This document shows, one piece after another, positions 1 to 64,000 of a DNA stretch of 64,000 bases. This stretch comes from an uncultured Methanosarcinaceae archaeon. Lineage in GTDB: Archaea > Halobacteriota > Methanosarcinia > Methanosarcinales > Methanosarcinaceae. The stretch lies in NCBI GenBank assembly GCA_963847185.1, contig CAWJYV010000008.1:512001-576000 (forward strand), written 5' to 3'. Both the position numbers and the translations under genes were made by a program. Numbering within the stretch: position 1 is the stretch's first letter; every line of letters begins with the position of its first letter. The notes under the pieces are model-generated. The model was not told the origin of the DNA, did no database searches, and was given only the letters and a program-made list of their open reading frames with translations.

Positions 1-212
1 AAATTCATTTGGAGGATATTTTTAAAGAAATGATTGTCAAATTAGATCAGGGAGTTTTCAAACCTAATTTGAGATCCTCATTTGAACTTCATAAGTGAAG
101 TGCATAATCTATAGATGAATGAAAAAATATATTATTTTGGCAAAAACGACATTCGAAGCATGAATCGAAGAATGAATTTACTTAAGACAGGTAGAGTTAA
201 GGTTTCTAATTG

Positions 213-777
213 CTAATTTTTAAATATTTTAATGAAAATCGTCTTTATGAAATATGCTCTCTGTCTTGATCCCATAAGCTGTAAACATGTTTTCAATCCA
301 TATTGTAGCTATTTTGGAAAAATTAACGCCAAAATCATGGGTTATTATCAGCTTATAATGGCCTTCGCAATCTGTGTAATCGATAGTATCGATCCAGCTA
401 GTTATCTTGAGATTGACGATCAGCCCATCTATAACTTCTTTTAGACTACATTCCTCAAGAGACTTCTGAAAGTATAACTCTATTGTATATTCTATGGTTT
501 TATTCCGGATAAAAAGCTCACTTAGCAGCTCAATATCAGCAGTTTCTATTAGCAATTTAAATGTAGTTTTTTCGATAATAACTAATGATTTTGCCTTTTT
601 AAGGCGCATCCAATATTTTTCTTCTAGGGATAATGCAGGTCCCTTTTTTGAGCTGTTTTCCAGACATTCCAGTGCAAATTCTAAGGTTTTTTGCTGTGTT
701 TCATATTTTTCGGCTTGTTTTTTTAATAATTCCCAATGTTTCTGCGAGATTGTAGTGGAAATTCGGTGTGTTTTCAA
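213..777 (-). CDS. Hypothetical protein, putative transcriptional regulator (RHH-like N-terminus), divergent from the PatA-like gene; probable frameshift near the 3' end
   Basis: 182-aa ORF 229..777; N-terminus RISTTISQKHWELLKK...LEFALECL looks ribbon-helix-helix-like; a shifted frame at ~240 continues as TIFIKIFKN* to 213. Confidence 0.55.
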
Positions 778-1050
778 AATCGTTCACCCCAAATTTCAGA
801 CTTTTTTGAATTCATACAATTTCTCGAAATCGGGCAAATGATCATATGCTTAAAACCTGCAATTATTTACACATATTTCTACGGTGTTGGACGTATTTGA
901 TTTGAGTACAACCACAAGTAAGAATTAGTTCACTAATTATTTTTCCATCCGCACATCAAACGAATATGCGCATTCTGTACATATGTTATCTGGATAGCAT
1001 ATTTCTACCTGCGTATTTTATTTTAGCTTTGTTCACAGTAAAAAAATGCT

Positions 1051-3239
1051 ATGAGACTTGCAGATCAAAGTGAAATATTGGATGTAATCATGAAATCAAC
1101 AGAGATTATGGAGAACATTGAAGGAGATGCAAATATTTGCATTGCAGTCCTTGACGGTCCGGTTGACCTAAATCATCCTTGTTTCAACAAAACCAAGATA
1201 ACAAAAATAGAAACTTTAGTTTCAGACGTTACTGAGAGAGGACCAAGTGCATACCACGGAACTCATGTTGCTAGCTTAATCTTTGGCCAGCGTAGCAGTT
1301 CCATTCATGGTATTGCTCCTGGCTGTCGTGGACTTGTAATTCCTGTTTTTGCAGATGGGCCTGATGATTCGATTACCCCCTGTTCTCAGATTGATCTCGC
1401 TCACGCCATCACACAAGCCGTTGAACACGGAGCCCATGTAATAAACATCAGTGGTGGGGAACTGGTTTCCTCTAGTGAACCTCATCCTCTACTTGACAAG
1501 GCTGTTCGTCTTTGCGCCGAAAACGGTGTTTTAATTGTTGCAGCTGTGGGAAATGACGGATGCCAGTGCCTCCATGTGCCAGCCGCCATTTCTTCGACCC
1601 TTGCAGTAGGGGCAATGGATGCCCGGGGAATACCACTTGACTTTAGTAATTGGGGGAAGCCGTATCAGATTAATGGTATTCTTGCACTTGGTGAAAAATT
1701 ATTGGGAGCTGTGCCTGGTGGGGATGTCACCATCAGAAGCGGCACCAGCTTTGCCACTCCTATTGTTTCTGGTATTGTTGCTTTGCTGTTGAGCATCCAG
1801 AGACAAAGGGGAAACAAACCTGATCCCCACGCTGTGAGGGATGCCATTCTCCAGAGCGCTTACCCTTGTATCCCTTCCGAAAGTTTAGATTGTTCTCGTT
1901 ATCTAAGAGGCCGTCTCAAAGTTGGAGGGGCATATGATCTTGTCACAAGAAAACAACAAGCTGTGACTTACAGTACTAATTCAGTACAACAAATTCAAGA
2001 GAGTGTGAACGTAAGACTGGTGGAATCTTCCAAAAAACTGCCTGTTCTTGGCGTGCAGAATGCGGAATTCACAACACTTAATCCGGAGATAGCAGCGCCC
2101 TCTACTCTGAGTTCCACTTTGGACGCAATGAAAGCTCTGGAAAATCCTGATTCTATTGAGTCAAAATCAATAGATATAGAGAAGAACGAACAAACGAAAA
2201 ACCAGACACCGGAGGATAATATGACCGAAAATATAGAAGGAACATGTGGTTGTCCAGAAGGAAAGAAGATTGAAGACAAAATTCACGAGCCAACAACTGA
2301 TAAAAGTAAGCTCCAGATCCATGCATCTGATGTACAGGCGACAGAATTTATGATTCCAAACCAAGAGTTTGCTACATCATCTGTCATGCCCTCGGAGGTC
2401 CATCCAGCTGCATGTTCTGCGAATGGACAACAATCCCTCGTATACGCCCTTGGTACACTAGGTTACGATTTTGGGAGCGAAGCACGGCGAGATGCTTTTG
2501 TCCAGAGCATGAAGGATGATAGGCCGAACCCAGACGACCCTGTGCAATTGCTGACCCATTTAGAAAATAATCCTGAGTACGCGGAGTCACTCATATGGAC
2601 CCTCAATATTGAGGAAACCCCTATTTATGCAATCCGCCCTATGGGCAGTTTTGCCTCGAAGACTTACGAGCAGCTACGCGAATTTCTTGATGCACAGCAG
2701 GCAAAAAAAGTAGAAAAAGTTTCGATTCCAGGGGTAATTGTAGGAAAAGTAAAACTCCTTTCAGGCCAGGTGGTACCGGTCATTATCCCAGAACTGCGGG
2801 GAATGTACTGCTGGCGTGAAGAGGCTGTGGTAAAAACTGCAGTGCGTGCAGTGTTAGGTTCGGAGTTCAAAAGTGCCGATGATGATACACTGAAAGCAGT
2901 ACATGCAGGTGCTCGCAACTTCTTAATGCGGGTGTATTACGAGTTCATGAACCTAGGCCGGACTCCACAGGAGCGTGCCATGAACTTTGCCGGAACAAAT
3001 GCATTCCAAGTTGTGGACGTCTTTGAGCAGGCGGTTAAAGAGAGACTGACGCTAGATAGTATTATACGGAAAAAAGCGCGATCTGTAGGCCAGATTCGGA
3101 ATGTTGGGATGTGAAGCTGAAGTTTTTCGATCCGGCCAATATACAACAGGTCGCCAGAAAGGTGTATCGCTTTACTATCGATGTAAGTGACGTGGTGCCC
3201 GTTTCAGTTGGAGAGATACGGTCTTGGTCGGTTTACTAA
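1051..3239 (+). CDS. Cyanobactin maturation protease, PatA/PatG family (PatA-type S8 subtilase plus C-terminal PatA/PatG domain), 1-nt frameshift at ~3064-3075
   Basis: Triad motifs IAVLDGPVD, HGTHVAS, SGTSFATP; CSQIDLAHAITQA and GNDGCQCLHVPAA typical of PatA; C-domain LVYALGTLGYDFGSEARRDAF; the -1 frame 3066..3239 reads TEKSAICRPDSECWDVKLKFFDP...VYRFTIDVSDVVPVSVGEIRSWSVY*, the characteristic PatA/PatG C-terminus. Confidence 0.9.
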
Positions 3240-3258
3240 GCCGGATAAATCTAATTAC

Positions 3259-3293
3259 GTGCCACCAAAGGGGTTCATCGCCTTTGGTGGCAC
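3259..3293 (+). other. Perfect 13-bp stem-loop between protease and precursor genes
   Basis: GTGCCACCAAAGG (3259-3271) / CCTTTGGTGGCAC (3281-3293). Confidence 0.75.
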
Positions 3294-3430
3294 TCACGAA
3301 TTTACAACTATTGTCACTATGATGAGGATGGTGATAATAAGCAGAAACAGTTTGTTTCAAACCGTCACCTGTGTGGTGACAGAACAGCTCCCCTTACGGG
3401 AAAGAACAAAAAGAGATAGGAGGAATTATT

Positions 3431-3640
3431 ATGAAATTAAAAACAAGCAAAACCTGTTGTGAGAAAGTCAGTACAGCGAAAATAGAGTCTGGAATCTGTC
3501 AATCTGGTCTTTGTGAAATGGGTTGCAGTCTAATTCCAAATGCCACTGCAAAGAATATCTGCCTAGCAGCATGTCCAGTAGCAGGCAGTTTAGCAAGCAA
3601 GATTCCGGTGGTAGGCGGGATATTGGGTGGCCTGTTATAA
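3431..3640 (+). CDS. Cys-rich putative RiPP precursor peptide 1 (69 aa)
   Basis: RBS AGGAGG; near-identical to 3653..3865 from AKIESGICQS onward; CX3C-X11-CX3C core; hydrophobic tail IPVVGGILGGLL. Confidence 0.8.
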   Translation: MKLKTSKTCCEKVSTAKIESGICQSGLCEMGCSLIPNATAKNICLAACPVAGSLASKIPVVGGILGGLL

Positions 3641-3652
3641 GGAGGAAATGTT

Positions 3653-3865
3653 ATGAGAGTACCAAAACAAGCAAAACCTGTCATGAGAAATGCCCGTATG
3701 GCAAAGATTGAGTCTGGAATCTGTCAATCTGGTCTTTGCGAAACGGGTTGTAATCTAATTCCAAATGCCACTGCAAAGAATATCTGCCTAGCGGCATGTC
3801 CAGTGGCAGGCGGTTTAACAGGTCTGATTCCGGGAGTAGGCGGGATAATAAGTCGCCTGTTTTAA
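3653..3865 (+). CDS. Cys-rich putative RiPP precursor peptide 2 (70 aa)
   Basis: RBS AGGAGGAAATGTT-ATG; leader MRVPKQAKPVMRN resembling cyanobactin PatE/PatB P-Q-x-x-P-V-x-R leaders; GICQS; CX3C-X11-CX3C. Confidence 0.85.
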   Translation: MRVPKQAKPVMRNARMAKIESGICQSGLCETGCNLIPNATAKNICLAACPVAGGLTGLIPGVGGIISRLF

Positions 3866-3874
3866 TAGCGAGAT

Positions 3875-4099
3875 AGATAGTGCAACAAGAATCGAAGCCA
3901 AAATAGGTCAAATTGAACATTTCCAAGTGAGTGTGGCCTAATTAACAATACCATAAGAAATGCCACATAGCATTTAATGTCGAATGCTTGTGTAGGCAGT
4001 CTTTTTGGATGTAATGCGTTGGGACTTATTGCCAGAACCTTCAAAAAACAACGCGATTGGATAGCTGCAATCAGTATGGTTGCAAGCTATCCCTTATAA
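3875..4099 (+). pseudogene. Heavily decayed precursor-peptide copy 3
   Basis: Shares the 12-mer AAGAATCGAAGC with copy 4; reads RIEAKIGQ...CGLINN...NAT* with frameshift and stop; leader missing. Confidence 0.45.
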
Positions 4100-4141
4100 T
4101 TTCTAGTAGGTATTAAAAACCAGAAATAAGAAGGAAATGTT

Positions 4142-4305
4142 ATGATAGTATCAATGCAGGCAAAACCTGTTATGAGAATGTCAGAAGCAAGAATCGAAGC
4201 AGGAATCAGTCAGTTTAGCATTGCGAAATAGGTTTAACTTAATAAAATGCTGCAGGAAAGGCTGTTTGCCTGGCCGCATACTGCGGTTTTGGAAAGGTTC
4301 TCTGA
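4142..4305 (+). pseudogene. Frameshifted precursor-peptide copy 4
   Basis: RBS AGAAGGAAATGTT-ATG; MIVSMQAKPVMRMSEARIEAGISQFS, then shifted frames give CEIG.NLI..AAGKAVCLAAYCGFGKVL*. Confidence 0.7.
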
Positions 4306-4545
4306 TATTGCTGCAGTACAGACAATTTGTGGATTAATATCTATGTAATCTGGGGCATTTGTTCGTGTTTTTTTAACACACATCTCCCCCACTGATTATT
4401 TGGCAAAAATAATGAAATTGACTTCTTAGAGTTGATGTATAGTTTCGATCGTTCCGGTTGGAAGCTATCTAAATACTCATTTTTTGAGTAGCCCAAAATT
4501 GGGTGCCTCAGAGTAGCCAGAATAAGAACCAAGGAGGAAATTGTT

Positions 4546-4701
4546 ATGAGAACACCGATGCAGGCAAAACCTGTTGTGAGAAATGTCAGTAAGGCAAAAA
4601 TCAAGGTAGGAGTCTGCCAGTCTTCTGATTGCCACGAGAGTTGCAGCACAAAGACAGGGTTTCAGAAGAATTTATGCTTGGAGATGTGCGACTCCGCTTA
4701 A
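4546..4701 (+). CDS. Cys-rich putative RiPP precursor peptide 5 (51 aa; below ORF-track cutoff)
   Basis: RBS AGGAGGAAATTGTT-ATG; MRTPMQAKPVVRNVSKAKIKVGVCQSSDCHESCSTKTGFQKNLCLEMCDSA*; CX3C-X10-CX3C. Confidence 0.85.
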   Translation: MRTPMQAKPVVRNVSKAKIKVGVCQSSDCHESCSTKTGFQKNLCLEMCDSA

Positions 4702-4903
4702 AGATTTTTATGCTGATCAGTTAAAAGATTAACAGAATATGACTACACTTACGGCTTATTCTACCGCAAGCAAAGTAAGACATATTTCATGCTTTTAGTA
4801 TAATGTCCGCTGCTAAATTATTTACAAATACGGTGAAATTTAATGTTAGACGATTGCTAAATAATATAAATATGGTAATAATATATTTTCAAGAGGGGAA
4901 GTT

Positions 4904-5733
4904 ATGGGAAAAGGTATGGCGTTAACAATCGGACTGAATGCCGTCGACCGAAGCATTATGCGGGATGGTCGGGAGAATTGGCTGCATGCGAATTCGATGC
5001 AGTCGATTATGCAGAGATTGCGAAGTCTAGAAATTTTGAGGTTAAGACCCTCCTTACCAAAGAAGCTACCAGGACAAATGTAATCGATGAAATCTCCAAG
5101 GCAGCAAACTCGTCGAAGGCCGGAGATATGTTCATGTTGAGTTATTCTGGTCATGGCGGCTGGTTGACGGATTTGAATGACGACGAAGAGGATGGAATGG
5201 ACGAGACCATGTGTTTGTATGATGGTCATTTAATCGATGACGAATTAAACGCTCTATTTGCAAAGTTCGGTGAAGGAGTTCGAGTTCTATATTCGGACAG
5301 CTGTCACAGTGACGGTTAAAAAATGGTGTTTTTAGAAACGATTGAAAATAAGCCGGAAAACCGAGGAAAAAAATCCTCAAGCTCGTACCGTTACATGCCT
5401 AATGATATTTGATCCGGTTTATATGGCAAACCAGGCTTTTTATAACAAGATATTACAAGACGAAAGCTTATGAATGCCGGGGACGATATCAAGGCTACTT
5501 TGTTGCACATATCGGGATGCCAAGATAACCAGTTTTCGAGAGATGGGATGAGGAACGGCCTTTTTACTTCCAAACTATTATACGTGTGGAAACACGAAGG
5601 TTGCGATAAAAATTACAGACAGTTTTACGATGGAATCTGTAAACGAATGCCATCTACGCAAACTCCAAATTTTTATATCACAGGTAAGATCGATCCAAAA
5701 TTCGAGAAGCAACAAGTCTTTAAGTTTGATTAG
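4904..5733 (+). pseudogene. Caspase-family (C14, metacaspase-like) peptidase, multiply frameshifted
   Basis: MGKGMALTIGLNAVD / KHYAGWSGELAACEFDA; catalytic YSGHGG and DSCHS; C-terminal ISGCQDNQFSRDGMRNGLFT in ORF 5470..5733. Confidence 0.85.
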
Positions 5734-5960
5734 TTTTAACTGTAACTATTCAGTTTATCAGAAGGGGCTTATTGATGAGTTTATCCCAAAACCAAAGTTT
5801 CTTCTCAAATTAATAAAAGTTTTAGAACTATAGTCTATGATAAAAAACTCGATTAATCGTTCATAATTCGAGATTCAGGGAACCGATTTTGAGTTTTGGG
5901 ATGAGCTCTATATTTATTTAATTTTGTAATAACTGAAATCAAGAGTACAGGATTGAAATA

Positions 5961-6956
5961 ATGATAACAAGAAATATGCAAGATACTAAGGATATCGAAA
6001 AAAAACTTCGTGGTTATCTTTTTGGCACAGCCTGTGCTGACGCTCTCGGACGTTCTGTAGAACATCTTACTCTTGAGCAGATTAAAGAAAAATACGGCGA
6101 AAAAGGCATTCTTGAATACCCCCTGGATTCTCCCTGGACTGACGATACTCAATTAATGCTTGTGCTTTCAAGAGGTCTGCTTCGTGGAGCAGAACTTGAA
6201 CTTCCCGAACTTATGGGCCGTATAGCAGAGGAACTTGTGCTCTGGCTGGATGAACCTGATCTGGGAGCAGGAGCAACTTCCAGAGGTGCAGCTCTAAACC
6301 TTAAGGGTGGAGTTCACTGGAGCAAATCCGCAGTCACGTCAAAAACATGCGGAAGCCTGATGCGGGTTGGAATTCTTGGTTTCGTTTATCGGAATGACCC
6401 TGAAAAACTTATTAAAGCTGCCCTGTTATCAGGCAGAATTACTCACAACCATCAGGTTTCAGATGCTGCATCCATTGCAGGGGCATATGCAGTGAAACTG
6501 GCTCTTGATGGAATTGAACCTGAAGAAATGTTTGAACCTCTTCTCAGGGTAACTGAGGGGATTTCTCAGGAATTCACGGATGCCCTGGAGAAATCGTATG
6601 AAACGGCTCATTCCGAACTGGAAAATGAAGATGCATTGAAGAAGCTGGGACAGGGCTGGTATGCAGATGAAACCTTTGCCCTTGCCTATTTCTGTACTTT
6701 GCGTTACCATGATGACTATAAAAAAGCAGTGCAAATTGCAGTAAACATAACTGGAGATTCGGATTCAGTAGGCAGTGTTGCAGGAGGTATTCTTGGAGCG
6801 AAGCTGGGAATTGAGGCAGTGCCTGTCTCCTGGATTGAAGCTCTCAGAGATAAAGAGAAACTGGAAGAAATGATTTGTCCTCTGCTTGAAAAGTATTTTC
6901 AGGTTTCAGGCAGTGAAAACGCTCCTGAGCTTAAAGATTATTGGGATAATAAGTGA
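5961..6956 (+). CDS. ADP-ribosylglycohydrolase family protein
   Basis: ADALG, WTDDTQ, GSLMR, TH and GDSDSVGSVAGGILGA motifs. Confidence 0.9.
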   Translation: MITRNMQDTKDIEKKLRGYLFGTACADALGRSVEHLTLEQIKEKYGEKGILEYPLDSPWTDDTQLMLVLSRGLLRGAELELPELMGRIAEELVLWLDEPDLGAGATSRGAALNLKGGVHWSKSAVTSKTCGSLMRVGILGFVYRNDPEKLIKAALLSGRITHNHQVSDAASIAGAYAVKLALDGIEPEEMFEPLLRVTEGISQEFTDALEKSYETAHSELENEDALKKLGQGWYADETFALAYFCTLRYHDDYKKAVQIAVNITGDSDSVGSVAGGILGAKLGIEAVPVSWIEALRDKEKLEEMICPLLEKYFQVSGSENAPELKDYWDNK

Positions 6957-6965
6957 GGTCCTGAG

Positions 6966-7403
6966 ATGGATTTTTCTGAAAAAGGGGTTTACTGTCTAGT
7001 ATTCGAAAATCAAGAATGTAACCTCGAAATTGGAAAAAAAGGTGAGTTTTCGTTTAGTTCAGGTTTTCACGTATATGTGGGCTCTGCTCTTGGTTCAGGA
7101 GGCTTGAAAAGATTAAAAAGGCATATGGACTTCTCCAGGAATAAAGACCGAAATCCCAGATGGCATGTGGATTATCTTCATTCGAGCCCTTCTTTCAGGA
7201 TGGTTTCAGCGGTTTGTGCCCCTACTCTTTCCAGGCTTGAGTGTGAACTTGCCAGCAGGATCGGAGGGGGTTTTGTGTCTGGCTTTGGATGTACGGATTG
7301 TACATGTAGATCTCATCTTTTTTGCAGGAAAGAAATTCCGATTTCAGAGATTACTGAAGTTTTTGAAAATCTGGGACTTTCAGCTTTTGTGATTGAGCTT
7401 TGA
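6966..7403 (+). CDS. GIY-YIG/DUF123 family nuclease-like protein
   Basis: KGVYCL, YVGSALG, RLKRH, WHVDYL, GFGCTDCTCRSHLF. Confidence 0.85.
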   Translation: MDFSEKGVYCLVFENQECNLEIGKKGEFSFSSGFHVYVGSALGSGGLKRLKRHMDFSRNKDRNPRWHVDYLHSSPSFRMVSAVCAPTLSRLECELASRIGGGFVSGFGCTDCTCRSHLFCRKEIPISEITEVFENLGLSAFVIEL

Positions 7404-7416
7404 GCCTCTTATTTCC

Positions 7417-7482
7417 TTTTCCTATTCTTTTCCTATTCTTTTCCTATTCTTTTCCTATTCTTTTCCTATTCTTTTCCTATTC
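7417..7482. repeat. 11-bp tandem repeat (TTTTCCTATTC) x6
   Basis: Six perfect copies read directly. Confidence 0.95.
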
Positions 7483-7624
7483 TTCTTTTTTTCTTTTCCT
7501 TTCTTTTCCTTATAATTAAAAGGAAAGCTTAAAGTGAAACAAGATTTTATCTTAAAATAAGTTATCTGAAAAACAAGATTTTTCTAAGTTACTAAAATTA
7601 TATTTGTTTAATCAGGGGACTTCT

Positions 7625-9175
7625 ATGGAACAGTTCTCTTTTATTGCCTCTATGCCTGACAGATCCGGAGCGTTACACAGGGCAGCTGAGATTATCACTC
7701 GATATGAGGGGAACATTAACAGGATACAGTATGACCGCAGAATAGATCGACACATCGTATTTTTTGAAGTGACTGCTGTTTCAAAGGCTTATGAAAAGAT
7801 TCGCGAGGAACTGGGGAAAATCGGTTATCTTCAGACTTCTCTGCAGCCTGTAGCTTTTCTGAAATTCCATGTCTATCTTCCTAACTGTCCTGGAGCTTTG
7901 TTTGATTTTTTGAACTATATTACTTCTTCAGAGGCAAATATCACTTTTCTTGATTTTGATGATCGAGGGCAGCATCCAGAACGGCTCTTAGTAGGTCTCA
8001 ATATAGAGAACACCGGCCTGATTGATTCACTACTGAATCAGCTAAAGTCCAGGTACAGGCTCGAGATTATCGAGTACGATACAACAGGGGAAAAACTTGA
8101 TGATACGGTGTTTTATCTTCGGTTGGCTCAGAAATTGAGGTCTTTTATTGGGAGTGCTGAAGACGTTTTCTTGATGAGATTCCTGCATGATATTAACCAT
8201 ATTGCCCAGGAACTCTCAAATCTTCAAAAAGATCCGATTGAAGTTTTTGAAAATATCCTTAAGGTCGGAGATTGCTTAAACCGGACATCGGGAGAGAATT
8301 TTTACGCCGATGTACAGAGAATTCGAATAAAGGACGATATCGAGCTCTTTTGTTTTCAGCCTCCCTGCGGAGGTAATATCTATCTCTTTGATACTCCTTC
8401 AGAAAGGGTTATGATTGACACAGGTTATGGAATCTATTTTCAAGATATTGTGAATATGTTCCAGCACTATGGGCTTGGAGATCTAAGGCGGCTTAAAAGA
8501 ATTTACATTACTCACGCCGACGCCGATCACTGTGGTGCTTCAGGTTTTTTCCCTGTCCCCTCTTATCTTAATCGTGAAACTCTTCTGGTTATGCGGGAAA
8601 CCAGCAGATCTTACGGGTCCAGTAACCAGGGATGTATTCTGGAAGAAGTTTATACGAAAATAATTAATCTTTTTTCCAGGTTTACTCCTCCCTCGGACAT
8701 AATACTCTTTCCTGAAATCTACTCCTCTAATGAATTAATTGAAAAAAGGGGTGCATTTCCTGTAATTGACAGATTCCAGATCGCAAACCTGAATTTTGAG
8801 GCTCTTGAAGGTCTGGGAGGGCATATGCATGGCGAAGTTTTCTATTTATGTCCTGAGGAGGGGCTAATCTTCCCTGAAGATGCATTAATCAATTTCAAGA
8901 GCTTGACCTCTGATAGGACAGAGTATAACGTTCTGGCTGATTACCTCATGACATCTGTAAATGTTGACAGCAAGCTTGCGCGGGAAGAGAGAAATGCTCT
9001 CCTTTCTCTCATTTCTGACATTGATGTAAAACTTATAGGAAAAAATAGAAAATGCTTGATTTGTTGTGGGCATGGCTCTATATCAGTACTCGAAAACGGA
9101 AAACTTGTCGAATACAAAAGTTCCGAAAGATATATTGCAGGACATAAACCTTCTGCTTTTCAAGACAAGTTATAA
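7625..9175 (+). CDS. ACT-domain / metallo-beta-lactamase fold hydrolase
   Basis: Two N-terminal ACT-like segments (PDRSGAL, PNCPGAL); MIDTG; THADADHCG; GGH; CGHG. Confidence 0.85.
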   Translation: MEQFSFIASMPDRSGALHRAAEIITRYEGNINRIQYDRRIDRHIVFFEVTAVSKAYEKIREELGKIGYLQTSLQPVAFLKFHVYLPNCPGALFDFLNYITSSEANITFLDFDDRGQHPERLLVGLNIENTGLIDSLLNQLKSRYRLEIIEYDTTGEKLDDTVFYLRLAQKLRSFIGSAEDVFLMRFLHDINHIAQELSNLQKDPIEVFENILKVGDCLNRTSGENFYADVQRIRIKDDIELFCFQPPCGGNIYLFDTPSERVMIDTGYGIYFQDIVNMFQHYGLGDLRRLKRIYITHADADHCGASGFFPVPSYLNRETLLVMRETSRSYGSSNQGCILEEVYTKIINLFSRFTPPSDIILFPEIYSSNELIEKRGAFPVIDRFQIANLNFEALEGLGGHMHGEVFYLCPEEGLIFPEDALINFKSLTSDRTEYNVLADYLMTSVNVDSKLAREERNALLSLISDIDVKLIGKNRKCLICCGHGSISVLENGKLVEYKSSERYIAGHKPSAFQDKL

Positions 9176-9394
9176 AGAAAGTTGAAGACAATTGGGATTT
9201 GAGCAAATGAGTTTAGAGCAAATAGCTTGGAATTGATAAAAATAAATAATCCTGCAGATTTAATCAAGCCATTTTTTAATGATTTCCGCAAAATCCATCT
9301 TAGTTTTGATCGGGGGTAAATCCGATCTTTGTCTTATACTCAAACTGTATTTCAAATATTAGCAAATGCTATTAGCCATTTGTAAACAGGAGAT

Positions 9395-9712
9395 TTATTC
9401 TCCTCCTCTACCTCCGAAACCCTGGCTGCTTCCTCCAGATGATGAGCCACCTCCTCCAGACCCGCCAGTTCCTGTTCCACCGAAACCCTGACTTTTTCCT
9501 CCTCCCCCCTGGCCAGTTTGTTTACTGGCTGATTCCATCGCCTGCATAAGAGAGTCAACTGAGTCATATTCTCTATCAGGGATCATTTGCAGGGATTCAA
9601 TTATGTCGCTTGAAGCTTTTTGTTTTCTAACCTGCTCCATAATCTGGTTTTTTGTCGCTGGAAACTGCATGTTCCTAAACATTTCCTGCATCATGCTTGG
9701 ACTTGCCCTCAT
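9395..9712 (-). CDS. DUF2795-like small protein with Gly/Ser-rich tail
   Basis: MQFPATKNQIME...LQMIPDREYDS motif; RBS-like AAGGTG. Confidence 0.75.
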   Translation of the reverse strand: MRASPSMMQEMFRNMQFPATKNQIMEQVRKQKASSDIIESLQMIPDREYDSVDSLMQAMESASKQTGQGGGGKSQGFGGTGTGGSGGGGSSSGGSSQGFGGRGGE

Positions 9713-9959
9713 ATCTTTTCACCTTCCCCATGTTTTGTGGATTTACCCCCATTCCGACATTTATATTAATCATATAAATAAATACTCAATTATATATTTT
9801 AGAACCATTTCTACTGATGCCTAAAATTCTTCTATTAATTTACGCTATTTTATTGGATAAAGCTTGTAAAATTCTATATTGGAAGTTAAAACAGAAATTC
9901 CCAAAAAGAGATCCACAAACGTATATTGGAAAGTTTAAGTAAACATTTTTAAAAAGAAA

Positions 9960-10044
9960 TGCGAGGGGTGCGATTCGAACGCACGAATTCCTACGAAAAT
10001 GGGTCCTAAGCCCATCGCCTTTGACCTGGCTGGGCAACCCTCGC
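9960..10044 (-). tRNA. tRNA-Leu(TAG)
   Basis: GCGAGGG acceptor stem, anticodon arm ATGGG-CT-TAG-GA-CCCAT, long variable arm, GTTCGAATC T-loop. Confidence 0.95.
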
Positions 10045-10113
10045 ACTAATGTTCTGATTTTGTGTAAAACTAGTACAAAAAAAGAAGAAATTTAGTTTTT
10101 ATTCAACATTAAA

Positions 10114-10185
10114 TGCGCCGACCGGGATTCGAACCCGGGTTTTGGGCTTGGAAGGCCCAAGTCATAGCCACTAGACCATCAACGC
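10114..10185 (-). tRNA. tRNA-Gly(TCC)
   Basis: GCGTTGA acceptor, anticodon arm TTGGGC-CT-TCC-AA-GCCCAA, GGTTCGAATCC. Confidence 0.95.
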
Positions 10186-10762
10186 AAACTGCAACACATC
10201 TAGAGGTATTTGTTATATATATTATTTTCGCTTGATCTTTTTTGTTTTTATTTTCCCCTAATTTCCTTCAGGTTTTGCTTTGGACGCATAAGTTTATTCT
10301 TTCTTCCCAGAAGGAAATAAATTATTTGATCTTAAGAATATTTTCTGTTGAGGTCTTTCCCTTATTTTTCTACTACTTCTTCCAGGCTATATATGTCCCA
10401 AATTTTTTTATTATAACCAGTTTTCATAAAAATTATAAATAATGGAGTAATTATATGGAAAAAAGGAATATTTGAGAACGCATTTAATTATTAGGGAACT
10501 CATTGTATCAAAAATATCTTACATATAGGTATTAATTTAAGTCAGTCTATTTTTCGTCCAAAAATAGTTATTTGAGATCAAATTTTTCGCTTAATTTGTA
10601 ACTCTGTCATATATTTTGCAGGACTAAGTAGAGTTTGAGACCAATACTGAATCCTGCGTACCCTAAGGTAAGGCACCCAAAGGCAAGAAATAGATAACTT
10701 TTACATTATATTAAAGTTTTCTAAGTCTTGCCTCTTAATTCAAAATTAAGAGGTATTTTAAT

Positions 10763-11294
10763 ATGAAACCAAGAACTTCTGGATTAATAACTTCCTTGCT
10801 GATAGTGCTAATCACCTTAACGGGTCTAGCTGCAGCAAGTGCAGGTGGGGAGATTATGCAAAATGTGATCAGAGTATCAGCATTACTCTCAACTCAGGAA
10901 GCAATAATCCTGGTAGTGAAAGTAAATCTATCCATGAACTGAAAGCAGTGTCTCTTTCTATAATAATGAGTGGGAAGACTAAAATGAGTGTTTCCGGTTC
11001 TAAAATCACTTTTAGTACATCAACCACTACCATTCCTTCTGTTAAAGCCCCCTAATTCAGGCAACCTCAAAACTCTGGTACAAGAAAAGTAAAAACTCTA
11101 AAGAGGTTTTCAAGATTGTGGCATATAAAGAAGGGACGAAAGTCAGCAAAGTAGAAGCCAAAGGCACTTTTAGTGTCCGTCAGTCTGGATATTTCCGAGT
11201 AATTGGACACCATCTTCTCGTTTCTCCTCCTAATCATAAATCTTCTGAAGTTGAAGATATAACCTATAGTGATTGGAAATACGTTTCAGTTTAA
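10763..11294 (+). pseudogene. Frameshifted secreted protein (signal peptide)
   Basis: RBS GAGGT; MKPRTSGLITSLLIVLITLTGLAAASA signal peptide; coding-like continuation in shifted frames ending ...DITYSDWKYVSV*. Confidence 0.55.
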
Positions 11295-11420
11295 TCTTCT
11301 AAGATAGTAAATACTTTGTTAACGATGATAGTTAATTGTAGTAAGTTTTGTTGCTTTGTTCAATTTGAGTATTGAATGAAGCATATTATTTTATCAATGA
11401 GCTAACCCAAAACTCAAAAT

Positions 11421-11540
11421 TAGGTCGTGTACGCGAGTTATTGATCAATTCCGAAAAGCGAGTATATCTTCCGTATTTGAGAGAAATGTGGAGAGATTTA
11501 TATGCTTACAGTTTTAATAACCCATGCCCAAGACGCAATA
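11421..11540. mobile_element. ~120-bp MITE-like element, copy A
   Basis: Homologous to 24318..24436 (GGTCGTGTAC..GAGTT.TTGATCAATTCCGAAAAGCGAGT...); degenerate terminal inverted repeats. Confidence 0.75.
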
Positions 11541-12169
11541 TGTTTCAAATTATAAAAATTGTTCTGAAGTTCTTTTTAATGAGACTCTAAAGCTGGTTTC
11601 GAGATGAGCTTAATGTCTGTTTTTTAGCTTTTCTCGAACAAGCCAATTAAAGAAATACGGTTATAAGAAATGAACAAAATTACTCACTGAAAATAGCGAA
11701 ATGCCTCATTCATATTGTCAACCTTCGTTAAATCTAACCTATATATTCATTATATATATTTCAGAGTAAAATCTTTTGAATCTGCTTTTAACAACATCAT
11801 TTTTTCGATCAATTAAAGTCAATTTTTTCCGTAAAATTTTTTGTTTTTTATTACTTTTTTCAATAAAAAATATTCTTTTTTGTATATCTCTCTCTAAATA
11901 TTATTACGTCAATCCACAAAGAATACTCGAGTGCTCACTGGAGCAATAATTTTCATCCTTGAACACATAACTAAAGTTATTATTTTTATTTGTTAACTAC
12001 TATTTTTCACTGATAGGCTTTCTTTTACGGATTTACTTTTATTTGGGCCAGGGCATGAATAATATAATCTTATATAGGGCTAGACATAAGTTCTCAAAAC
12101 AGGTTTCTCCTCTTATGCCGCCCTGGCTTCAAAGGGGACCCAACGAAAACGTATGGAGATCTTGTAGAA

Positions 12170-12271
12170 ATGGAACCTTTCATTCTGGTATTTGGAATCA
12201 GGCTCTTTACTTTTGCATATCTCCTTTTGTTATTGAGAACACATTCAAAGCTTAACAAAAAGTTAATGTAA
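12170..12271 (+). CDS. CcmD-like small membrane peptide (33 aa), possibly a relic
   Basis: MEPFILVFGIRLFTFAYLLLLLRTHSKLNKKLM*; one TM segment plus basic tail directly upstream of the ccmE relic. Confidence 0.45.
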   Translation: MEPFILVFGIRLFTFAYLLLLLRTHSKLNKKLM

Positions 12272-12289
12272 GGATCAAATTATACGGTT

Positions 12290-12676
12290 TAAACGAATTA
12301 AAAAGAAAATATTGCTCTCGCTTACTTTTATCGCTGGTGTGTTCTTTACAGGGCTATATGGCGTTAAGTCTTCGGAAGGTTAGTTATCTTACGGTATCTG
12401 AACTCATGTCCGATCCTCAGGCCCGTCTCGGGCAAAATGTAAATGTAGTGGGAGTTGTAGAATACGAAAGCCTCGAGGTGACTCCCGATATGAAGGTTTT
12501 TGAACTAACGGACGAAAATAATGGGAATTTCAAAGTTCGTGCAGAGTATAACAGGCAGCCTTCCCTCCAACCTTGTAGAAGGAAAAAAGGTGAGTATCGG
12601 CGGAACTATGGTTTCTGGATCTACGTTTGAGGCAAATAAAATTATTACTCGATGTCCATCCAAGTATACGGAGTAG
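12290..12676 (+). pseudogene. ccmE: Heme chaperone CcmE (archaeal CxxxY type), disrupted
   Basis: TM anchor KKKILLSLTFIAGVFF, YLTVSEL..GQNVNVVGVV, and after a frameshift LPSNLVEGKKVSIGG...FEANKIITRCPSKYTE*; no clear start codon, TAG plus two frameshifts. Confidence 0.8.
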
Positions 12677-12681
12677 TATTG

Positions 12682-13539
12682 ATGAATATTGAAGAGTGGG
12701 AAGAGTACAGATATGTTGAATCCGGGATAAGTTCATTCATTGCTCAAATGAGTGACTCCGCCCTTAAAGATATGGTCAAACATGTCTGTAATACCGGAGG
12801 AAAACGAATCAGGCCGGTCATCCTCCTTCTTGCCAGTGATATCTGCTCAGGCTCGTATTCTCAGAGCCTTGGTGCAGCTCTTGCTGTTGAAATGATGCAT
12901 TCGGCCTCCCTTGTCCATGACGATCTGGTGGATCAGGGGCTTCTAAGAAGAAATCTACCTTCTGCACCTAAAAAGTTTGGTCCTTCAAGGGCACTTCTCT
13001 GTGGGGATTACCTTATTGCAAAATCCATCGAATTCATTTCTCCCTATGGGGAGAAGGTAATTAGGGATTTTGGAATTGCCGGGATGAATCTGGCTGAAGG
13101 AGAAGTACTTGACTTGAGACTGGATGAGGACAGTTTTGAAGAAAGCAATTATTTTGATTGCATCTATAAGAAAACAGCTTCTTTGTTTGCGATCAGTGCA
13201 TCTATCGGAGCTTATACCGGAGGAGCAAATGAGGAGTTAGCGGCTCGTTTCAACTTCTTTGGAACTTCTCTTGGAACTGCATATCAGGTTGTTGACGATA
13301 TCCTTGAATTTCTAGATGTAGTTGAAGGTAAAGAGTCAAAGTGCATATCTGAAACTCTGCCGCACGTTTACATGAAGAACATGTCCAGAGAAGAAGCAGT
13401 ACAGAGATCCATAGATGCAGTAAAGTTGCATGTTAATGCCGCAAAACAAACCCTTGTGACTTTTAAAGAATGTCCCTCGAGGGATAAACTTTTCCAGATT
13501 ACTGATTATATGACTGTTGATATGCTAGGAAATATCTAA
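12682..13539 (+). CDS. Polyprenyl diphosphate synthase (probably geranylfarnesyl-PP synthase)
   Basis: GGKRIRP, FARM HDDLVD, RR, KTASLF, SARM QVVDDILE; Ala at position -5 of the FARM. Confidence 0.85.
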   Translation: MNIEEWEEYRYVESGISSFIAQMSDSALKDMVKHVCNTGGKRIRPVILLLASDICSGSYSQSLGAALAVEMMHSASLVHDDLVDQGLLRRNLPSAPKKFGPSRALLCGDYLIAKSIEFISPYGEKVIRDFGIAGMNLAEGEVLDLRLDEDSFEESNYFDCIYKKTASLFAISASIGAYTGGANEELAARFNFFGTSLGTAYQVVDDILEFLDVVEGKESKCISETLPHVYMKNMSREEAVQRSIDAVKLHVNAAKQTLVTFKECPSRDKLFQITDYMTVDMLGNI

Positions 13540-13670
13540 TTCACTCAGCTCTTCCTGAATAATGAATTGGTATTTTGCTCAATCTATTATATATATTCAT
13601 AATATCTCTTAGTTTTTATTTAACTTCTCAATTTATTCAACTTTTGCCACTAAATTTATCAGGTGTATTC

Positions 13671-14849
13671 ATGCGAGTATATGATAGTCCGGTTCTTAAA
13701 GTAAATGCCAGTACAGAAAACGAAAAAATGGTGCTAGATGCTGAGGGTCCCCTTTCCCAGCTTGCAAAACCTTTCCTGAAGCGTATAAATAGTATTTTTG
13801 CGGAAGAAAAACCTATTTCAATGGACGAAGATGAGATTATTTTCTCTACGTGGATCCCGCCTATTCCTGGACCTGTCTTCAGCAGGGTAATAAGTGCTGA
13901 GATCTCAGCTATCAGGAAGAAAAGAGTGCCTGATCAATTCTCAATAGGAATTACTGCCCGCTGTCCCAACCGCTGTATTCATTGTGGAGCAGCTGATATC
14001 AAGCCGGAAAAAGAACTGACTCTTGACGAAATCAGCGATGCTGTGGACCAGAGCCTGGATCTTGGAGCCTATCTTGTTTCCTTTGACGGTGGGGAAACTA
14101 TGCTTCGAAATGACCTTGTTGAGATGGTTGCCAGAGTGGATAAATCAAGGGCAATTGCAACCTGTTTCACTTCGGGTTTCAAGCTTTCTGAGGAGAGGGC
14201 AAAAGAGCTTAAGGCTGCAGGTCTCTATGCTGCAAGAATCAGTATTGACAGTCCTTTTGAAGTTGAACATGACCGTGTTAGGGGACGAGATGGCGCATAC
14301 AAGGATGCAGTCGCTGGAATAAGGAATGCTCGTAGCGCAGGAATCCTTACTGACATGTTTGTGGTAGTTTCTCCTCACAACATCGATAATCTTGAAGAAT
14401 TCTACACTCTCGCAGCTGATCTCAATATGCATGAACTTTCTATTTATGAAATCATTGCAGTTGGCCGCTGGCTTGATCATGAGGATGAAGTAATCAGCGA
14501 AAAAGATGTATCAAGGCTTGAGAAGTTCCAGAAAGCCATGAATAGTAAACCTGAAGGACCCAGAGTTACCGCTTTCCCATACTTCATGGGGCCTTCCCTT
14601 TTCGGTTGCTTTGCGGGCAGACGCTGGATGCACGTTGCTTCAGACGGGGAAGTCATGCCCTGTGCCTACACTCCATTATCCTTTGGAAATATCTGTGATG
14701 AATCTCTGGAGACTATCTGGAAGCGCATGGGTAAGCATAATGCCTTCAAAAAAGACACTCCCTATTGTATGATGCGTAACCCTGATTTCCGGAAGGAGTA
14801 CATCCATACGATCCCTCAGGGCGCAAAAATTCCTTATAGGCTTAAGTAA
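13671..14849 (+). CDS. Radical SAM/SPASM-domain protein
   Basis: CPNRCIHC motif, DGGE, C-terminal GCFAG...GEVMPC...FGNI...C. Confidence 0.9.
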   Translation: MRVYDSPVLKVNASTENEKMVLDAEGPLSQLAKPFLKRINSIFAEEKPISMDEDEIIFSTWIPPIPGPVFSRVISAEISAIRKKRVPDQFSIGITARCPNRCIHCGAADIKPEKELTLDEISDAVDQSLDLGAYLVSFDGGETMLRNDLVEMVARVDKSRAIATCFTSGFKLSEERAKELKAAGLYAARISIDSPFEVEHDRVRGRDGAYKDAVAGIRNARSAGILTDMFVVVSPHNIDNLEEFYTLAADLNMHELSIYEIIAVGRWLDHEDEVISEKDVSRLEKFQKAMNSKPEGPRVTAFPYFMGPSLFGCFAGRRWMHVASDGEVMPCAYTPLSFGNICDESLETIWKRMGKHNAFKKDTPYCMMRNPDFRKEYIHTIPQGAKIPYRLK

Positions 14850-15609
14850 CACTTCTTATGCATTTTTTTTAATTCTATTTTTTGATTAAATTTCTTGAAA
14901 AACCCTCTATATGGATTTTTTCCTGTAAAAGCCCTTTTATCTTGTTTTAATCTGCTCTGGTTTCAGCCTGAGATATTCATACCATTGTTTGCATACGAGA
15001 CCTGCAAGCTCAAGAAGAGTGAATAACATCCTATTTTAGGAATATCCTTTTTTTAGAAGGTTATTTTTCTTTTAAAACTTGCCCATTTACAAAAAATTTT
15101 CAAAGCGTTTGGTCGAATTTATTTGAATTATATCTTTACTTTCTGAGCTTTTTAGGGCACTTTCTCTGAAAATGGGGGGTTTTAACTCTTTTTTGTCATC
15201 CATATCTTCCCTAATTTTGTTAGTTAACTTTGAAATCTTTTTCCTTCAATAATCCCTATCTTCATTCAAAATAACTGTGGTTATGCTTCTCATTTTCTCT
15301 TATATATTCCGGTTATATAATTTTCTAATTCTTAATTATATTCCACTGTTTGTATTTAATTATTTTTTACTGTCTTATTTAATCTTTTGGATTTTGACCC
15401 TATATTTTGCTATTTATATTTTTTATTTTCTTAAAAAATTCTTATATCTTCAGAATATGATGATTAATCGTTATATATTCACGCCTCTCCCTTGATAAAA
15501 CCGAAGCTGTTATATAGTTCTATTACGAAGGATTTGTTAACTACCTCCATTGGAGTAGGGATTTTTAATTATTAATTTATATATTAAATTTTGAGAGACG
15601 GAGATTCAC

Positions 15610-15939
15610 ATGGCTAAAAATGAAATCTTATCTGAAATCAAAAAAGCTGAAGGGAGCGCTAAAGCAATGGTTGACGATGCCATTGACGCAAAAAACAAGC
15701 GCATCTCCGATGCTCGGGCTGAATCCAGGGAAATCCTGAAGCAGGCCGAAATCGATGCACATAAAGCTGCACAAGACTCTTTTAAAGAAGGTGAAAAAAA
15801 GATCCTGGAGGAAAGAGATAAGATCGTCAACGATGGTGAAAAAAACGCATTAGCCATGTCCCAAAAAGCTCAAGCTAATATCGACAAATCCGTCAATTAC
15901 CTAGTACAGGAGTTTGAGAGGGCGGTCCTTAATGAGTAG
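15610..15939 (+). CDS. ahaH: A1Ao ATP synthase subunit H
   Basis: [10 protein letters not shown] coiled coil; first gene of operon. Confidence 0.9.
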
Positions 15940-17881
15940 ACCTAAAGAGATGACAAGGGCCGTTATTGTCGGACACAAAAGCATTCTAAAAGAAACCATC
16001 GACGCATTGCATGATTCAAATCTCTTTCATATCGAAGATTTTGTCGAAGACGAATCTGGTTTTAAGATCAGCAAGCCATTTAAAAATGCAGAAGAAGCCT
16101 CTAAAAAGCTTGTGAAGATCCGTTCTATCGCCAATTATCTGGGGATTGAAAACAAAAAACCGGTAGTTCAGAAAACTGACTCTGTTCTGCGCGAACTTGA
16201 TTCGAAACTGAATGAATTGGACAGGACAATTTCAACTAAAACAGAATCAATTTCTCAGCTTGAAAATGAATTAAAAGATCTGGATTCCCAGAAAAGGGAA
16301 ATTCTGCCTTATCTGTCCATCAATCTTGACTTCGAATATTACCGTGGCTATGAGAACCTCAAGGTTTTCGCAGGCACTGTAAAAGGCAGCCTGGAAACAA
16401 GTCAGATTTCGAGCATCACCAATGCTTACGAACTGTACTATGACCCTCAATCAAAAACAGTTGTACTGTTTGTAGCCATAAATGATGCCGACAAAGTCTA
16501 TGAATTACTTCAGAGTCTTGGATTCAAAGAACTTAGAGTTCCAGAAAGAGGTGGTGTCCCAAGCGAGCTGTTAAGATTCATTGAACAGAAAGAAGCCGAA
16601 GTCACCAAAAGGATCGAATCCTTAAAGGCTGAAATCGAATCCTTGAAAGTCAAGTATGCCGATTTTATCCTTGCCAGCGATGAAGTTCTGAGTATCGAGA
16701 GTCAGAAAGCAGAACTGCCTCTTAGGATAGCTACATCTGCAAACGCATTCATAATCGATGGCTGGACTCCCGCCGAGGATTATGATAAGGTTGTAAGTGT
16801 AGTTAACAGTGCCACTAAAGGCAAGGCATACGTTACCAGCCTCGAAATTGAAGAAGAGGAGGAAGAACATGCCCCTGTCGAATACAATAACTCAAAAGTT
16901 GTGGCACCGATGCAGCAGATTATGGATCTGTATTCCAGGCCCAAATATACTGAACTCGATCCATCCTCAGCGCTTTTCATTACTTTCCCGCTGATATATG
17001 GGATGATTCTTGGAGACATCGGATATGCATTAATACTGGGGGCAATGGCTCTGGCTATCAGAACAGCAGTAAAGTCAGATGCAGTGAAGCCTCTCATGGA
17101 TATTCTTATCTATTGTCAGATATCATCACTTATCTTTGGAGTTATTTATGGTGAGTTCCTGGGATTCTCGCTCGCAAGTTTGCATACAGCGCATGGAGTA
17201 GTGCCAGGCTTGATTCCAGGTTGGGAAACTATCATTCTCTTTGAGAGTATCGGAGGCGAGGAATTTACTTTCCCAATTCACAGAACTCACATGGTAATGA
17301 CTATGATTGGAGTGAGTGTCTTAGTAGGACTGCTTCATCTAAACCTTGGTTTCTTGATGGGTTTTTCAAACATCGCCAGACACCATGGAATGAAACATGC
17401 AGTTCTTGAAAAAGGCAGTTGGATCATTATCGAACTCGGTGCTCTCGTTGCAGCACTCGGCTATTTTGGCGGCAATTCAGTACTCACCTATGTCGGTGCT
17501 GGTATTCTTGTTCTTGGTATCGTGATGCTCACCATGGGTGAAGGTATCAAAGGTCCTATCGAATTGCCATCTCTTATGGGTAATGCACTTTCGTATGCCC
17601 GTATTATCGCAGTCGGTCTGTCTTCGATTTACATCGCAAGTACAATCAATGATATTGTTTTCAAAATGATCTGGACTGATCACTCTAAGATCGGCTTTGC
17701 AGCAATAGCTGCAATAATCGTGTTTATACTCGGACACGGTCTTAACACTGTCTTGAGTATTATCGCACCCGGACTGCACGCACTCAGGTTGCAGTACGTA
17801 GAATTCTTCGGAAAATTCTATGAAGGCGGGGGCAGAAAATTCAACCCATTCGGATACATAAGAAAATACACGGAGGAATAA
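15932..17881 (+). CDS. ahaI: A1Ao ATP synthase subunit I (a)
   Basis: [34 protein letters not shown]. Confidence 0.97.
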
Positions 17882-17885
17882 AAAC

Positions 17886-18131
17886 ATGGTAGACGGAGCA
17901 ACAGCAGGTCTCTTTTTGGACGCAGCAGGAATGAAAGCACTCGGTGCAGCAATCGCAATTGCAACAACTGGATATGCATCTGCAATAGCTGAAAGAGAAA
18001 TCGGTACCGCAGCAATTGGTGCAATGGCAGAAAACGAAGGGTTATTCGGTAAGGGCCTGATCCTTACTGTAATTCCAGAAACCATTGTCATTTTCGGTCT
18101 CGTCGTTGCACTGCTTATCAACTCTGCTTAA
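17886..18131 (+). CDS. ahaK: A1Ao ATP synthase subunit K (c proteolipid)
   Basis: Two TM helices; IPETIVIFGLV with catalytic Glu. Confidence 0.97.
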   Translation: MVDGATAGLFLDAAGMKALGAAIAIATTGYASAIAEREIGTAAIGAMAENEGLFGKGLILTVIPETIVIFGLVVALLINSA

Positions 18132-18311
18132 TTTAAGAGCATATTTGCTCTTAAATTTCTTAGAGCATTGCTTTAAGCTTACGTGGGCGTTTTTTCCTTG
18201 CCAGGCGGGCTTGGAGTGGTTATAATGCTCTAAGTTCCCCCTTAGGTATCGTTGCACTCTAAGAAGCTTAGAGTTTTTGCTCTAGGCTTTAGAGCACTTT
18301 TTTGCTCTAAA
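18130..18311. other. Cluster of related hairpins (TAGAGCA/TGCTCTA) between ahaK and ahaE
   Basis: ATTTAAGAGCA-TATT-TGCTCTTAAAT (18131-18156); CTTAGAGCATT/AATGCTCTAAG; TTTAGAGCA/TGCTCTAAA (18288-18311). Confidence 0.75.
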
Positions 18312-18330
18312 TTTATTTGGAGGTGTAAGC

Positions 18331-18882
18331 ATGGGACTAGAGATCGTTACAAAAGACATCCAGGAGGGTGCAAGAGCCGAGGTTTCCCGCATAAAAGCCG
18401 AAGGCGATGCAAAGGCCTCCGAGATAATAAATGAGGCTAAAGAAGTACAGAAAAAGATGCTCGGAGACAGCCTTGCCAAGGCGGAAGAGGACCTCAAAAA
18501 TCTGCACCAGCAAGTAATATCAAGTGCAAACCTGGAAGTTAAAAGAATTACGCTTAACAGGCGCAAAGAACTTCTTGATAAGGTTTATACTCAGACAATT
18601 GAATCAATCAAGTCAATGCCGGCATCCAAAAAAGAAGAACTGCTGAAACATATCATTGGCAAGTACGAGGCTAGCGGTGCTAGAATTTATTCTTCTAAAG
18701 CTTCAGAAGAGACCGTCAAGAAATTAACTTCATTAACTTATGCTGGTAATACTGATTGTATCGGTGGCGTTGTTCTGGAAAATGAAGACAGGACAGTCAG
18801 GTTAGACTTCACATACGATTCAATCCTGAAGAATGTATATGAGCGTTCATTGAAGCAGATATCTGATATTTTATACGGGTGA
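18331..18882 (+). CDS. ahaE: A1Ao ATP synthase subunit E
   Basis: MGLEIV...; IGGVVLENEDRTVRLDFTYD. Confidence 0.95.
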   Translation: MGLEIVTKDIQEGARAEVSRIKAEGDAKASEIINEAKEVQKKMLGDSLAKAEEDLKNLHQQVISSANLEVKRITLNRRKELLDKVYTQTIESIKSMPASKKEELLKHIIGKYEASGARIYSSKASEETVKKLTSLTYAGNTDCIGGVVLENEDRTVRLDFTYDSILKNVYERSLKQISDILYG

Positions 18883-18888
18883 TTTTCG

Positions 18889-19971
18889 ATGCGGCTTTTG
18901 GAGAGACTCTGGGGGCAAAAACCCTCACGAAAATCCGATAAGAAGAAAAAAGGCACTTCTAATTATGCTTATGCCGTAACCCGTGTCCGCGCGATGAAGA
19001 GTAAGTTGCTTCCTAAAGAATCGTATCCCCGGCTTCTCAATATGGGGATTGATGAAATTACCCGCTTTATCCAAGAGTCTGAATACAAAAATGACGTTGA
19101 CGAACTGGCAATGAAATATAGTGGTGGCGATCTGGCAGAACACTCATTGAACAGGAATCTTGCGCTCACCTACGATAAGTTGGTAAGAATTACCTCAGGA
19201 GAACTGAACTACCTGATTGTTGCATACCTGAAAAGGTATGATATCTGGAATATAAAGACACTTCTCCGAGGTAAAATCTACAACGCATCTGTTGGAGATA
19301 TCCTGGAGTCTCTGATTGCTGCCGGGGAGTTTACTTACACTTCCATGTCAGAACTTGCAGCCAAGGCTACATATCAGGAAGTCATTGAGGCCCTGAAATA
19401 TAGCGAATATTACCCCCTGCTGCAAAAGTTTGACGGAACTAACCTGGCAGATATAGAAAACGAACTTGACAGAATATATTACTCAAGCCTGTTTGAAGCA
19501 ATCGGAGAACCAAGAACCAAGGACCGCAAGCTCTTTGTCAGGGTCATCAAACTGGAAGTCGATGTTAAGAACTTGACAAATCTTTTCAGGCTGAAAAAAG
19601 CAAAAGTTGAAAAGCTTGATGAAATCATGCCTCTCATGATTGAAGGCGGTCTCGAGCTCAAGCCCGAGAAACTGGCGGCTCTTCCGTATGACGAGTTTGT
19701 CAATGAACTTCAAAGAACTAAGTACTGGGATGCTATTTCAGGCGTTACCGGTCCGGATACGACTTCTTTGACCACTCTTGAAGGCAGGCTCATAAGATAT
19801 TATCTTGAATCAGCAACCACTTATTCGCACGTATCTCCGATCTCAATTGTACCTATTCTGGATTATATTATCCATAAAAATAATGAGGCCACTAACCTCA
19901 GGATTATTTTCAGGGGTAAAGAGGCTGGCCTCAGTGATGATTTAATCAAAGACCAGTTGGTGGTTATCTGA
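18889..19971 (+). CDS. ahaC: A1Ao ATP synthase subunit C
   Basis: [16 protein letters not shown]; [12 protein letters not shown]; NLRIIFRGK. Confidence 0.95.
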
Positions 19972-20276
19972 TGGAATTGGCAGTGATCGGAAAGAGCGAT
20001 TTTGTTACGGGATTCAGGCTTGCTGGTATCAGGAAAGTTTACGAAGCTACTGATACCACGGCCATCGAGTCCGCGGTAAAATCTGTGCTTCAGGATAAGA
20101 GCGTCGGGATTATTGTAATGCATAATGATGACATTGGTAATCTGCCGGAAATTTTAAGGAAAGACTTGAATGAGTCTGTCCAGCCCACAGTAGTAGCCCT
20201 GGGAGGCAGCGGAGCAGGCTCAATGAGTTTAAGATCAAAAATAAAACAAGCGGTAGGTGTTGATCTGTGGAAGTAA
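19971..20276 (+). CDS. ahaF: A1Ao ATP synthase subunit F
   Basis: [18 protein letters not shown]; IKQAVGVDL. Confidence 0.95.
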
Positions 20277-22003
20277 AAGGTGAAATTTATCGTGTGGCTG
20301 GACCTGTCGTCACCGCTATCGGCTTGCAGGCAAGAATGTATGACCTGGTCAAAGTCGGTAATGAAGGGTTGATGGGTGAAGTCATCCAGATAGTTGGGGA
20401 CAAGACCATCATCCAGGTATACGAAGAGACGGGAGGTGTCAGGCCAGGGGAACCCTGTGTATCTACAGGGAGGTCTCTGACCGTGGAACTTGGTCCGGGT
20501 GTTCTTTCCAGTATTTATGACGGGGTTCAAAGGCCTCTGCACGTCCTGCTTGAAAAGATGGGCAGCTTCATCAAGAGAGGTGTCAGCGCAGACGGACTTG
20601 ACCACAAAAAAATCTGGGAATTCAAACCTGTGGTCAAGAAGGGAGATGTTGTAAAAGGCGGAGAAATAATCGGAGTTGTTCAGGAAACCGTAAATATTGA
20701 ACACAAGATCATGGTACCCCCGGATATCTCAGGTACAGTCGCTGATATTAAGAGCGGAAACTTCACTGTTATAGACACTGTCTGTACCCTGATTGACGGG
20801 ACCGAGCTGCAAATGATGCAGAGATGGCCTGTTCGTAGACCCCGGCCTGTGGCGAAAAAACTACTTCCCACAAAGCCATTGGTCACAGGACAGAGAATCC
20901 TTGACGGGCTTTTCCCTGTAGCAAAAGGCGGAACAGCTGCAATCCCCGGGCCTTTCGGATCGGGTAAGACGGTTACCCAGCAGCAGCTTGCAAAATGGAG
21001 TGACACCGAAATTGTGGTCTACGTTGGTTGTGGGGAACGAGGAAACGAAATGGCAGACGTTCTGCATGACTTTCCGGAACTCGAAGACCCGCAGACTGGA
21101 AGGCCGCTCATGGAGCGTACTGTCCTTATAGCCAACACTTCAAACATGCCTGTGGCTGCAAGAGAAGCATCTGTGTACACCGGGATCACCATTGCGGAAT
21201 ACTTCCGTGACATGGGGTTAGACGTGTCCCTGATGGCAGACTCCACCTCCAGGTGGGCAGAGGCAATGAGAGAAATTTCCTCCCGTCTGGAAGAAATGCC
21301 TGGTGAAGAAGGTTATCCTGCATACCTGTCTGCAAGGCTTGCCGAATTCTATGAGCGTGCCGGTGTTGCAGAAACCCTTTGCGGTAAAATAGGTTCAATC
21401 ACTGCTATTGGAGCAGTATCTCCTCCTGGCGGTGACTTCTCAGAGCCTGTTACGCAGAATACCCTGCGTATTGTGAAAGTGTTCTGGGCTCTGGACGCCA
21501 AATTATCTCAGAGACGTCACTTCCCGGCTATCAACTGGCTGACCAGCTATAGCCTGTACAAGGAAAGCCTCGACGGCTGGTTTACTGAGAACGTGGCTTC
21601 TGATTACGTGGCTATGAGGGAAAGAGCAATGGGAATGCTCCAGGTAGAATCCGAACTGCAGGAAATCGTGCAGCTCGTAGGTTCCGACGCTCTTCCGGAT
21701 GAGCAGCAGCTCCTGCTTGAAATTACTCGTATGATCAGGGAAATCTTCCTGCAGCAGAATGCATTCCATCCAATTGATACCTATAGCCCGTTCTCTGAGC
21801 AGTACAGGATTATGCAGGCAATCATGAAGTTCGGGGACACTGCACAGGAAGCTTTGAAATCAGGTGTCCCTATCTCGGAAATTGTCAAGATGCCATCTAA
21901 GGATGAGCTTCCCAAGGTTAAGTTCGAGGAGAACTTCGATGCTTCTATGAACGCTGTCCTGGCAAAGATGGATAAGGAGTTTGCATCCCTGAGAGGTAGG
22001 TAA
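20267..22003 (+). CDS. ahaA: A1Ao ATP synthase subunit A
   Basis: P-loop [26 protein letters not shown]; no intein. Confidence 0.99.
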
Positions 22004-22005
22004 GC

Positions 22006-23388
22006 ATGGTAAAAGAGTATAAGACAATCACTCAGATTGCAGGGCCTCTTGTCTTTGTCGAGAAAACAGAGCCTGTAGGCTATAAAGAAATCGTTAACGT
22101 CAATTTGCCTGACGGAACCACCCGCAGAGGCGAGGTGTTGGACTCTTCAACGGACATCGTGGTTGTCCAGATTTTTGAAGGTACTGGCGGCCTGAACAAA
22201 GATTGTGGTGTGGTTTTTACAGGGGAAACTCTGAAACTTCCTGCATCCATTGACCTTCTCGGCAGAATCCTTTCAGGTGCCGGTGACCCTCTGGACGGCG
22301 GGCCCAGAATCGTGCCAGACCAGCTTCTGGACATCAACGGGGCCGCAATGAACCCATACGCCAGGCTGCCTCCAAAGGATTTCATCCAGACAGGCATCTC
22401 CACAATCGACGGGACAAACACCCTGGTTCGTGGACAGAAACTGCCTATCTTCTCAGCATCAGGTCTCCCACACAACGAAATTGCCCTGCAGATCGCAAGG
22501 CAAGCTTCTGTGCCAGGGTCCGAATCTGCTTTCGCAGTGGTCTTTGCAGCAATGGGTATCACCAATGAAGAAGCCCAGTATTTTATGAGTGACTTCGAAA
22601 AGACCGGTGCTCTGGAAAGGGCAGTTGTGTTCCTTAACCTGGCAGATGACCCTGCTGTCGAGCGTCTCATCACTCCACGTATGGCCCTCACAGCAGCCGA
22701 GTACCTGGCATACGAGCACGGCATGCACGTTCTCGTCATCCTGACTGACATTACTAATTATGCAGAAGCTCTCCGTCAGATGGGTGCCGCCCGTAATGAA
22801 GTGCCTGGCCGCCGTGGGTATCCTGGTTATATGTACACTGACCTTGCAACCCTCTATGAGCGTGCTGGTATTGTCAAGGGTGCCAAGGGATCCGTTACTC
22901 AGATTCCGATCCTTTCAATGCCCGGTGACGACATTACCCACCCGATCCCTGACCTGTCCGGGTATATTACCGAAGGCCAGATCTTGGTTGCCAGGGAACT
23001 GCACAGGAAAGGTATCTATCCGCCAATCAATGTGCTGCCGTCCCTGTCGAGGCTGATGAACTCAGGTATCGGAGCAGGCAAGACAAGGGAAGACCACAAG
23101 GCTGTTTCTGACCAGATGTTCGCAGGTTATGCAGAAGGGCGTGACCTGAGAGGTCTCGTAGCTATCGTCGGTAAAGAAGCTCTGTCCGAGAGAGACTTGA
23201 AGCTCCTCGAGTTTGCTGACCTTTTCGAAAAGCACTTTGTCACCCAGGGAAGAAGCGAAAACAGGACTATTGCAGAGACCCTGGACATCGGTTGGAAGAT
23301 TCTCGCACACCTGCCAATAAACCAGTTGGGTAGGATTGACAACAAGTACATCGAAAAATACCATCCTGCAAAGAAAAAGGCTCAGTGA
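22006..23388 (+). CDS. ahaB: A1Ao ATP synthase subunit B
   Basis: [30 protein letters not shown]. Confidence 0.99.
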
Positions 23389-23393
23389 TTGTC

Positions 23394-24023
23394 ATGGCTC
23401 AGGACGTAAAACCAACTCGGTCGGAGCTGATTCAGCTCAAGAAGAAGATCAAGCTCTCTGAAAGTGGGCACAAGCTCCTTAAAATGAAGAGAGACGGTCT
23501 TATTATTGAGTTCTTTAAGATCCTTAACGAGGCAAGGAACGTCAGAACCGAGCTGGACGCTGCCTACGCAAAATCTGTGGAAAAATTCAATCTCGCCTCT
23601 GCCGTGGAAGGAATGATTACCGTCAGGTCAACAGCCTTCACAGCGAAGGAATCTCCTGAAATTCAGCTTTCAGGGCATAATATCATGGGTGTCGTGGTGC
23701 CAAAGATAAACTCTACAGGCGTCCGCAAATCCCTCACTGAAAGGGGTTATGGTATCATCGGGACAAGCTCGTACATCGATGAGACTGCAGATGCATATGA
23801 GGATCTCGTAGAAAAGATCATAATCGCAGCAGAGCTTGAGACAGCAATGAAAAGGATCCTCAATGAAATCGAGAAGACCAAGAGGCGTGTGAACGCTCTC
23901 GAATTCAAGGTAATTCCCGAACTCATTGCAACCATGAAGTATATCCGTTTCGTCCTTGAGGAGTTGGAGAGGGAGAATACATTCCGGTTGAAGAGAATCA
24001 AGGCGAGAAACGCAGCAAAATAA
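23394..24023 (+). CDS. ahaD: A1Ao ATP synthase subunit D
   Basis: PTRSELI, GHKLLKMKRD, TKRRVNALE. Confidence 0.97.
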   Translation: MAQDVKPTRSELIQLKKKIKLSESGHKLLKMKRDGLIIEFFKILNEARNVRTELDAAYAKSVEKFNLASAVEGMITVRSTAFTAKESPEIQLSGHNIMGVVVPKINSTGVRKSLTERGYGIIGTSSYIDETADAYEDLVEKIIIAAELETAMKRILNEIEKTKRRVNALEFKVIPELIATMKYIRFVLEELERENTFRLKRIKARNAAK

Positions 24024-24035
24024 GTTTAGTTTCGT

Positions 24036-24203
24036 ATGGCAACGTGTAAGGATCGACCGAACCTGGTTGAAAGAGCAGTACTTAAATTGGGTGAACCCGA
24101 AAACCAGGCCCGCCTGCTTCAGGCAGCCTGGAAGATTTCCCTCTTGATGATGGTTATGGGGTTCATTATTATCCTAAAAACAGTTTCTCTAAATTTTATG
24201 TGA
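24036..24203 (+). CDS. ahaG: Small 55-aa membrane protein at end of aha operon (AhaG)
   Basis: MATCKDRPNLVERAVLKLGEPENQARLLQAAWKISLLMMVMGFIIILKTVSLNFM*; 12 nt after ahaD; size and position match Methanosarcina ahaG. Confidence 0.7.
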   Translation: MATCKDRPNLVERAVLKLGEPENQARLLQAAWKISLLMMVMGFIIILKTVSLNFM

Positions 24204-24317
24204 CTTGAACTTCAGGATTCTTTCCATATCCTCTGTTCCGGCACAAATTTTTGTTTTTAGCTTAAACTGCCTCTTTTCAATCTTTTTTTATTTTTAGATT
24301 TAAACGCTTTCAATATT

Positions 24318-24436
24318 TGGTCGTGTACATGAGTTGTTGATCAATTCCGAAAAAGCGAGTGCATCTCCTGTATTTAAGGAAAATGTAGAGAGATTCTTGT
24401 GCTTACGGTTTTCAATAACTCACACCCACGACCCAA
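24318..24436. mobile_element. ~120-bp MITE-like element, copy B
   Basis: TIR TGGTCGTG...CACGACCCA, internal GAGTTGTTGA/TCAATAACTC; AATATT on both flanks; homologous to 11421..11540. Confidence 0.8.
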
Positions 24437-24500
24437 TATTTTCCTTCGTTTTATTTAAATTAGAAAGCTATTTTAACGACCAGTATCAATCCTAATTTCT

Positions 24501-26804
24501 ATGCAAAATGAAGCAAGGCTTCTCCATGTGACCGGTACAGTGCAGGGTGTTGGTTTTCGTCCTTTCATATACCAGCTTGCAAAAGCACATGAACTGTTCG
24601 GATACGTAAAAAATCTTGGAAATTACGTGGAGATCCTTATAGAGGGGAATAACAGAAGTATCGAGAGTTTTCTTCAAGATCTTCCTGAAAAAAAACCTCC
24701 TCTTGCCAAAATTAATGAAATCAAGACAAAAAATGTTCCTTTTTCAGGTCACCTGAAATTTGTTATCGTACACAGCGAATCCGGAGTTTTTGAAAATTCC
24801 ATAATTCCTCCGGATACGGCTATTTGCGAACAGTGCAGAACAGAGATCTTTGACTTTTCTTCCAGATATTATCACTATCCTTTTACTGTCTGCACAAACT
24901 GCGGACCCCGTTATACAACTGTCAGAACCCTCCCTTATGACCGGGAAAATACAACAATGGCTGATTTCCCTCTCTGCCCGGAGTGCGAAGCAGAGTACAC
25001 TGACCCTCTAAATAGAAGATATCATGCCCAGCCTGTCTGCTGTCCTAAATGCGGGCCAGAGCTCGAGCTTTTAGATCTTGATGGGAATGCACTGGCAAAG
25101 GGCTATGCTGCACTTGCTAAAGCTTTCGATTTACTTCAGCAGGGTTCGATTTTTTCTATCAAAGGATTCGGAGGTTTTCACATTGCCTGTAATGCCAGAG
25201 AGGAAGAGCCTGTAAAGGAACTTCGAAGACGGTTGATGCGTCCTGAGCAGCCTTTTGCGGTTATGGCAAAAAATGCAGATATGGTAGAGTCCTTTGCAGA
25301 GCTTGAAGGTCCAGGTAAGGAATATCTTATATCATATCGCCGTCCAATTACCGTTCTCCCCAAGTCGGAAAAGTTCAATCTGGCAGAATCCGTTTCTCCG
25401 GATCTGCACAATATAGGAGTCATGCTTCCATATACAGGCACACAGAATCTGCTTTTTGATCTTTTATCTGATGCTGTATATGTTATGACCTCGGCAAACC
25501 TTCCAGGAAGGCCCATGGTTGTTGAAAACAAAGAAGCTCTTGAAAGACTCAGGGGAATTGTCGATTTTCATCTGCTGCATAACAGGGTTGTTGCAAACAG
25601 AAATGATGATACAGTTGTCAGGATTGTTAACGGAAGAGCTGCTTTTATCCGACGTTCCAGGGGTTTTGTGCCTGAGCCTATAGAGTTGCCTTTCGAAGTT
25701 GAAGCTTCCGTAGGAGTAGGGGCTGAAATGAACTCCACGGTAACAGCGGCAAAAGGAAAGCTTGCCTATATTTCTCAGTACATAGGAAACACGAGCCATT
25801 TGGAGACCTTTAAATACCATTCCGAAGTCGTCCGGCACCTTATCAGGCTTACAGGAATAGAGCCTTTACACTGGGGCTGTGATCTGCATCCTTCATTTAA
25901 CACAACTCGTTTTGCAATGAAAATGGGTAGGGAAAATACACTCCCTGTTCAGCATCATTACGCCCATATCCTGGCACTTATGGCTGATAACTCCCTCCCG
26001 CTGGATTCAAGAGTTCTTGGTATTTCCCTTGATGGAGTTGGATATGGAGGTGACGGTACAGTCTGGGGAGGGGAGTTATTTGAATCTTCTTATTTCGGGT
26101 ATGAACGGATTGGGCACTTGCTTCCTCAACCCATGCCAGGCGGAGACCTTGCATCAAGGGTGCCTTCTAGAATGGTGCTGAGTATCCTTTTCGAGAAACT
26201 GGGGCTGACAGAACTCGAAAAGCTTCCTTTGAATTTCCCGCAGGGGAAGCGGGAGTTTTCAGCGGTTATGAAACAGCTTGAAAGGGGGGTAAATGTTATT
26301 CAAAGTAGCAGTACTGGAAGAGTGCTGGATGCGGCGGCAGCAATGCTTGGCATCTGTGTAAGAAGAACCTATGACGGAGAACCTGCTATGAAACTTGAAG
26401 CTGCCGCGAAGAGAAGCACTCACACGGTGGACCTACCTCTGGTTTTCAGGAAATATGGTAGGTCAGGACTACCTGTGCTTGATACGACTGAGCTTCTTCT
26501 GGGAGTTTATGAACTTTCCGGAAAGTACTCTTCTGCTGATTTAGCTTTTGCAGTTGAAGACTATCTTGCAAAAGGAGTTTCGGAACTTGCTGTTTCGCTT
26601 GCCAATCAAAGAGGCCTTGAATTGATAGGTCTGAGTGGAGGAGTTGCATATAATGATCACATTACATCCTGCGTTGCAGGAATTGTCAAAGAGGCAGGTC
26701 TCGAATTTCTAATCCACCGCCAGGTTCCCTGCGGAGACGGATGTATTTCTTTTGGGCAAGCTCTCGCGGCAGGGTTGAGGCAAAATTCTGAACGGATTTT
26801 TTGA
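24501..26804 (+). CDS. hypF: Carbamoyltransferase HypF
   Basis: VTGTVQGVGFRPF, two CxxC-x18-CxxC zinc fingers, DLHP, QHHYAH, GDGCISFGQ. Confidence 0.97.
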   Translation: MQNEARLLHVTGTVQGVGFRPFIYQLAKAHELFGYVKNLGNYVEILIEGNNRSIESFLQDLPEKKPPLAKINEIKTKNVPFSGHLKFVIVHSESGVFENSIIPPDTAICEQCRTEIFDFSSRYYHYPFTVCTNCGPRYTTVRTLPYDRENTTMADFPLCPECEAEYTDPLNRRYHAQPVCCPKCGPELELLDLDGNALAKGYAALAKAFDLLQQGSIFSIKGFGGFHIACNAREEEPVKELRRRLMRPEQPFAVMAKNADMVESFAELEGPGKEYLISYRRPITVLPKSEKFNLAESVSPDLHNIGVMLPYTGTQNLLFDLLSDAVYVMTSANLPGRPMVVENKEALERLRGIVDFHLLHNRVVANRNDDTVVRIVNGRAAFIRRSRGFVPEPIELPFEVEASVGVGAEMNSTVTAAKGKLAYISQYIGNTSHLETFKYHSEVVRHLIRLTGIEPLHWGCDLHPSFNTTRFAMKMGRENTLPVQHHYAHILALMADNSLPLDSRVLGISLDGVGYGGDGTVWGGELFESSYFGYERIGHLLPQPMPGGDLASRVPSRMVLSILFEKLGLTELEKLPLNFPQGKREFSAVMKQLERGVNVIQSSSTGRVLDAAAAMLGICVRRTYDGEPAMKLEAAAKRSTHTVDLPLVFRKYGRSGLPVLDTTELLLGVYELSGKYSSADLAFAVEDYLAKGVSELAVSLANQRGLELIGLSGGVAYNDHITSCVAGIVKEAGLEFLIHRQVPCGDGCISFGQALAAGLRQNSERIF

Positions 26805-27011
26805 ATTCCCTATTATTTTGCTTTTTTAAACTCAGTTTATATTAACTCCTTAAAGTATATTATTAGTAATCTTTTCAACATCAGTCATTCTTTTTTTCTA
26901 TTATTTTTTTAACTCTGACTATCAATATTTAATCACACTGAAATTTGATCAGAAAGACTGTAATACAAAATTAAATAAATGATACGTGCTTATGATAGAA
27001 TGGGAGCATAA

Positions 27012-27461
27012 ATGGGGCAAGGTAGTATACGAATTAGAGTTGTAAAAAGTAGAGATGAGATTACCGGTCTGCAAGCTGAGGAGAAGGCAGTACATCTCGC
27101 TTTCAGGCCCTCGGACAGGGACCTTTTCAGTCTGGTCAAGACCTGTCCCGGGATAGGATTAATTCAACTTCCGGCATCTTCCTACGAGGGGCTATCTAAA
27201 TTTATCAAGATGTACCTTGTATCTTCAGGCATTCATCTGGTAAAAGGAGATGTCAGTGGGCACTGGCATGATCTTAATAATTATTTTGTAATACCTGCTT
27301 ATGTGCTTGAAAAAATAAAGGAATTAGAAGTTCAGGGGAGAACTGAAGAAGAAATCATTGGTGAGATAACAAACATAAGGAAAATAAGCCCTGATCTTAT
27401 TATTCACCTTCTTCACAGTCCGTTTCTGACATCTGGCCCTGAGAGCCCCCGAATGAGTTAA
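27012..27461 (+). CDS. DUF1699 family protein
   Basis: IRIRVVKSRDEI..VHLAFRPS; paralog of 30031..30438. Confidence 0.85.
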   Translation: MGQGSIRIRVVKSRDEITGLQAEEKAVHLAFRPSDRDLFSLVKTCPGIGLIQLPASSYEGLSKFIKMYLVSSGIHLVKGDVSGHWHDLNNYFVIPAYVLEKIKELEVQGRTEEEIIGEITNIRKISPDLIIHLLHSPFLTSGPESPRMS

Positions 27462-27489
27462 GCTTACATATAAACATCTTGCTTTTGAT

Positions 27490-29187
27490 TCAGACTCCTA
27501 AGCGTTTCCACCACTTTCTTGAAGCTTTCTGTTCTTCTATCTGTCTTAACCCCTCAGATGCGTATTTTTGCTGCATCTTATATTTTCTATTCTCTTCAGT
27601 GAGCCTGGAAAATTCCTCTTCTTTACTTGCAAGTGTTCCTTTTAATTGTTTTATCAGTTCTTCTTTTTCTTTAAGCTGAATTGCCAGAGCTTCTTCTCCC
27701 TTATAATCCGAGAGCTGTTTCTCAAGTTTCTTTACTTTTTCTTCACTTGCAGCAAGCATGGTTTGTACAGTGTTTATCTTCTTTTCTTTGACAGTAAGTT
27801 TCTCTTCAAATCTTTTCATCTCCCCAACTTTTGCCATCAATTCTCCGGCCAGAGTCTCAGTATCTTTTTCCTTTGTTGAGATGATTTCTTTGAGTTTTCC
27901 TATCTCTTTTTCTCTTGCTGATAACTTTTCCTCAAAAATTCTAACATTTTCTGTTTTTCCTTTGATTTCCGTAATGAGGCTGTTTCTCTCCTTTTCCTTT
28001 TCATTAAGCTCAGATTCAAGCTTTTTTGTTTCGGCAACCTTGAATGCAAGTTTTTCCTGAAGAGTGGCCATTTCAAGATCTTTTTCATCAACTGTTCTCT
28101 CAAAGACCTTTATTACTTCTTCTTTATCAATTAGTTGAGTTGTTAACCCTTCTATGGAATCATTTTTTTGATCTATCTGGATTTCTAGGTTCTGTATTGT
28201 TTTATACAGTTGCGCAACCTTATTCTCAAAATTTCTTATTGCCTCCTCTTTTTGAGCAAGCTGGCCTTCAAGTCCACTTATTTCTTCTCCTTTTTGGACA
28301 AGTTGATTCTCCAGCTTTTTTATCGCTTTTTCTTTTTGAACAAGGCAATTTTCATAGCTTTCTATCTTCTTGTTCTTTAGATTGACTTCATGCTCAAATT
28401 CCCTGAGTTTTTCTTCGCTTTCAGCAGTAAGTTTTCCAATATTTTCAAATTCTTTTTTGCTGCCTGTAAGCTCTTCATCAAGATTTCTGGTGATTTCCTT
28501 TGAATCAGAAAGCTGCTTTTCAAGAGTACATATTTTTTCAGTTCTGATATTAAGTTCTTCTTTTAACCTGTATTTTTCTTCATCTCTAGCTGCAAGTTTG
28601 TCTTGAAGCTCTTTTACCTTCTCTATATATTCTATTAGTTGCGTTTCCATATCGTCTAGCTGACCACCTTTATTACCAAGCTGGAGGAAATCGGAACTTT
28701 CCTTTGAGTTTTCTTTATTTTCTTCTGTAGTAGATAGCAAAGGAATTTCTTTTTTACATTCGACGACTTGAAATTTCTCTTTTGGAAGCAGACAAATTTG
28801 TCCTTTTTTGTTTTCACAAATTTCGGCCCATGCAAGGATAGAGGCTATTGGTGTTATTCTCTTAAACACAGTATCTCCTATCTTGCAGCCGTAGACTTTA
28901 CTGGCAATGTAGCCTTCCATTGTATTCAGGTCGAGGTTAGAGTCTCCCAGTCTGGAGTTTGTTGCGTTTCCTTTCCTTACCTGTCCACTGTTTTCTTTTA
29001 GACAATTGACAGCTTCAGAAAATATCTTCCAGGGAATAAACGGTTGATTTTTCAGGTTGTCAACATAGATTCCGTCCTCTTCTTTTCTGGCTTCAAAAAA
29101 TTGTTTCCCATTAATCAGCGGAATTTTTGTTGGATTTCCTTTTTCATCAAATTGTTTTTTTATTCTTGTGACAACTGGGTCTTCCAT
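27490..29187 (-). CDS. Long coiled-coil protein with N-terminal globular domain
   Basis: 565-aa ORF; ~130-aa N-domain, then heptad/14-residue LxxKExEIxxL repeats; C-terminal RKWWKRL. Confidence 0.8.
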   Translation of the reverse strand: MEDPVVTRIKKQFDEKGNPTKIPLINGKQFFEARKEEDGIYVDNLKNQPFIPWKIFSEAVNCLKENSGQVRKGNATNSRLGDSNLDLNTMEGYIASKVYGCKIGDTVFKRITPIASILAWAEICENKKGQICLLPKEKFQVVECKKEIPLLSTTEENKENSKESSDFLQLGNKGGQLDDMETQLIEYIEKVKELQDKLAARDEEKYRLKEELNIRTEKICTLEKQLSDSKEITRNLDEELTGSKKEFENIGKLTAESEEKLREFEHEVNLKNKKIESYENCLVQKEKAIKKLENQLVQKGEEISGLEGQLAQKEEAIRNFENKVAQLYKTIQNLEIQIDQKNDSIEGLTTQLIDKEEVIKVFERTVDEKDLEMATLQEKLAFKVAETKKLESELNEKEKERNSLITEIKGKTENVRIFEEKLSAREKEIGKLKEIISTKEKDTETLAGELMAKVGEMKRFEEKLTVKEKKINTVQTMLAASEEKVKKLEKQLSDYKGEEALAIQLKEKEELIKQLKGTLASKEEEFSRLTEENRKYKMQQKYASEGLRQIEEQKASRKWWKRLGV

Positions 29188-30030
29188 GCGTGGGCCTCAT
29201 GACAGTCTTAGTTTCTGAAATATAATGAATATAACATTTAATAAAAGTTGTGTAACTTACCGCATTTCTTTTCTCTTTTCCTTTTACTTCTGTAACAGAT
29301 GTGCATGAAGAGATTCAGGAAAAATAGGTATTAAAAAAGTTAATTAAAGGAAGCTTAATGAAATAGGTTTATGGAAAAAATTCGTAAAGTTATCAACTAA
29401 AATACAGGAATACCAGGAGATTTTTCAAGTTTGAAATATAATTTCTCTTGTGGAGAGGATGGTTTATTACTTTTGGTGGATTCTCGATGGATTTCTAGGG
29501 ATTATGTATATATATTTTTTGTTTTGTTCATAATAGGCACATTTATAATATATAATATTATTAATTTAATGTAAATGTAAAAGAGTAAAAAAGTTAACAG
29601 TTGTGTAAAAAACTTATTCCTGAAACAATTTTAGGAATATATGTAGTAAATTATATATACTCTCAATAAATTGATAAGTCGGTCACTTACTTAAACAATT
29701 TCGCGATTCATTGCCCCATCTGTCTAATATTTACAGCCTTAATAATGCCCTGACCTGAAAAAAATAAGATAATTCCTAACTAAATTCTGATTTTTTATTA
29801 GTTTTGTTCTTTATGGATTTTAGAAAGTATCTCTGGTTATTTCCGCATATTCTTTCAAAAATAACGCACTAACTGCTGTTTTTTTATTATTTATCTCCTA
29901 CTTCTCTTGAAATAAATGAAAAGGTATAATTTTATTTCTTTCTAAATAATTCCGGTAATTATAGAAAAATATTTAACGAAGAATTTTTTACTATCATATG
30001 AAAAAAATAAGTAGATCTGGAGGATAAACT

Positions 30031-30438
30031 TTGAAAATAAGGGTTGTGAGTTCACGAGAAGAAATCTTTACACTGAATCCAAATGAAAGAATAGTGCATC
30101 TGGCTTTCAGGCCGTCGAACAAAGATATTTTTTCATTGGTTGAGAACTGTCCAAAGATTGAAGTTATACAGCTTCCGAAATCTTACAGGCGCACGGTCTC
30201 AAAGTCAATAGAAATGTTTCTTGAAATGCAGCGTATCCAGCTCATTGAAGGAGATGTCTGGGGCCACAGGAAAGATATTAACGAGTACTATCGCATTCCT
30301 TCTTCAATCATTGAAGAAATAAAAGAACTGAAAATTGAAGGTAAATCCACTGAAGCTATTGAGGAAAAAGTTTCAAGGGAAAGTAAACTTAACCCTGAAA
30401 TGGTTGCTTACATCCTTAGAAAGGATGTTATTGCCTGA
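30031..30438 (+). CDS. DUF1699 family protein
   Basis: MKIRVVSSREEI..VHLAFRPSNKDI; EGDVWGHRKDINEYY; RBS GGAGG. Confidence 0.9.
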   Translation: MKIRVVSSREEIFTLNPNERIVHLAFRPSNKDIFSLVENCPKIEVIQLPKSYRRTVSKSIEMFLEMQRIQLIEGDVWGHRKDINEYYRIPSSIIEEIKELKIEGKSTEAIEEKVSRESKLNPEMVAYILRKDVIA

Positions 30439-30819
30439 GACTCTGAAACTATAGTTTCAAAATCTTCTTATTTTTATTTCTTTTTTATTTTTGTTTGTTT
30501 TTTCTTGATTTATAACTTCTTTATCTTTGATATTTCTTTACTTTTTCACTTCTTAATTTTTATTCATTTTCTATTTTCAATACTCTCAAATTTTTATTAA
30601 TCTTTTATTTATGATACTCTTTCATTTTCTCTGGTAGTGCTTTTTAATCTTTTATAGACTTTTATAGTTTGCACTAAATCAAATTAAATTAGCTCTCAAG
30701 CTGAGCATCTAAATAATATGTAAGCTTTCAAAGTTAAAAACGATCTTTTCTTTCTTCTCAATTTCAATAAAGTCTGTGTCAATGGCAGTTTCTTGTGCTT
30801 GCAGTTTTCAAAGACTCAC

Positions 30820-31150
30820 TCTCACCATCGAATTATCTTTGGTCAAAATATAGATCAAAGTGAAATCTCAACGACTTTACTTGAAAGACAAAATCTTACT
30901 TTTAGGCAGGACAACAATAGAATCTCAAGGAAAACAGCAGGAATTTCAAAGAAGATCAAGTGCCTATATAATCAGGTGAGACTCTATTGTACCTGCTTTA
31001 CTTTTGCAGGCATCATAGAGCATTAATAAAAGACTAAAATAGATGTTCGGGACAAAAGACACATGCAGAAGAAGCTGGAATCACGGAAAAGAAATGGACA
31101 TTAACTGAATTAGTATATTTAAGGAATGTTAAATGCATCAATTAATTAAA
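30820..31150 (+). mobile_element. IS1-family transposase C-terminal remnant
   Basis: RIIFGQ..ISTTLLERQNLTFRQDNNRISRKT..SKK, then after frameshifts AEEAGITEKKWTLTEL, matching the IS1-type C-terminal signature. Confidence 0.7.
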
Positions 31151-31170
31151 AATTAAAGGAGATGTGTCCG

Positions 31171-31282
31171 TTTTTCTGTTTTTCTGTTTTTCTGTTTTTC
31201 TGTTTTTCCATTTTTCTGTTTTTCTGTTTTTCCATTTTTCTGTTTTTCCGTTTTTCCGTTTTTCCGTTTTTCCGTTTTTCCA
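31171..31282. repeat. 8-bp tandem repeat TTTTTC(TG/CA/CG) x14
   Basis: Read directly. Confidence 0.95.
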
Positions 31283-32067
31283 AGTTTATATAAAACTTGC
31301 CACTTATTAATTATTTTTATAGCATATATATTTTTTTATAAAGTTGTCTTAAATATGATTATATTTATTTAAATTCTTTTATATCTCTTTCTGAAAAAAT
31401 ATTGTGTTTTAATCTTTGATCTGGAGAATTTTTGGATTCAAAGCCCTAGCAAATAAATGCATTACAAAAATTTCATCTTTTACTTGAATACTATCAATCC
31501 CTACTTTGACAGATCATGCTAATTTCTACAGTAGTTTCATACTAAAAACACGTTGTATCGACGTATAACCTTATGATGAAATACTAAATTTCAATAATCC
31601 ATAAACACATAATATAAATTTATATTAAATAGAGAAAACAGAATAATAAAGCATATTTGTGTATTACAAAACGTATATTCTGTCAAATTTCGATTACTTT
31701 AGCATGAAAGTAAGCTTTAAACCTGAATATATAATAGAAAATAGTAAAATACCAAGCTTTAGGTGGGATTTCCAGGTTCGAATAGGGCCACTTTTACTTC
31801 AATCAGTTACTAAATAATCGATTTAATGCTACTAAATTATTATTATGCTTGACCAAGCTTACTAAATTCTCTTTTCACATTCTGAAATAATTTCTAATAA
31901 AATGCCTTAATCTGGCGTTTCTGCTTTGAAAAAGTTAAATTGCTTAGTTTATGCAAATGACTATGGTAAAAGAGGGTCAGTTATGTACTTATGTATTAGA
32001 CTTGATTACTGGCCCTCTGTATTCTTCAACCTTAATAATTTTCTTCTGGTTTTTCAAATTAATGTAT

Positions 32068-33912
32068 TCATCTGTTTCTAACTGTGATGTATTCAGATGT
32101 GGTTTTAGTACTCGTACCTGCGGAATTTGTTGCCGTCAAGGTAACAGTATACCTTCCTGCTCTATTATAAATATGCGTTGGGTTACGTGTTGTTGAAGTA
32201 GTACCATCCCCAAAGTCCCAAAGCCAGGAAGTAGCTGCACCACCAGTACTTCTATCAGTGAACATCACTCTCAAAGAGGCCCTTCCAGAAGTTGCAGATG
32301 CAGAGAAAGCAGCAACCGGGGGTCTTAAAGGTGCTGCAATATCTAAATAACGGGTTCTTGTTGCCTTATTACTACCTACTTCGTTCTTTACTGTTAGCGT
32401 CACAGTATATTTTCCTGGTCTGGTGTATGTGTGTGTTGCATTCTGCATTGTTGAAGTTGTCCCATCTCCAAAGTTCCAAAGCCAGGAAACTGGCGATCCA
32501 GTGCTACTGTCAGTAAAGAACACTGATAATGGTGCTCCTCCTGATGTTACATTTGCTGTAAATGCAGCCTTTGGAGGTCTCAAAGTTTCAACAACTATAT
32601 AATTAGATTTTCTTACTGTATTGCTACCTGCTGGATTAGCTACTGTCAATGTTACAGTGTAGATTCCTGCTTTGGTGTATGTGTGTGTGGCATTCATTGC
32701 ATGCCTTGAATTAGTACCATCTCCAAAGTTCCAGATAAATGAAGTCGGTTCTCCAATGCTATTGTCAGTAAAGAATACTTTCAAGGGTGCTTTTCCTGAA
32801 GTCACGTTTGCAGAAAACGCAGCAATCGGCTTTTGCAGATTTTTTACCCTAACATTTCCTGTAGTTATATTCTGGCCATCTTCATTGATTGCCGTAAGTG
32901 TTACTGTATAATTTCCTGTTGCAGAGTAGGTATGCGTTGGATTTTGCTGGTATGAAGCAGCTCCGTCTCCAAAGTCCCAGTTCCATTCTGTTGCATTTTC
33001 GGATTGGTCTTTAAATTGAACAGTAAGTGGAGCATAACCTTCTGTAACGTTACTTTTGAATTTTGCAACAGGAAGTATTGGTGCTATCTCTGCAGTAACC
33101 AGAGGTAAGTAATCGCTGTTTACTTCGTCCAGATCGAAAGGTTCCTCTGCTATGCCATCTCCATTTATATCAGAATGAGTCTGGGAGAACCCGTCTCCTT
33201 CAGGCGTTGCCCAGTAGTTCCCACCTATATAAGGGCCATCTATTATGTTTTGACTTTCTGTTTTATCGAAAGCCCAGATATTCGAGAATTCAAGATCCTC
33301 CATTAAAAGCACGTTTTCTGTGTTATTGAAATAGTTGTTGTAAATTTTATTATTCCCAGTAGAGAGGTCTTTATACCCGCATTCTGTGTTAAAAATTATG
33401 TTGTTAGCTAGAATGGTATTATTGGAATTTTCACCATCAACATAGATTCCTACATTATTTTCAGTAATCGTATTGTTTTCAATAGACGTTGAATATGCAC
33501 TTATTAGGTTAATTCCAGCCTGATAATTCAATATTTTATTTCTCTTAATTACACAACCAGATCCCGGACTAAAAAGTGAGATGCCGTTTGAATTCTCGTC
33601 TGTGCCGCTTAATGTAAAGCCCCTGATGGTTATATTGGATACCCTGATAGTAATACCAGAACCCTGTATTATTGTATCTTCAGGATTTCCTGACAAGGAA
33701 ACAATTTCAATATCTGGTACATTAACTTCAATACTCTCATAATATGTTCCTGGATACACTACTATTGTATCATATGATGTCGCATTATTTGCCGCAGCCT
33801 GTATCGATTCCCCTTCATACACATAAAGTTCAGCTGCAGTACCAATTCCAGAACTAGCCATCAACATTAAAATGGCAGTTAATAAAACTCCACTTTTTTC
33901 GATTCCCTGCAT
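32068..33912 (-). CDS. Cell-surface protein: NosD-like beta-helix plus four PKD domains
   Basis: Signal peptide; GESIQAA; GGNYWATPEGDGFSQ; four W[DN]FGDG...HTY...G.YTVTLT repeats. Confidence 0.9.
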   Translation of the reverse strand: MQGIEKSGVLLTAILMLMASSGIGTAAELYVYEGESIQAAANNATSYDTIVVYPGTYYESIEVNVPDIEIVSLSGNPEDTIIQGSGITIRVSNITIRGFTLSGTDENSNGISLFSPGSGCVIKRNKILNYQAGINLISAYSTSIENNTITENNVGIYVDGENSNNTILANNIIFNTECGYKDLSTGNNKIYNNYFNNTENVLLMEDLEFSNIWAFDKTESQNIIDGPYIGGNYWATPEGDGFSQTHSDINGDGIAEEPFDLDEVNSDYLPLVTAEIAPILPVAKFKSNVTEGYAPLTVQFKDQSENATEWNWDFGDGAASYQQNPTHTYSATGNYTVTLTAINEDGQNITTGNVRVKNLQKPIAAFSANVTSGKAPLKVFFTDNSIGEPTSFIWNFGDGTNSRHAMNATHTYTKAGIYTVTLTVANPAGSNTVRKSNYIVVETLRPPKAAFTANVTSGGAPLSVFFTDSSTGSPVSWLWNFGDGTTSTMQNATHTYTRPGKYTVTLTVKNEVGSNKATRTRYLDIAAPLRPPVAAFSASATSGRASLRVMFTDRSTGGAATSWLWDFGDGTTSTTRNPTHIYNRAGRYTVTLTATNSAGTSTKTTSEYITVRNR

Positions 33913-34731
33913 AGAAACACGACCTGTAGTGTATTTTTTTATATGGTGAGTTATTTTAATTCAACTTTACTAATTTTTGATCAAGTTTCTTATTTATTGG
34001 TCACAATTTTTTCTATTTTGGAGAATACTTGATTTTATTTTGCAAACTTCATATTTATAAAATTAACATTCAACTTTATATTGAATCCTTGTATATATTA
34101 GTATCATAACATTTTTACATATATAAAAAAAAATTTTTAATTAAAATGTTCTTTTAATCGATTAATTGGGCTATGATATGTCTGCACTTTAACCGATCTC
34201 TAGCAGATGTCTTCAAAAAATATCATTTTCTTTGTTTCGTTTTTGGAGAATTATTCAAAATTCTGTAGTTATTATCTCAACTAAGCTTCGGAAAATAGGG
34301 GCTAGAAGTTTTCAATGACAGCAAAAGGTCGAAAGTTATGGGATCTTTCAAAAACACATGTTTGAGTACCAGGGAGTTTTTCAGAAAAAGGTGGCAGAAC
34401 AAATTGTAAAAATTGAAAGGGTGTCTGCAGAAAGTTGTTTTTAGTATCGTTAAGAACCTTGAGAACAAGAAATTAACATTTCAACATGAGTCTGCTTTTC
34501 TGAATATCAAAATTTCATATCAAAGAACAAATAAATAATTGGAAGAAACTGTTTTCTTATACCTTTTCTTTAACATCAAAATACGTGAGAATATCTTCCT
34601 CACGTACTCATGCCAAAGTAAAAAGAGCCTTAGGTGAGATTTTTCAAACATTACCATTATTGCTTTCTCTAACATCCCTAAAATCTAATCCTTACTGGGG
34701 ACGTACCAGCTCCTAAGCCACAAAGATCTTA

Positions 34732-35622
34732 TTACATGCTGAAAAGCAGATGTGGAAAATTTATATTCTTTTTCTGGAATCCGGCAGCATTCTTGTGACC
34801 TCCACCACCATATTGTTGAGCAATTTCGGCACAATCGGGTGAATCAGGATTCTCTGAATCGGATCTCAGGCTGAACACTATCATATTCTCTACAGCCTGC
34901 CACATAATGGCAATATCATATTCAGGCTTCTTGTAGATAAATTCTCCAAGCTCGGAGATATTTCCTGTAGTATTTACAAGTCTGGCTTTCTGGTTATGGA
35001 AAGTACAATTTACCCCGCGTTCGAAGGCTTTCTGAATTTTGTAATTTTGGGCTTCCAGGAGTAATTCACCGATAGATCTCATTTTATTTACAGTATCCTC
35101 GTATCCAGAACTAAGAAGTACATCCCATAAGGTATTATCAGGGGTCTTCACCATCAGATTAAAACCTGCATTGAAAGCCTTAGTCTCAGCGTATTCAAAT
35201 TTCCACATGTCCTTATCACCAATATAGGCAACAGCTGCAGGAGGTGGAACATATTCAGGGTGCGTGTACTCCCATGTAAGTACACAGGCTGCTTTTTCAA
35301 TGGATCTAATTCCTGGAATATTGCTCGAACTCCATAAGTTCGGAAATCTCTTCATGGCCGTTTTATGATGATCTATCCATATTAGTTTAGATCCACAAGC
35401 ATTTACAAATTCATCCATTCTATCGCTTACAAAATCAACAAGCCATACTTTCTCGGCTGTTGCTATTTCTTCCTCATTCCACGACTCTTTTTCATAATTT
35501 ACAGCAACAAACCTTATTACAAATTCATTCCGATCATAGTAATTTCCAGCGACAGCAGCTGAACAGCATCCGTCATTGTCGTCATGGTAATAAATCAAAA
35601 TAGTGCGTTTATCATCTGTCAT
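34732..35622 (-). CDS. DHH/DHHA1 family phosphoesterase
   Basis: YHDDNDG, VDF, WIDHH, FSLRS, GGGGHKNAAGF. Confidence 0.9.
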   Translation of the reverse strand: MTDDKRTILIYYHDDNDGCCSAAVAGNYYDRNEFVIRFVAVNYEKESWNEEEIATAEKVWLVDFVSDRMDEFVNACGSKLIWIDHHKTAMKRFPNLWSSSNIPGIRSIEKAACVLTWEYTHPEYVPPPAAVAYIGDKDMWKFEYAETKAFNAGFNLMVKTPDNTLWDVLLSSGYEDTVNKMRSIGELLLEAQNYKIQKAFERGVNCTFHNQKARLVNTTGNISELGEFIYKKPEYDIAIMWQAVENMIVFSLRSDSENPDSPDCAEIAQQYGGGGHKNAAGFQKKNINFPHLLFSM

Positions 35623-35705
35623 TTCTTATTCCCTCTTGTTTTAGAATCTCTTATCAATTCTAGCATGTTTTCTGCTGCACATTTCACTCCTGATAATTAT
35701 TTGCT

Positions 35706-35761
35706 AACCATGCTCTTCCAACCATGCTCTTCCAACCATGCTCTTCCAACCATGCTTTTCC
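35706..35761. repeat. 14-bp tandem repeat AACCATGCTCTTCC x4
   Basis: Read directly; one mismatch in last copy. Confidence 0.95.
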
Positions 35762-35989
35762 AGGGACTCCATAGAATTTACAAGTTTCATTAGGACAGAA
35801 AACATTAGTTGAATTTTGGTCCCGCACCTCGTTTTTCCATTGTATGAGTATATATTAGTCACATTATATAATTTCAACTAAATGTAATGGGGGCACCGAT
35901 ACATACGATTTGTATTTTAAAAAATAAGAGTTTGGGCTTTTTTGAGTATTATTTTAAAATACAGTAATCTTGAATACATCGGATTGATG

Positions 35990-36034
35990 GAAAAACTTAA
36001 ATACAATTACCTAGTACATCGGTTACCGTCTTCC
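35990..36034 (+). promoter_or_regulatory. Upstream duplicate nif-type promoter with NrpR-type operator
   Basis: BRE/TATA GAAAAACTTAAATA followed by TAGTACATC-GGTT-ACCGTC-TTCC (36021-36034). Confidence 0.6.
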
Positions 36035-36192
36035 TTCCATTAGCAATGAGGTAATAGGAAAACAATATCAAGAGCTCGTACAGATCTCTAAGATGCAAAT
36101 TTAGGTGTTGGATTTTAAAAACGAATTGTCAACCAGTTCTTTTCAAGGCATCAAAGCAAAAAAGAGCCCATAGATATGGGTTTTATGTCAAC

Positions 36193-36241
36193 AGAAAGTT
36201 ATAAATACTATAAAATAGTACAACGGTTACCGGCTTCCGGT
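36193..36241 (+). promoter_or_regulatory. nifH promoter with NrpR-type operator
   Basis: AGAAAGTTATAAATA TATA box; GGTT-N6-TTCC (36225-36238) overlapping the palindrome ACCGGCTTCCGGT. Confidence 0.75.
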
Positions 36242-36250
36242 AGCCAATAA

Positions 36251-37099
<849 letters not shown>

Positions 37100-37116
37100 T
37101 TAGAGACCCAGAGGAG

Positions 37117-37443
37117 ATGAAAACAATGCAAATGATACGTGCAATCATCAGGCCAGGTATGGAATCTAAAGTTGTCGAGAGCCTGGAAAAAGAGGGCTGT
37201 ATTTCCCTTACAAAAATGGAAGTCTTCGGAAGGGGGAAGCAAAAAGGAATCCATATTGCAGACATCCACTACGACGAACTTCAGAAGACTATGCTTCTGA
37301 TGGTGGTCGAAGATGAACATAAAGACAAAGTCATACAGACCATAATGGAAGCTGCCAGGACCGGGAAGTATGGGGATGGAAGAATCTTCGTAAACCCCAT
37401 TGAAGAAGCTTACACCATAAGGACTGGAAAAGCCGGACTTTAA
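37117..37443 (+). CDS. nifI1: PII-like nitrogenase regulator NifI1
   Basis: [23 protein letters not shown]; position after nifH. Confidence 0.93.
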
Positions 37444-37469
37444 AACCGACTTTTCGGAGGAAAATCCCC

Positions 37470-37847
37470 ATGAAAGAAATTACGGCAATAATCAGGATGA
37501 ACAAGGTCCAGAAAACCAAGGATGCCCTGCTGGAATGCGGCTTTCCCTCATTTACCGTAAGAAGGGTGATGGGCCGCGGAAAGCAAAAAGGGCTCTGCTT
37601 TGAGTTTAACCCGCCCCTTCCTGACCCGGAAAAGGAAGCTGAGACCTGCATCCATTTCATTCCGAAACGCATGTTTACCATCGTGGTGGACGATTCAAGT
37701 GTAAATGAAGTGGTCCAGAAAATCATTGAGGTAAACCAGACCGGACATGTAGGAGACGGAAAAATATTCGTGTCAAACATCATCGAAGCGTTCCGAATTC
37801 GAACCGGAGAGAATGGAGAGACGACCGTTAACAGGGAGTTGATGTAA
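37470..37847 (+). CDS. nifI2: PII-like nitrogenase regulator NifI2
   Basis: [26 protein letters not shown]. Confidence 0.93.
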
Positions 37848-39445
37848 TGGGAGCCGAGATAGGTTCTGGAATTGCGGACAAACAAAAGCTTGTCGATGAC
37901 ATGCTGAAAGTTCTCCCAGAAAAGGCTGCAAGGAACAGGAGAAAACACATTGTTGTAAGGGACTGTTCCACCGAACAGCACATCGACGCCGATGATAAAG
38001 TAATCCCTGGTATTATCACGAACCGTGGATGTGCCTTTGCAGGTTCGAAAGGTGTGGTTTTCGGGCCGATCAAAGACATGGTACACCTTGTCCACGGCCC
38101 GATAGGCTGTGCCTACTTCACCTGGGGAACCAGGCGAAACTATGCAAAAGCAGAGGAAGGCGGAGACAACTTCATGAACTATTGCGTATGCACGGACATG
38201 AAGGAAACCGATATCGTCTTTGGAGGAGAAAAGAAGCTCAAGAAAGCCATTGATGAGGTTATGAAGATCTTCAAACCGGAAGCAATCAGCATCTCTGCCA
38301 CCTGCCCTGTAGGGCTGATCGGAGACGACATCGAAGCTGTTGCCAAGGAAGCCGAAAAAGAGTATGGGATCAAGATCATCCCTTCAAGGTGTGAAGGATA
38401 CAGAGGAGTCAGTCAGTCGGCAGGCCACCACATTGCCAGCAACGCCCTGATGGAAAATCTGATAGGAACCGAAGAACTTGAGAATCCCACTCCCTTTGAC
38501 ATCAATATCTTCGGAGAGTACAACATAGGAGGAGACCTCTGGGAAATTAAGCCGATCCTTGAAAAAATCGGGTACAGGATTGTCTCAACCTTCACAGGAG
38601 ACGGTTCATTCCATAAACTTGCACAGGCACACAAAGCAAAGCTTAGCATCCTACTCTGCCACCGTTCCATCAACTACACGAACCGGATGATGGAAGAAAA
38701 ATATGGGATTCCCTGGTTGAAGGTCAACTACGTTGGTACTAAAGGTACCACTAAATCTCTCCAGAAAATGGCAGAGTTCTTTGACGATCCCGAAATTACC
38801 AGGAAAACCGAAGAAATCATTGCCGAAGAAAAAGCGAAGTATGAGGCTGAAATCGAGAGGTACAGAAAGAAACTCAAGGGAAAAACCGCCTTCATCTATT
38901 CAGGAGGTTCCAGGAGCCACCACTATATGAACCTCTTTGAAGAGCTCGGCATGAAAGTAGTTGTTGCAGGCTATCAGTTTGCCCACAGAGATGACTACGA
39001 GGGCAGGCAGATCATCCCTCAGATAAAGGAAGGAGCTTTAAGTTCCATCCTTGAGGACGTACACTACGAACGAGATGAAAATATCGAGCCTGCTGTCAGC
39101 CCGGAAAGGATTGAAGAGCTTAAAAAGAAAATCGGGCTCATGGACTATGAAGGACTTTTCCCGGAAATAAAGGACGGAACCATTGTTATCGACGATCTTA
39201 ACCATCATGAAACCGAAGCCCTTGTAAAAGCCCTTAAACCCGATATCTTCTGCTCTGGGATCAAGGATAAGTACTGGGCCCAGAAGCTTGGGATCCCCTC
39301 AAGACAGATCCATTCCTACGACTACAGTGGACGCTACACTGGCTTTTCCGGAGTCCTGAACTTCGCACGGGATATGGACATGGCCCTGCACAGCCCCACT
39401 TGGAAGTTCATACGCCCGCCATGGAAAGGAGAAGGAGTAGAGTAA
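37847..39445 (+). CDS. nifD: Nitrogenase MoFe protein alpha chain
   Basis: RGCAFAG, HGPIGC, CHRSINY, QIHSYDY. Confidence 0.97.
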   Translation: MGAEIGSGIADKQKLVDDMLKVLPEKAARNRRKHIVVRDCSTEQHIDADDKVIPGIITNRGCAFAGSKGVVFGPIKDMVHLVHGPIGCAYFTWGTRRNYAKAEEGGDNFMNYCVCTDMKETDIVFGGEKKLKKAIDEVMKIFKPEAISISATCPVGLIGDDIEAVAKEAEKEYGIKIIPSRCEGYRGVSQSAGHHIASNALMENLIGTEELENPTPFDINIFGEYNIGGDLWEIKPILEKIGYRIVSTFTGDGSFHKLAQAHKAKLSILLCHRSINYTNRMMEEKYGIPWLKVNYVGTKGTTKSLQKMAEFFDDPEITRKTEEIIAEEKAKYEAEIERYRKKLKGKTAFIYSGGSRSHHYMNLFEELGMKVVVAGYQFAHRDDYEGRQIIPQIKEGALSSILEDVHYERDENIEPAVSPERIEELKKKIGLMDYEGLFPEIKDGTIVIDDLNHHETEALVKALKPDIFCSGIKDKYWAQKLGIPSRQIHSYDYSGRYTGFSGVLNFARDMDMALHSPTWKFIRPPWKGEGVE

Positions 39446-39458
39446 GGAGGGACAAAAG

Positions 39459-40829
39459 ATGTTAGATTACACCTCATGTGAAGAAGTAACCAGAGAAGCA
39501 GTAACCATTAACCCTGCAAAAATCTGCCAGCCAATAGGTGCAGTCTATGCAGCTCTTGGCGTACACAACTGCATGCCGCACAGCCACGGTTCACAGGGCT
39601 GCCTCTCATACCTGCGCATGTGCTTGAGCAGGCACTACCGAGAAAACTCCGTTGGAACTACCAGCAGTTTCTCAGAAGGAACTGCAGTCTTCGGAGGTGC
39701 AGCAAACCTTAAGGAAGCCCTCGGAAACCTGACCGCAATCTACAGGCCCGATGTAATCGCAATTCACACCACCTGCGTAGCCGAAACCATAGGCGACGAC
39801 GTAGGGGTCATTGTAGAAGATATCAGAGCTGAAGAGCTCATAGACCCGTCGATCAAGATATGTGCAGCTTCCACGCCGAGTTATGTAGGCACCCACATTA
39901 CTGGCTATGACAATATGGTGAAGTCTTTTGTAACCACCTTTGCCAAAAAAAGCAAGCCAAACGGGAAACTCAATATCATCCCAGGCTTTGTGGAACCTGC
40001 CGACATCCGGGAAATCAAACGTATACTCTCAATAATGGGAATCTCCAGCATCGTCTTTCCGGACACGACTGATGTCTTTGATGCGCCCCTAACCGGAGAA
40101 CACAATATATACCCGAAAGGCGGGACTCCAATAGGGGACATAGAAGATTCCGCAAACTCCCTTGGGACAATCGCTCTCTGCAGGATGGCAGGAGGTTCTG
40201 CCGCAAAGATTCTGGAAAGCCGCTACAAAGTCCCTGCAAAAATAGGGCCTACCCCCATAGGAATCCGGAACACCGACCGTTTCATCATGAATGCAGCAAA
40301 GCTTGCCAGCGTGGCAATTCCTCCAGAACTTGAAGATGAGAGGGGAAGGCTTGTGGACATGATGACTGATGCCCACCCACACTACCATGGAAAGAAGGTA
40401 GCCATTTACGGCGATCCGGACATCATTGGAGGCCTTACCAGTCTCATACTGGAAATGGGCATGGAACCAAGTGTGGTGCTCACCGGCACTCAAAACCTGG
40501 AATTTGAGAAAGAAATGGGAGAACTCATAGGTTCGGAATATCCTGAAGCCGATGTGATCGCTGGAGGAGACCTCTTCATGCTTCACCAGATGATCAAGAG
40601 AAAACCCGTGGACCTCCTTATCGGAAACACATACGGGAAATTCATAGCAAGGGCAGAGGACGTACCTCTTATCAGGGTAGGCTTTCCGATTATGGACCGC
40701 GCAAACCTGCACTACTTCCCGATCATGGGATACGCAGGCACTGCAAGACTGGTGGAACGCATAGGAAACACCCTGCTTGATAGGAAAGACAGAGATGCAC
40801 CCGACTGGCTGCTTGAAACCATCCAGTAA
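39459..40829 (+). CDS. nifK: Nitrogenase MoFe protein beta chain
   Basis: NPAKICQPIGA, HGSQGC, TTCVAETIGDD, TPSY. Confidence 0.97.
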   Translation: MLDYTSCEEVTREAVTINPAKICQPIGAVYAALGVHNCMPHSHGSQGCLSYLRMCLSRHYRENSVGTTSSFSEGTAVFGGAANLKEALGNLTAIYRPDVIAIHTTCVAETIGDDVGVIVEDIRAEELIDPSIKICAASTPSYVGTHITGYDNMVKSFVTTFAKKSKPNGKLNIIPGFVEPADIREIKRILSIMGISSIVFPDTTDVFDAPLTGEHNIYPKGGTPIGDIEDSANSLGTIALCRMAGGSAAKILESRYKVPAKIGPTPIGIRNTDRFIMNAAKLASVAIPPELEDERGRLVDMMTDAHPHYHGKKVAIYGDPDIIGGLTSLILEMGMEPSVVLTGTQNLEFEKEMGELIGSEYPEADVIAGGDLFMLHQMIKRKPVDLLIGNTYGKFIARAEDVPLIRVGFPIMDRANLHYFPIMGYAGTARLVERIGNTLLDRKDRDAPDWLLETIQ

Positions 40830-40970
40830 GGAGCCTGATATCAAGATAATAATTCCATAAGGAAAATGAAAAGCTGAAATCAAGAGATTAAAGCTGAGAA
40901 GTCAAAACGGGAAAAGTGGAAAATCACCGCTGCAATTCTGAAAAATAGAAGCAGAGGGGAGTGAAAAGAA

Positions 40971-42551
40971 ATGGAAGAGAAAACCGGGATAGTGGATACT
41001 CTCGAAGAAAGGCAGCCATATATTGCCAGAAAGCAGGAGAAGGGGGAGATAATACCCCTTGCCTGTGACAACAATTCTCTGGCAGGAGCCATCAGCCAGC
41101 GAGCCTGTGTCTACTCAGGAGCAAGAGTCGTCTTAAACCCAGTAACTGATGCAGTTCACCTGGTCCACGGCCCAATAGGCTGTGCAGGCTATACCTGGGA
41201 TATAAGGGGCGCAAAGTCAAGAGGTGTTGAAACGAACCGCAGCAGTTTCAGCACGGATATGAAGGAGATCGATGTGGTCTTCGGGGGAGAGAAAAAGCTC
41301 TCAAATGCCATTGACGAGCTGGTGGGGCTCTACCACCCCCCGGTCATTTTCGTATATTCTACATGTATAGTGGGAATTATCGGAGATGACCTGGAAGCTG
41401 TATGCAAGACAGCAAGCCAGAAACACAATATCCCGGTGCTTCCTGTAAAGTCAGAAGGTTTCAAAGGCAACAAATCCGATGGATATAAAGCAGCGTGTGA
41501 TGCCTTAAAAAAGTTGATCAAAAGACCTTTGGGAGAAAAAGACGTTCCAGAAAAGAAACCCGGGCTAAACCCTGAAGTCAGAAAACCGAAAATCAATATC
41601 CTTGGGGACTTCAATGTTGCAGGCGATGTCTGGCTTGTAAAACCTCTCTTTGAGCAAATGGGAATTGAGGTCATAGTCTCCATGACCGGAGACTCAACTG
41701 CAAAATCCATATCAAGAGCAGCGGAAGCTGAACTTAACCTTGTTCAGTGCAGCGGGTCCATGACCTATCTTGCAAAATGGATGCAGAAAGAGTATGGGAT
41801 TCCGTATATATCTGCGAGTTTCTTCGGAATAGAAGATATATCCCTGGCTCTGCGGAGGACTGCGGAATACTTTGGCTCGGAAGAGATGAAAAAGAAAGCA
41901 GAAGAAATCCTGAAAACCGAAACGAACCGTATAATGCCTGAAATCTCAAGAGTTCGGGAGAGAGTCAAAGGGAAAAAAGCTGCCATCTATATGGGAGGCC
42001 CTGCAAAAGCTCTTACGCTTATCAAAGGATTTGCAGAACTCGGAATGGAAGTAGTTATCATAGGAACCCAGACCGGGAAAAAAGAAGACTACGAGCAGAT
42101 CAGTTATTCTGTCAGGGACGGAACGGTCATTGTAGACGACGCAAATCCCCTGGAACTTGCTGAACTGCTGATTAAACAGAAAGCTGACCTGATGGTTGCA
42201 GGCGTAAAGGAGAGATTTATCGCATACAAGCTTGGTGTTGCTTTCTGCGATTTCAACCACGACAGAGTGGTGGAGTTCGAAGGCTTTGACGGCTTTGTGA
42301 ACTTCGCTAGGGAAGTGGATGCCTCTATTAACAGTCCGGTCTGGAAAGCTGTAAGGCAGAGAATTCTGAGACCCGAAGCTGTAGAATCAGAGAACATGGC
42401 ATCAGAAGAAAAGCCTTTAAAAGCAGCAGCAAAAGAAAAGCTCTCCGAAGAATCGTGTAAAAAAGAATATGAAAACATGGTTAAAGGTATGATCCTGAGA
42501 CCGGAATTTTTGCAACCCAAATCAGATACTCCAGTTGAGAGTCAGGTGTGA
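40971..42551 (+). CDS. nifE: FeMo-cofactor scaffold NifE
   Basis: QRACVYSGA, HGPIGCAGY, STCIVGIIGDD, DFNHDR. Confidence 0.95.
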   Translation: MEEKTGIVDTLEERQPYIARKQEKGEIIPLACDNNSLAGAISQRACVYSGARVVLNPVTDAVHLVHGPIGCAGYTWDIRGAKSRGVETNRSSFSTDMKEIDVVFGGEKKLSNAIDELVGLYHPPVIFVYSTCIVGIIGDDLEAVCKTASQKHNIPVLPVKSEGFKGNKSDGYKAACDALKKLIKRPLGEKDVPEKKPGLNPEVRKPKINILGDFNVAGDVWLVKPLFEQMGIEVIVSMTGDSTAKSISRAAEAELNLVQCSGSMTYLAKWMQKEYGIPYISASFFGIEDISLALRRTAEYFGSEEMKKKAEEILKTETNRIMPEISRVRERVKGKKAAIYMGGPAKALTLIKGFAELGMEVVIIGTQTGKKEDYEQISYSVRDGTVIVDDANPLELAELLIKQKADLMVAGVKERFIAYKLGVAFCDFNHDRVVEFEGFDGFVNFAREVDASINSPVWKAVRQRILRPEAVESENMASEEKPLKAAAKEKLSEESCKKEYENMVKGMILRPEFLQPKSDTPVESQV

Positions 42552-42563
42552 GGAGGCGCTGAA

Positions 42564-43988
42564 ATGACGAAAAGAAATTATGCAACCGTAAACCCCTGTG
42601 TCATGTGCCAGCCCATGGGAAGTGCCCTTGCTTTCAAGGGGATTGAAAATACCATGGTCCTCTATCACGGTTCTCAGGGATGCAGTACCTATATGCGTCT
42701 GCACCTTGCCCACCATTTCAGAGAACCAGTAGACATTGCATCAAGCTCCCTGAGTGAAAAGGGAGCAGTCTACGGAGGCAGGGAAAGCCTGAAAAAAGGA
42801 TTGAGAAACGTCATCAACAGGTACAAACCTAAAGTGATAGGTGTCGCTACTACCTGTCTTGCCGAAACTATAGGAGATGACGTTCCTGCAATAATAAGAG
42901 AATTCAAAGAAGAGGAAGAAATCGGAGACGATCCTGAAAAAGATATTATAATCATTCCGGTTTCCACCCCCAGCTACGGGGAAAGCCATGTAAGCGGGTA
43001 CATAAAAGCCCTGGATGCAGTTGTCAGAAAATTTGCGGAAAAGTCTGAAGAAGAAGGATTCATAAAAATCCCAAATGGAAAACTCAATCTCATTCCCGTT
43101 GAAAGCCTTTCCCCTGCCGATGTAAGGGAACTCAAAGAGATTCTTGAGCTTATGGCTAAAGATTATATCTTCCTGCCAGATATTTCCGAGACCTTTGACG
43201 CCCCACTGAGAGACGATCTTCCGAAAATCGCCCCAGGCGGTACGAAACTCTCCGAAGTTGAAGATATGCCGAACAGCCGTGCAAGCCTTGGCCTGGGTGT
43301 AGTAAGTAAAAACCTGGCCCTGGAATATCTGGAAGAATCACGTTGCGTACCCGGACACAGTGTTCCAATCCCAATAGGGCTTTCAAACACTGACAGTTTC
43401 TTTACTGAAATGGTCAAAATTCTGGGATGCTCTATTCCAGAGAAATACCAGAAAGAAAGGGGAAGGCTGCTTGATGCTATGGTAGATGTGCACAAATACC
43501 TCTACGGTGTAAAAGCAGCAGTCTACGGAGACCCGGATACTGTATTCAGTCTCACGACCTTCATGCTCGAACTCGGGATGAACCCGGTGTTAGTAGCTAC
43601 CGGAAGCAAGAGCAGGGATTTTGGAGCGAAAATCAGGCAGATATTCGAAGAGATAAGACCGGAACTGGAACCTGTGATTCTGAACGGAATTGATTTTGAT
43701 ACTCTCAATGATGCTGTCAGCGAATGCAGTCCTGAAATCTTGATCGGAAACTCAAATGGGAGATACATTGCCAAAGCCAGAGATATTCCTCTTGTAAGGG
43801 TTGGTCTTCCAATTCATGACAGGGTAGGAGCACAGCGTATCCTTACTGTCGGATACAAAGGATCCCTGGAACTGCTGGACAGGATCACAAATACTATTCT
43901 TGAAGCTACTGATACCTTCACCGCACCGGTACAGGCAGAACCGGCAGCATATACCGGGATGGGAACTGAAGAGAAATGCATGGAATGA
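42564..43988 (+). CDS. nifN: FeMo-cofactor scaffold NifN
   Basis: NPCVMCQPMG, HGSQGCSTY, HFREP, PIHDRVGAQR. Confidence 0.95.
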   Translation: MTKRNYATVNPCVMCQPMGSALAFKGIENTMVLYHGSQGCSTYMRLHLAHHFREPVDIASSSLSEKGAVYGGRESLKKGLRNVINRYKPKVIGVATTCLAETIGDDVPAIIREFKEEEEIGDDPEKDIIIIPVSTPSYGESHVSGYIKALDAVVRKFAEKSEEEGFIKIPNGKLNLIPVESLSPADVRELKEILELMAKDYIFLPDISETFDAPLRDDLPKIAPGGTKLSEVEDMPNSRASLGLGVVSKNLALEYLEESRCVPGHSVPIPIGLSNTDSFFTEMVKILGCSIPEKYQKERGRLLDAMVDVHKYLYGVKAAVYGDPDTVFSLTTFMLELGMNPVLVATGSKSRDFGAKIRQIFEEIRPELEPVILNGIDFDTLNDAVSECSPEILIGNSNGRYIAKARDIPLVRVGLPIHDRVGAQRILTVGYKGSLELLDRITNTILEATDTFTAPVQAEPAAYTGMGTEEKCME

Positions 43989-44142
43989 ACGTAACGAATG
44001 GAAAAAACTGATTTCCTGTAAAATACGGATTTAAAACACCATAAAAAGAGATTAAAAGAACTATTAAAACTGAAAAGCCCTATAAAGGATAAAAACGCAG
44101 GATTTGACCAGGACAGAACCTGAAAACTCGAGAAGGAATTTG

Positions 44143-44808
44143 ATGGAAACGCTTCAATCGGTCATGAGTCCTCTCATGCTTACTCTCAAGATTGCCTCAA
44201 TTTCAACCGTTTTTGTGACGGTGCTGGGCATTCTGATTGCCTATGTGCTGGCAAAAAGAGAGTTTACTGGAAGATGGCTGGCTGATGCGCTCATAACTCT
44301 TCCGATAGTTTTACCTCCAACCGTTACAGGATATATCCTGGTTCTCCTTCTGGGAAAAAATGGGGTCTTTGGGAGCATATTTTCCAAAATTACCGGGAGC
44401 GGGATTCTCTTTACCTGGCAGGCGGCTGCAATTGCAGCCTTTGTGGTATCCTTGCCAATGATGATAAAGACTGCCACTTCAGCTATAGGAGCAGTTGACA
44501 GAAACGTTGAGGAAGCTTCCAGTATTCTCGGGAGGAGCGAGTTAGAAACTGCGCTCTTTATAACCCTCCCCCTTGCAAAAAAAGGCATTATTGCAGGCTG
44601 CATCCTGAGTTTTGCAAGGGCTGTAGGAGAGTTCGGAGCGACCCTGATGGTCGCAGGAAATATCCCGGGAAAAACCAGTACCATGCCTCTTTCTATTTAC
44701 GGGGCATACCAATCAGGAAATAACGAACTTGCAAATCTGCTCGTGCTTGTACTGGTTGTCATATCGCTTATAACTATTGCAGCTACCAGTAAACTGGGAG
44801 AACGATAA
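44143..44808 (+). CDS. modB: Molybdate ABC transporter permease
   Basis: LPIVLPPTVTG, EEA...LG, FARAVGEFGAT, GNIPGKT. Confidence 0.95.
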   Translation: METLQSVMSPLMLTLKIASISTVFVTVLGILIAYVLAKREFTGRWLADALITLPIVLPPTVTGYILVLLLGKNGVFGSIFSKITGSGILFTWQAAAIAAFVVSLPMMIKTATSAIGAVDRNVEEASSILGRSELETALFITLPLAKKGIIAGCILSFARAVGEFGATLMVAGNIPGKTSTMPLSIYGAYQSGNNELANLLVLVLVVISLITIAATSKLGER

Positions 44809-44834
44809 AAAGAGAGTTAGGGTGAGAGTAAGGA

Positions 44835-45962
44835 ATGCCTGTTGAAGTTGACATTGAAAAGGAATTCTGCAGAAAGAAACATATAAAAAAGAAGGGAAAA
44901 AATCCCAGCTTTTCAATGCATTGTAGCTTTGATGCCGATTCCGATTTCGTGGTCCTGTTCGGCTGTTCCGGCTCAGGTAAAACCACAGCTCTCCGCTGCA
45001 TTGCAGGGCTTGAAAAACCGGATGCAGGAACCATAAAAATAAACAACACTGTGTACTTTGACAGCAGGAAGAAAATAAACCTGCCTCCACAGAAACGGAA
45101 AATAGGATACATGTTCCAGGAAAATGCCCTTTTTCCACACATGAATGTCCGACAAAATATAGAGTTCGGACTCAAAGGCCTGAGTTCTCCTGCAAAAGTC
45201 GAAAGGGTGAACGAGATGCTTGGCCTCGTGGGAATCGAGGAACTTGAGTTTTCCTATCCCGACGAACTTTCCGGTGGCCAGAAGCAAAAAGTAGCCCTTG
45301 CAAGAGCTCTTGCTCCAGATCCGGAAGTACTGCTCCTTGACGAGCCCTTTTCAGCTCTGGATACGGTCGTCCGTCTGAAATTGAGGAAAGAGCTGCAAAC
45401 AATCCAGAAAAAAATGGGAATTCCTGTGATCTTTATAACCCATGACCCTGTCGAAGCCTTCACCATGGCAGACAGGATGGTAGTGTTTGACAATGGAAAA
45501 GTACAGCAATTTGGCTCACCTGAGGATGTATTTTATCACCCTAAAACCCGCTATGTAGCAGAACTTGTGGGTTTTTCAAACCTCTTTGACGATGCCGTGA
45601 TTGAAGGACATGGAAACGGAGGCGAGTGTACTTTCCTCTGGTCTCTGGGAACTGAAATTACTGCTCCCTATATCAGGCGGATGGCAGGGGATAAAGTCAG
45701 CTGGGGGATCAGGCCCGAAAATATCGAAATCCTGGACAGCGGAAATGTCCATGCAATCCGAAAAGAGAGGAAAAACCTGCTTGACGGTGTGGTAAGGAAC
45801 GTTGTTAACAAAGGCAGCAGCCGGATCATGTCAATGAAATTGAAAGACAGTGGGGTTTTCCTGAATGTTGAAATTACGAACCATATTTTTGACTCATTAA
45901 AAATAGATACCGGAGACGAATGTATGGTAAGAATAAGGCCCTCGGATATGATTGTCTTTTAA
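44835..45962 (+). CDS. modC: Molybdate ABC transporter ATPase with TOBE domain
   Basis: GCSGSGKT, LSGGQKQ, LLLDEPF, ITHD. Confidence 0.9.
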   Translation: MPVEVDIEKEFCRKKHIKKKGKNPSFSMHCSFDADSDFVVLFGCSGSGKTTALRCIAGLEKPDAGTIKINNTVYFDSRKKINLPPQKRKIGYMFQENALFPHMNVRQNIEFGLKGLSSPAKVERVNEMLGLVGIEELEFSYPDELSGGQKQKVALARALAPDPEVLLLDEPFSALDTVVRLKLRKELQTIQKKMGIPVIFITHDPVEAFTMADRMVVFDNGKVQQFGSPEDVFYHPKTRYVAELVGFSNLFDDAVIEGHGNGGECTFLWSLGTEITAPYIRRMAGDKVSWGIRPENIEILDSGNVHAIRKERKNLLDGVVRNVVNKGSSRIMSMKLKDSGVFLNVEITNHIFDSLKIDTGDECMVRIRPSDMIVF

Positions 45963-46175
45963 CTCCCGAATTGCCGCCCGAATTGCCGCCCGAATTGCGC
46001 CTCGGGAGTACGCGGTCCTTTTCGCTTCGCTCAAGAAGACAAAATTATGGCTTAGAATCCGCGTTCCGCGTCAGGAGCCTAGTTCCTTTTCTGGATCACA
46101 GGAAATCAGAGATTTTCTGGGAGTGCGATGTAATCGCAACACGGTCCTTTCACTTGCTTTGCTCAAGAGGACTAT
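45962..46175. repeat. Composite Methanosarcina-type dispersed repeat (REP/MITE-like)
   Basis: 12-bp tandem CCCGAATTGCCG x~3; ACTCCCGA...TCGGGAGT inverted; two copies of GGTCCTTT...GCTT.GCTCAAGA.GAC. Confidence 0.6.
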
Positions 46176-46433
46176 TTTATTGTTTAGAGTAGTGGGGTGG
46201 TCCTCCGAATCAAACAGCTCGGATTATTATGGAACGAAAATTTCCACCGGATACTTTGATGAGAAGGCCCCCTTGTAATCCAGGCACAGATGTCCTGTGC
46301 CATGTGCAAATGTTTATCTTTTTTTGAAGTTTCGGTACGAGTGATCTGTTTTCCGGTCGCATCCGTCCGACCACATCCATATATGTTGAGACACTCTGCA
46401 CAAACGCAGTCAGTAGCTCATGGTTATGCTGTT

Positions 46434-48596
46434 TTACCCCAATTGGTTGGTCTGATCCAGGTCCTCGATATAGGTTCCCGCCCCAAGCCACCAGTTCTCG
46501 TCTACCTTCTGGACGTAGCTCATCTTTGGTTCAAGGGTCATATTGCGGGCAGGGTTGTAGTAATGGTAGAAAATGAACCCTCCTCCCTGCTGTGCCAGGA
46601 AGATCTCAACGCGAGTGTAATTCACTCCATAGGGATCCTGGAGCCCGGAGAGGTCCGTTCCGATCAACTGGGGCTGATAGGGGAGAGCCAAGGTCGTTCC
46701 GTTATAATCGAAGGCATAGACATAGAGATTACCGCGGATGAACATTCCGTTCTGATCATTGAACTCCGCGATCGCGGCATCCTTTCCGTTCTTATTGGAA
46801 TACGCAATAGCCTCTCCAACAAAGGATTTAAGGCTCTCTCTTGCCTGGGGGTCCGTTCCTGTCCTCACGATCGGTGAATCCTCCTGTGGCTCGTAGATAC
46901 CGGCTCCGATGATCCAGCTCTGGTTCATCATCATCAAGTAGCTGAGTTTTTGTTTTACCGTGAAGTTGTCTGCAGGGTCTGCATAGAGATATCTGACGAA
47001 GCCTCCACCGGACTGCGCGGTGGAGATCAAATCCTGAATATATGCGGTGCCGTTCGCATCCGTGTTATTCCACCGGTTAGTCCCGAGAAGCTCGGGCTGG
47101 AAGGGTAGAGCCAGCGTGGTGCCTTTGGTGTCATATGCGAAGATATAAAGCTCACCATCGACGAATTGGCCAGTCTGGTTGTTGAATTCACGAAGAGCGG
47201 CTTCCTGTCCGTGTACGTGCGCATATTCGAAGGCTTTCTCGACAAATGCTACGAGTTCCTCTGGAGATACAGTGGAGTTATTAGTGGAACTGTTAGTCGG
47301 CACCGGCGTGGAGATTGGCGTTGCTTCCGATTGGTTCTGGCAACTCTCGTAATTACCACTGCACACAATGTAGGAATTACCATCGCTTCCCTGGGTTAGT
47401 CGGTAGTAAGTGGTTTTATTGTACAGATTCGTCTTGACTGGATGCATATAGACATAATCTACCCAGCCAGTCCCATTCTTCATTGCTTCTGCATAAATTT
47501 CATCACGGTACGGTTTACCTGTAACATCTGTTTTGCCCTTGACGTTAGTGCCGACAAGCCGAATGTTGTCTGCATTAGCAACAACGGTCATATTTGTATC
47601 GTACACGAAGACGTAGAGGCCCCGGTCCTTCGGGTTTCGATATGGCGCTTCGGCTGCATTGATGCGTCGGAACGTATCAGAAGCGTTCTTCTCGATTGCT
47701 GTGGATGTTGTGTTCACAAGCTCCATCACCGTGTCATTAGTGAATGTTTGTCGGGCACATCCTACTCCGAGATTCCGGTAGATAATCCGCTCATAATCGC
47801 TGACGCCCGCAGCGTCCTTTTCCTGTTTGATGGTATCGAGAGCCTGCTGGAAGGACTGGACGACTGAATCAGGAACGTCTTTATTGAAAGCATAGTAAAT
47901 ATCCTGGGTCTCTAATTGATACACAACAGTGTAGGTGTAATAGTTCCCGGTTACCTGTTTGGTGAAGTACCTCCCTGCATCCTCAGGACATGCCCAGAGG
48001 TCGATCTCACCATTCTCGAGTCTGGTGATGATTGTAGATATATTGTTTTCGGGAATTATCTGACTCTGATTCACCCCAATGTCGAGCAGTTGCTGGATCG
48101 CTACATCGTCAGTGATCACCCCGATCCTGTACCCCTTCAGATCTTCGGGGCTCCCTATCGTGATTCCCTGGTTTCGTTTGGCAAAGAGGACCTCTTTATC
48201 TGTATAGATAGGCCCGGCCCATTTGAAGGACTGCTCCCGTTCGGGAGTCCTTGCCATACTAAAGAGAACTGTACCATTCCGGGTGAGGGCAGCTTGATAT
48301 CCCTCAGCCCAGGGTACGATGTGTACTTCCTCCCGCGTTACTTTCTTCCCCATCTTCTTGGTGATCACTTCAAGTAGATCAACGGAGACACCTTTCAGCG
48401 TACCATTTTCCATGTAGTTATAGGGCGGCAGCTGTTCGGTATAGTATGTCAGATTGGCCGATGCCAGGTCGGTGGACATCGTGTCGGCTCTTAGATCTGC
48501 AGATGCAGCTTCAGGTTCTGAAATGCATCCGGCAGCTAGTGTCACGAGCAGTACTGCAATAAGAATAGTATAGATGTATCGTAGAGATAGAGGCAT
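46434..48596 (-). CDS. Lipoprotein: family-3 solute-binding domain plus three Cache-like domains
   Basis: Lipobox LAAGC; YTEQLPPYNY, ARTPEREQSFKWAGP; three Y[VI][FY][AV][YF]D...D.xG..Y...G.G[FW]..Y modules. Confidence 0.85.
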   Translation of the reverse strand: MPLSLRYIYTILIAVLLVTLAAGCISEPEAASADLRADTMSTDLASANLTYYTEQLPPYNYMENGTLKGVSVDLLEVITKKMGKKVTREEVHIVPWAEGYQAALTRNGTVLFSMARTPEREQSFKWAGPIYTDKEVLFAKRNQGITIGSPEDLKGYRIGVITDDVAIQQLLDIGVNQSQIIPENNISTIITRLENGEIDLWACPEDAGRYFTKQVTGNYYTYTVVYQLETQDIYYAFNKDVPDSVVQSFQQALDTIKQEKDAAGVSDYERIIYRNLGVGCARQTFTNDTVMELVNTTSTAIEKNASDTFRRINAAEAPYRNPKDRGLYVFVYDTNMTVVANADNIRLVGTNVKGKTDVTGKPYRDEIYAEAMKNGTGWVDYVYMHPVKTNLYNKTTYYRLTQGSDGNSYIVCSGNYESCQNQSEATPISTPVPTNSSTNNSTVSPEELVAFVEKAFEYAHVHGQEAALREFNNQTGQFVDGELYIFAYDTKGTTLALPFQPELLGTNRWNNTDANGTAYIQDLISTAQSGGGFVRYLYADPADNFTVKQKLSYLMMMNQSWIIGAGIYEPQEDSPIVRTGTDPQARESLKSFVGEAIAYSNKNGKDAAIAEFNDQNGMFIRGNLYVYAFDYNGTTLALPYQPQLIGTDLSGLQDPYGVNYTRVEIFLAQQGGGFIFYHYYNPARNMTLEPKMSYVQKVDENWWLGAGTYIEDLDQTNQLG

Positions 48597-49203
48597 GAAA
48601 AGAGTCTACTATCAAAGTATAAATATTGGTGCTAAATATTGATATTCGTCTACATTTGAAAAAAGATGCTTTTTTGAAGGGGGGAACGACGAAAATCGGA
48701 GTCTGCAATATCTCGCGGAAAGATATTTTCGAAAAAAAAGTATATTTTCAGCCCTCATTATTAAATTCCTGAGCTAATATATCGAGCGGCAGAGGAGATG
48801 TGACAGGAGCCCTAAAATTTGTAAGTTATAGAGGAACTGAGCTTAAGAGAACTAATAAGGATAAATTACGAATCTTGCACATAAAACCTTATTTGCTTTA
48901 CCGAACCGTTCTTGTCACGCTCGACGAAGGAGAGCGGCCTTTTCCGCAATAAAGAGAAAAACAGAGTTTTATTGTTTTTTGTTGCTCTTTTAAGCTTTTT
49001 TTCTCTTATTCTACTTCGCTCTTCTTTTTTAGTTATTTCTTCTACCTCTTTCTTCTTTTTGGGAGAGGCGCCTCCAGACAAGCTGGCGGAGTACTTATAC
49101 AATCCGTAGGTTTAAAACCGGTTTATGGGCTCAGTAAACGACTCTTATATCCTTGTTTTTACATTGAATCTGATTTGTCACTCTCATCTAACTTTCATCA
49201 ATA

Positions 49204-50085
49204 TTATTCTCTTTTTACAGCTTTCAGAACAATTGCTCCGTCCATAGCTTCGGTTTCCACACTGAAACCCACATCTTCAAAAAGCTCTCTCCATGCAGCC
49301 TCCGAAAGTTGAGGGCCATGATGATGTTGATGTGCCAGCGGTTCAACTGCAGTTAATACCCCACCTTTTTTCAACGCTCTCTTAATTTCGAAAAGCGCGA
49401 ACTTAATATCTTCAAGGTGATGGAGCATGAAAAAACAGGTAACATTGTCCACAGAGCTCTTTTCAAAAGGCAGGGCATAGGCACTTCCGGTCCTGAACTC
49501 AATGTTATGCACCCCGAGAACTTCTGCATTCATCTGTGACTGGCCTGTAAGGGACTCATGGAGGTCAATACCGTAAACCTGTGAATCGGAATTATTTTTT
49601 GCAAGCTCCATTGTAAGGCTCCCGAAACCGCTGCCAACATCAAGGATAGTATCTCCTTTTATTCCGCGAAGCACAACAGGCAGAACCTTCGCCCTAACAT
49701 TGGCCATACGATCTTCAGGAAACTTTGCTTTCTCCGCTTTTTCCGTATCTACTGAAGTAAAAGGAAGAATGGAATAGACTTTTGATCCATTGGCTGCCAT
49801 CAGACCTTTTACATAAACGTTTTCGTTTTCGGCCGCAACCAGTTCCACAATAGAAACTCCAAGATCCCCGCAAAAACGCAGGTTCCACTCTTCCCTCTTT
49901 TCAGGATACTGGATATTGAGAGGAGTATGTACTATAATGTAATGAGAGTACTCCGGCTTGAAGTACGCAGATACAGACTCAGGTTCCATCAAGCAGATTT
50001 CACTGATACTCTCCCTGAAGAGAGCAAGAATTTGGAGAGAAGCTTCATCAGCCTTGTTTATTATACTTCCGATTTCTTCGAACAT
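49204..50085 (-). CDS. Class I SAM-dependent methyltransferase with N-terminal extra domain
   Basis: ILDVGSGFG, GSAYALPF, LHHL, LKKGG. Confidence 0.85.
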   Translation of the reverse strand: MFEEIGSIINKADEASLQILALFRESISEICLMEPESVSAYFKPEYSHYIIVHTPLNIQYPEKREEWNLRFCGDLGVSIVELVAAENENVYVKGLMAANGSKVYSILPFTSVDTEKAEKAKFPEDRMANVRAKVLPVVLRGIKGDTILDVGSGFGSLTMELAKNNSDSQVYGIDLHESLTGQSQMNAEVLGVHNIEFRTGSAYALPFEKSSVDNVTCFFMLHHLEDIKFALFEIKRALKKGGVLTAVEPLAHQHHHGPQLSEAAWRELFEDVGFSVETEAMDGAIVLKAVKRE

Positions 50086-50228
50086 GCTTCTGAATTTGCT
50101 TTAGAAGAATAAAAGCTCTCTTACCCGAAATTTGTGAGGCGAGTAGCGACAACGCCAGATACTCCAAATAGCCCTAAACTGTATAAATATTTATTAACTA
50201 AATGGGTAATTTTAAATAGTATAGAGTA

Positions 50229-50242
50229 GGATAGAGGATACC
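50229..50242 (+). promoter_or_regulatory. NrpR-type operator upstream of glnK
   Basis: GGAT-AGAGGA-TACC fits the GGWW-N6-WWCC pattern of the two nif sites; TTTTAAATA TATA-like box just upstream. Confidence 0.55.
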
Positions 50243-50256
50243 TATTGGTGGTCACG

Positions 50257-50601
50257 ATGAAGTACGTAATTGCGATGATAAGGCCAGAAAGGCTTGATGC
50301 AGTCAAAAGAGAACTTCAGAAAATTGAAGTAAACAGATTGACAGTATCATCCGTTTCAGGTTATGGTGCTCAAAAAGGATATCTGGAAATCTATAGAGCG
50401 ATGGAATATGATGCAAACTTACTTGAAAAAATCAAGATTGAAATCGCTGTGAATGATGAATTCTTGGAGCCAACAATTGAGGCAATAAAAACTGGAGCAA
50501 AAGGCAGTGACGGTTATGTCGGAAGCGGAAAGATCTTCGTGCTGCCACTTGAAAATGTAATAAGGATCCGTACGAACGAAACCGGACATGAGGCAATTTG
50601 A
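50257..50601 (+). CDS. glnK: PII nitrogen regulatory protein GlnK
   Basis: AMIRPERL, GYGAQKG, KIKIEIAV, GSGKIFV; adjacent to amtB. Confidence 0.93.
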   Translation: MKYVIAMIRPERLDAVKRELQKIEVNRLTVSSVSGYGAQKGYLEIYRAMEYDANLLEKIKIEIAVNDEFLEPTIEAIKTGAKGSDGYVGSGKIFVLPLENVIRIRTNETGHEAI

Positions 50602-50611
50602 GGGGATGGAG

Positions 50612-51805
50612 ATGGCTATAAACGGCGCAGACACTGTATGGGTATTGATTTCGTCAGCATTAGTACTATTAATGGTTCCTGCACTTGCCCTTTTCTATGG
50701 AGGGCTTGTCCAGCGTAAAAACGTCCTGAGCAGCATGATGCACTCATTTGTTGCAATGGGCGTTCTGGCTCTGGAATGGGTGATAATAGGTTACTCCCTT
50801 GCCTTTTCAGAAGGCAACTGGTTTGTGGGTGGCATTGGAAACGCATTCTTAAAAGGGATTGATCCTTATTCCGTAACCGGTACGATCCCAACTTATGCAT
50901 TTGTTGCATTCCAGGGAATGTTCGCAATAATTACTCCAGCACTTATATCAGGTGCCATTGTAGGACGTGTGAAGTTTAAATCTTACATCGCATTCATCTT
51001 ACTCTGGGGACTTGTAGTTTATGCACCAGTATGTCACTGGGTATGGGGGGGCGGATTCCTTACCGGAGAAGCCCTCGACTTTGCAGGTGGTACTGTAGTC
51101 CACATAACTGCAGGTATGTCCTCACTTGCAATATTGGCCTACCTTGGTAAGAGGAGGGGATATGGAGTTGATTCACTAAAGCCCCACAACGTTACTCTGA
51201 CCCTCCTTGGAGCCGGACTCCTCTGGTTCGGATGGTTCGGATTCAACGCAGGTTCAGCTCTTGCTGCAAATGAAATCGCAACCCTTGCATTCATAACGAC
51301 GTTAATAGCTCCCGCAGCTGCAGGATTTATCTGGATGTCGCTGGAATGGGTACACTTAGGGCGTCCTACTGCTCTGGGATTTGCAACTGGAGTCCTGGCA
51401 GGCCTAGTAGGAATAACGCCTGCAGCAGGATTTGTAACTCCTATGGCAGCAATTGCAATAGGTTCAATTGCAAGCTTCATATGTTATCAGGCTGTGATGT
51501 TCAAAAACAAGTTAGGATATGATGATTCGCTTGATGCCTTTGGAGTTCACGGTGTAGGTGGAATAGTCGGTGCGATATTAACCGGTGTATATGCAAGTGT
51601 TGGAGGCGAAGGTCTCCTTCTTGGAAACTCTGCCCAGTTGATGATTCAGCTTGAAGGTGTAGTTCTCACAATCGTATACGCAATGGCCTGCACCCTGCTT
51701 ATAGGATTTGTACTTCACAAGACGATAGGACTCAAAGTTACTGAAAGTGAAGAACTTATCGGGCTTGACAAGACCCAGCATGGTGAAGCAGCTTACAACC
51801 TCTGA
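50612..51805 (+). CDS. amtB: Ammonium transporter
   Basis: LALFYGGL, FQGMFAIITPAL, DFAGGTVVH, GWFGFNAGS, DDSLDAFGVHG. Confidence 0.97.
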   Translation: MAINGADTVWVLISSALVLLMVPALALFYGGLVQRKNVLSSMMHSFVAMGVLALEWVIIGYSLAFSEGNWFVGGIGNAFLKGIDPYSVTGTIPTYAFVAFQGMFAIITPALISGAIVGRVKFKSYIAFILLWGLVVYAPVCHWVWGGGFLTGEALDFAGGTVVHITAGMSSLAILAYLGKRRGYGVDSLKPHNVTLTLLGAGLLWFGWFGFNAGSALAANEIATLAFITTLIAPAAAGFIWMSLEWVHLGRPTALGFATGVLAGLVGITPAAGFVTPMAAIAIGSIASFICYQAVMFKNKLGYDDSLDAFGVHGVGGIVGAILTGVYASVGGEGLLLGNSAQLMIQLEGVVLTIVYAMACTLLIGFVLHKTIGLKVTESEELIGLDKTQHGEAAYNL

Positions 51806-51888
51806 GTAAAGGTAATACCTTTACCGTTTCAATTTTTAAGTTTAAACTTAGATTAGTTTCATGAGTAGAAAAAATCTATTTCATGAAA

Positions 51889-52012
51889 CTAATGCATCTT
51901 CCCTAAAGATAATACATTCAACAAAAGTAATGTATTTTCCCTAAAGATAATACATTCAACAAGACTTAATGCATTTTTCCTAAAGATAATACATTCAACA
52001 AAAATTAATGTA
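51889..52012. repeat. 38-39-bp tandem repeat x3
   Basis: CTAAAGATAATACATTCAACAA at 51903, 51941 and 51980. Confidence 0.9.
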
Positions 52013-52238
52013 ACTTCTAAAAGTAATGAGTAATTTATAAGACTAATAATTTTTCCTGAAAACTTCTACTTTTTCAGCATTTATGAGCCTTTAGGGGGCC
52101 ATTTCTATCCAGAGGATAATTATTAATTGCTTTTTTACGTATTTCAAAAGGTAGAAAACATTAAATAAGATAATCTAGGGAGGAGGTTAGAGATTGGAGA
52201 TTTTCTAGTTCTCATATAAAAATAAGAAGGATGGCCAG

Positions 52239-53457
52239 ATGTTTAATACTGATTCTACAGGTTTTATGCTGCTTGCGACAAGCCTAGTGATGCTTATGAC
52301 TCCTGGCCTGACATTCTTTTACAGAGGGCTTACCTCTAAGTAAAATATTTTAGGAACTATGATGCAGAGTTTTGTCTCTCTAGGGCTGACAACTGTTTTA
52401 TGGTTTTTTGTTGGTTATTCTCTTTGCTTCAGCGGAGGCGAAGGTGCAATAATAGGAAATCTGGACAAAATGTTCTTACACGGAATTACCCCGACTACTA
52501 TGTTTGGAAACTCGGGATTCCCTGAACTTGTCTTTGTAGCTTATCAGATGATGTTTGCAATCATTACTCCAGTCCTCATTACAGGAGCATTTGCAAACCG
52601 GATTACTTTTAAAGCTTATCATTATTTTCCTTGTAATCTGGCAGCTCTTTGTCTACTACCCTTTCGTCCATATGATATGGGGTGGAGGCTTGCTTGCAAA
52701 AATGGGAGTTATTGACTTTGCAGGTGGGATAGTAGTCCATGCGACAGCCGGATTTGCAGCACTTGCTTCAGTCTTTTTCGTAGGCTCGAGGAAATATAAA
52801 GATTCAAAGCCAAACAACATCCCCTTAATGGCTATTGGAACTGCGCTTCTCTGGTTTGGCTGGTACGGATTTAACGCTGGCAGCGAGCTTAACGTGGACG
52901 GAATTACGGCACTCGCGTTTCTTAACAGTGACATAGCAGCTTCTTTCATAGCAATCACCTGGATGATAATAGAATGGTTCAAGGAATCAAAACCAAAATT
53001 TGTGGGACTTATGACAGGAGCAGTAGCAGGGCTTGCAACCATTACTCCTTCAGCAGGTCTTGTTTCCCTGCCTGTGGCTGCATTAATGGGCATACTTGGA
53101 GCTATTGTCTGCTATCTTGCAGTGCACATTAAAAACAAGATGGAATGGGATGATGCTCTGGATGTATGGGGCGTCCATGGAATTGGAGGAGTGACAGGAA
53201 CAATTCTCCTTGGAGTCTTTGCTTCAACTGCAATAAATCCTGCAGGAGCTGACGGACTGCTTTATGGTGGCATCTCATTCTTCATTAAAGAACTCGTGGT
53301 TGTTGCAGGTGCTTCAATTTATGGGTTTGTATTTACCTATGTTATGCTGATGTTCATAAATCTAATAACTCCCGTCAAAGTTTCAGATCAGGAACAGCTT
53401 ATAGGCCTGGATATTTCCCTGCATGGGGAATATGCCTACGATTCAATTATTCGGTAA
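52239..53457 (+). pseudogene. amtB: Second ammonium transporter, disrupted
   Basis: MFNTDSTGFMLLATSLVMLMTPGL; in-frame TAA at 52341-52343; frameshift ~52620; DFAGGIVVH and DDALDVWGVHG retained. Confidence 0.9.
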
Positions 53458-53815
53458 ATATTTCGAAGAATTCCTCTCAAGACCTGCTTAAATCTGAGTA
53501 TCTTTCACGATAAATATGTCGAAGAAAGAGGATTCTTTGAAGAAAAAGTTCATTTACTGGTAGGTTTTAGTCGAATCTTCTCTGCCGATTTTCTGTGGGG
53601 ATGTAAATTTTTCCCACGTAGAGTTCCGGAAAACTTGTCACTTTTGTAGGATCTGTAATGGGAAAAATGTAATCGTCCATATTATACATATTTTAAATAT
53701 ATGGCATTACAAGTTAGATACATCTTTAAGTTTCTATTAAATTGCCAGATTTTTCTTTTACATTTTAAACCTGTTCTTATCCTGAATGAAGAAATAGAAT
53801 TGAACCGGAGTTCCT

Positions 53816-54103
53816 ATGATTGAAAAAAATATCCCTGGCGAGATAGTAAAAGATTTACAATCTGTATGTCAGCTGCATGAACAGGCAGTTTGTAACCACG
53901 AAAAATGCAGGGAATTTAGCGACAATCTATCTCAACTTCTGGTAAGGCTTGAGGATATGAAGTTTTACGGGACAGCTGACAGGTTGATGAGCATTCTTAT
54001 AAATTGTAAACCAAAAGAGGCTTCTCACTGCGAAAAAGCAAACCTGGTCGGCGAGATGATGAAAGAAGTAGCAAAAGAGGTAAAGAAAGCATCAGGAAAT
54101 TAA
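53816..54103 (+). CDS. Hypothetical helical protein with Cys/His residues
   Basis: 95-aa ORF with GGAG RBS. Confidence 0.7.
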   Translation: MIEKNIPGEIVKDLQSVCQLHEQAVCNHEKCREFSDNLSQLLVRLEDMKFYGTADRLMSILINCKPKEASHCEKANLVGEMMKEVAKEVKKASGN

Positions 54104-54144
54104 AAAGAAAAGGCATTAAATAAGAAAAACGTCCACTAACGGGT

Positions 54145-55080
54145 TCAAAACAGCTGCTTTCTGAACATTGTAAAAGCTAAAATCACTGAAAAGAATATAG
54201 TCATTGAGAAAATAATTGCAAAGGCATGAGGATTGTTCTCGAAAGGAACTTCAACATTCATCCCGAAAAAACTTGCAACCATTGTTGGGATAGACAGGAT
54301 AATAGTAACTGAGGTAAGGAATTTCATAACAATATTTAGGTTATTGGAGATAACTGATGCATATGCATCCATAGTTCCGGTAAGAATATTACTATAAATA
54401 TTTGCCATTTCAATTGCCTGCTTATTCTCGATGATAACGTCTTCAAGCAAGTCGGTATCTTCCGGATACATCTTAACGGGAGTGGATCTCAAAATTTTCT
54501 CAAGGACTATCTCATTGCTTTTCAACGAGGTAGAAAAATATACAAGACTTTTTTCCAATTCGAGAAGCTGGATTAACTCTTTATTTTTCAGGGATTTATG
54601 CAACTTTGATTCAATTTTGTCACTGGTTTTATCGATATTTCTTAGGTACTGGAGATACAACTTCGAGTTTTTATACAGAATCTGAAGAAGGAAACGTGTT
54701 TTCTTAAATGTATAAAAAGATTTATTTTTTCGTTCAATAAAATCTTTTATAACGTAATTCTCTTTAAGAGAAACAGTAACAATATTATTTTCAGTAATTA
54801 TAATTCCAAGAGGAATAGTATAATAAATTCCCCCTTGTTGCAAATTTGTATCGGGAACAGGGATGTCTATTAATACAACAGTACATCCCTCATCTACTTC
54901 AATTCTGGAGCGCTCCTCTTCATCGAGTGCAGCTTTGACGTGATCAACGGGAATATTCAGGTTATTTGAAACATACATTATTTCCTGGGGATTTGGATTT
55001 ATAAGGTTAATCCATGCTCCATTCTCAACATGGTCGAGAGTTATCATTCCGTTATCTGCTGATTTGTATATCTGAAGCAT
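54145..55080 (-). CDS. corA: CorA-family Mg2+/Co2+ transporter
   Basis: SNNLNIVMKFLT, PTMVASFFGMN, two C-terminal TMs. Confidence 0.95.
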   Translation of the reverse strand: MLQIYKSADNGMITLDHVENGAWINLINPNPQEIMYVSNNLNIPVDHVKAALDEEERSRIEVDEGCTVVLIDIPVPDTNLQQGGIYYTIPLGIIITENNIVTVSLKENYVIKDFIERKNKSFYTFKKTRFLLQILYKNSKLYLQYLRNIDKTSDKIESKLHKSLKNKELIQLLELEKSLVYFSTSLKSNEIVLEKILRSTPVKMYPEDTDLLEDVIIENKQAIEMANIYSNILTGTMDAYASVISNNLNIVMKFLTSVTIILSIPTMVASFFGMNVEVPFENNPHAFAIIFSMTIFFSVILAFTMFRKQLF

Positions 55081-55320
55081 GTCTGTTTCTCCTTTTTTCG
55101 GTTATATAGGTTACAACTCCTTACCAGGTGAAAATGAGATTAATTATCCTTCAAGCAGAGCACAGATGTATATATAGATTTTCATGAGCTAATATAAACA
55201 GATTGTTAAAAAGAATATAATGTAACTTGTAGCCCATGATAGCATCCTTTAGACAGGAATATCTATCATAAATTAAAAATCCAAAATAAATTAAAAATCA
55301 AAAGATGGAATAGATGAACG

Positions 55321-55644
55321 TCAACGCGGGATGTAGAACATAATCAAAACGCCCACGAGTGCAATTAATGCACCTATCACCTCATATTTGTCGGGATTTT
55401 TCTTATCGACAAAAGCTCCCCATATCAAGGATGAAACAATAAATATTCCACCGTAAGCTGCATAGACCATGCCGAATGTGCGGGCTGGAAAGTTGGAATA
55501 ATTCTATAGATTGCCAGTATTAACCTGCCCAGAGCCCGAATACCGCTCCTTTATTCTCCCTCAACCATAACCAGAGAAGATATCCTCCCCCGATTTCAAA
55601 AATGCCTGCAAGAATAAACAGGAGAATAGGTATATAGAAAACAT
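55321..55644 (-). pseudogene. YnfA/UPF0060 family SMR-like membrane protein, frameshifted
   Basis: [21 protein letters not shown]; VYAAYGGIFIV; PDKYEVIGALIALVGVLIMFYIPR* in different frames. Confidence 0.8.
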
Positions 55645-56799
55645 CTTTTTCGGGAAATACAGCTGGAGTCTATTTTTAACATACCTTTAGATCTCACCAG
55701 AAATATATATAAATACACTGATCTGAGTCATTATTGACTAAATTAAACTATTGGCTCTTTCGAGGGCAATGTATAGTGGCTTAATTTAAGCGAAGAGTCT
55801 AAAAAGTAAAATTATCTGCAGCAGTCGCATCCACCACAGGAAGGAATAATATTATTTCCATTTTCCACTTCCAAACATTCAAAGCAGATTTTTGTTGTGC
55901 CAACTTTCCTGTGTTTTACCCTAAGTAGAGAATTTTCGTCCTTCCCATAGATAGAACACTTTACTATATTTAAACCCTTTATTATATATTTATATAAATA
56001 TGTTCTCAAACCTCGTTAGTTATAAGTAACTACCTTTAGGATTAAACCTATTATTTTGAGATTTTGTTTTATTTGATGTTCAGTTAAAAATTTATATAAA
56101 AAGCTTCACTCAAAGCTTCAGGTGTTTATTATAGATAAATAGGCAAGTTCATGTAAAAAAAATAGAAGAGAAGAAAACAAATACAACATTCAAAAAAGAA
56201 TTCAATAAATAAGAAGATATTAAATTTAGAAGTACATAACCCTTATATAAAAATGAAATAAATAATATAAAAATAGAGTTAAAATCACTTTATTTAAATA
56301 CACCTCCATTCAATTAATAATAGAGGTGTTTTGAGGCTAGTTACATATATTATTTGATGATTTATATATAAGAAATCTAAATAATAGGAAGAACAAAATT
56401 TAATTAATAATTAATAGGGGTAGAACATAAAAGAAAAACCAGATCATCAAGTTTAAATATGCCTTTGTTATATTGCTAAATGTTAGCATTTCGATAGCAT
56501 ACATGCATCATTTAGTAGTATTTAGTATTATTTAGCAGTGTTTATTATTATTACCCCTCATAATTTTAGTCTGAGAATGTATGCATTTAAGAAAAAATTG
56601 TATTTCATTATTCTTGAGAGTAATATAAAAGTGAAGAGAAAATCACTATCTTTAAATATGCCTTTAATAGATTAAAGTTTGCACATATCGATATTATGTA
56701 AAAATATATATATATATTATTATTTCTTGTGAATATAATAAAAGAATATTATAATATGTGGATAGTTCAATCCATTTTTTTATATATTCTTACAGTTTC

Positions 56800-56910
56800 G
56801 GAGTTACGCAGTTGGATTGGGAAACCAACATCATGAGGTCATTAGCTGTAAAACACGAACTCATTAAAAGCCTAATGAGTTTGGTTTTGTTCTTCAAATG
56901 CGTAAATTCC
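56800..56910. mobile_element. MITE-like element upstream of echA
   Basis: TIR GGAGTTACGCA...TGCGTAAATTCC; internal hairpin AACTCATTA/TAATGAGTT. Confidence 0.7.
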
Positions 56911-56967
56911 AATAGTATAGGTCAGAGGTTAAACAGATCGGAGGAAATAGGTCGGAGGATACGTTGT

Positions 56968-58890
56968 ATGATGGAAACAACAATAATGCTATTAATCGCA
57001 GTACCCCTACTTTTTTCGTTTTTATTCCTAGGTCTTGGTAAGAGTATGTACAAAGTTCTTGCTTGGGCTTTCTTTATATTTGGGGTAATTTTTTCAGTTC
57101 AGTTAGTTCGGGACGGTGTTGGAGTCTACGAAATAACTGGACCAGATTTTGCAATGGTTGAAAATATTGTTCTTGTACTTGAAGTACTGGTGGTACTATT
57201 TATTCTTGCTGTGTCAGCAAAATATAAAAACTGGCCTACACTTGTACTGGGACTAATTTCAGCAGCTTTATTTGCTTACACTTTTACCAATGTTCCAGAA
57301 GTTGAAAGTGCTTCTTTTAATATTGATCAATTTTCTCAGGTAATGATATTAATTGTTAATGTAGTCGGTACTGCAATCATATTATTCGCAACCGGTTATA
57401 TGGATGAATATGAAGAACACAGGCATCTTCACCGGCAGAAGATATTTTACTTTACAATGAGTTTCTTCCTAGCAGCCATGAATGGTCTGGTAATGGCTGA
57501 CACACTGGGATGGCTGTTTCTTTTCTGGGAACTAACGACTCTTTGTTCGTTCGTGTTGATCTCATACAACATGGATCAGGAAGGAATAAACAATGGTTTC
57601 AGAGCTCTGGCTTTAAACCTTGTTGGTGGAATTGCTTTATCTATAGGCATAATTCTTCTCGCTACTAAATTTGAAGAACCTATAACTACTCTTTCTGGAA
57701 TCGGAACTTATGCTGGAACTGATGCAGCAGCAATGGCCGCTGTAGCTCTTCCTGTTGCCTTACTCTGTCTCGGAGGCTTTGCAAAATCTGCTCAGATGCC
57801 TTTCCAGAGCTGGCTCTTAGGCGCAATGGTAGCCCCAACCCCGGTTTCTGCCTTACTGCACTCAAGCACAATGGTGAACGCCGGTGTGTTTTTAGTTGTC
57901 AAACTGGTACCAGCTTTTGCGGGCACAGGTCTCGGAACTGCTATTGCAATCTACGGTAGCTTTAGCTTCATTATGTGCTCAGCTTTAGCCTTATCTCAAA
58001 GAAATGCTAAAAGAGTGCTTGCGTATTCAACTATTGCAAACCTGGGATTAATTATCGCAAGTGCTGGAATAGGTACACCTCTGGCTGTAGCTGCTGCAAT
58101 TATGCTTATTCTGTTCCACGCCATATCAAAAGCTCTTCTATTCCTGTGCACAGGTGAAATTGAGCACACCATAGGAAGCAGAGATATCGAAGACATGTCA
58201 GGACTAATAAAAAAGGCTCCTCTTCTCGCCACGCTCGCAGCTCTGGGAATGGTATCCATGCTATTACCTCCTTTTGGAGTATTGCTTACAAAATGGGTAT
58301 CAATGGAAGCTGCTTCAAGCAACCCTATTGTGATAGTATTCCTTATACTTGGAAGTGCACTCACTACAGTTTATTACGCTAAATGGCTTGGAACGATATT
58401 GTCGTCCACTATGGATAAAAATGCAGTCACTCATAAAAAACCGGAAACATATTTCCCGTTATCGTTCCTTGGATTAAGTATTGTAGGTACAAGTATTCTT
58501 ATATTTACGATATACGATTACTTCATTAAACCTCAGGTTGAAACTTTACTTAATATTGCTCCTACTATTTCAGGACAATCTGGACAATTTACCTCTGAAA
58601 TAGGTGCATTTGCTTACGCAGCAATATTCGTAGTGCTTGCTATGGCTATTCTGATCTATTTCGCTACCAAAAATATGTTCACCCCTCGTAAAGCTAACTA
58701 TTATATGTGCGGGGAAAACAACATTGAAAAGGACGGATTAATGTTCAGAAATGGACTTTGCAGTTACGATAAAAGCAGTGCTTCTAACATTTATCTTCAA
58801 AGCACTTTTGGAGAAAACAAGCTTACAACACTCGGATACGTAATTTCGATATTGCTTATCGTACTTGCATTAGCAGGAGGAGTATTATGA
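56968..58890 (+). CDS. echA: Ech hydrogenase subunit A
   Basis: NuoL-like: FWELTTLCS, KSAQMPF, AMVAPTPVSALLHSSTMV; GGAGG RBS before ATG 56968. Confidence 0.95.
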   Translation: MMETTIMLLIAVPLLFSFLFLGLGKSMYKVLAWAFFIFGVIFSVQLVRDGVGVYEITGPDFAMVENIVLVLEVLVVLFILAVSAKYKNWPTLVLGLISAALFAYTFTNVPEVESASFNIDQFSQVMILIVNVVGTAIILFATGYMDEYEEHRHLHRQKIFYFTMSFFLAAMNGLVMADTLGWLFLFWELTTLCSFVLISYNMDQEGINNGFRALALNLVGGIALSIGIILLATKFEEPITTLSGIGTYAGTDAAAMAAVALPVALLCLGGFAKSAQMPFQSWLLGAMVAPTPVSALLHSSTMVNAGVFLVVKLVPAFAGTGLGTAIAIYGSFSFIMCSALALSQRNAKRVLAYSTIANLGLIIASAGIGTPLAVAAAIMLILFHAISKALLFLCTGEIEHTIGSRDIEDMSGLIKKAPLLATLAALGMVSMLLPPFGVLLTKWVSMEAASSNPIVIVFLILGSALTTVYYAKWLGTILSSTMDKNAVTHKKPETYFPLSFLGLSIVGTSILIFTIYDYFIKPQVETLLNIAPTISGQSGQFTSEIGAFAYAAIFVVLAMAILIYFATKNMFTPRKANYYMCGENNIEKDGLMFRNGLCSYDKSSASNIYLQSTFGENKLTTLGYVISILLIVLALAGGVL

Positions 58891-59756
58891 ATATGAACGA
58901 TGTTCTAACAATTGTTCTTGTTTTAATTGGTGCTCCTATTATCGGCTGTTTAGCTGCAGGAATTGACAGGAAAATAACTGCAAGATTGCAAGGTAGAGTT
59001 GGTCCTCCTCTTTTGCAGCCATACTATGATGTCAAGAAGCTTCTCAGTAAAGACAATATGATTGTAAATGGGTCTCAAAACTTTTACGTAGTCGTGTACC
59101 TAGTCTTTATAGTTCTGAGCCTCTTGATGTTAGTTTTCAGACAAGATATTTTGATGATAATATTCGTATACACGGTATCTTCAATAGCTCTCATTGTAGG
59201 AGGAATGAGCACTGGTTCTCCATACGCCAGAGTAGGAAGTTCAAGGGAAATTATGGCTATACTGTCCTATGAACCAGTTTTAATTTTATACGCTCTTGCA
59301 ATATACTTGCTTACCGGCACCTTTAAACTATCTGCAGTAGTAGATGCACCGACTCCTCTCCTGATGTATACCCCTCTAATATTCATAGCAATGTTATTTG
59401 TTTTGAATATAAAATTAAAAAAATCACCCTTTGATTATTCAACCTCTCACCATGCTCATCAGGAGCTGGTTAAAGGTATGCTTACCGAATATTCAGGGCC
59501 AGGACTGGCCGGCATTGAGATTGCGCACTTCTATGAATACGTATTTTTAACAGGACTTATTTTTGTATTCTGGACAGTAAACCCATTGATAGGCATGCTT
59601 ATCTCATTCGCTGCTTTCTTGCTTGTAATTGTTATAGACAATATTACTGCAAGAGTGTATTGGCAATGGATGCTCAAATTGAGCTGGACATTCCTACTGG
59701 CAATTTCCATTGTGAACATAGCATTCCTGTACTTTAGTGGAGTCAAAATAGTGTGA
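58887..59756 (+). CDS. echB: Ech hydrogenase subunit B
   Basis: DRKITARLQGRVGPP, PFD, TEYSGP. Confidence 0.95.
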   Translation: MNMNDVLTIVLVLIGAPIIGCLAAGIDRKITARLQGRVGPPLLQPYYDVKKLLSKDNMIVNGSQNFYVVVYLVFIVLSLLMLVFRQDILMIIFVYTVSSIALIVGGMSTGSPYARVGSSREIMAILSYEPVLILYALAIYLLTGTFKLSAVVDAPTPLLMYTPLIFIAMLFVLNIKLKKSPFDYSTSHHAHQELVKGMLTEYSGPGLAGIEIAHFYEYVFLTGLIFVFWTVNPLIGMLISFAAFLLVIVIDNITARVYWQWMLKLSWTFLLAISIVNIAFLYFSGVKIV

Positions 59757-59769
59757 AAGAGGGAGATTT

Positions 59770-60240
59770 ATGAGTTTGGCAAAATCCCCATGGATTATAC
59801 ATGTAAATTGTAACAGTTGCAATGGCTGTGACATTGAGGTAGTAGCCTGTCTTACTCCTTTATATGATGCTGAAAGATTTGGTGTTTTAAATATTGGGAC
59901 TCCCAAACAAGCAGATATAATGGTAGTTACCGGCTCGATAAATTACAAAAATGTTAACGTGCTTAAGAACATTTATAACCAGATCCCTGACCCAAAGGTC
60001 GTTTTAGCTGTTGGCGCCTGTGCATCCACAGGCGGAATATTCCATAACTGCTACAATGTGATAGGTGGAGCGGACCAGGTCATACCCGTAGATGCGTATG
60101 TTCCCGGATGCTGCCCAAGACCTGAAGCCATACTTGACGGCGTAGTAGCAGCACTTTCAATACTTGAGAATAAGAAGAAAGGGAATATTAAGGGAAAAGA
60201 AATAAAATTGAAAGGAAACGAGGTGCCATCGAATGCTTGA
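59770..60240 (+). CDS. echC: Ech hydrogenase small subunit C
   Basis: SCNGCDIE, GACA, PGCCPRPE. Confidence 0.97.
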   Translation: MSLAKSPWIIHVNCNSCNGCDIEVVACLTPLYDAERFGVLNIGTPKQADIMVVTGSINYKNVNVLKNIYNQIPDPKVVLAVGACASTGGIFHNCYNVIGGADQVIPVDAYVPGCCPRPEAILDGVVAALSILENKKKGNIKGKEIKLKGNEVPSNA

Positions 60241-60574
60241 GAATGAGGTAGAGATTAAAGGCAGCGCAGAACTGATAAAAACTGTTGAGGGTTTAAAAAG
60301 TGATGGCTATCGATATTCTACTATGATATGCCTGAAAGCCAACGAAGGTCATGATTTGATATACATCTTTGAAAAAGATAACAGGTTAAAAAATTTAAGG
60401 TACTTTGTGAAACCAGGTGAGAAACCCAAAAGTGTGTCAGGCATTTATCTATGCGCACTTTTGATCGAGAATGAGTACCAGGATCTCTTCGGATTGACTT
60501 TCGAAGGCTTAGCAATAGACTACAAAGGCCACCTTTACCTAACGCCAAACAGTCCAAAAACTCCCTTGGCTTAA
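60233..60574 (+). CDS. echD: Ech hydrogenase subunit D
   Basis: NuoC-like SVSGIY...ENEYQDLFG. Confidence 0.93.
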   Translation: MLENEVEIKGSAELIKTVEGLKSDGYRYSTMICLKANEGHDLIYIFEKDNRLKNLRYFVKPGEKPKSVSGIYLCALLIENEYQDLFGLTFEGLAIDYKGHLYLTPNSPKTPLA

Positions 60575-60596
60575 AGCAATTTGAGAGGAGAATCAC

Positions 60597-61673
60597 ATGA
60601 CAACCGTAATACCTTTTGGTCCTCAACATCCCGTTTTACCCGAGCCAGTATCGTTAAAACTTGAAATTGACAACGATGTTGTTGTTGGAGCACTTCCCTC
60701 ACTGGGCTACGTACACAGAGGGCTTGAGAAATTCATAGATACCAAGGACTATAACCAAACAACGTATATTTGCGAAAGAATATGCGGAATATGCAGTGCA
60801 CTTCATGGTATAACTTATACAAAGGCAGTTGAAAAACTGTTCAATGTTGAAATCCCTGAAAGAGCGGATTATATTAGAGTGATAGTTGGTGAACTCAACA
60901 GAGTTCACAGTCACCTCCTCTGGCTTGGCCTGTTTGCAGATGGTTTTGGATTTGAAAGTCTCTTTTACGAATGCTGGAAGTACAGAGAGCCAGTATTAGA
61001 TGTGTTGGAGAGAATCACTGGAAACAGAGTTATCCATTCAATATCCAGAGTTGGAGGAGTTAACAGAGATTTGACTAAAGAGAACATTGATATGATTCTG
61101 AAAATGCTCGACACAGTGGAATCTCAAGTTAAAGACCTTGAAAAAGTATTCATAAATAATTACACAGTTAAGAAAAGAACTGTGGGATTAGCTACAATGT
61201 CAAAACAACTTGCTTATGAGGCTGGAACTGCTGGTCCTACACTTAGAGGAAGTGGGAACGCCGTTGATGTAAGAGAAACAGCAGACTGGGATATTTATAG
61301 GGATCTTGGTTTTAAGCCAGTTGTTGAAAAAGATGGAGATTGCTACGCCAGAACAAAAATAAGAGTTTTCGAGTTATATGAATCCATTAAATTGATAAGG
61401 AATGCGATTTCCAAAATGCCGAATGGTGATATTGCAACACCCATAAAGGGCTTCCCTACCGGTGAAGCGATTATGAGAACAGAGCAGCCCAGAGGTGAAG
61501 TTGTATATTATGTGAAAGGCAATGGTACTAAAAACCTGGAAAGACTTAAAATAAGAACCCCTACCTTTGCAAATATACCTTCACTATTACTGATGCTCCC
61601 GGGCGTTAAACTCGCTGATGTGCCTATAGTTGTACTTACTATAGATCCCTGCATTAGCTGCACTGAAAGATAA
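60597..61673 (+). CDS. echE: Ech hydrogenase large [NiFe] subunit E
   Basis: GPQHP, ERICGIC, DPCISCTER; no C-terminal extension. Confidence 0.97.
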   Translation: MTTVIPFGPQHPVLPEPVSLKLEIDNDVVVGALPSLGYVHRGLEKFIDTKDYNQTTYICERICGICSALHGITYTKAVEKLFNVEIPERADYIRVIVGELNRVHSHLLWLGLFADGFGFESLFYECWKYREPVLDVLERITGNRVIHSISRVGGVNRDLTKENIDMILKMLDTVESQVKDLEKVFINNYTVKKRTVGLATMSKQLAYEAGTAGPTLRGSGNAVDVRETADWDIYRDLGFKPVVEKDGDCYARTKIRVFELYESIKLIRNAISKMPNGDIATPIKGFPTGEAIMRTEQPRGEVVYYVKGNGTKNLERLKIRTPTFANIPSLLLMLPGVKLADVPIVVLTIDPCISCTER

Positions 61674-61689
61674 AAAGAAGGGTGATATA

Positions 61690-62103
61690 ATGGGTATGTT
61701 AAACCTTGTTCTAACAAATATTTCTCGTAAACCTGCTACCAGACTTTACCCCTTCGAGATAAGGGCACCTTTTGAAGAATTTAAGGGAAGAATTGTTTTC
61801 AAGCCTGAAAACTGTATTCTCTGCGGGATATGTCAAAAGAAATGCCCCCCTGATGCAATAACAGTTACTAAGGCTGACAAAACATGGGAACTTAATGTAT
61901 TTAGATGCATCATGTGCACCGAGTGTGTTGCTGGTTGCCCGAAAGATTGTATAACAATATCTAACGAAAGAGCAAAAACTGGTGCAAAAGAGTATATTAA
62001 AGTACTGGTTCCGATAGTAGACAAACCAAAAGCAGATGCTCCAAAAACAGATTCTCCAAAAGCAGCAAAAGCAGCGCCTTCAAAAGCAGCATCTTCAAAA
62101 TAA
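61690..62103 (+). CDS. echF: Ech hydrogenase subunit F (2x4Fe-4S)
   Basis: CILCGICQKKCP, CIMCTECVAGCP; low-complexity K/A/P tail. Confidence 0.95.
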   Translation: MGMLNLVLTNISRKPATRLYPFEIRAPFEEFKGRIVFKPENCILCGICQKKCPPDAITVTKADKTWELNVFRCIMCTECVAGCPKDCITISNERAKTGAKEYIKVLVPIVDKPKADAPKTDSPKAAKAAPSKAASSK

Positions 62104-62283
62104 TAGTTTTAATTTAAAACTTATTTTTTTACAGGACTCTGCTTATTATTTTTTGGGTCATACCCTGAAAAATAGAAATACCGCCTGCTCTCCGGTCTAA
62201 AAAGTTTAGTGTACAGGGAATCCTCAAGGGATTTCCCTGGAAGCTATCCGTTAGGAAAGAGATCAAAAATTTACTTTTTTACA

Positions 62284-62634
62284 TTAATTTCCACAACAAC
62301 ATCCCTTTTTTTCTTCCGGAATTTCAGACTTATTACTCTCAAAGACAGAATCATAGACATTTTCATTGTAAATATTTGTCCAGCCGAGCTGAGAACCGGC
62401 TGCTATGAACATAGCAACAGCAATGGCTTCTGCAATTTCCTTTTTACTGGCTCCATAAGTAATAGCCCTCTGGGAGTGGATATCGACACAGAACTGGCAG
62501 CGCATAAGGACTGAGGAAGCGACTGCAATAAGTTCCTTGCTCTTGCGGTCAAGTGTGCCGCTTTCAAAGATCGAATCTCTCATTTTTCCAAATGCTTCGG
62601 AAGTTTCGGGCAATATTTCGTTCAAAAATGACAT
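62284..62634 (-). CDS. Carboxymuconolactone decarboxylase/AhpD-like protein
   Basis: LDRKSKELIAVA, CQFC..H, GASKKEIAEAI. Confidence 0.9.
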   Translation of the reverse strand: MSFLNEILPETSEAFGKMRDSIFESGTLDRKSKELIAVASSVLMRCQFCVDIHSQRAITYGASKKEIAEAIAVAMFIAAGSQLGWTNIYNENVYDSVFESNKSEIPEEKKGCCCGN

Positions 62635-62885
62635 TTAAATTCCTCCAGTAAATACAGAAATCCGAATTTATAAAATACCTCAAGCTAGAAATCAGTAAAA
62701 CTTGATACGCATCATAGATTTGATATACCATTTAAAGAAGACCAAAGTAAAGAAGATTTAAATTAGGGTTAATCGAGTGAATCATGCTTGATCTGAGTGA
62801 GAATCAAGTTATACCAGTGTAAATGATATGTATGATTTGAGATTTGCTTTTCAGATTAAACCTCGACAACCAGAAAAGACAGCTT

Positions 62886-63434
62886 TTATTCTCTTAAATT
62901 ATGCTGTCCTTTTTCAGGTCGAATCCAGGCCATGGGAATATCAGCTTCCAGCTCTCCAGAATTACCTGAGATCCTTTTTTCAAGCCTGCCCTCAGCCTTA
63001 AAACCGAATTTTTTATAAAAATTAATGGCTCTTTGATTGCTTTCCTTTGCAATAAGTTCAACCCTTAAGATTTCTGGGCGTTTTGATTCTACTTCACTTA
63101 AAAGGGTTCCAAATATCAGTGTTCCTATTCCTTTACCCTGATAATCAGGATGTACTGCAATCGTAAGGTCACTGTAGAGATGAGAAAAAACCTGTATTCC
63201 AGGACTGCAGGTGTGAACTTCAGCAATGAGAATTTCAGGATTATCAGGATCTTCAATTGTAAGGATAATACCTGTTTCAAGACATCTTTCAATGAAATTT
63301 CTTATATAAGTTTCATTTACTTCTTCGGCCCTTCTTGCGATTCCGCCTGAACGTGATGCAACAGTCCTGTAAAGGGCCATGATTTTATACAGGTCCGAAA
63401 GTTCGGCTCCCCTGACAATATATTGCATTTGCAT
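62886..63434 (-). CDS. GNAT family acetyltransferase
   Basis: VHPDYQGKGIG, NQRAINFYKKFGF. Confidence 0.9.
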   Translation of the reverse strand: MQMQYIVRGAELSDLYKIMALYRTVASRSGGIARRAEEVNETYIRNFIERCLETGIILTIEDPDNPEILIAEVHTCSPGIQVFSHLYSDLTIAVHPDYQGKGIGTLIFGTLLSEVESKRPEILRVELIAKESNQRAINFYKKFGFKAEGRLEKRISGNSGELEADIPMAWIRPEKGQHNLRE

Positions 63435-63693
63435 TTGAACCAATCCCCTTTTCAAAAAAAGCTGCACTACAATATAAAAACATGTCCCTATAAAAGTTAA
63501 ATAACACATTGTGCCAGGCTTATCTAAAGACCTCAAAAGCAAAGAAGGCCTTCAAAGCCTGTAAATCCTTCAAAACCTGTAATATCTACTTTGAAAAAAA
63601 CGCCATTTAGAACCAAAAATTATAGTTAACCTTTTATTCTTTCCTCTCGAGGATATTAGTAATAAGAAACAAAAAGGAATACAATAACATGAG

Positions 63694-64000
63694 ATGACCT
63701 TACTGATGGACGAAATTACTTTTTCTAATATGGGCTCAAGGACGAATTTTGATAAGCGGTGGGCTTTTGAAGTGGCTTATTTTACCAAGAATATTGGGGC
63801 AATTCTCAGAGACCTGGGTGATTTTCTGAACTCCAGGGATTATGTTGAAGTCCGTCTTCTTGCAGCACGGATGAAACAAAAGGCAGAATACGAAAAAACT
63901 ATTCAACCGGATTTTAGCACAGCAAATTATTTTGCAAAAGCTCGGAAGCTATTCAACAGTTTTCTTGATGAGTGCGTAAATTTTGCCGAGCTTATAAGAG
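63694..64000 (+). CDS. Hypothetical protein, truncated by window end
   Basis: Open frame MTLLMDEITFSNMGSRTNFDKRWAFE... running to the window edge. Confidence 0.6.
   Translation, partial: MTLLMDEITFSNMGSRTNFDKRWAFEVAYFTKNIGAILRDLGDFLNSRDYVEVRLLAARMKQKAEYEKTIQPDFSTANYFAKARKLFNSFLDECVNFAELIR

Follow-up and report, generated by a model that had tools for sequence, protein, structure and literature searches.

The window, a 64,000-nucleotide stretch of DNA from an uncultured Methanosarcinaceae archaeon, carries a gene for a predicted PatA-type protease followed by a set of small Cys-rich peptide genes. With a probability of roughly 70%, we interpret them as a two-part peptide-maturation module derived from the cyanobactin machinery, a minimal leader-cleavage system that would free Cys-rich mini-peptides. 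The family membership of the protease, the leader/core architecture of the peptides and the conserved adjacency of the two are the established part of this interpretation. We found no published description of such a protease-peptide module, and it seems never to have been described before.

The protease is encoded by an open reading frame of 687 codons (1051..3114, + strand), the ATG at 1090 being its likely true start. Pfam analysis revealed Peptidase_S8, PatG_D and PatG_C on this ORF, arranged as an S8 domain, a long linker, PatG_D and the first part of PatG_C. An NCBIfam search gave 603.8 bits against TIGR03895 (cut-off 421.05 bits), bearing out the original prediction of a PatA/PatG protease with the C-terminal domain. 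Cyanobactin pathways, in which PatA and PatG act on PatE-type precursors, share both the TIGR03895 family and the S8-linker-PatG_D/PatG_C order. The catalytic domain and the motifs of the triad (Asp35, His69 and Ser233 of the 687-residue ORF) are intact, and the protein is without a signal peptide. Among solved structures, its top matches are the N-terminal cyanobactin proteases PatA/PagA (4h6w, 4h6v, 3zxx and 3zxy; 308-324 bits over residues ~21-311, E 2.3e-95 to 1.2e-90) and, for the C-terminal part, the PatG DUF (4uvq; residues 462-673, E 1.2e-43), compared to only 160-166 bits for the PatG macrocyclase domains (4h6x, 4aks and 4akt). By sequence, it belongs to the PatA/PatG family, and there to the PatA (N-terminal protease) type; it differs from the solved relatives in a longer interdomain linker, a frameshift-displaced C-terminal end and, apparently, another type of substrate.

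The end of PatG_C lies in a separate ORF of 42 codons in another frame (3111..3239, + strand), which matches PatG_C profile positions 79-115 (E 2.8e-08) and TIGR03895 positions 567-605. This split points to a frameshift in the protease gene, which the original prediction had implied. DNA alignment and frame translations placed a deletion of one base at 3060..3070 (+ strand) relative to eight orthologous sequences, outside any homopolymer, with the ORF ending at 3114; the corresponding gap between the matched segments (HSPs) is 47 nt in the window and 48 nt in intact orthologues. The frameshift costs the protease ~55 C-terminal residues, all within a domain of unknown function.

Four leader-bearing small ORFs lie downstream of the protease, all on the + strand, and only pep2 and pep4 are intact. 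The 70-residue precursor pep2 (3653..3865) consists of a 26-residue leader and a 44-residue core, in which CX3C-X11-CX3C is followed by a Gly-rich hydrophobic tail, and the 51-residue pep4 (4546..4701) has a core of ~24-25 residues with CX3C-X10-CX3C. In pep1 (3431..3640, 69 residues), -2 and -1 deletions scramble nine leader codons, with loss of the N-terminal box that belongs to the leader, but its cleavage box and 44-residue four-Cys core are intact; its undamaged orthologue is P0121. The degraded pep3 (4142..4305) has a reading frame that ends after 29 codons (leader ORF 4142-4231), and its displaced core remnant of 19 residues, 74% identical to the core of an orthologue, sits in another frame at 4246-4302. 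A profile scan over the six frames of 3201-5000 detected no fifth leader-bearing ORF, so that the five related, co-oriented peptide genes first proposed are reduced to four, two of them damaged, while their relatedness and co-orientation hold. The strong ribosome-binding sites reported for four of them are indeed present, with GGAGG before three ORFs, including pep2 and pep4, and GAAGG before the fourth. The fold model of pep2, with a mean pLDDT of only 61.6 and a block at 75-80 over residues 31-50, has helices at residues 28-33 and 39-48, and the CX3C-X10/11-CX3C cores are predicted to adopt a helix-loop-helix.

Searched against 1.84 billion representatives, a profile of the window peptides matched 25 proteins at E<=1e-3; 22 of these are 29-84 residues long and combine a common leader with differing cores. 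The leader spans ~26 residues and has two conserved boxes, the N-terminal LPKQAKPV(M/V)R and a second, G-[I/V/L]-x-[Q/P]-S, located around residues 22-26, beyond which the sequence varies. The cleavage motif, written strictly as G[ILVM]x(1-2)[QPASK]S at positions 12-34, occurs in 49 of 66 unique peptides, and most of the 17 that miss it have near variants when read by eye. Across the family, the predicted cores, most of them 24-53 residues in length, contain 4-8 Cys, often as CX3C...CX3C, in even number and at fixed spacing; they share no conserved C-terminal recognition motif. From these sequence features, the small ORFs form a family that resembles precursors, its members keeping the leader while their Cys-rich cores vary.

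Motifs of four Cys are capable of metal binding, and the small ORFs might instead encode independent Cys-rich proteins, metal-binding or regulatory, that merely travel along with the protease and are not its substrates. We consider this very unlikely, because ~26 conserved N-terminal residues followed by a variable remainder are the signature of a leader and not of a folded metal site. Moreover, that leader ends in a box like the known PatA cut site, and the peptide genes are strictly adjacent to and co-oriented with the protease gene at every informative locus, in archaea and bacteria alike.

The likeness to cyanobactin precursors extends to both boxes of the leader. The second box, G[IV]x[QP]S, is similar to the motif G(L/V)E(A/P)S, behind which PatA-like enzymes cut according to PMC10885120. 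A one-by-one scan of 42 family members against 18,950 NCBIfam models showed that the most frequent matches are to three cyanobactin-precursor models, TIGR03678 (8 members), NF042906 (6) and TIGR04446 (1). These matches are weak but recurrent: all fall on the N-terminal box and below the cut-offs, the best E being 0.0057, and the three peptides tested from the window all failed to reach E 0.01 against these models. Together with the protease family, they would fit a canonical cyanobactin pathway with macrocyclic, heterocyclised or prenylated products and its other genes elsewhere in the genome. Such a pathway is nevertheless scarcely credible here, as the protease is far closer to PatA than to the macrocyclase and gives the single TIGR03895 match over the cut-off in this genome, the remaining four covering profile positions 1-203 at most or being this gene's own displaced tail. 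In addition, the single YcaO of the genome sits on another contig. The module also differs from cyanobactin pathways in having neither a second (macrocyclase) protease nor a heterocyclase or prenyltransferase, in its one long core in place of short cassettes with C-terminal recognition sites, in precursors that stay below the curated cut-offs, and in its methanogenic archaeal host.

The synteny check proposed at the outset links protease and peptides far beyond this genome. At eight of eight Methanosarcina loci with the protease or a remnant of it, leader-bearing ORFs lie immediately downstream, each locus having between one and about 10 of them. Fifteen metagenome loci were retrieved by the leader word alone, and the protease is directly upstream in 11, that is, in every informative contig, the other four breaking off <170 nt before the first peptide on its upstream side. 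Furthermore, on two cyanobacterial plasmids the gap that follows an annotated PatA/PatG protease holds leader-bearing Cys-rich ORFs absent from the annotation, which match the archaeal leader profile at E 6e-07 and 0.038; the latter, a weak match, is a 62-codon ORF of Acaryochloris marina plasmid pREB2. The adjacency of protease and peptides is thus strongly conserved. Within the family, the protease is present in 7 of 177 genomes. The system had been put forward as archaeal, but the same leader beside PatA-type proteases on the plasmids and on high-GC metagenome contigs indicates that the module occurs in bacteria as well as in other methanogens and is no archaeal speciality.

Neighbour ORF lists and Pfam scans of the eight Methanosarcina, the longer metagenome and the two plasmid loci revealed no enzyme common to them other than the protease. 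That neither a YcaO nor a second protease belongs to the module agrees with the earlier reading, which saw no YcaO heterocyclase, PatF prenyltransferase, macrocyclase or exporter in the window; nor did the module loci show a conserved exporter, immunity gene or thiol oxidoreductase. This result bears on the alternative that the precursors are RiPP substrates modified by enzymes encoded elsewhere, for example through radical-SAM thioether or Cys cross-links, with the protease removing the leader last. Radical-SAM enzymes commonly cross-link Cys-rich peptides in anaerobes, the even Cys counts and fixed spacing suggest defined cross-links, and the N-terminal box, far from the cut site yet conserved, looks like a recognition element for a partner other than the protease. 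We regard this alternative as unlikely, given that the loci share no modification enzyme and that very different hosts, with module-bearing metagenome contigs ranging in GC from 0.385 to 0.635, argue for a self-sufficient module; the C-terminal domain of the protease could itself read the box. SCIFF/ranthipeptides are likewise short Cys-rich ribosomal peptides of strict anaerobes, but depend on an adjacent radical-SAM maturase, and no family of such maturases appears among the scanned neighbouring ORFs of the module.

Two further genes had been assigned to the cluster. The divergent 182-residue gene (229..777, - strand; precomputed label PF27313) is present as described, but its regulator-like character finds no support, as it matched no model in the Pfam and NCBIfam scans. 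Homologues occur in 34 of the 177 family genomes, compared to 7 for the protease, and in G113, G118, G011, G133, G132 and G014 the orthologues occupy the same chromosomal site, adjoining the PAN gene without protease or peptide genes. The gene is a resident neighbour of a variable slot and is not specific to the module. The proposed metacaspase (4904..5733, + strand) does contain Peptidase_C14 fragments (4978-5319 and 5470-5733), but it is a pseudogene of a caspase-like protein, broken into three or more pieces and showing frame changes as well as an in-frame stop. As no counterpart matches at any of the eight related loci and the gene is broken here, we rejected it as part of the system.

With a truncated protease and two of four precursors damaged, this copy of the module is decaying and may be inactive, which makes it doubtful that peptides are made in this genome, as had been supposed. 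The chance that it is a dead relic eroding beside an IS element, with protease and precursors non-functional, is only a little short of even. The protease deletion, outside a homopolymer and missing from all eight orthologous sequences, is accompanied by the lesions in pep1, pep3 and the caspase gene and by a split transposase directly upstream. Frame splits are rare elsewhere in the assembly: among 102 ORFs of >=250 residues compared with G118, a single one is split. This makes general assembly noise an unlikely source of this cluster of lesions. Similar decay is seen in relatives: the protease is multiply broken in G152, reduced to a C-terminal piece in G153 and hit by an independent +1 insertion in G149, 20 nt from the deletion in the window. 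On the other hand, the catalytic domain and triad are preserved, pep2 and pep4 are intact with their GGAGG sites, and the loss is limited to the last ~55 residues. A local assembly fault may also be involved, since the nearby essential gene purA is frameshifted as well.

For the leader-cleavage module that we favour, we propose that precursors of 51-70 residues are made in the cytoplasm and cut by the PatA-type subtilase, probably after the Ser of the second leader box, because PatA-like enzymes cut after the corresponding motif. Cleavage would free cores that are 24-44 residues long and contain their Cys in even number. As heterocyclase, macrocyclase, prenyltransferase, exporter and immunity genes are all missing from the module, it most likely yields a Cys-rich mini-peptide that is linear and has had its leader cut off. 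The Cys residues of this product may form pairs with one another, hold a metal or undergo cross-linking by enzymes encoded elsewhere; a disulfide is difficult to envisage in a strict anaerobe. Halocins, some of them Cys-rich, are also ribosomal peptides freed from a larger precursor in archaea, but they are haloarchaeal and not from methanogens; we know of no PatA-type protease in halocin systems and of no sequence relation to the present module. The multiplication and diversification of precursors, up to about 10 per locus, and the variable chromosomal slot suggest that these peptides may serve in competition or signalling.

A profile search revealed that the protease ORF (1051-3114, forward strand) scores 603.8 bits against the NCBIfam model TIGR03895 ('PatA/PatG family cyanobactin maturation protease'; curated cut-off 421.05 bits), over profile positions 1-551 of 606. 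The ORF contains the Pfam domains Peptidase_S8 (E 7.7e-31), PatG_D (E 7.8e-20) and PatG_C, the last of which is split between two frames, at 7.3e-15 (profile positions 6-65) and 2.8e-08 (positions 79-115). The second part lies in a displaced tail ORF in a different frame (3111-3239), which also covers TIGR03895 positions 567-605. The HMM search thus bears out the original prediction of a PatA-family protease with the PatA/PatG C-terminal domain. The motifs of the Asp-His-Ser triad are unbroken, with AVLDG at residue 32, HGTH at 69 and GTSFA at 231, and the triad-motif columns are invariant among 48 homologues. Translation probably starts at 1090, because orthologues start at the equivalent of Met14, and inspection of the N-terminus revealed no obvious signal sequence.

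Comparison with solved structures revealed that the S8 part scores 308-324 bits against the N-terminal cyanobactin proteases 4h6w, 4h6v, 3zxx and 3zxy, as against just 160-166 bits for the PatG macrocyclase domains. In addition, residues 462-673 match the structure of the PatG DUF (4uvq, E 1.2e-43). Judged by sequence, the window protease is of the PatA type, that is, a leader protease, rather than of the PatG macrocyclase subtype.

Downstream of the protease lie four small ORFs that share a common N-terminal stretch: pep1 (3431-3640), pep2 (3653-3865) and pep4 (4546-4701), each with GGAGG upstream, and pep3 (4142-4231), with GAAGG upstream. The pep2 and pep4 ORFs are intact, and pep3 ends after 29 codons. 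A six-frame scan of 3201-5000 with the family profile found no fifth leader-bearing ORF; the ORFs 3977-4099 and 4247-4348 were considered for this place, and neither matched the profile. Of the five related small Cys-rich peptide genes first proposed, the family relationship holds, the number falls to four, and two of these, pep1 and pep3, are damaged. Relative to pep2 and two orthologues, pep1 carries a 2-base and a 1-base deletion, with nine leader codons out of frame, and an intact orthologue with an identical core sits on an 8,282-base contig that also bears an exact copy of pep4. The core of pep3 survives as a 19-residue remnant in another frame (4246-4302), 74% identical to the core of an orthologue. 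A promoter and terminator scan gave counts equal to those of shuffled sequence; designed for bacterial promoters, it is uninformative for an archaeon.

The fold model of pep2 has an unstructured leader, two helices (residues 28-33 and 39-48) that each carry one CX3C motif, and a disordered Gly-rich tail, with a mean pLDDT of 61.6 and blocks of 75-80 across residues 31-50. An ESM Atlas look-up of pep2 returned a top score of 0.84, which is under the useful range. Searches of solved structures with peptide profiles gave nothing significant (best E 1.2 and E 0.45), and the match at E 0.45, a small Tim protein with twin CX3C motifs, is taken as chance.

A profile built from the four peptides matched 25 of 1.84 billion representative proteins at E<=1e-3. 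Small proteins of 29-84 residues make up 22 of these, one of which is pep3 of the window itself; two others are long proteins aligned only across 18 profile residues, and the last is a 207-residue call in which the peptide forms the final 48 residues. The small matches share the leader M-[KR]-L-P-K-Q-A-K-P-V-M-R-N-x-S-T-A-x-I-E-A-G-[VI]-x-Q-S, followed by divergent Cys-rich cores. In all, 66 unique members were gathered, from the window, from eight Methanosarcina and 15 metagenome loci and from the representative proteins. The box G[ILVM]x(1-2)[QPASK]S is present within positions 12-34 in 49 of them; on reading the listing, most of the other 17 have near variants of this box. The predicted cores are mostly 24-53 residues long, nearly all with 4, 6 or 8 cysteines and many with a CX3C...CX3C pattern. 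A second leader subtype, ending in ...G-Q-T-I-G-x-I-x-P-S, precedes six-Cys cores. Where the source annotates these peptides at all, they are named 'hypothetical protein'. At E<=0.01, no model of NCBIfam or Pfam is hit by the peptides of the window.

When 42 members were scanned singly at a loose threshold, the top families were the cyanobactin-precursor models TIGR03678 (8 members), NF042906 (6) and TIGR04446 (1), all of them sub-threshold (best E 0.0057; cut-offs 39.6-75 bits). In the two examples detailed, the match falls on the N-terminal box, at residues 3-15 or 3-20. These sub-threshold matches are consistent with a kinship between the leaders and those of cyanobactin precursors. According to a review (PMC10885120), PatA-like enzymes cut after G(L/V)E(A/P)S, and the Gly, aliphatic and Ser positions of this motif coincide with those of the box at the leader end of the present family.

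The association of protease and peptides recurs well beyond the window. TIGR03895 exceeds its cut-off in 7 of the 177 genomes of the family, all from the window's genus, with remnants in two more; 400 further genomes sampled from the phylum gave no protease match at E<=1e-60. At each of the eight Methanosarcina loci compared (genomes G144, G112, G111, G149, G161 and G162, and the remnant loci of G152 and G153), between one and about ten leader-bearing ORFs come directly after the protease, or after what remains of it. Scanning a genome collection with the protease gave one locus, that of Methanosarcina sp. T3, whose peptide ORFs are identical to those of G144. From the peptide side, metagenome contigs scanned for the leader word alone (a 12-row alignment) yielded 15 loci, 11 of which have the protease immediately upstream, while each of the four remaining contigs stops less than 170 bases ahead of its first peptide. 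The adjacency foreseen in the synteny check was therefore found at 8/8 Methanosarcina and 11/15 metagenome loci, the rest being contig ends. The GC content of the module-bearing metagenome contigs ranges from 0.385 to 0.635; one contig has a TFIIB gene, and is thus taken as archaeal, and others have bacterial-looking genes.

Moreover, two cyanobacterial plasmids contain unannotated, leader-bearing Cys-rich ORFs inside the gap after an annotated PatA/PatG protease. One is on a plasmid of Gloeocapsa sp. PCC 7428 (piece L087, 5855-6166), with an E of 6e-07 against the archaeal profile, and the other is on pREB2 of Acaryochloris marina (piece L088, 5951-6148), with an E of 0.038. Comparison of the Methanosarcina, metagenome and two plasmid loci revealed no further gene common to them.

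In genome G149, about ten tandem precursor genes with at least three core types accompany one protease (piece L036, G149:C44:41000-60000, 5175-8767), and a DDE transposase lies within this array. In another Methanosarcina, genome G126, a relative of the module occupies the equivalent chromosomal slot in split form (piece L051, G126:C69:45000-64000, 5932-8802, reverse strand). It consists of two stand-alone proteins, one with PatG_D+PatG_C (314 aa) and the other an S8 protease (316 aa), together with two Cys-rich ORFs (104 and 114 aa) whose N-terminal motif is different.

Two neighbours that had been counted as members of the cluster drop out. The metacaspase is present as two separate Peptidase_C14 fragments (profile positions 21-129 and 159-225), the N-terminal piece being in another frame. 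An in-frame stop at 5317-5319 follows right after the Cys-His-Ser-Asp stretch of the second piece, and a third piece lies beyond. No single open frame spanning the whole Peptidase_C14 domain was found in the window, and none of the eight related loci has a counterpart of the gene.

The divergent regulator-like gene of 182 aa (229-777, reverse strand) has homologues in 34 of the 177 genomes. In six genomes with both flanks visible, it lies between the gene for the proteasome-activating nucleotidase (PAN) and an ADP-ribosylglycohydrolase gene, with neither protease nor peptide genes, and in two more it adjoins the PAN gene, so the same site is occupied in genomes that lack the protease and peptides. 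The interval from this gene to that of the glycohydrolase is a variable slot whose cargo differs by species. In G161, where the chromosomal context is different, the module is flanked by a 48%-identical paralogue, and a looser association of the 182-aa gene with the module is possible. The family of this gene (precomputed label PF27313; 229-777 in the window and G000:C1:11591-12124 elsewhere in the same genome) was found, among the genera searched, only in Methanosarcina and one sister genus; it comprises two paralogue types, each adjoining variable cargo, and its N-terminus is, by eye, putatively ribbon-helix-helix-like. The single-sequence fold model of the protein was too poor to use (mean pLDDT 47.6).

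Directly upstream of the window, adjoining the 182-aa gene, lies a split transposase-like gene (upstream piece L001, 13932-15033; ORFs of 263 and 100 codons), beyond which housekeeping genes follow. On the other side, 5961-9175 of the window contains a conserved syntenic ADP-ribosylglycohydrolase (PF03747), a DUF123 protein and a 523-aa protein, which every relative has, whether or not it carries the module. Within this region, a short T-rich stretch (7393-7519), read in two frames, yields repetitive FSYSFPILFLFF-like ORFs, and is probably a non-coding pyrimidine-rich spacer.

The copy of the module in the window is partly broken. DNA alignment with eight orthologous sequences located a single-base deletion near 3063-3066 of the protease, outside any homopolymer, beyond which the correct frame continues in the tail ORF 3111-3239; about 55 C-terminal residues are lost. 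Together with this one lesion, pep1 has two, pep3 at least two and the caspase-like gene at least three. General assembly noise as their cause was rejected after a frame check of 102 ORFs of at least 250 residues (44,993 residues), drawn from genome G118 in 20-kb pieces at 20 evenly spaced places, of which only one is frame-split in the window's genome G000 (window, G000:C8:512001-576000; genome 4.04 Mb, 10 contigs, GC about 0.40). A local assembly fault is possible, because purA (adenylosuccinate synthetase; L001, G000:C8:497001-513000, 8548-9844, reverse strand), which lies some 6 kb ahead of the window, carries a frameshift too; this is odd for an essential gene and is not seen in three relatives with a single-frame purA. 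In a search of sequencing runs, none of RNA was listed as containing the sequence. Three metagenome DNA runs contain 5-9% of the sampled words, and their contigs are short pieces of diverged relatives that skip the frameshift site of the protease. Decay is found in relatives as well: in G149 a +1 insertion arose independently, 20 bases from the deletion in G000, G152 has several stops, and G153 retains only a C-terminal piece of the protease. We give about even odds that the present copy still works. Being partly broken, it is the less valuable one, and intact orthologues, such as the Methanosarcina sp. T3 locus, are better for study.

The module resembles the first maturation step of the cyanobactin pathway, but it lacks the second protease, the curated precursor family (TIGR03678, TIGR04446, NF042906), the C-terminal recognition site and the linked heterocyclase. 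In G000, one TIGR03895 match exceeds the cut-off, and the rest correspond either to N-terminal, generic S8 parts or to the displaced tail, leaving no second PatG-type protease or macrocyclase. Inspection of the 66 listed peptides revealed unrelated C-termini, with no conserved recognition sequence after the core. The single YcaO of G000 is on contig C7, away from the module, and none was found among the ORFs at the related loci, in agreement with the initial observation that neither a YcaO heterocyclase nor a macrocyclase was visible. The YcaO heterocyclase is optional in some cyanobactin clusters. Since the second protease, curated precursors, C-terminal site and linked heterocyclase were all looked for and not found, the module, as read from its gene content, is not a cyanobactin pathway. 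Searches of the main text of freely accessible articles turned up neither a PatA-type protease paired with Cys-rich precursors nor any cyanobactin-type cluster reported from Methanosarcina. The family appears to be genuine, widespread and so far undescribed, and methanogens are unusual hosts for it.

We propose that the protease cuts the leader in the cytoplasm after the G[IV]x[QP]S box, which would free a linear Cys-rich core. For the family, we put the probability that the protease removes the leader in this way at roughly 0.7. A much more far-reaching model seems unlikely to us: that the module is a self-sufficient, cross-domain system releasing structured Cys-rich mini-proteins for antagonism or signalling (in methanogens, a new kind of archaeocin), that the PatG_D/PatG_C 'DUF' is a leader binder reading the LPKQAKPV-type box, which the peptides apparently share with cyanobactin leaders, and that the module is the ancestral core elaborated into cyanobactin pathways.

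Cyanobactin proteases are textbook enzymes of ribosomal peptide (RiPP) biosynthesis and are useful in peptide engineering; to our knowledge, nearly all of those described belong to macrocycle pathways of cyanobacteria. In the present module, the PatA-type protease has long Cys-rich precursors as its sole partners, and the pairing recurs in methanogens, on contigs of diverse GC content and on cyanobacterial plasmids, with the peptide genes mostly unannotated. If the proposed cleavage by the protease is real, these genes would define a large family of genetically encoded mini-proteins that is as yet unexplored, and the module would provide a simple two-gene test bed for what the DUF domain of cyanobactin proteases does, and for the role of the N-terminal part conserved in cyanobactin leaders. 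It would also open up ribosomal peptide natural products in methanogens, from which we know of very few.

What the first reader, a model, noticed from the sequence alone, without database searches (positions are those of the whole stretch)
3431..4701. Precursor family with a cyanobactin-like leader and predicted PatA site G[IV]CQS
Copies 2, 4 and 5 start M-x-x-[PS]-x-Q-A-K-P-V-x-R, similar to the P-Q-x-x-P-V-x-R motif of cyanobactin PatE leaders and PatB. The conserved leader ends at A[KR]I[EK]xG[IV][CS]Q[SF]. GICQS/GVCQS matches the register of PatA recognition sequence II (GLEAS/GVEPS), so cleavage after Ser is predicted. It would release GLCE[MT]GC...LL/LF (44 aa) and SDCHESC...CDSA (25 aa). 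A conserved leader with variable cores is the RiPP hallmark.
Basis: partly seen in the sequence, partly recalled or inferred. Interest (0 to 1): 0.85.

Follow-up and report, generated by a model that had tools for sequence, protein, structure and literature searches.

The report
Archaeal PatA protease with cysteine-rich precursors
A methane-producing archaeon carries a cyanobacterial-type peptide-trimming protease followed by a row of small genes that share a conserved leader and have variable cysteine-rich ends, a stripped-down and apparently undescribed relative of the cyanobactin system that is partly decayed in this genome.

Summary
Window 3431-4701 holds five copies of a small gene family: c2 and c5 are intact, c1 has a scrambled leader start, and c3 and c4 are remnants. 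Directly upstream (1051-3239) lies a PatA-type S8 protease: TIGR03895 603.8 bits against a cut-off of 421, and PDB PagA/PatA about 310-325 bits against PatG about 165. The genome is a Methanosarcina.

The pair of protease plus downstream precursor array recurs in all 9 other loci with a full-length protease that I examined, in 2 of 2 stand-alone cyanobacterial plasmid loci, and at the contig-truncated L009. Across 41 precursors M1, R12 and the leader-final Ser are invariant. P4 is I/V/L/M in 40 of 41. The leader is 26-29 aa. Every core has 4, 6 or 8 Cys.

The N-terminal motif is also the N-terminus of the one cyanobactin PatB examined (hhalign E 2.7e-5). It gives weak, sub-threshold hits to PatE-type leader models. 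No PatG, no tailoring enzyme and no C-terminal recognition site is present.

Best reading: a minimal two-part system in which the protease cuts after the invariant Ser and releases Cys-paired peptides. Cleavage itself is untested. In this genome the protease is frameshifted near its 3' end. It is a new variant of a known kind, and my searches found no paper describing it.

The parts
1051..3114 (+). PatA-type subtilisin (S8) protease with C-terminal cyanobactin DUF (PatG_D and PatG_C). This is the main reading frame, 687 aa.
   Evidence: TIGR03895 scores 603.8 bits against a cut-off of 421.05. Pfam gives S8 7.7e-31, PatG_D 7.8e-20 and PatG_C 7.3e-15. In the PDB, PagA 4h6w scores 324-326 bits and PatA 310-314 bits, against PatG macrocyclase 160-170 bits. 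The alignment to PagA/PatA runs end to end, with the Asp, His and Ser motifs present.
3066..3239 (+). Last ~55 residues of the protease (the end of PatG_C), which lie in the -1 frame. The shift is at or next to the A6 run at 3070-3075.
   Evidence: A second TIGR03895 piece of 95.4 bits covers profile positions 551-605 in another frame. Three-frame translation and the A-run are seen. Eight full-length relatives read through in one frame and end ...CWDVKL...SW.VY.
3240..3430 (+). Conserved, probably structured spacer between the protease and the first precursor. It includes a 13-bp hairpin at 3259-3293.
   Evidence: Eight Methanosarcinales loci align with 83% mean column identity. RNAalifold predicts 44 pairs, 7 of them with compensatory changes, 4 of those in the first hairpin. 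No Rfam family matches.
3431..3640 (+). Precursor c1 (69 aa). The twin CX3C core plus Gly-rich hydrophobic tail is intact. The leader N-terminus is scrambled by two compensating indels (net -3 nt).
   Evidence: The orthologs P0003 and L022:7597-7809 carry the canonical leader with a near-identical core. dN/dS of the core against L022 is 0.26.
3653..3865 (+). Precursor c2 (70 aa), intact. The leader is residues 1-26 and ends GICQS. The 44-aa core has 4 Cys (CX3C-X11-CX3C) and a hydrophobic tail.
   Evidence: Homologs reach 90% and 86% identity. dN/dS against the L022 ortholog is 0.44. AF2 predicts helices at 28-33 and 39-48, with block pLDDT 74-78 over the Cys region.
3879..3911 (+). c3, a remnant of the second half of a leader (SATRIEAKIGQ), with no start codon and no core.
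   Evidence: Repeat family D7; three-frame translation.
4142..4305 (+). c4, a pseudogene. The leader is intact (29-aa ORF, 4142-4231). The core continues in another frame with two stops.
   Evidence: The shifted frame reads like the ...GKAVCLAAC.G..KVL cores of L007.
4546..4701 (+). Precursor c5 (51 aa), intact. The leader ends GVCQS. The 25-aa acidic core has a twin CX3C pattern.
   Evidence: Relatives of the same core type occur in L007, L011 and P0012.
229..777 (-). Conserved divergent neighbour of 182 aa with no family assigned. It may or may not belong to the system.
   Evidence: tblastn finds it next to the protease at 47-78% identity over about 175 aa in L006, L007, L022, L023 and L024, and as short fragments at the contig edge in L011. 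It is absent from L008, L009 and L010. There is no Pfam or NCBIfam hit.

Best explanation
This is a minimal cyanobactin-like peptide maturation system in a Methanosarcina. It has one cytoplasmic PatA-type S8 protease carrying the cyanobactin C-terminal DUF, and an array of small precursor genes behind it.

Each precursor has a 26-29 aa leader with two parts. The first is an N-terminal docking motif, M-[KR]-[LVI]-P-x-Q-A-K-P-V-x-R. The second is a cleavage site ending in an invariant Ser, G-[IVLM]-x-[QP]-S. The protease is inferred to bind the leader and cut after that Ser. That would release peptides of 22-53 aa; here 44 aa from c1 and c2, and 25 aa from c5.

The Cys always come in even numbers. 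They are inferred to pair within the peptide. In the twin CX3C type found in this window, the fold would be a helix-loop-helix hairpin.

No macrocyclase, heterocyclase, prenyltransferase or other tailoring enzyme travels with the system. The products are therefore probably linear and otherwise unmodified. Their role is most likely competition or signalling, which is inference only.

Shown: the family and its conservation, the type of protease, the synteny, and joint decay of protease and precursors. Inferred: binding, the cut site, Cys pairing, export and function.

In this particular genome the locus is partly decayed. The protease is frameshifted near its 3' end, and only c2 and c5 are fully intact.
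For: 1. Protease type. TIGR03895 scores 603.8 bits against a cut-off of 421. PDB PagA/PatA score about twice the PatG macrocyclase, and the alignment is end to end with the catalytic motifs present.

2. Synteny.
- Precursors carrying the leader lie directly downstream of the protease in all 9 other loci with a full-length protease gene that I examined: L006, L007, L008, L010, L011, L022, L023, L024 and the Gloeocapsa plasmid L029.
- The same holds at the contig-truncated L009 and, with a variant leader, at the Acaryochloris plasmid L033.
- The bacterial and Methanosarcinales L008 loci share no other gene with the window.

3. Joint decay. In G152 the protease is fragmented and only one truncated leader is left. 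In G153 only a protease C-terminal remnant remains and no precursor.

4. Leader and core statistics on 41 precursors.
- P1 is Ser in 41/41.
- P4 is I/V/L/M in 40/41.
- P5 is Gly in 26/41.
- P2 is Q or P in 33/41.
- R12 and M1 are present in 41/41.
- The leader is 26-29 aa.
- Core Cys counts are 4 (21 sequences), 6 (15) or 8 (5), so always even.
This register matches the published PatA consensus G(L/V)E(A/P)S (PMC10885120, passage).

5. Real coding genes. dN/dS is 0.14-0.70 in 6 orthologous pairs, and Shine-Dalgarno boxes are present.

6. Link to cyanobactin peptides.
- Of 41 precursors scanned against 18,950 NCBIfam models at E <= 1, 11 hit TIGR03678, 7 hit NF042906 and 2 hit the PatB model. 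Six unrelated families each got 1-2 hits.
- hhalign of the family profile against Gloeothece PatB gives 74% probability and E 2.7e-5 over residues 1-14 of both.
- That PatB matches a motif pattern that occurs nowhere else in this genome.

7. AF2 of c2 predicts two helices over the twin CX3C region.
Against: - No cleavage, binding or product has been observed. The complex prediction could not be run.
- All matches to cyanobactin precursor models are far below curated cut-offs (about 15 bits against 39.6-75). None of the window's own four copies hit one at E <= 1. Genome-wide searches with TIGR03678 and TIGR04220 do not recover the copies at E <= 10.
- The protease in this window is frameshifted, so its last ~55 residues are out of frame. 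c1, c3 and c4 are damaged. The system may therefore be dead here.
- No export route is evident.
- Disulfides are doubtful for a strict anaerobe (my own knowledge). The Cys could instead bind metal, or be cross-linked by an unlinked enzyme.
- The AF2 model is only moderate, with mean pLDDT 62.
- I examined only one PatB sequence.
Confidence: 0.62

Rival explanations
1. The family is real, but in this genome the locus is a decaying, non-functional relic. The protease has lost part of its DUF through a frameshift, and three of the five precursor copies are damaged.
For: - The frameshift lies at the A6 run at 3070-3075, and the last 55 profile positions are in another frame.
- c1 has a scrambled leader, c3 is a remnant and c4 has a frameshift plus stops.
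- The four flanking genes compared (ARH, DUF123, ACT-MBL and the 182-aa ORF) are intact and colinear with their orthologs. That argues against random assembly error.
- Relatives show all stages of decay: G152 and G153, and L011 with a different frameshift a few codons away.
Against: - A one-base change in a homopolymer is also the commonest assembly error, and no reads could be laid.
- c2 and c5 are intact, with good ribosome-binding sites.
- The catalytic domain and most of the DUF are in frame. A -1 slip on the A-run would restore the protein.
Confidence: 0.4
2. The protease only removes the leader. The defining chemistry is done by enzymes encoded elsewhere, for example a radical SAM/SPASM thioether maturase. 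Alternatively the Cys bind a metal, so the products are not simple disulfide peptides.
For: - The host is a strict anaerobe.
- Even Cys counts also fit paired cross-links or Cys4 metal sites.
- A radical SAM/SPASM gene of unassigned type lies at 13575-14849. Its best NCBIfam score is 125 bits against a cut-off of 500.
Against: - That radical SAM gene is 9 kb away, behind unrelated genes and next to a geranylfarnesyl diphosphate synthase.
- No maturase is shared by the archaeal, Nitrospinia, Gloeocapsa or Acaryochloris loci.
- The system moves between phyla as protease plus precursors only.
Confidence: 0.2
3. The small proteins are not products. They are PatB-like accessory or regulatory peptides that use the N-terminal motif to bind the protease (as decoys, inhibitors or chaperones) and are not cleaved at the Ser.
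For: The N-terminal 12-14 residues match PatB, a conserved cyanobactin-cluster protein reported as non-essential and of unknown function (PMC4663559 passages).
Against: - Several divergent copies per locus with hypervariable Cys-rich ends (2-9 per locus) is the pattern of products, not of a cofactor.
- The Ser, and the hydrophobic residue three positions before it (P4), are conserved at a fixed distance from the motif.
- Similarity to PatB stops after residue 14.
Confidence: 0.08
4. These are chance ORFs or a non-coding repeat.
For: The ORFs are small and have no family annotation.
Against: The ORFs are conserved across phyla, with dN/dS below 1, Shine-Dalgarno boxes, and fixed synteny with the protease.
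Confidence: 0.01

Closest known systems
Cyanobactin pathway (PatA protease with PatE-type precursors)
   Same: - The same protease family and domain order, S8 plus DUF.
- An N-terminal leader motif with weak but recurrent similarity to PatE-type leader models.
- A cut-site register like G(L/V)E(A/P)S.
- Several precursor genes per cluster with hypervariable cores.
   Different: - No PatG macrocyclase is present in the genome; only 1 TIGR03895 match is over the cut-off.
- There is no C-terminal recognition sequence.
- No heterocyclase, prenyltransferase or PatB was found near the locus.
- Cores are 22-53 aa and Cys-rich, rather than the 3-20 aa given for cyanobactins (PMC4663559 passage).
- The host is an archaeon.
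PatB/AcyB/McaB family (TIGR04220), a short conserved cyanobactin-cluster protein of unknown function
   Same: The first 12-14 residues are the same motif, at the same position. For Gloeothece PatB the evidence is hhalign E 2.7e-5 and the pattern test.
   Different: There is no similarity beyond residue 14. The precursors score 11.6 bits or less against the cut-off of 55. PatB is single-copy and conserved, not hypervariable.
Stand-alone PatA loci on cyanobacterial plasmids (Gloeocapsa sp. PCC 7428 pGLO7428.01, Acaryochloris marina pREB2)
   Same: The architecture is the same. A lone PatA/PatG-family protease is followed by a small Cys-rich ORF whose leader ends ...KPS or ...QPS.
   Different: These loci have one precursor rather than an array, and different core types. 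The Acaryochloris leader motif is divergent. I found no description of these loci either.
Twin CX3C helical-hairpin peptides (plant alpha-hairpinins; recalled from memory, not tested here)
   Same: The core has a CX3C-Xn-CX3C pattern, and AF2 predicts a helix-loop-helix.
   Different: There is no sequence relation. The biosynthesis, host and processing differ. Disulfides are not shown here.

Membership tests
PatA/PatG family cyanobactin maturation protease (TIGR03895), for the gene at 1051-3239 | Score above the curated cut-off of the family model | tested here: met
   603.8 bits against 421.05; 602 bits in the genome search.
PatA/PatG family cyanobactin maturation protease (TIGR03895), for the gene at 1051-3239 | PatA subtype: N-terminal protease domain without the macrocyclase features | tested here: met
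   PagA/PatA chains score 310-326 bits against 160-170 bits for PatG macrocyclase. The alignment to PagA/PatA is end to end.
PatA/PatG family cyanobactin maturation protease (TIGR03895), for the gene at 1051-3239 | Intact single reading frame through the C-terminal DUF | tested here: not met
   Profile positions 551-605 lie in the -1 frame after the A6 run at 3070-3075. Whether this is a mutation or an assembly error is open.
Cyanobactin (RiPP class) | PatG-type C-terminal protease/macrocyclase in the cluster or genome | tested here: not met
   There is only one TIGR03895 match over the cut-off in the whole genome, and it is PatA-type. The other S8 matches score 54 bits or less.
Cyanobactin (RiPP class) | Precursor recognised by a curated cyanobactin precursor model (TIGR03678, TIGR04446 or NF042906) above its cut-off | tested here: not met
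   The best scores are about 15 bits against cut-offs of 35-75. The window's own four copies give no such hit at E <= 1.
Cyanobactin (RiPP class) | N-terminal protease site of the type G(L/V)E(A/P)S before the core | tested here: inconclusive
   The register is kept: G 26/41, I/V/L/M 40/41, x, Q/P 33/41, S 41/41. However, P3 is not acidic and P2 is mostly Q. Cleavage is not shown.
Cyanobactin (RiPP class) | C-terminal recognition sequence for PatG (AYDG type; PMC10885120 passage) | tested here: not met
   The C-termini are unrelated to each other, and none is of that type in the 35-41 aligned precursors.
Cyanobactin (RiPP class) | Accessory genes patB and patC, with heterocyclase or prenyltransferase where relevant | tested here: not met
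   TIGR04220 (PatB) gives no match in the genome at E <= 10. Pfam on the neighbours shows none of these genes. PatC and PatD/F models were not searched genome-wide.
PatB/AcyB/McaB family (TIGR04220), for the precursors | Score above the curated cut-off over the 61-position model | tested here: not met
   Only positions 1-13 match, at 11.6 bits against 55. 2 of 41 members match at E <= 1.
Disulfide-stapled twin CX3C hairpin peptides | Two disulfides linking two antiparallel helices | not testable with these tools
   Only the pattern and a moderate AF2 helix-loop-helix model are available.

The most novel reading that the evidence does not exclude
The motif M-[KR]-L-P-x-Q-x-x-P-V-x-R, shared by these precursors, PatE-type leaders and PatB, is the docking signal for PatA/PatG-type proteins. 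Its receptor is most plausibly their C-terminal DUF, whose function is unsolved, or else an exosite on the protease domain.

This two-gene archaeal system has no other possible partner. It would therefore be the minimal model for assigning a function both to the cyanobactin DUF and to PatB, as a leader-only decoy or a second substrate.

It would also be the first cyanobactin-type peptide maturation system working in Archaea. The tree suggests it was acquired once from bacteria.
Probability: 0.2. Interest if true: 0.85.

Novelty: new variant of a known kind. Interest (0 to 1): 0.7.

Why it matters
- It extends cyanobactin-type machinery to Archaea. The protease was found in 9 of 177 genomes of the family, all in one genus, and in none of 400 other genomes sampled from the phylum.
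- It defines a stripped-down architecture of protease plus precursors only. That architecture also occurs, unannotated, in cyanobacteria and other bacteria.
- All precursor relatives found are unnamed or 'hypothetical'. Genome-mining tools that look for PatA together with PatG, or for known precursor models, would therefore miss them.
- The system has a single enzyme, so it gives a clean way to ask what the conserved N-terminal leader motif and the cyanobactin DUF do. That question is open: PatG-DUF did not bind PatE' by NMR (PMC4259220 passages).
- It offers a set of natural Cys-rich peptide scaffolds from methanogens.

Tried and rejected
- Complex prediction. A protease-precursor complex (A4 plus A5) was requested 13 times and never answered. 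There is no result.
I could not get accessions or names for the M. barkeri protease or the precursors.
- Sequencing runs. The look-up of sequencing runs listed 5 runs, each holding 0.05-0.08 of the words, and no RNA holder. I did not lay reads. The A-run frameshift and expression therefore remain unchecked.
- Rfam on 3000-4900 gave only a chance-level miRNA match at E 0.31.
- ESM Atlas on c2 gave a best score of 0.84, below the level that means anything.
- Genome-wide HMM searches with TIGR03678 and TIGR04220 did not recover the window's precursors at E <= 10. The HMM-level similarity is weak, and I rely on it only together with synteny.
- tblastn of PatB against plasmids found only itself, so the PatB comparison rests on one sequence plus the TIGR04220 profile.
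- I considered the radical SAM/SPASM gene at 13575-14849 as a possible maturase and set it aside. It is distant, not syntenic elsewhere, and not assignable.
- I considered programmed frameshifting at the A-run. It is unlikely to be a conserved mechanism, because eight full-length relatives read through in one frame and L011 is shifted in the opposite direction at a non-homopolymer site.
- The tree is FastTree only.
  - It used 79 rows: 68 of the 120 listed hits, 7 locus proteins, the window protein, and 3 plasmid-locus proteins.
  - I left out hits whose BLAST coverage of the query was 38-50%, duplicates of loci, and a few further full-length hits.
  - No clade test was run.
- Literature. Eight full-text searches found no paper on a PatA-type protease or cyanobactin-like precursors in Methanosarcina, or on stand-alone PatA with Cys-rich precursors.
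  - Subscription papers are not in the library; from memory, one example is the 2013 genome-mining paper on linear cyanobactins. Supplements were closed. Either may hold such a note.
  - I read passages only, by 'find', of PMC4663559, PMC10885120, PMC4259220, PMC8600333, PMC3610870 and bioRxiv 10.64898/2026.07.27.741052.
Full report
WHAT IS THERE

Window 3431-4701 holds small + strand ORFs:
- c1, 3431-3640, 69 aa
- c2, 3653-3865, 70 aa
- c4, 4142-4231, 29 aa
- c5, 4546-4701, 51 aa

c2, c4 and c5 begin M-x-x-[PS]-x-Q-A-K-P-V-x-R. All four carry A[KR]I[EK]xG[IV][CS]Q[SF] about 14 residues later. Each has a GGAGGA or GAAGGA box 6-8 nt before its ATG.

The copies differ in state:
- c1 is the odd one. 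At the DNA level it has the same leader, but two indels (net -3 nt) put nine codons out of frame. Its orthologs P0003 and L022:7597-7809 have the normal leader and a nearly identical core.
- A fifth copy, c3, is only a leader fragment at 3879-3911.
- c4 keeps its leader, but its core continues in another frame with two stops, to about 4305.

So two copies are intact, one is impaired and two are dead. The motif is not a chance pattern. In 8.08 million six-frame residues of the genome it occurs only in these copies, and tblastn finds no further copy.

THE NEIGHBOUR

The gene just upstream (1051-3114) is a PatA-type protease.
- TIGR03895 'PatA/PatG family cyanobactin maturation protease' scores 603.8 bits against a cut-off of 421.05.
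- Pfam finds S8 plus PatG_D plus PatG_C.
- Its protease domain scores 310-326 bits against the solved N-terminal cyanobactin proteases PagA and PatA. It scores 160-170 bits against the PatG macrocyclase. It aligns end to end with PagA/PatA, with the Asp, His and Ser motifs present.
- It is the only family member over the cut-off in the genome, so there is no PatG.

The last ~55 residues are in the -1 frame after an A6 run at 3070-3075. Eight full-length relatives read through in one frame.

THE ORGANISM

The window carries A/V-type ATPase genes. The relatives found are Methanosarcina sp. T3 and uncultured Methanosarcinales. The handle G144, listed as 'same genus', has a contig of the same length as the T3 chromosome, 5,076,460 bases. 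The genome is therefore a Methanosarcina.

IS THE PAIR CONSERVED?

A pattern scan of one genome per species matched 48 stretches. Six of them encode a relative:
- four from Methanosarcinales
- one from a Nitrosomonadales MAG
- one from a Nitrospinia MAG

In all six the PatA-type gene lies directly upstream of 2-9 precursor genes. L009 is cut by its contig end.

A family-wide search found the protease in 9 of 177 genomes, counting this one, all in one genus (8 of 58 others). Seven were over the cut-off. None was found in 400 other genomes sampled from the phylum.

Three further loci with a full-length protease (L022, L023, L024) again have precursors downstream. G152 has a fragmented protease and a single truncated leader. 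G153 has only a protease remnant and no precursor. Protease and precursors thus appear and decay together.

No other gene is shared between the window and the L008 or L010 loci. Two cyanobacterial plasmids carry a lone PatA-family protease, Gloeocapsa PCC 7428 and Acaryochloris marina pREB2. In both, a small Cys-rich ORF with a similar leader sits in the gap just downstream, and PLSDB's incomplete table lists no gene there. The Gloeocapsa ORF is on record only as a hypothetical protein.

THE FAMILY

Searches returned:
- 8 proteins with E <= 10 among 9 candidates
- 11 proteins with E <= 0.001 among 1.84 billion representatives
- 25 proteins with E <= 0.01 among 116 candidates

All are unnamed or 'hypothetical'.

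In 41 aligned precursors:
- M1, R12 and the leader-final Ser are invariant, and P4, Q6, P9 and V10 are at least 90% conserved.
- The leader is 26-29 aa.
- P4 is I/V/L/M in 40, P5 is Gly in 26, and P2 is Q (19) or P (14).
- P3 takes 14 different residues, so the Cys in GICQS is incidental.
- Cores are 22-53 aa and fall into at least five unrelated Cys patterns.
- Every core has an even number of Cys: 4 in 21 sequences, 6 in 15, and 8 in 5.

Orthologous pairs give dN/dS of 0.14-0.70. In one pair the core is identical while the leader differs. AF2 on c2 with 33 sequences gives mean pLDDT 62. It predicts helices at 28-33 and 39-48 over the twin CX3C region, where the block means are 74-78, and a disordered tail.

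RELATION TO CYANOBACTIN PEPTIDES

The published PatA consensus is G(L/V)E(A/P)S (PMC10885120, passage). The site here keeps that register.

Of the 41 precursors scanned against 18,950 NCBIfam models at E <= 1:
- 11 hit TIGR03678 (microcyclamide/patellamide RiPP leader; residues 3-15 against profile positions 7-19)
- 7 hit NF042906
- 2 hit the PatB model
- six unrelated families were each hit by 1-2 members

The Gloeocapsa peptide weakly hits TIGR04446. All of these are far below the cut-offs. None of the window's own four copies hit such a family at E <= 1. Genome-wide model searches do not recover the copies.

The clearest link is PatB. The PatB of the canonical Gloeothece PCC 7822 cluster scores 130 bits on TIGR04220 and starts MRLPKLAPPVKR. 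It aligns with the family profile over residues 1-14 of both (hhalign 74%, E 2.7e-5). It also fits the motif pattern that is otherwise unique to these copies in this genome.

PatB is described as conserved, non-essential and of unknown function (PMC4663559 passages). I saw only this one PatB.

HOW IT MOST LIKELY WORKS

The protease recognises the leader and cuts after the invariant Ser, releasing linear Cys-rich peptides. The only partner available for the N-terminal motif is the protease itself, through its catalytic domain or its DUF. This is inference.

The DUF's function is unknown, and PatG-DUF did not bind PatE' by NMR (PMC4259220 passages). That weighs against the DUF as the receptor, although PatA-DUF was not tested.

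Cys pairing is inferred from the even counts and the predicted hairpin. Whether these are disulfides, metal sites or cross-links made elsewhere is open, the more so in a strict anaerobe. Export and biological role are unknown.

ORIGIN

A FastTree of 79 rows was rooted on a PatG.
- The Methanosarcinales proteins form one clade of 38 rows with support 100.
- That clade lies inside a 45-row clade (support 99) together with the Nitrospinia protein and unnamed metagenome proteins.
- The Gloeocapsa stand-alone protease lies in a separate 31-row cyanobacterial clade.

This fits a single acquisition by Methanosarcina, but no clade test was run and the sampling was biased toward the query.

STATE IN THIS GENOME

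The protease frameshift, the scrambled c1 leader and the c3 and c4 remnants suggest decay. The four flanking genes compared are intact. A homopolymer error cannot be excluded, because no reads could be laid. L011 has a different frameshift a few codons away, in the opposite direction and not at a homopolymer.

VERDICT

The system is not a canonical cyanobactin: there is no PatG, no C-terminal signal, and the precursor models are not met. It is a PatA-only variant with Cys-rich cores. It is new for Archaea and, as far as eight literature searches show, undescribed.

Noticed in passing
window 3240-3430 (hairpin 3259-3293): The spacer between the protease and the first precursor is conserved in 8 Methanosarcinales loci (83% mean column identity). 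It folds into several hairpins, and 7 of 44 pairs show compensatory changes. No Rfam family matches. It could be a terminator/attenuator or an mRNA stability element.
   Followed up: partly
window 3066-3114 and L011 2520-2580: Two related genomes have the protease frameshifted within about 10 codons of each other, just before the conserved C-R-P-D-S-[DE]-C-W-D-V stretch. The events differ: -1 at an A6 run here, and +1 at a non-homopolymer site in L011. This could be coincidence, a hotspot, or assembly error.
   Followed up: partly
window 4978-5319 and 5470-5733: A caspase-like (Peptidase_C14) gene is split into two ORFs between the precursor array and the ADP-ribosylglycohydrolase gene. tblastn finds no counterpart at this position in the related loci. 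It is probably an inserted and broken gene.
   Followed up: partly
window 229-777 (-): A 182-aa ORF with no family lies divergently next to the protease in five full-length Methanosarcina loci (47-78% identity), with edge fragments in L011. It is absent from the L008, L009 and L010 loci. It may be a lineage-specific partner or regulator.
   Followed up: partly
window 3431-3865; L022 7372-7809: c1 and c2 form a conserved adjacent pair. Their twin CX3C heads are nearly identical, and each has its own Gly-rich hydrophobic tail. The pair is kept in L022. This resembles a two-peptide arrangement, but that is speculation.
   Followed up: no
L008 6001-6240 (and P0009): One precursor carries two tandem twin CX3C units after a single leader, with no internal recognition sequence between them.
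   Followed up: no
window 12652-14849: A geranylfarnesyl diphosphate synthase (573 bits, just under its 600-bit cut-off) is followed by a radical SAM/SPASM protein that fits no curated family (best 125 bits against a cut-off of 500).
   Followed up: partly
L033 13963-14151; L029 10924-11169: Small Cys-rich ORFs lie directly downstream of stand-alone PatA-family proteases on cyanobacterial plasmids. PLSDB's gene table, which is incomplete, lists no gene there.
   Followed up: partly
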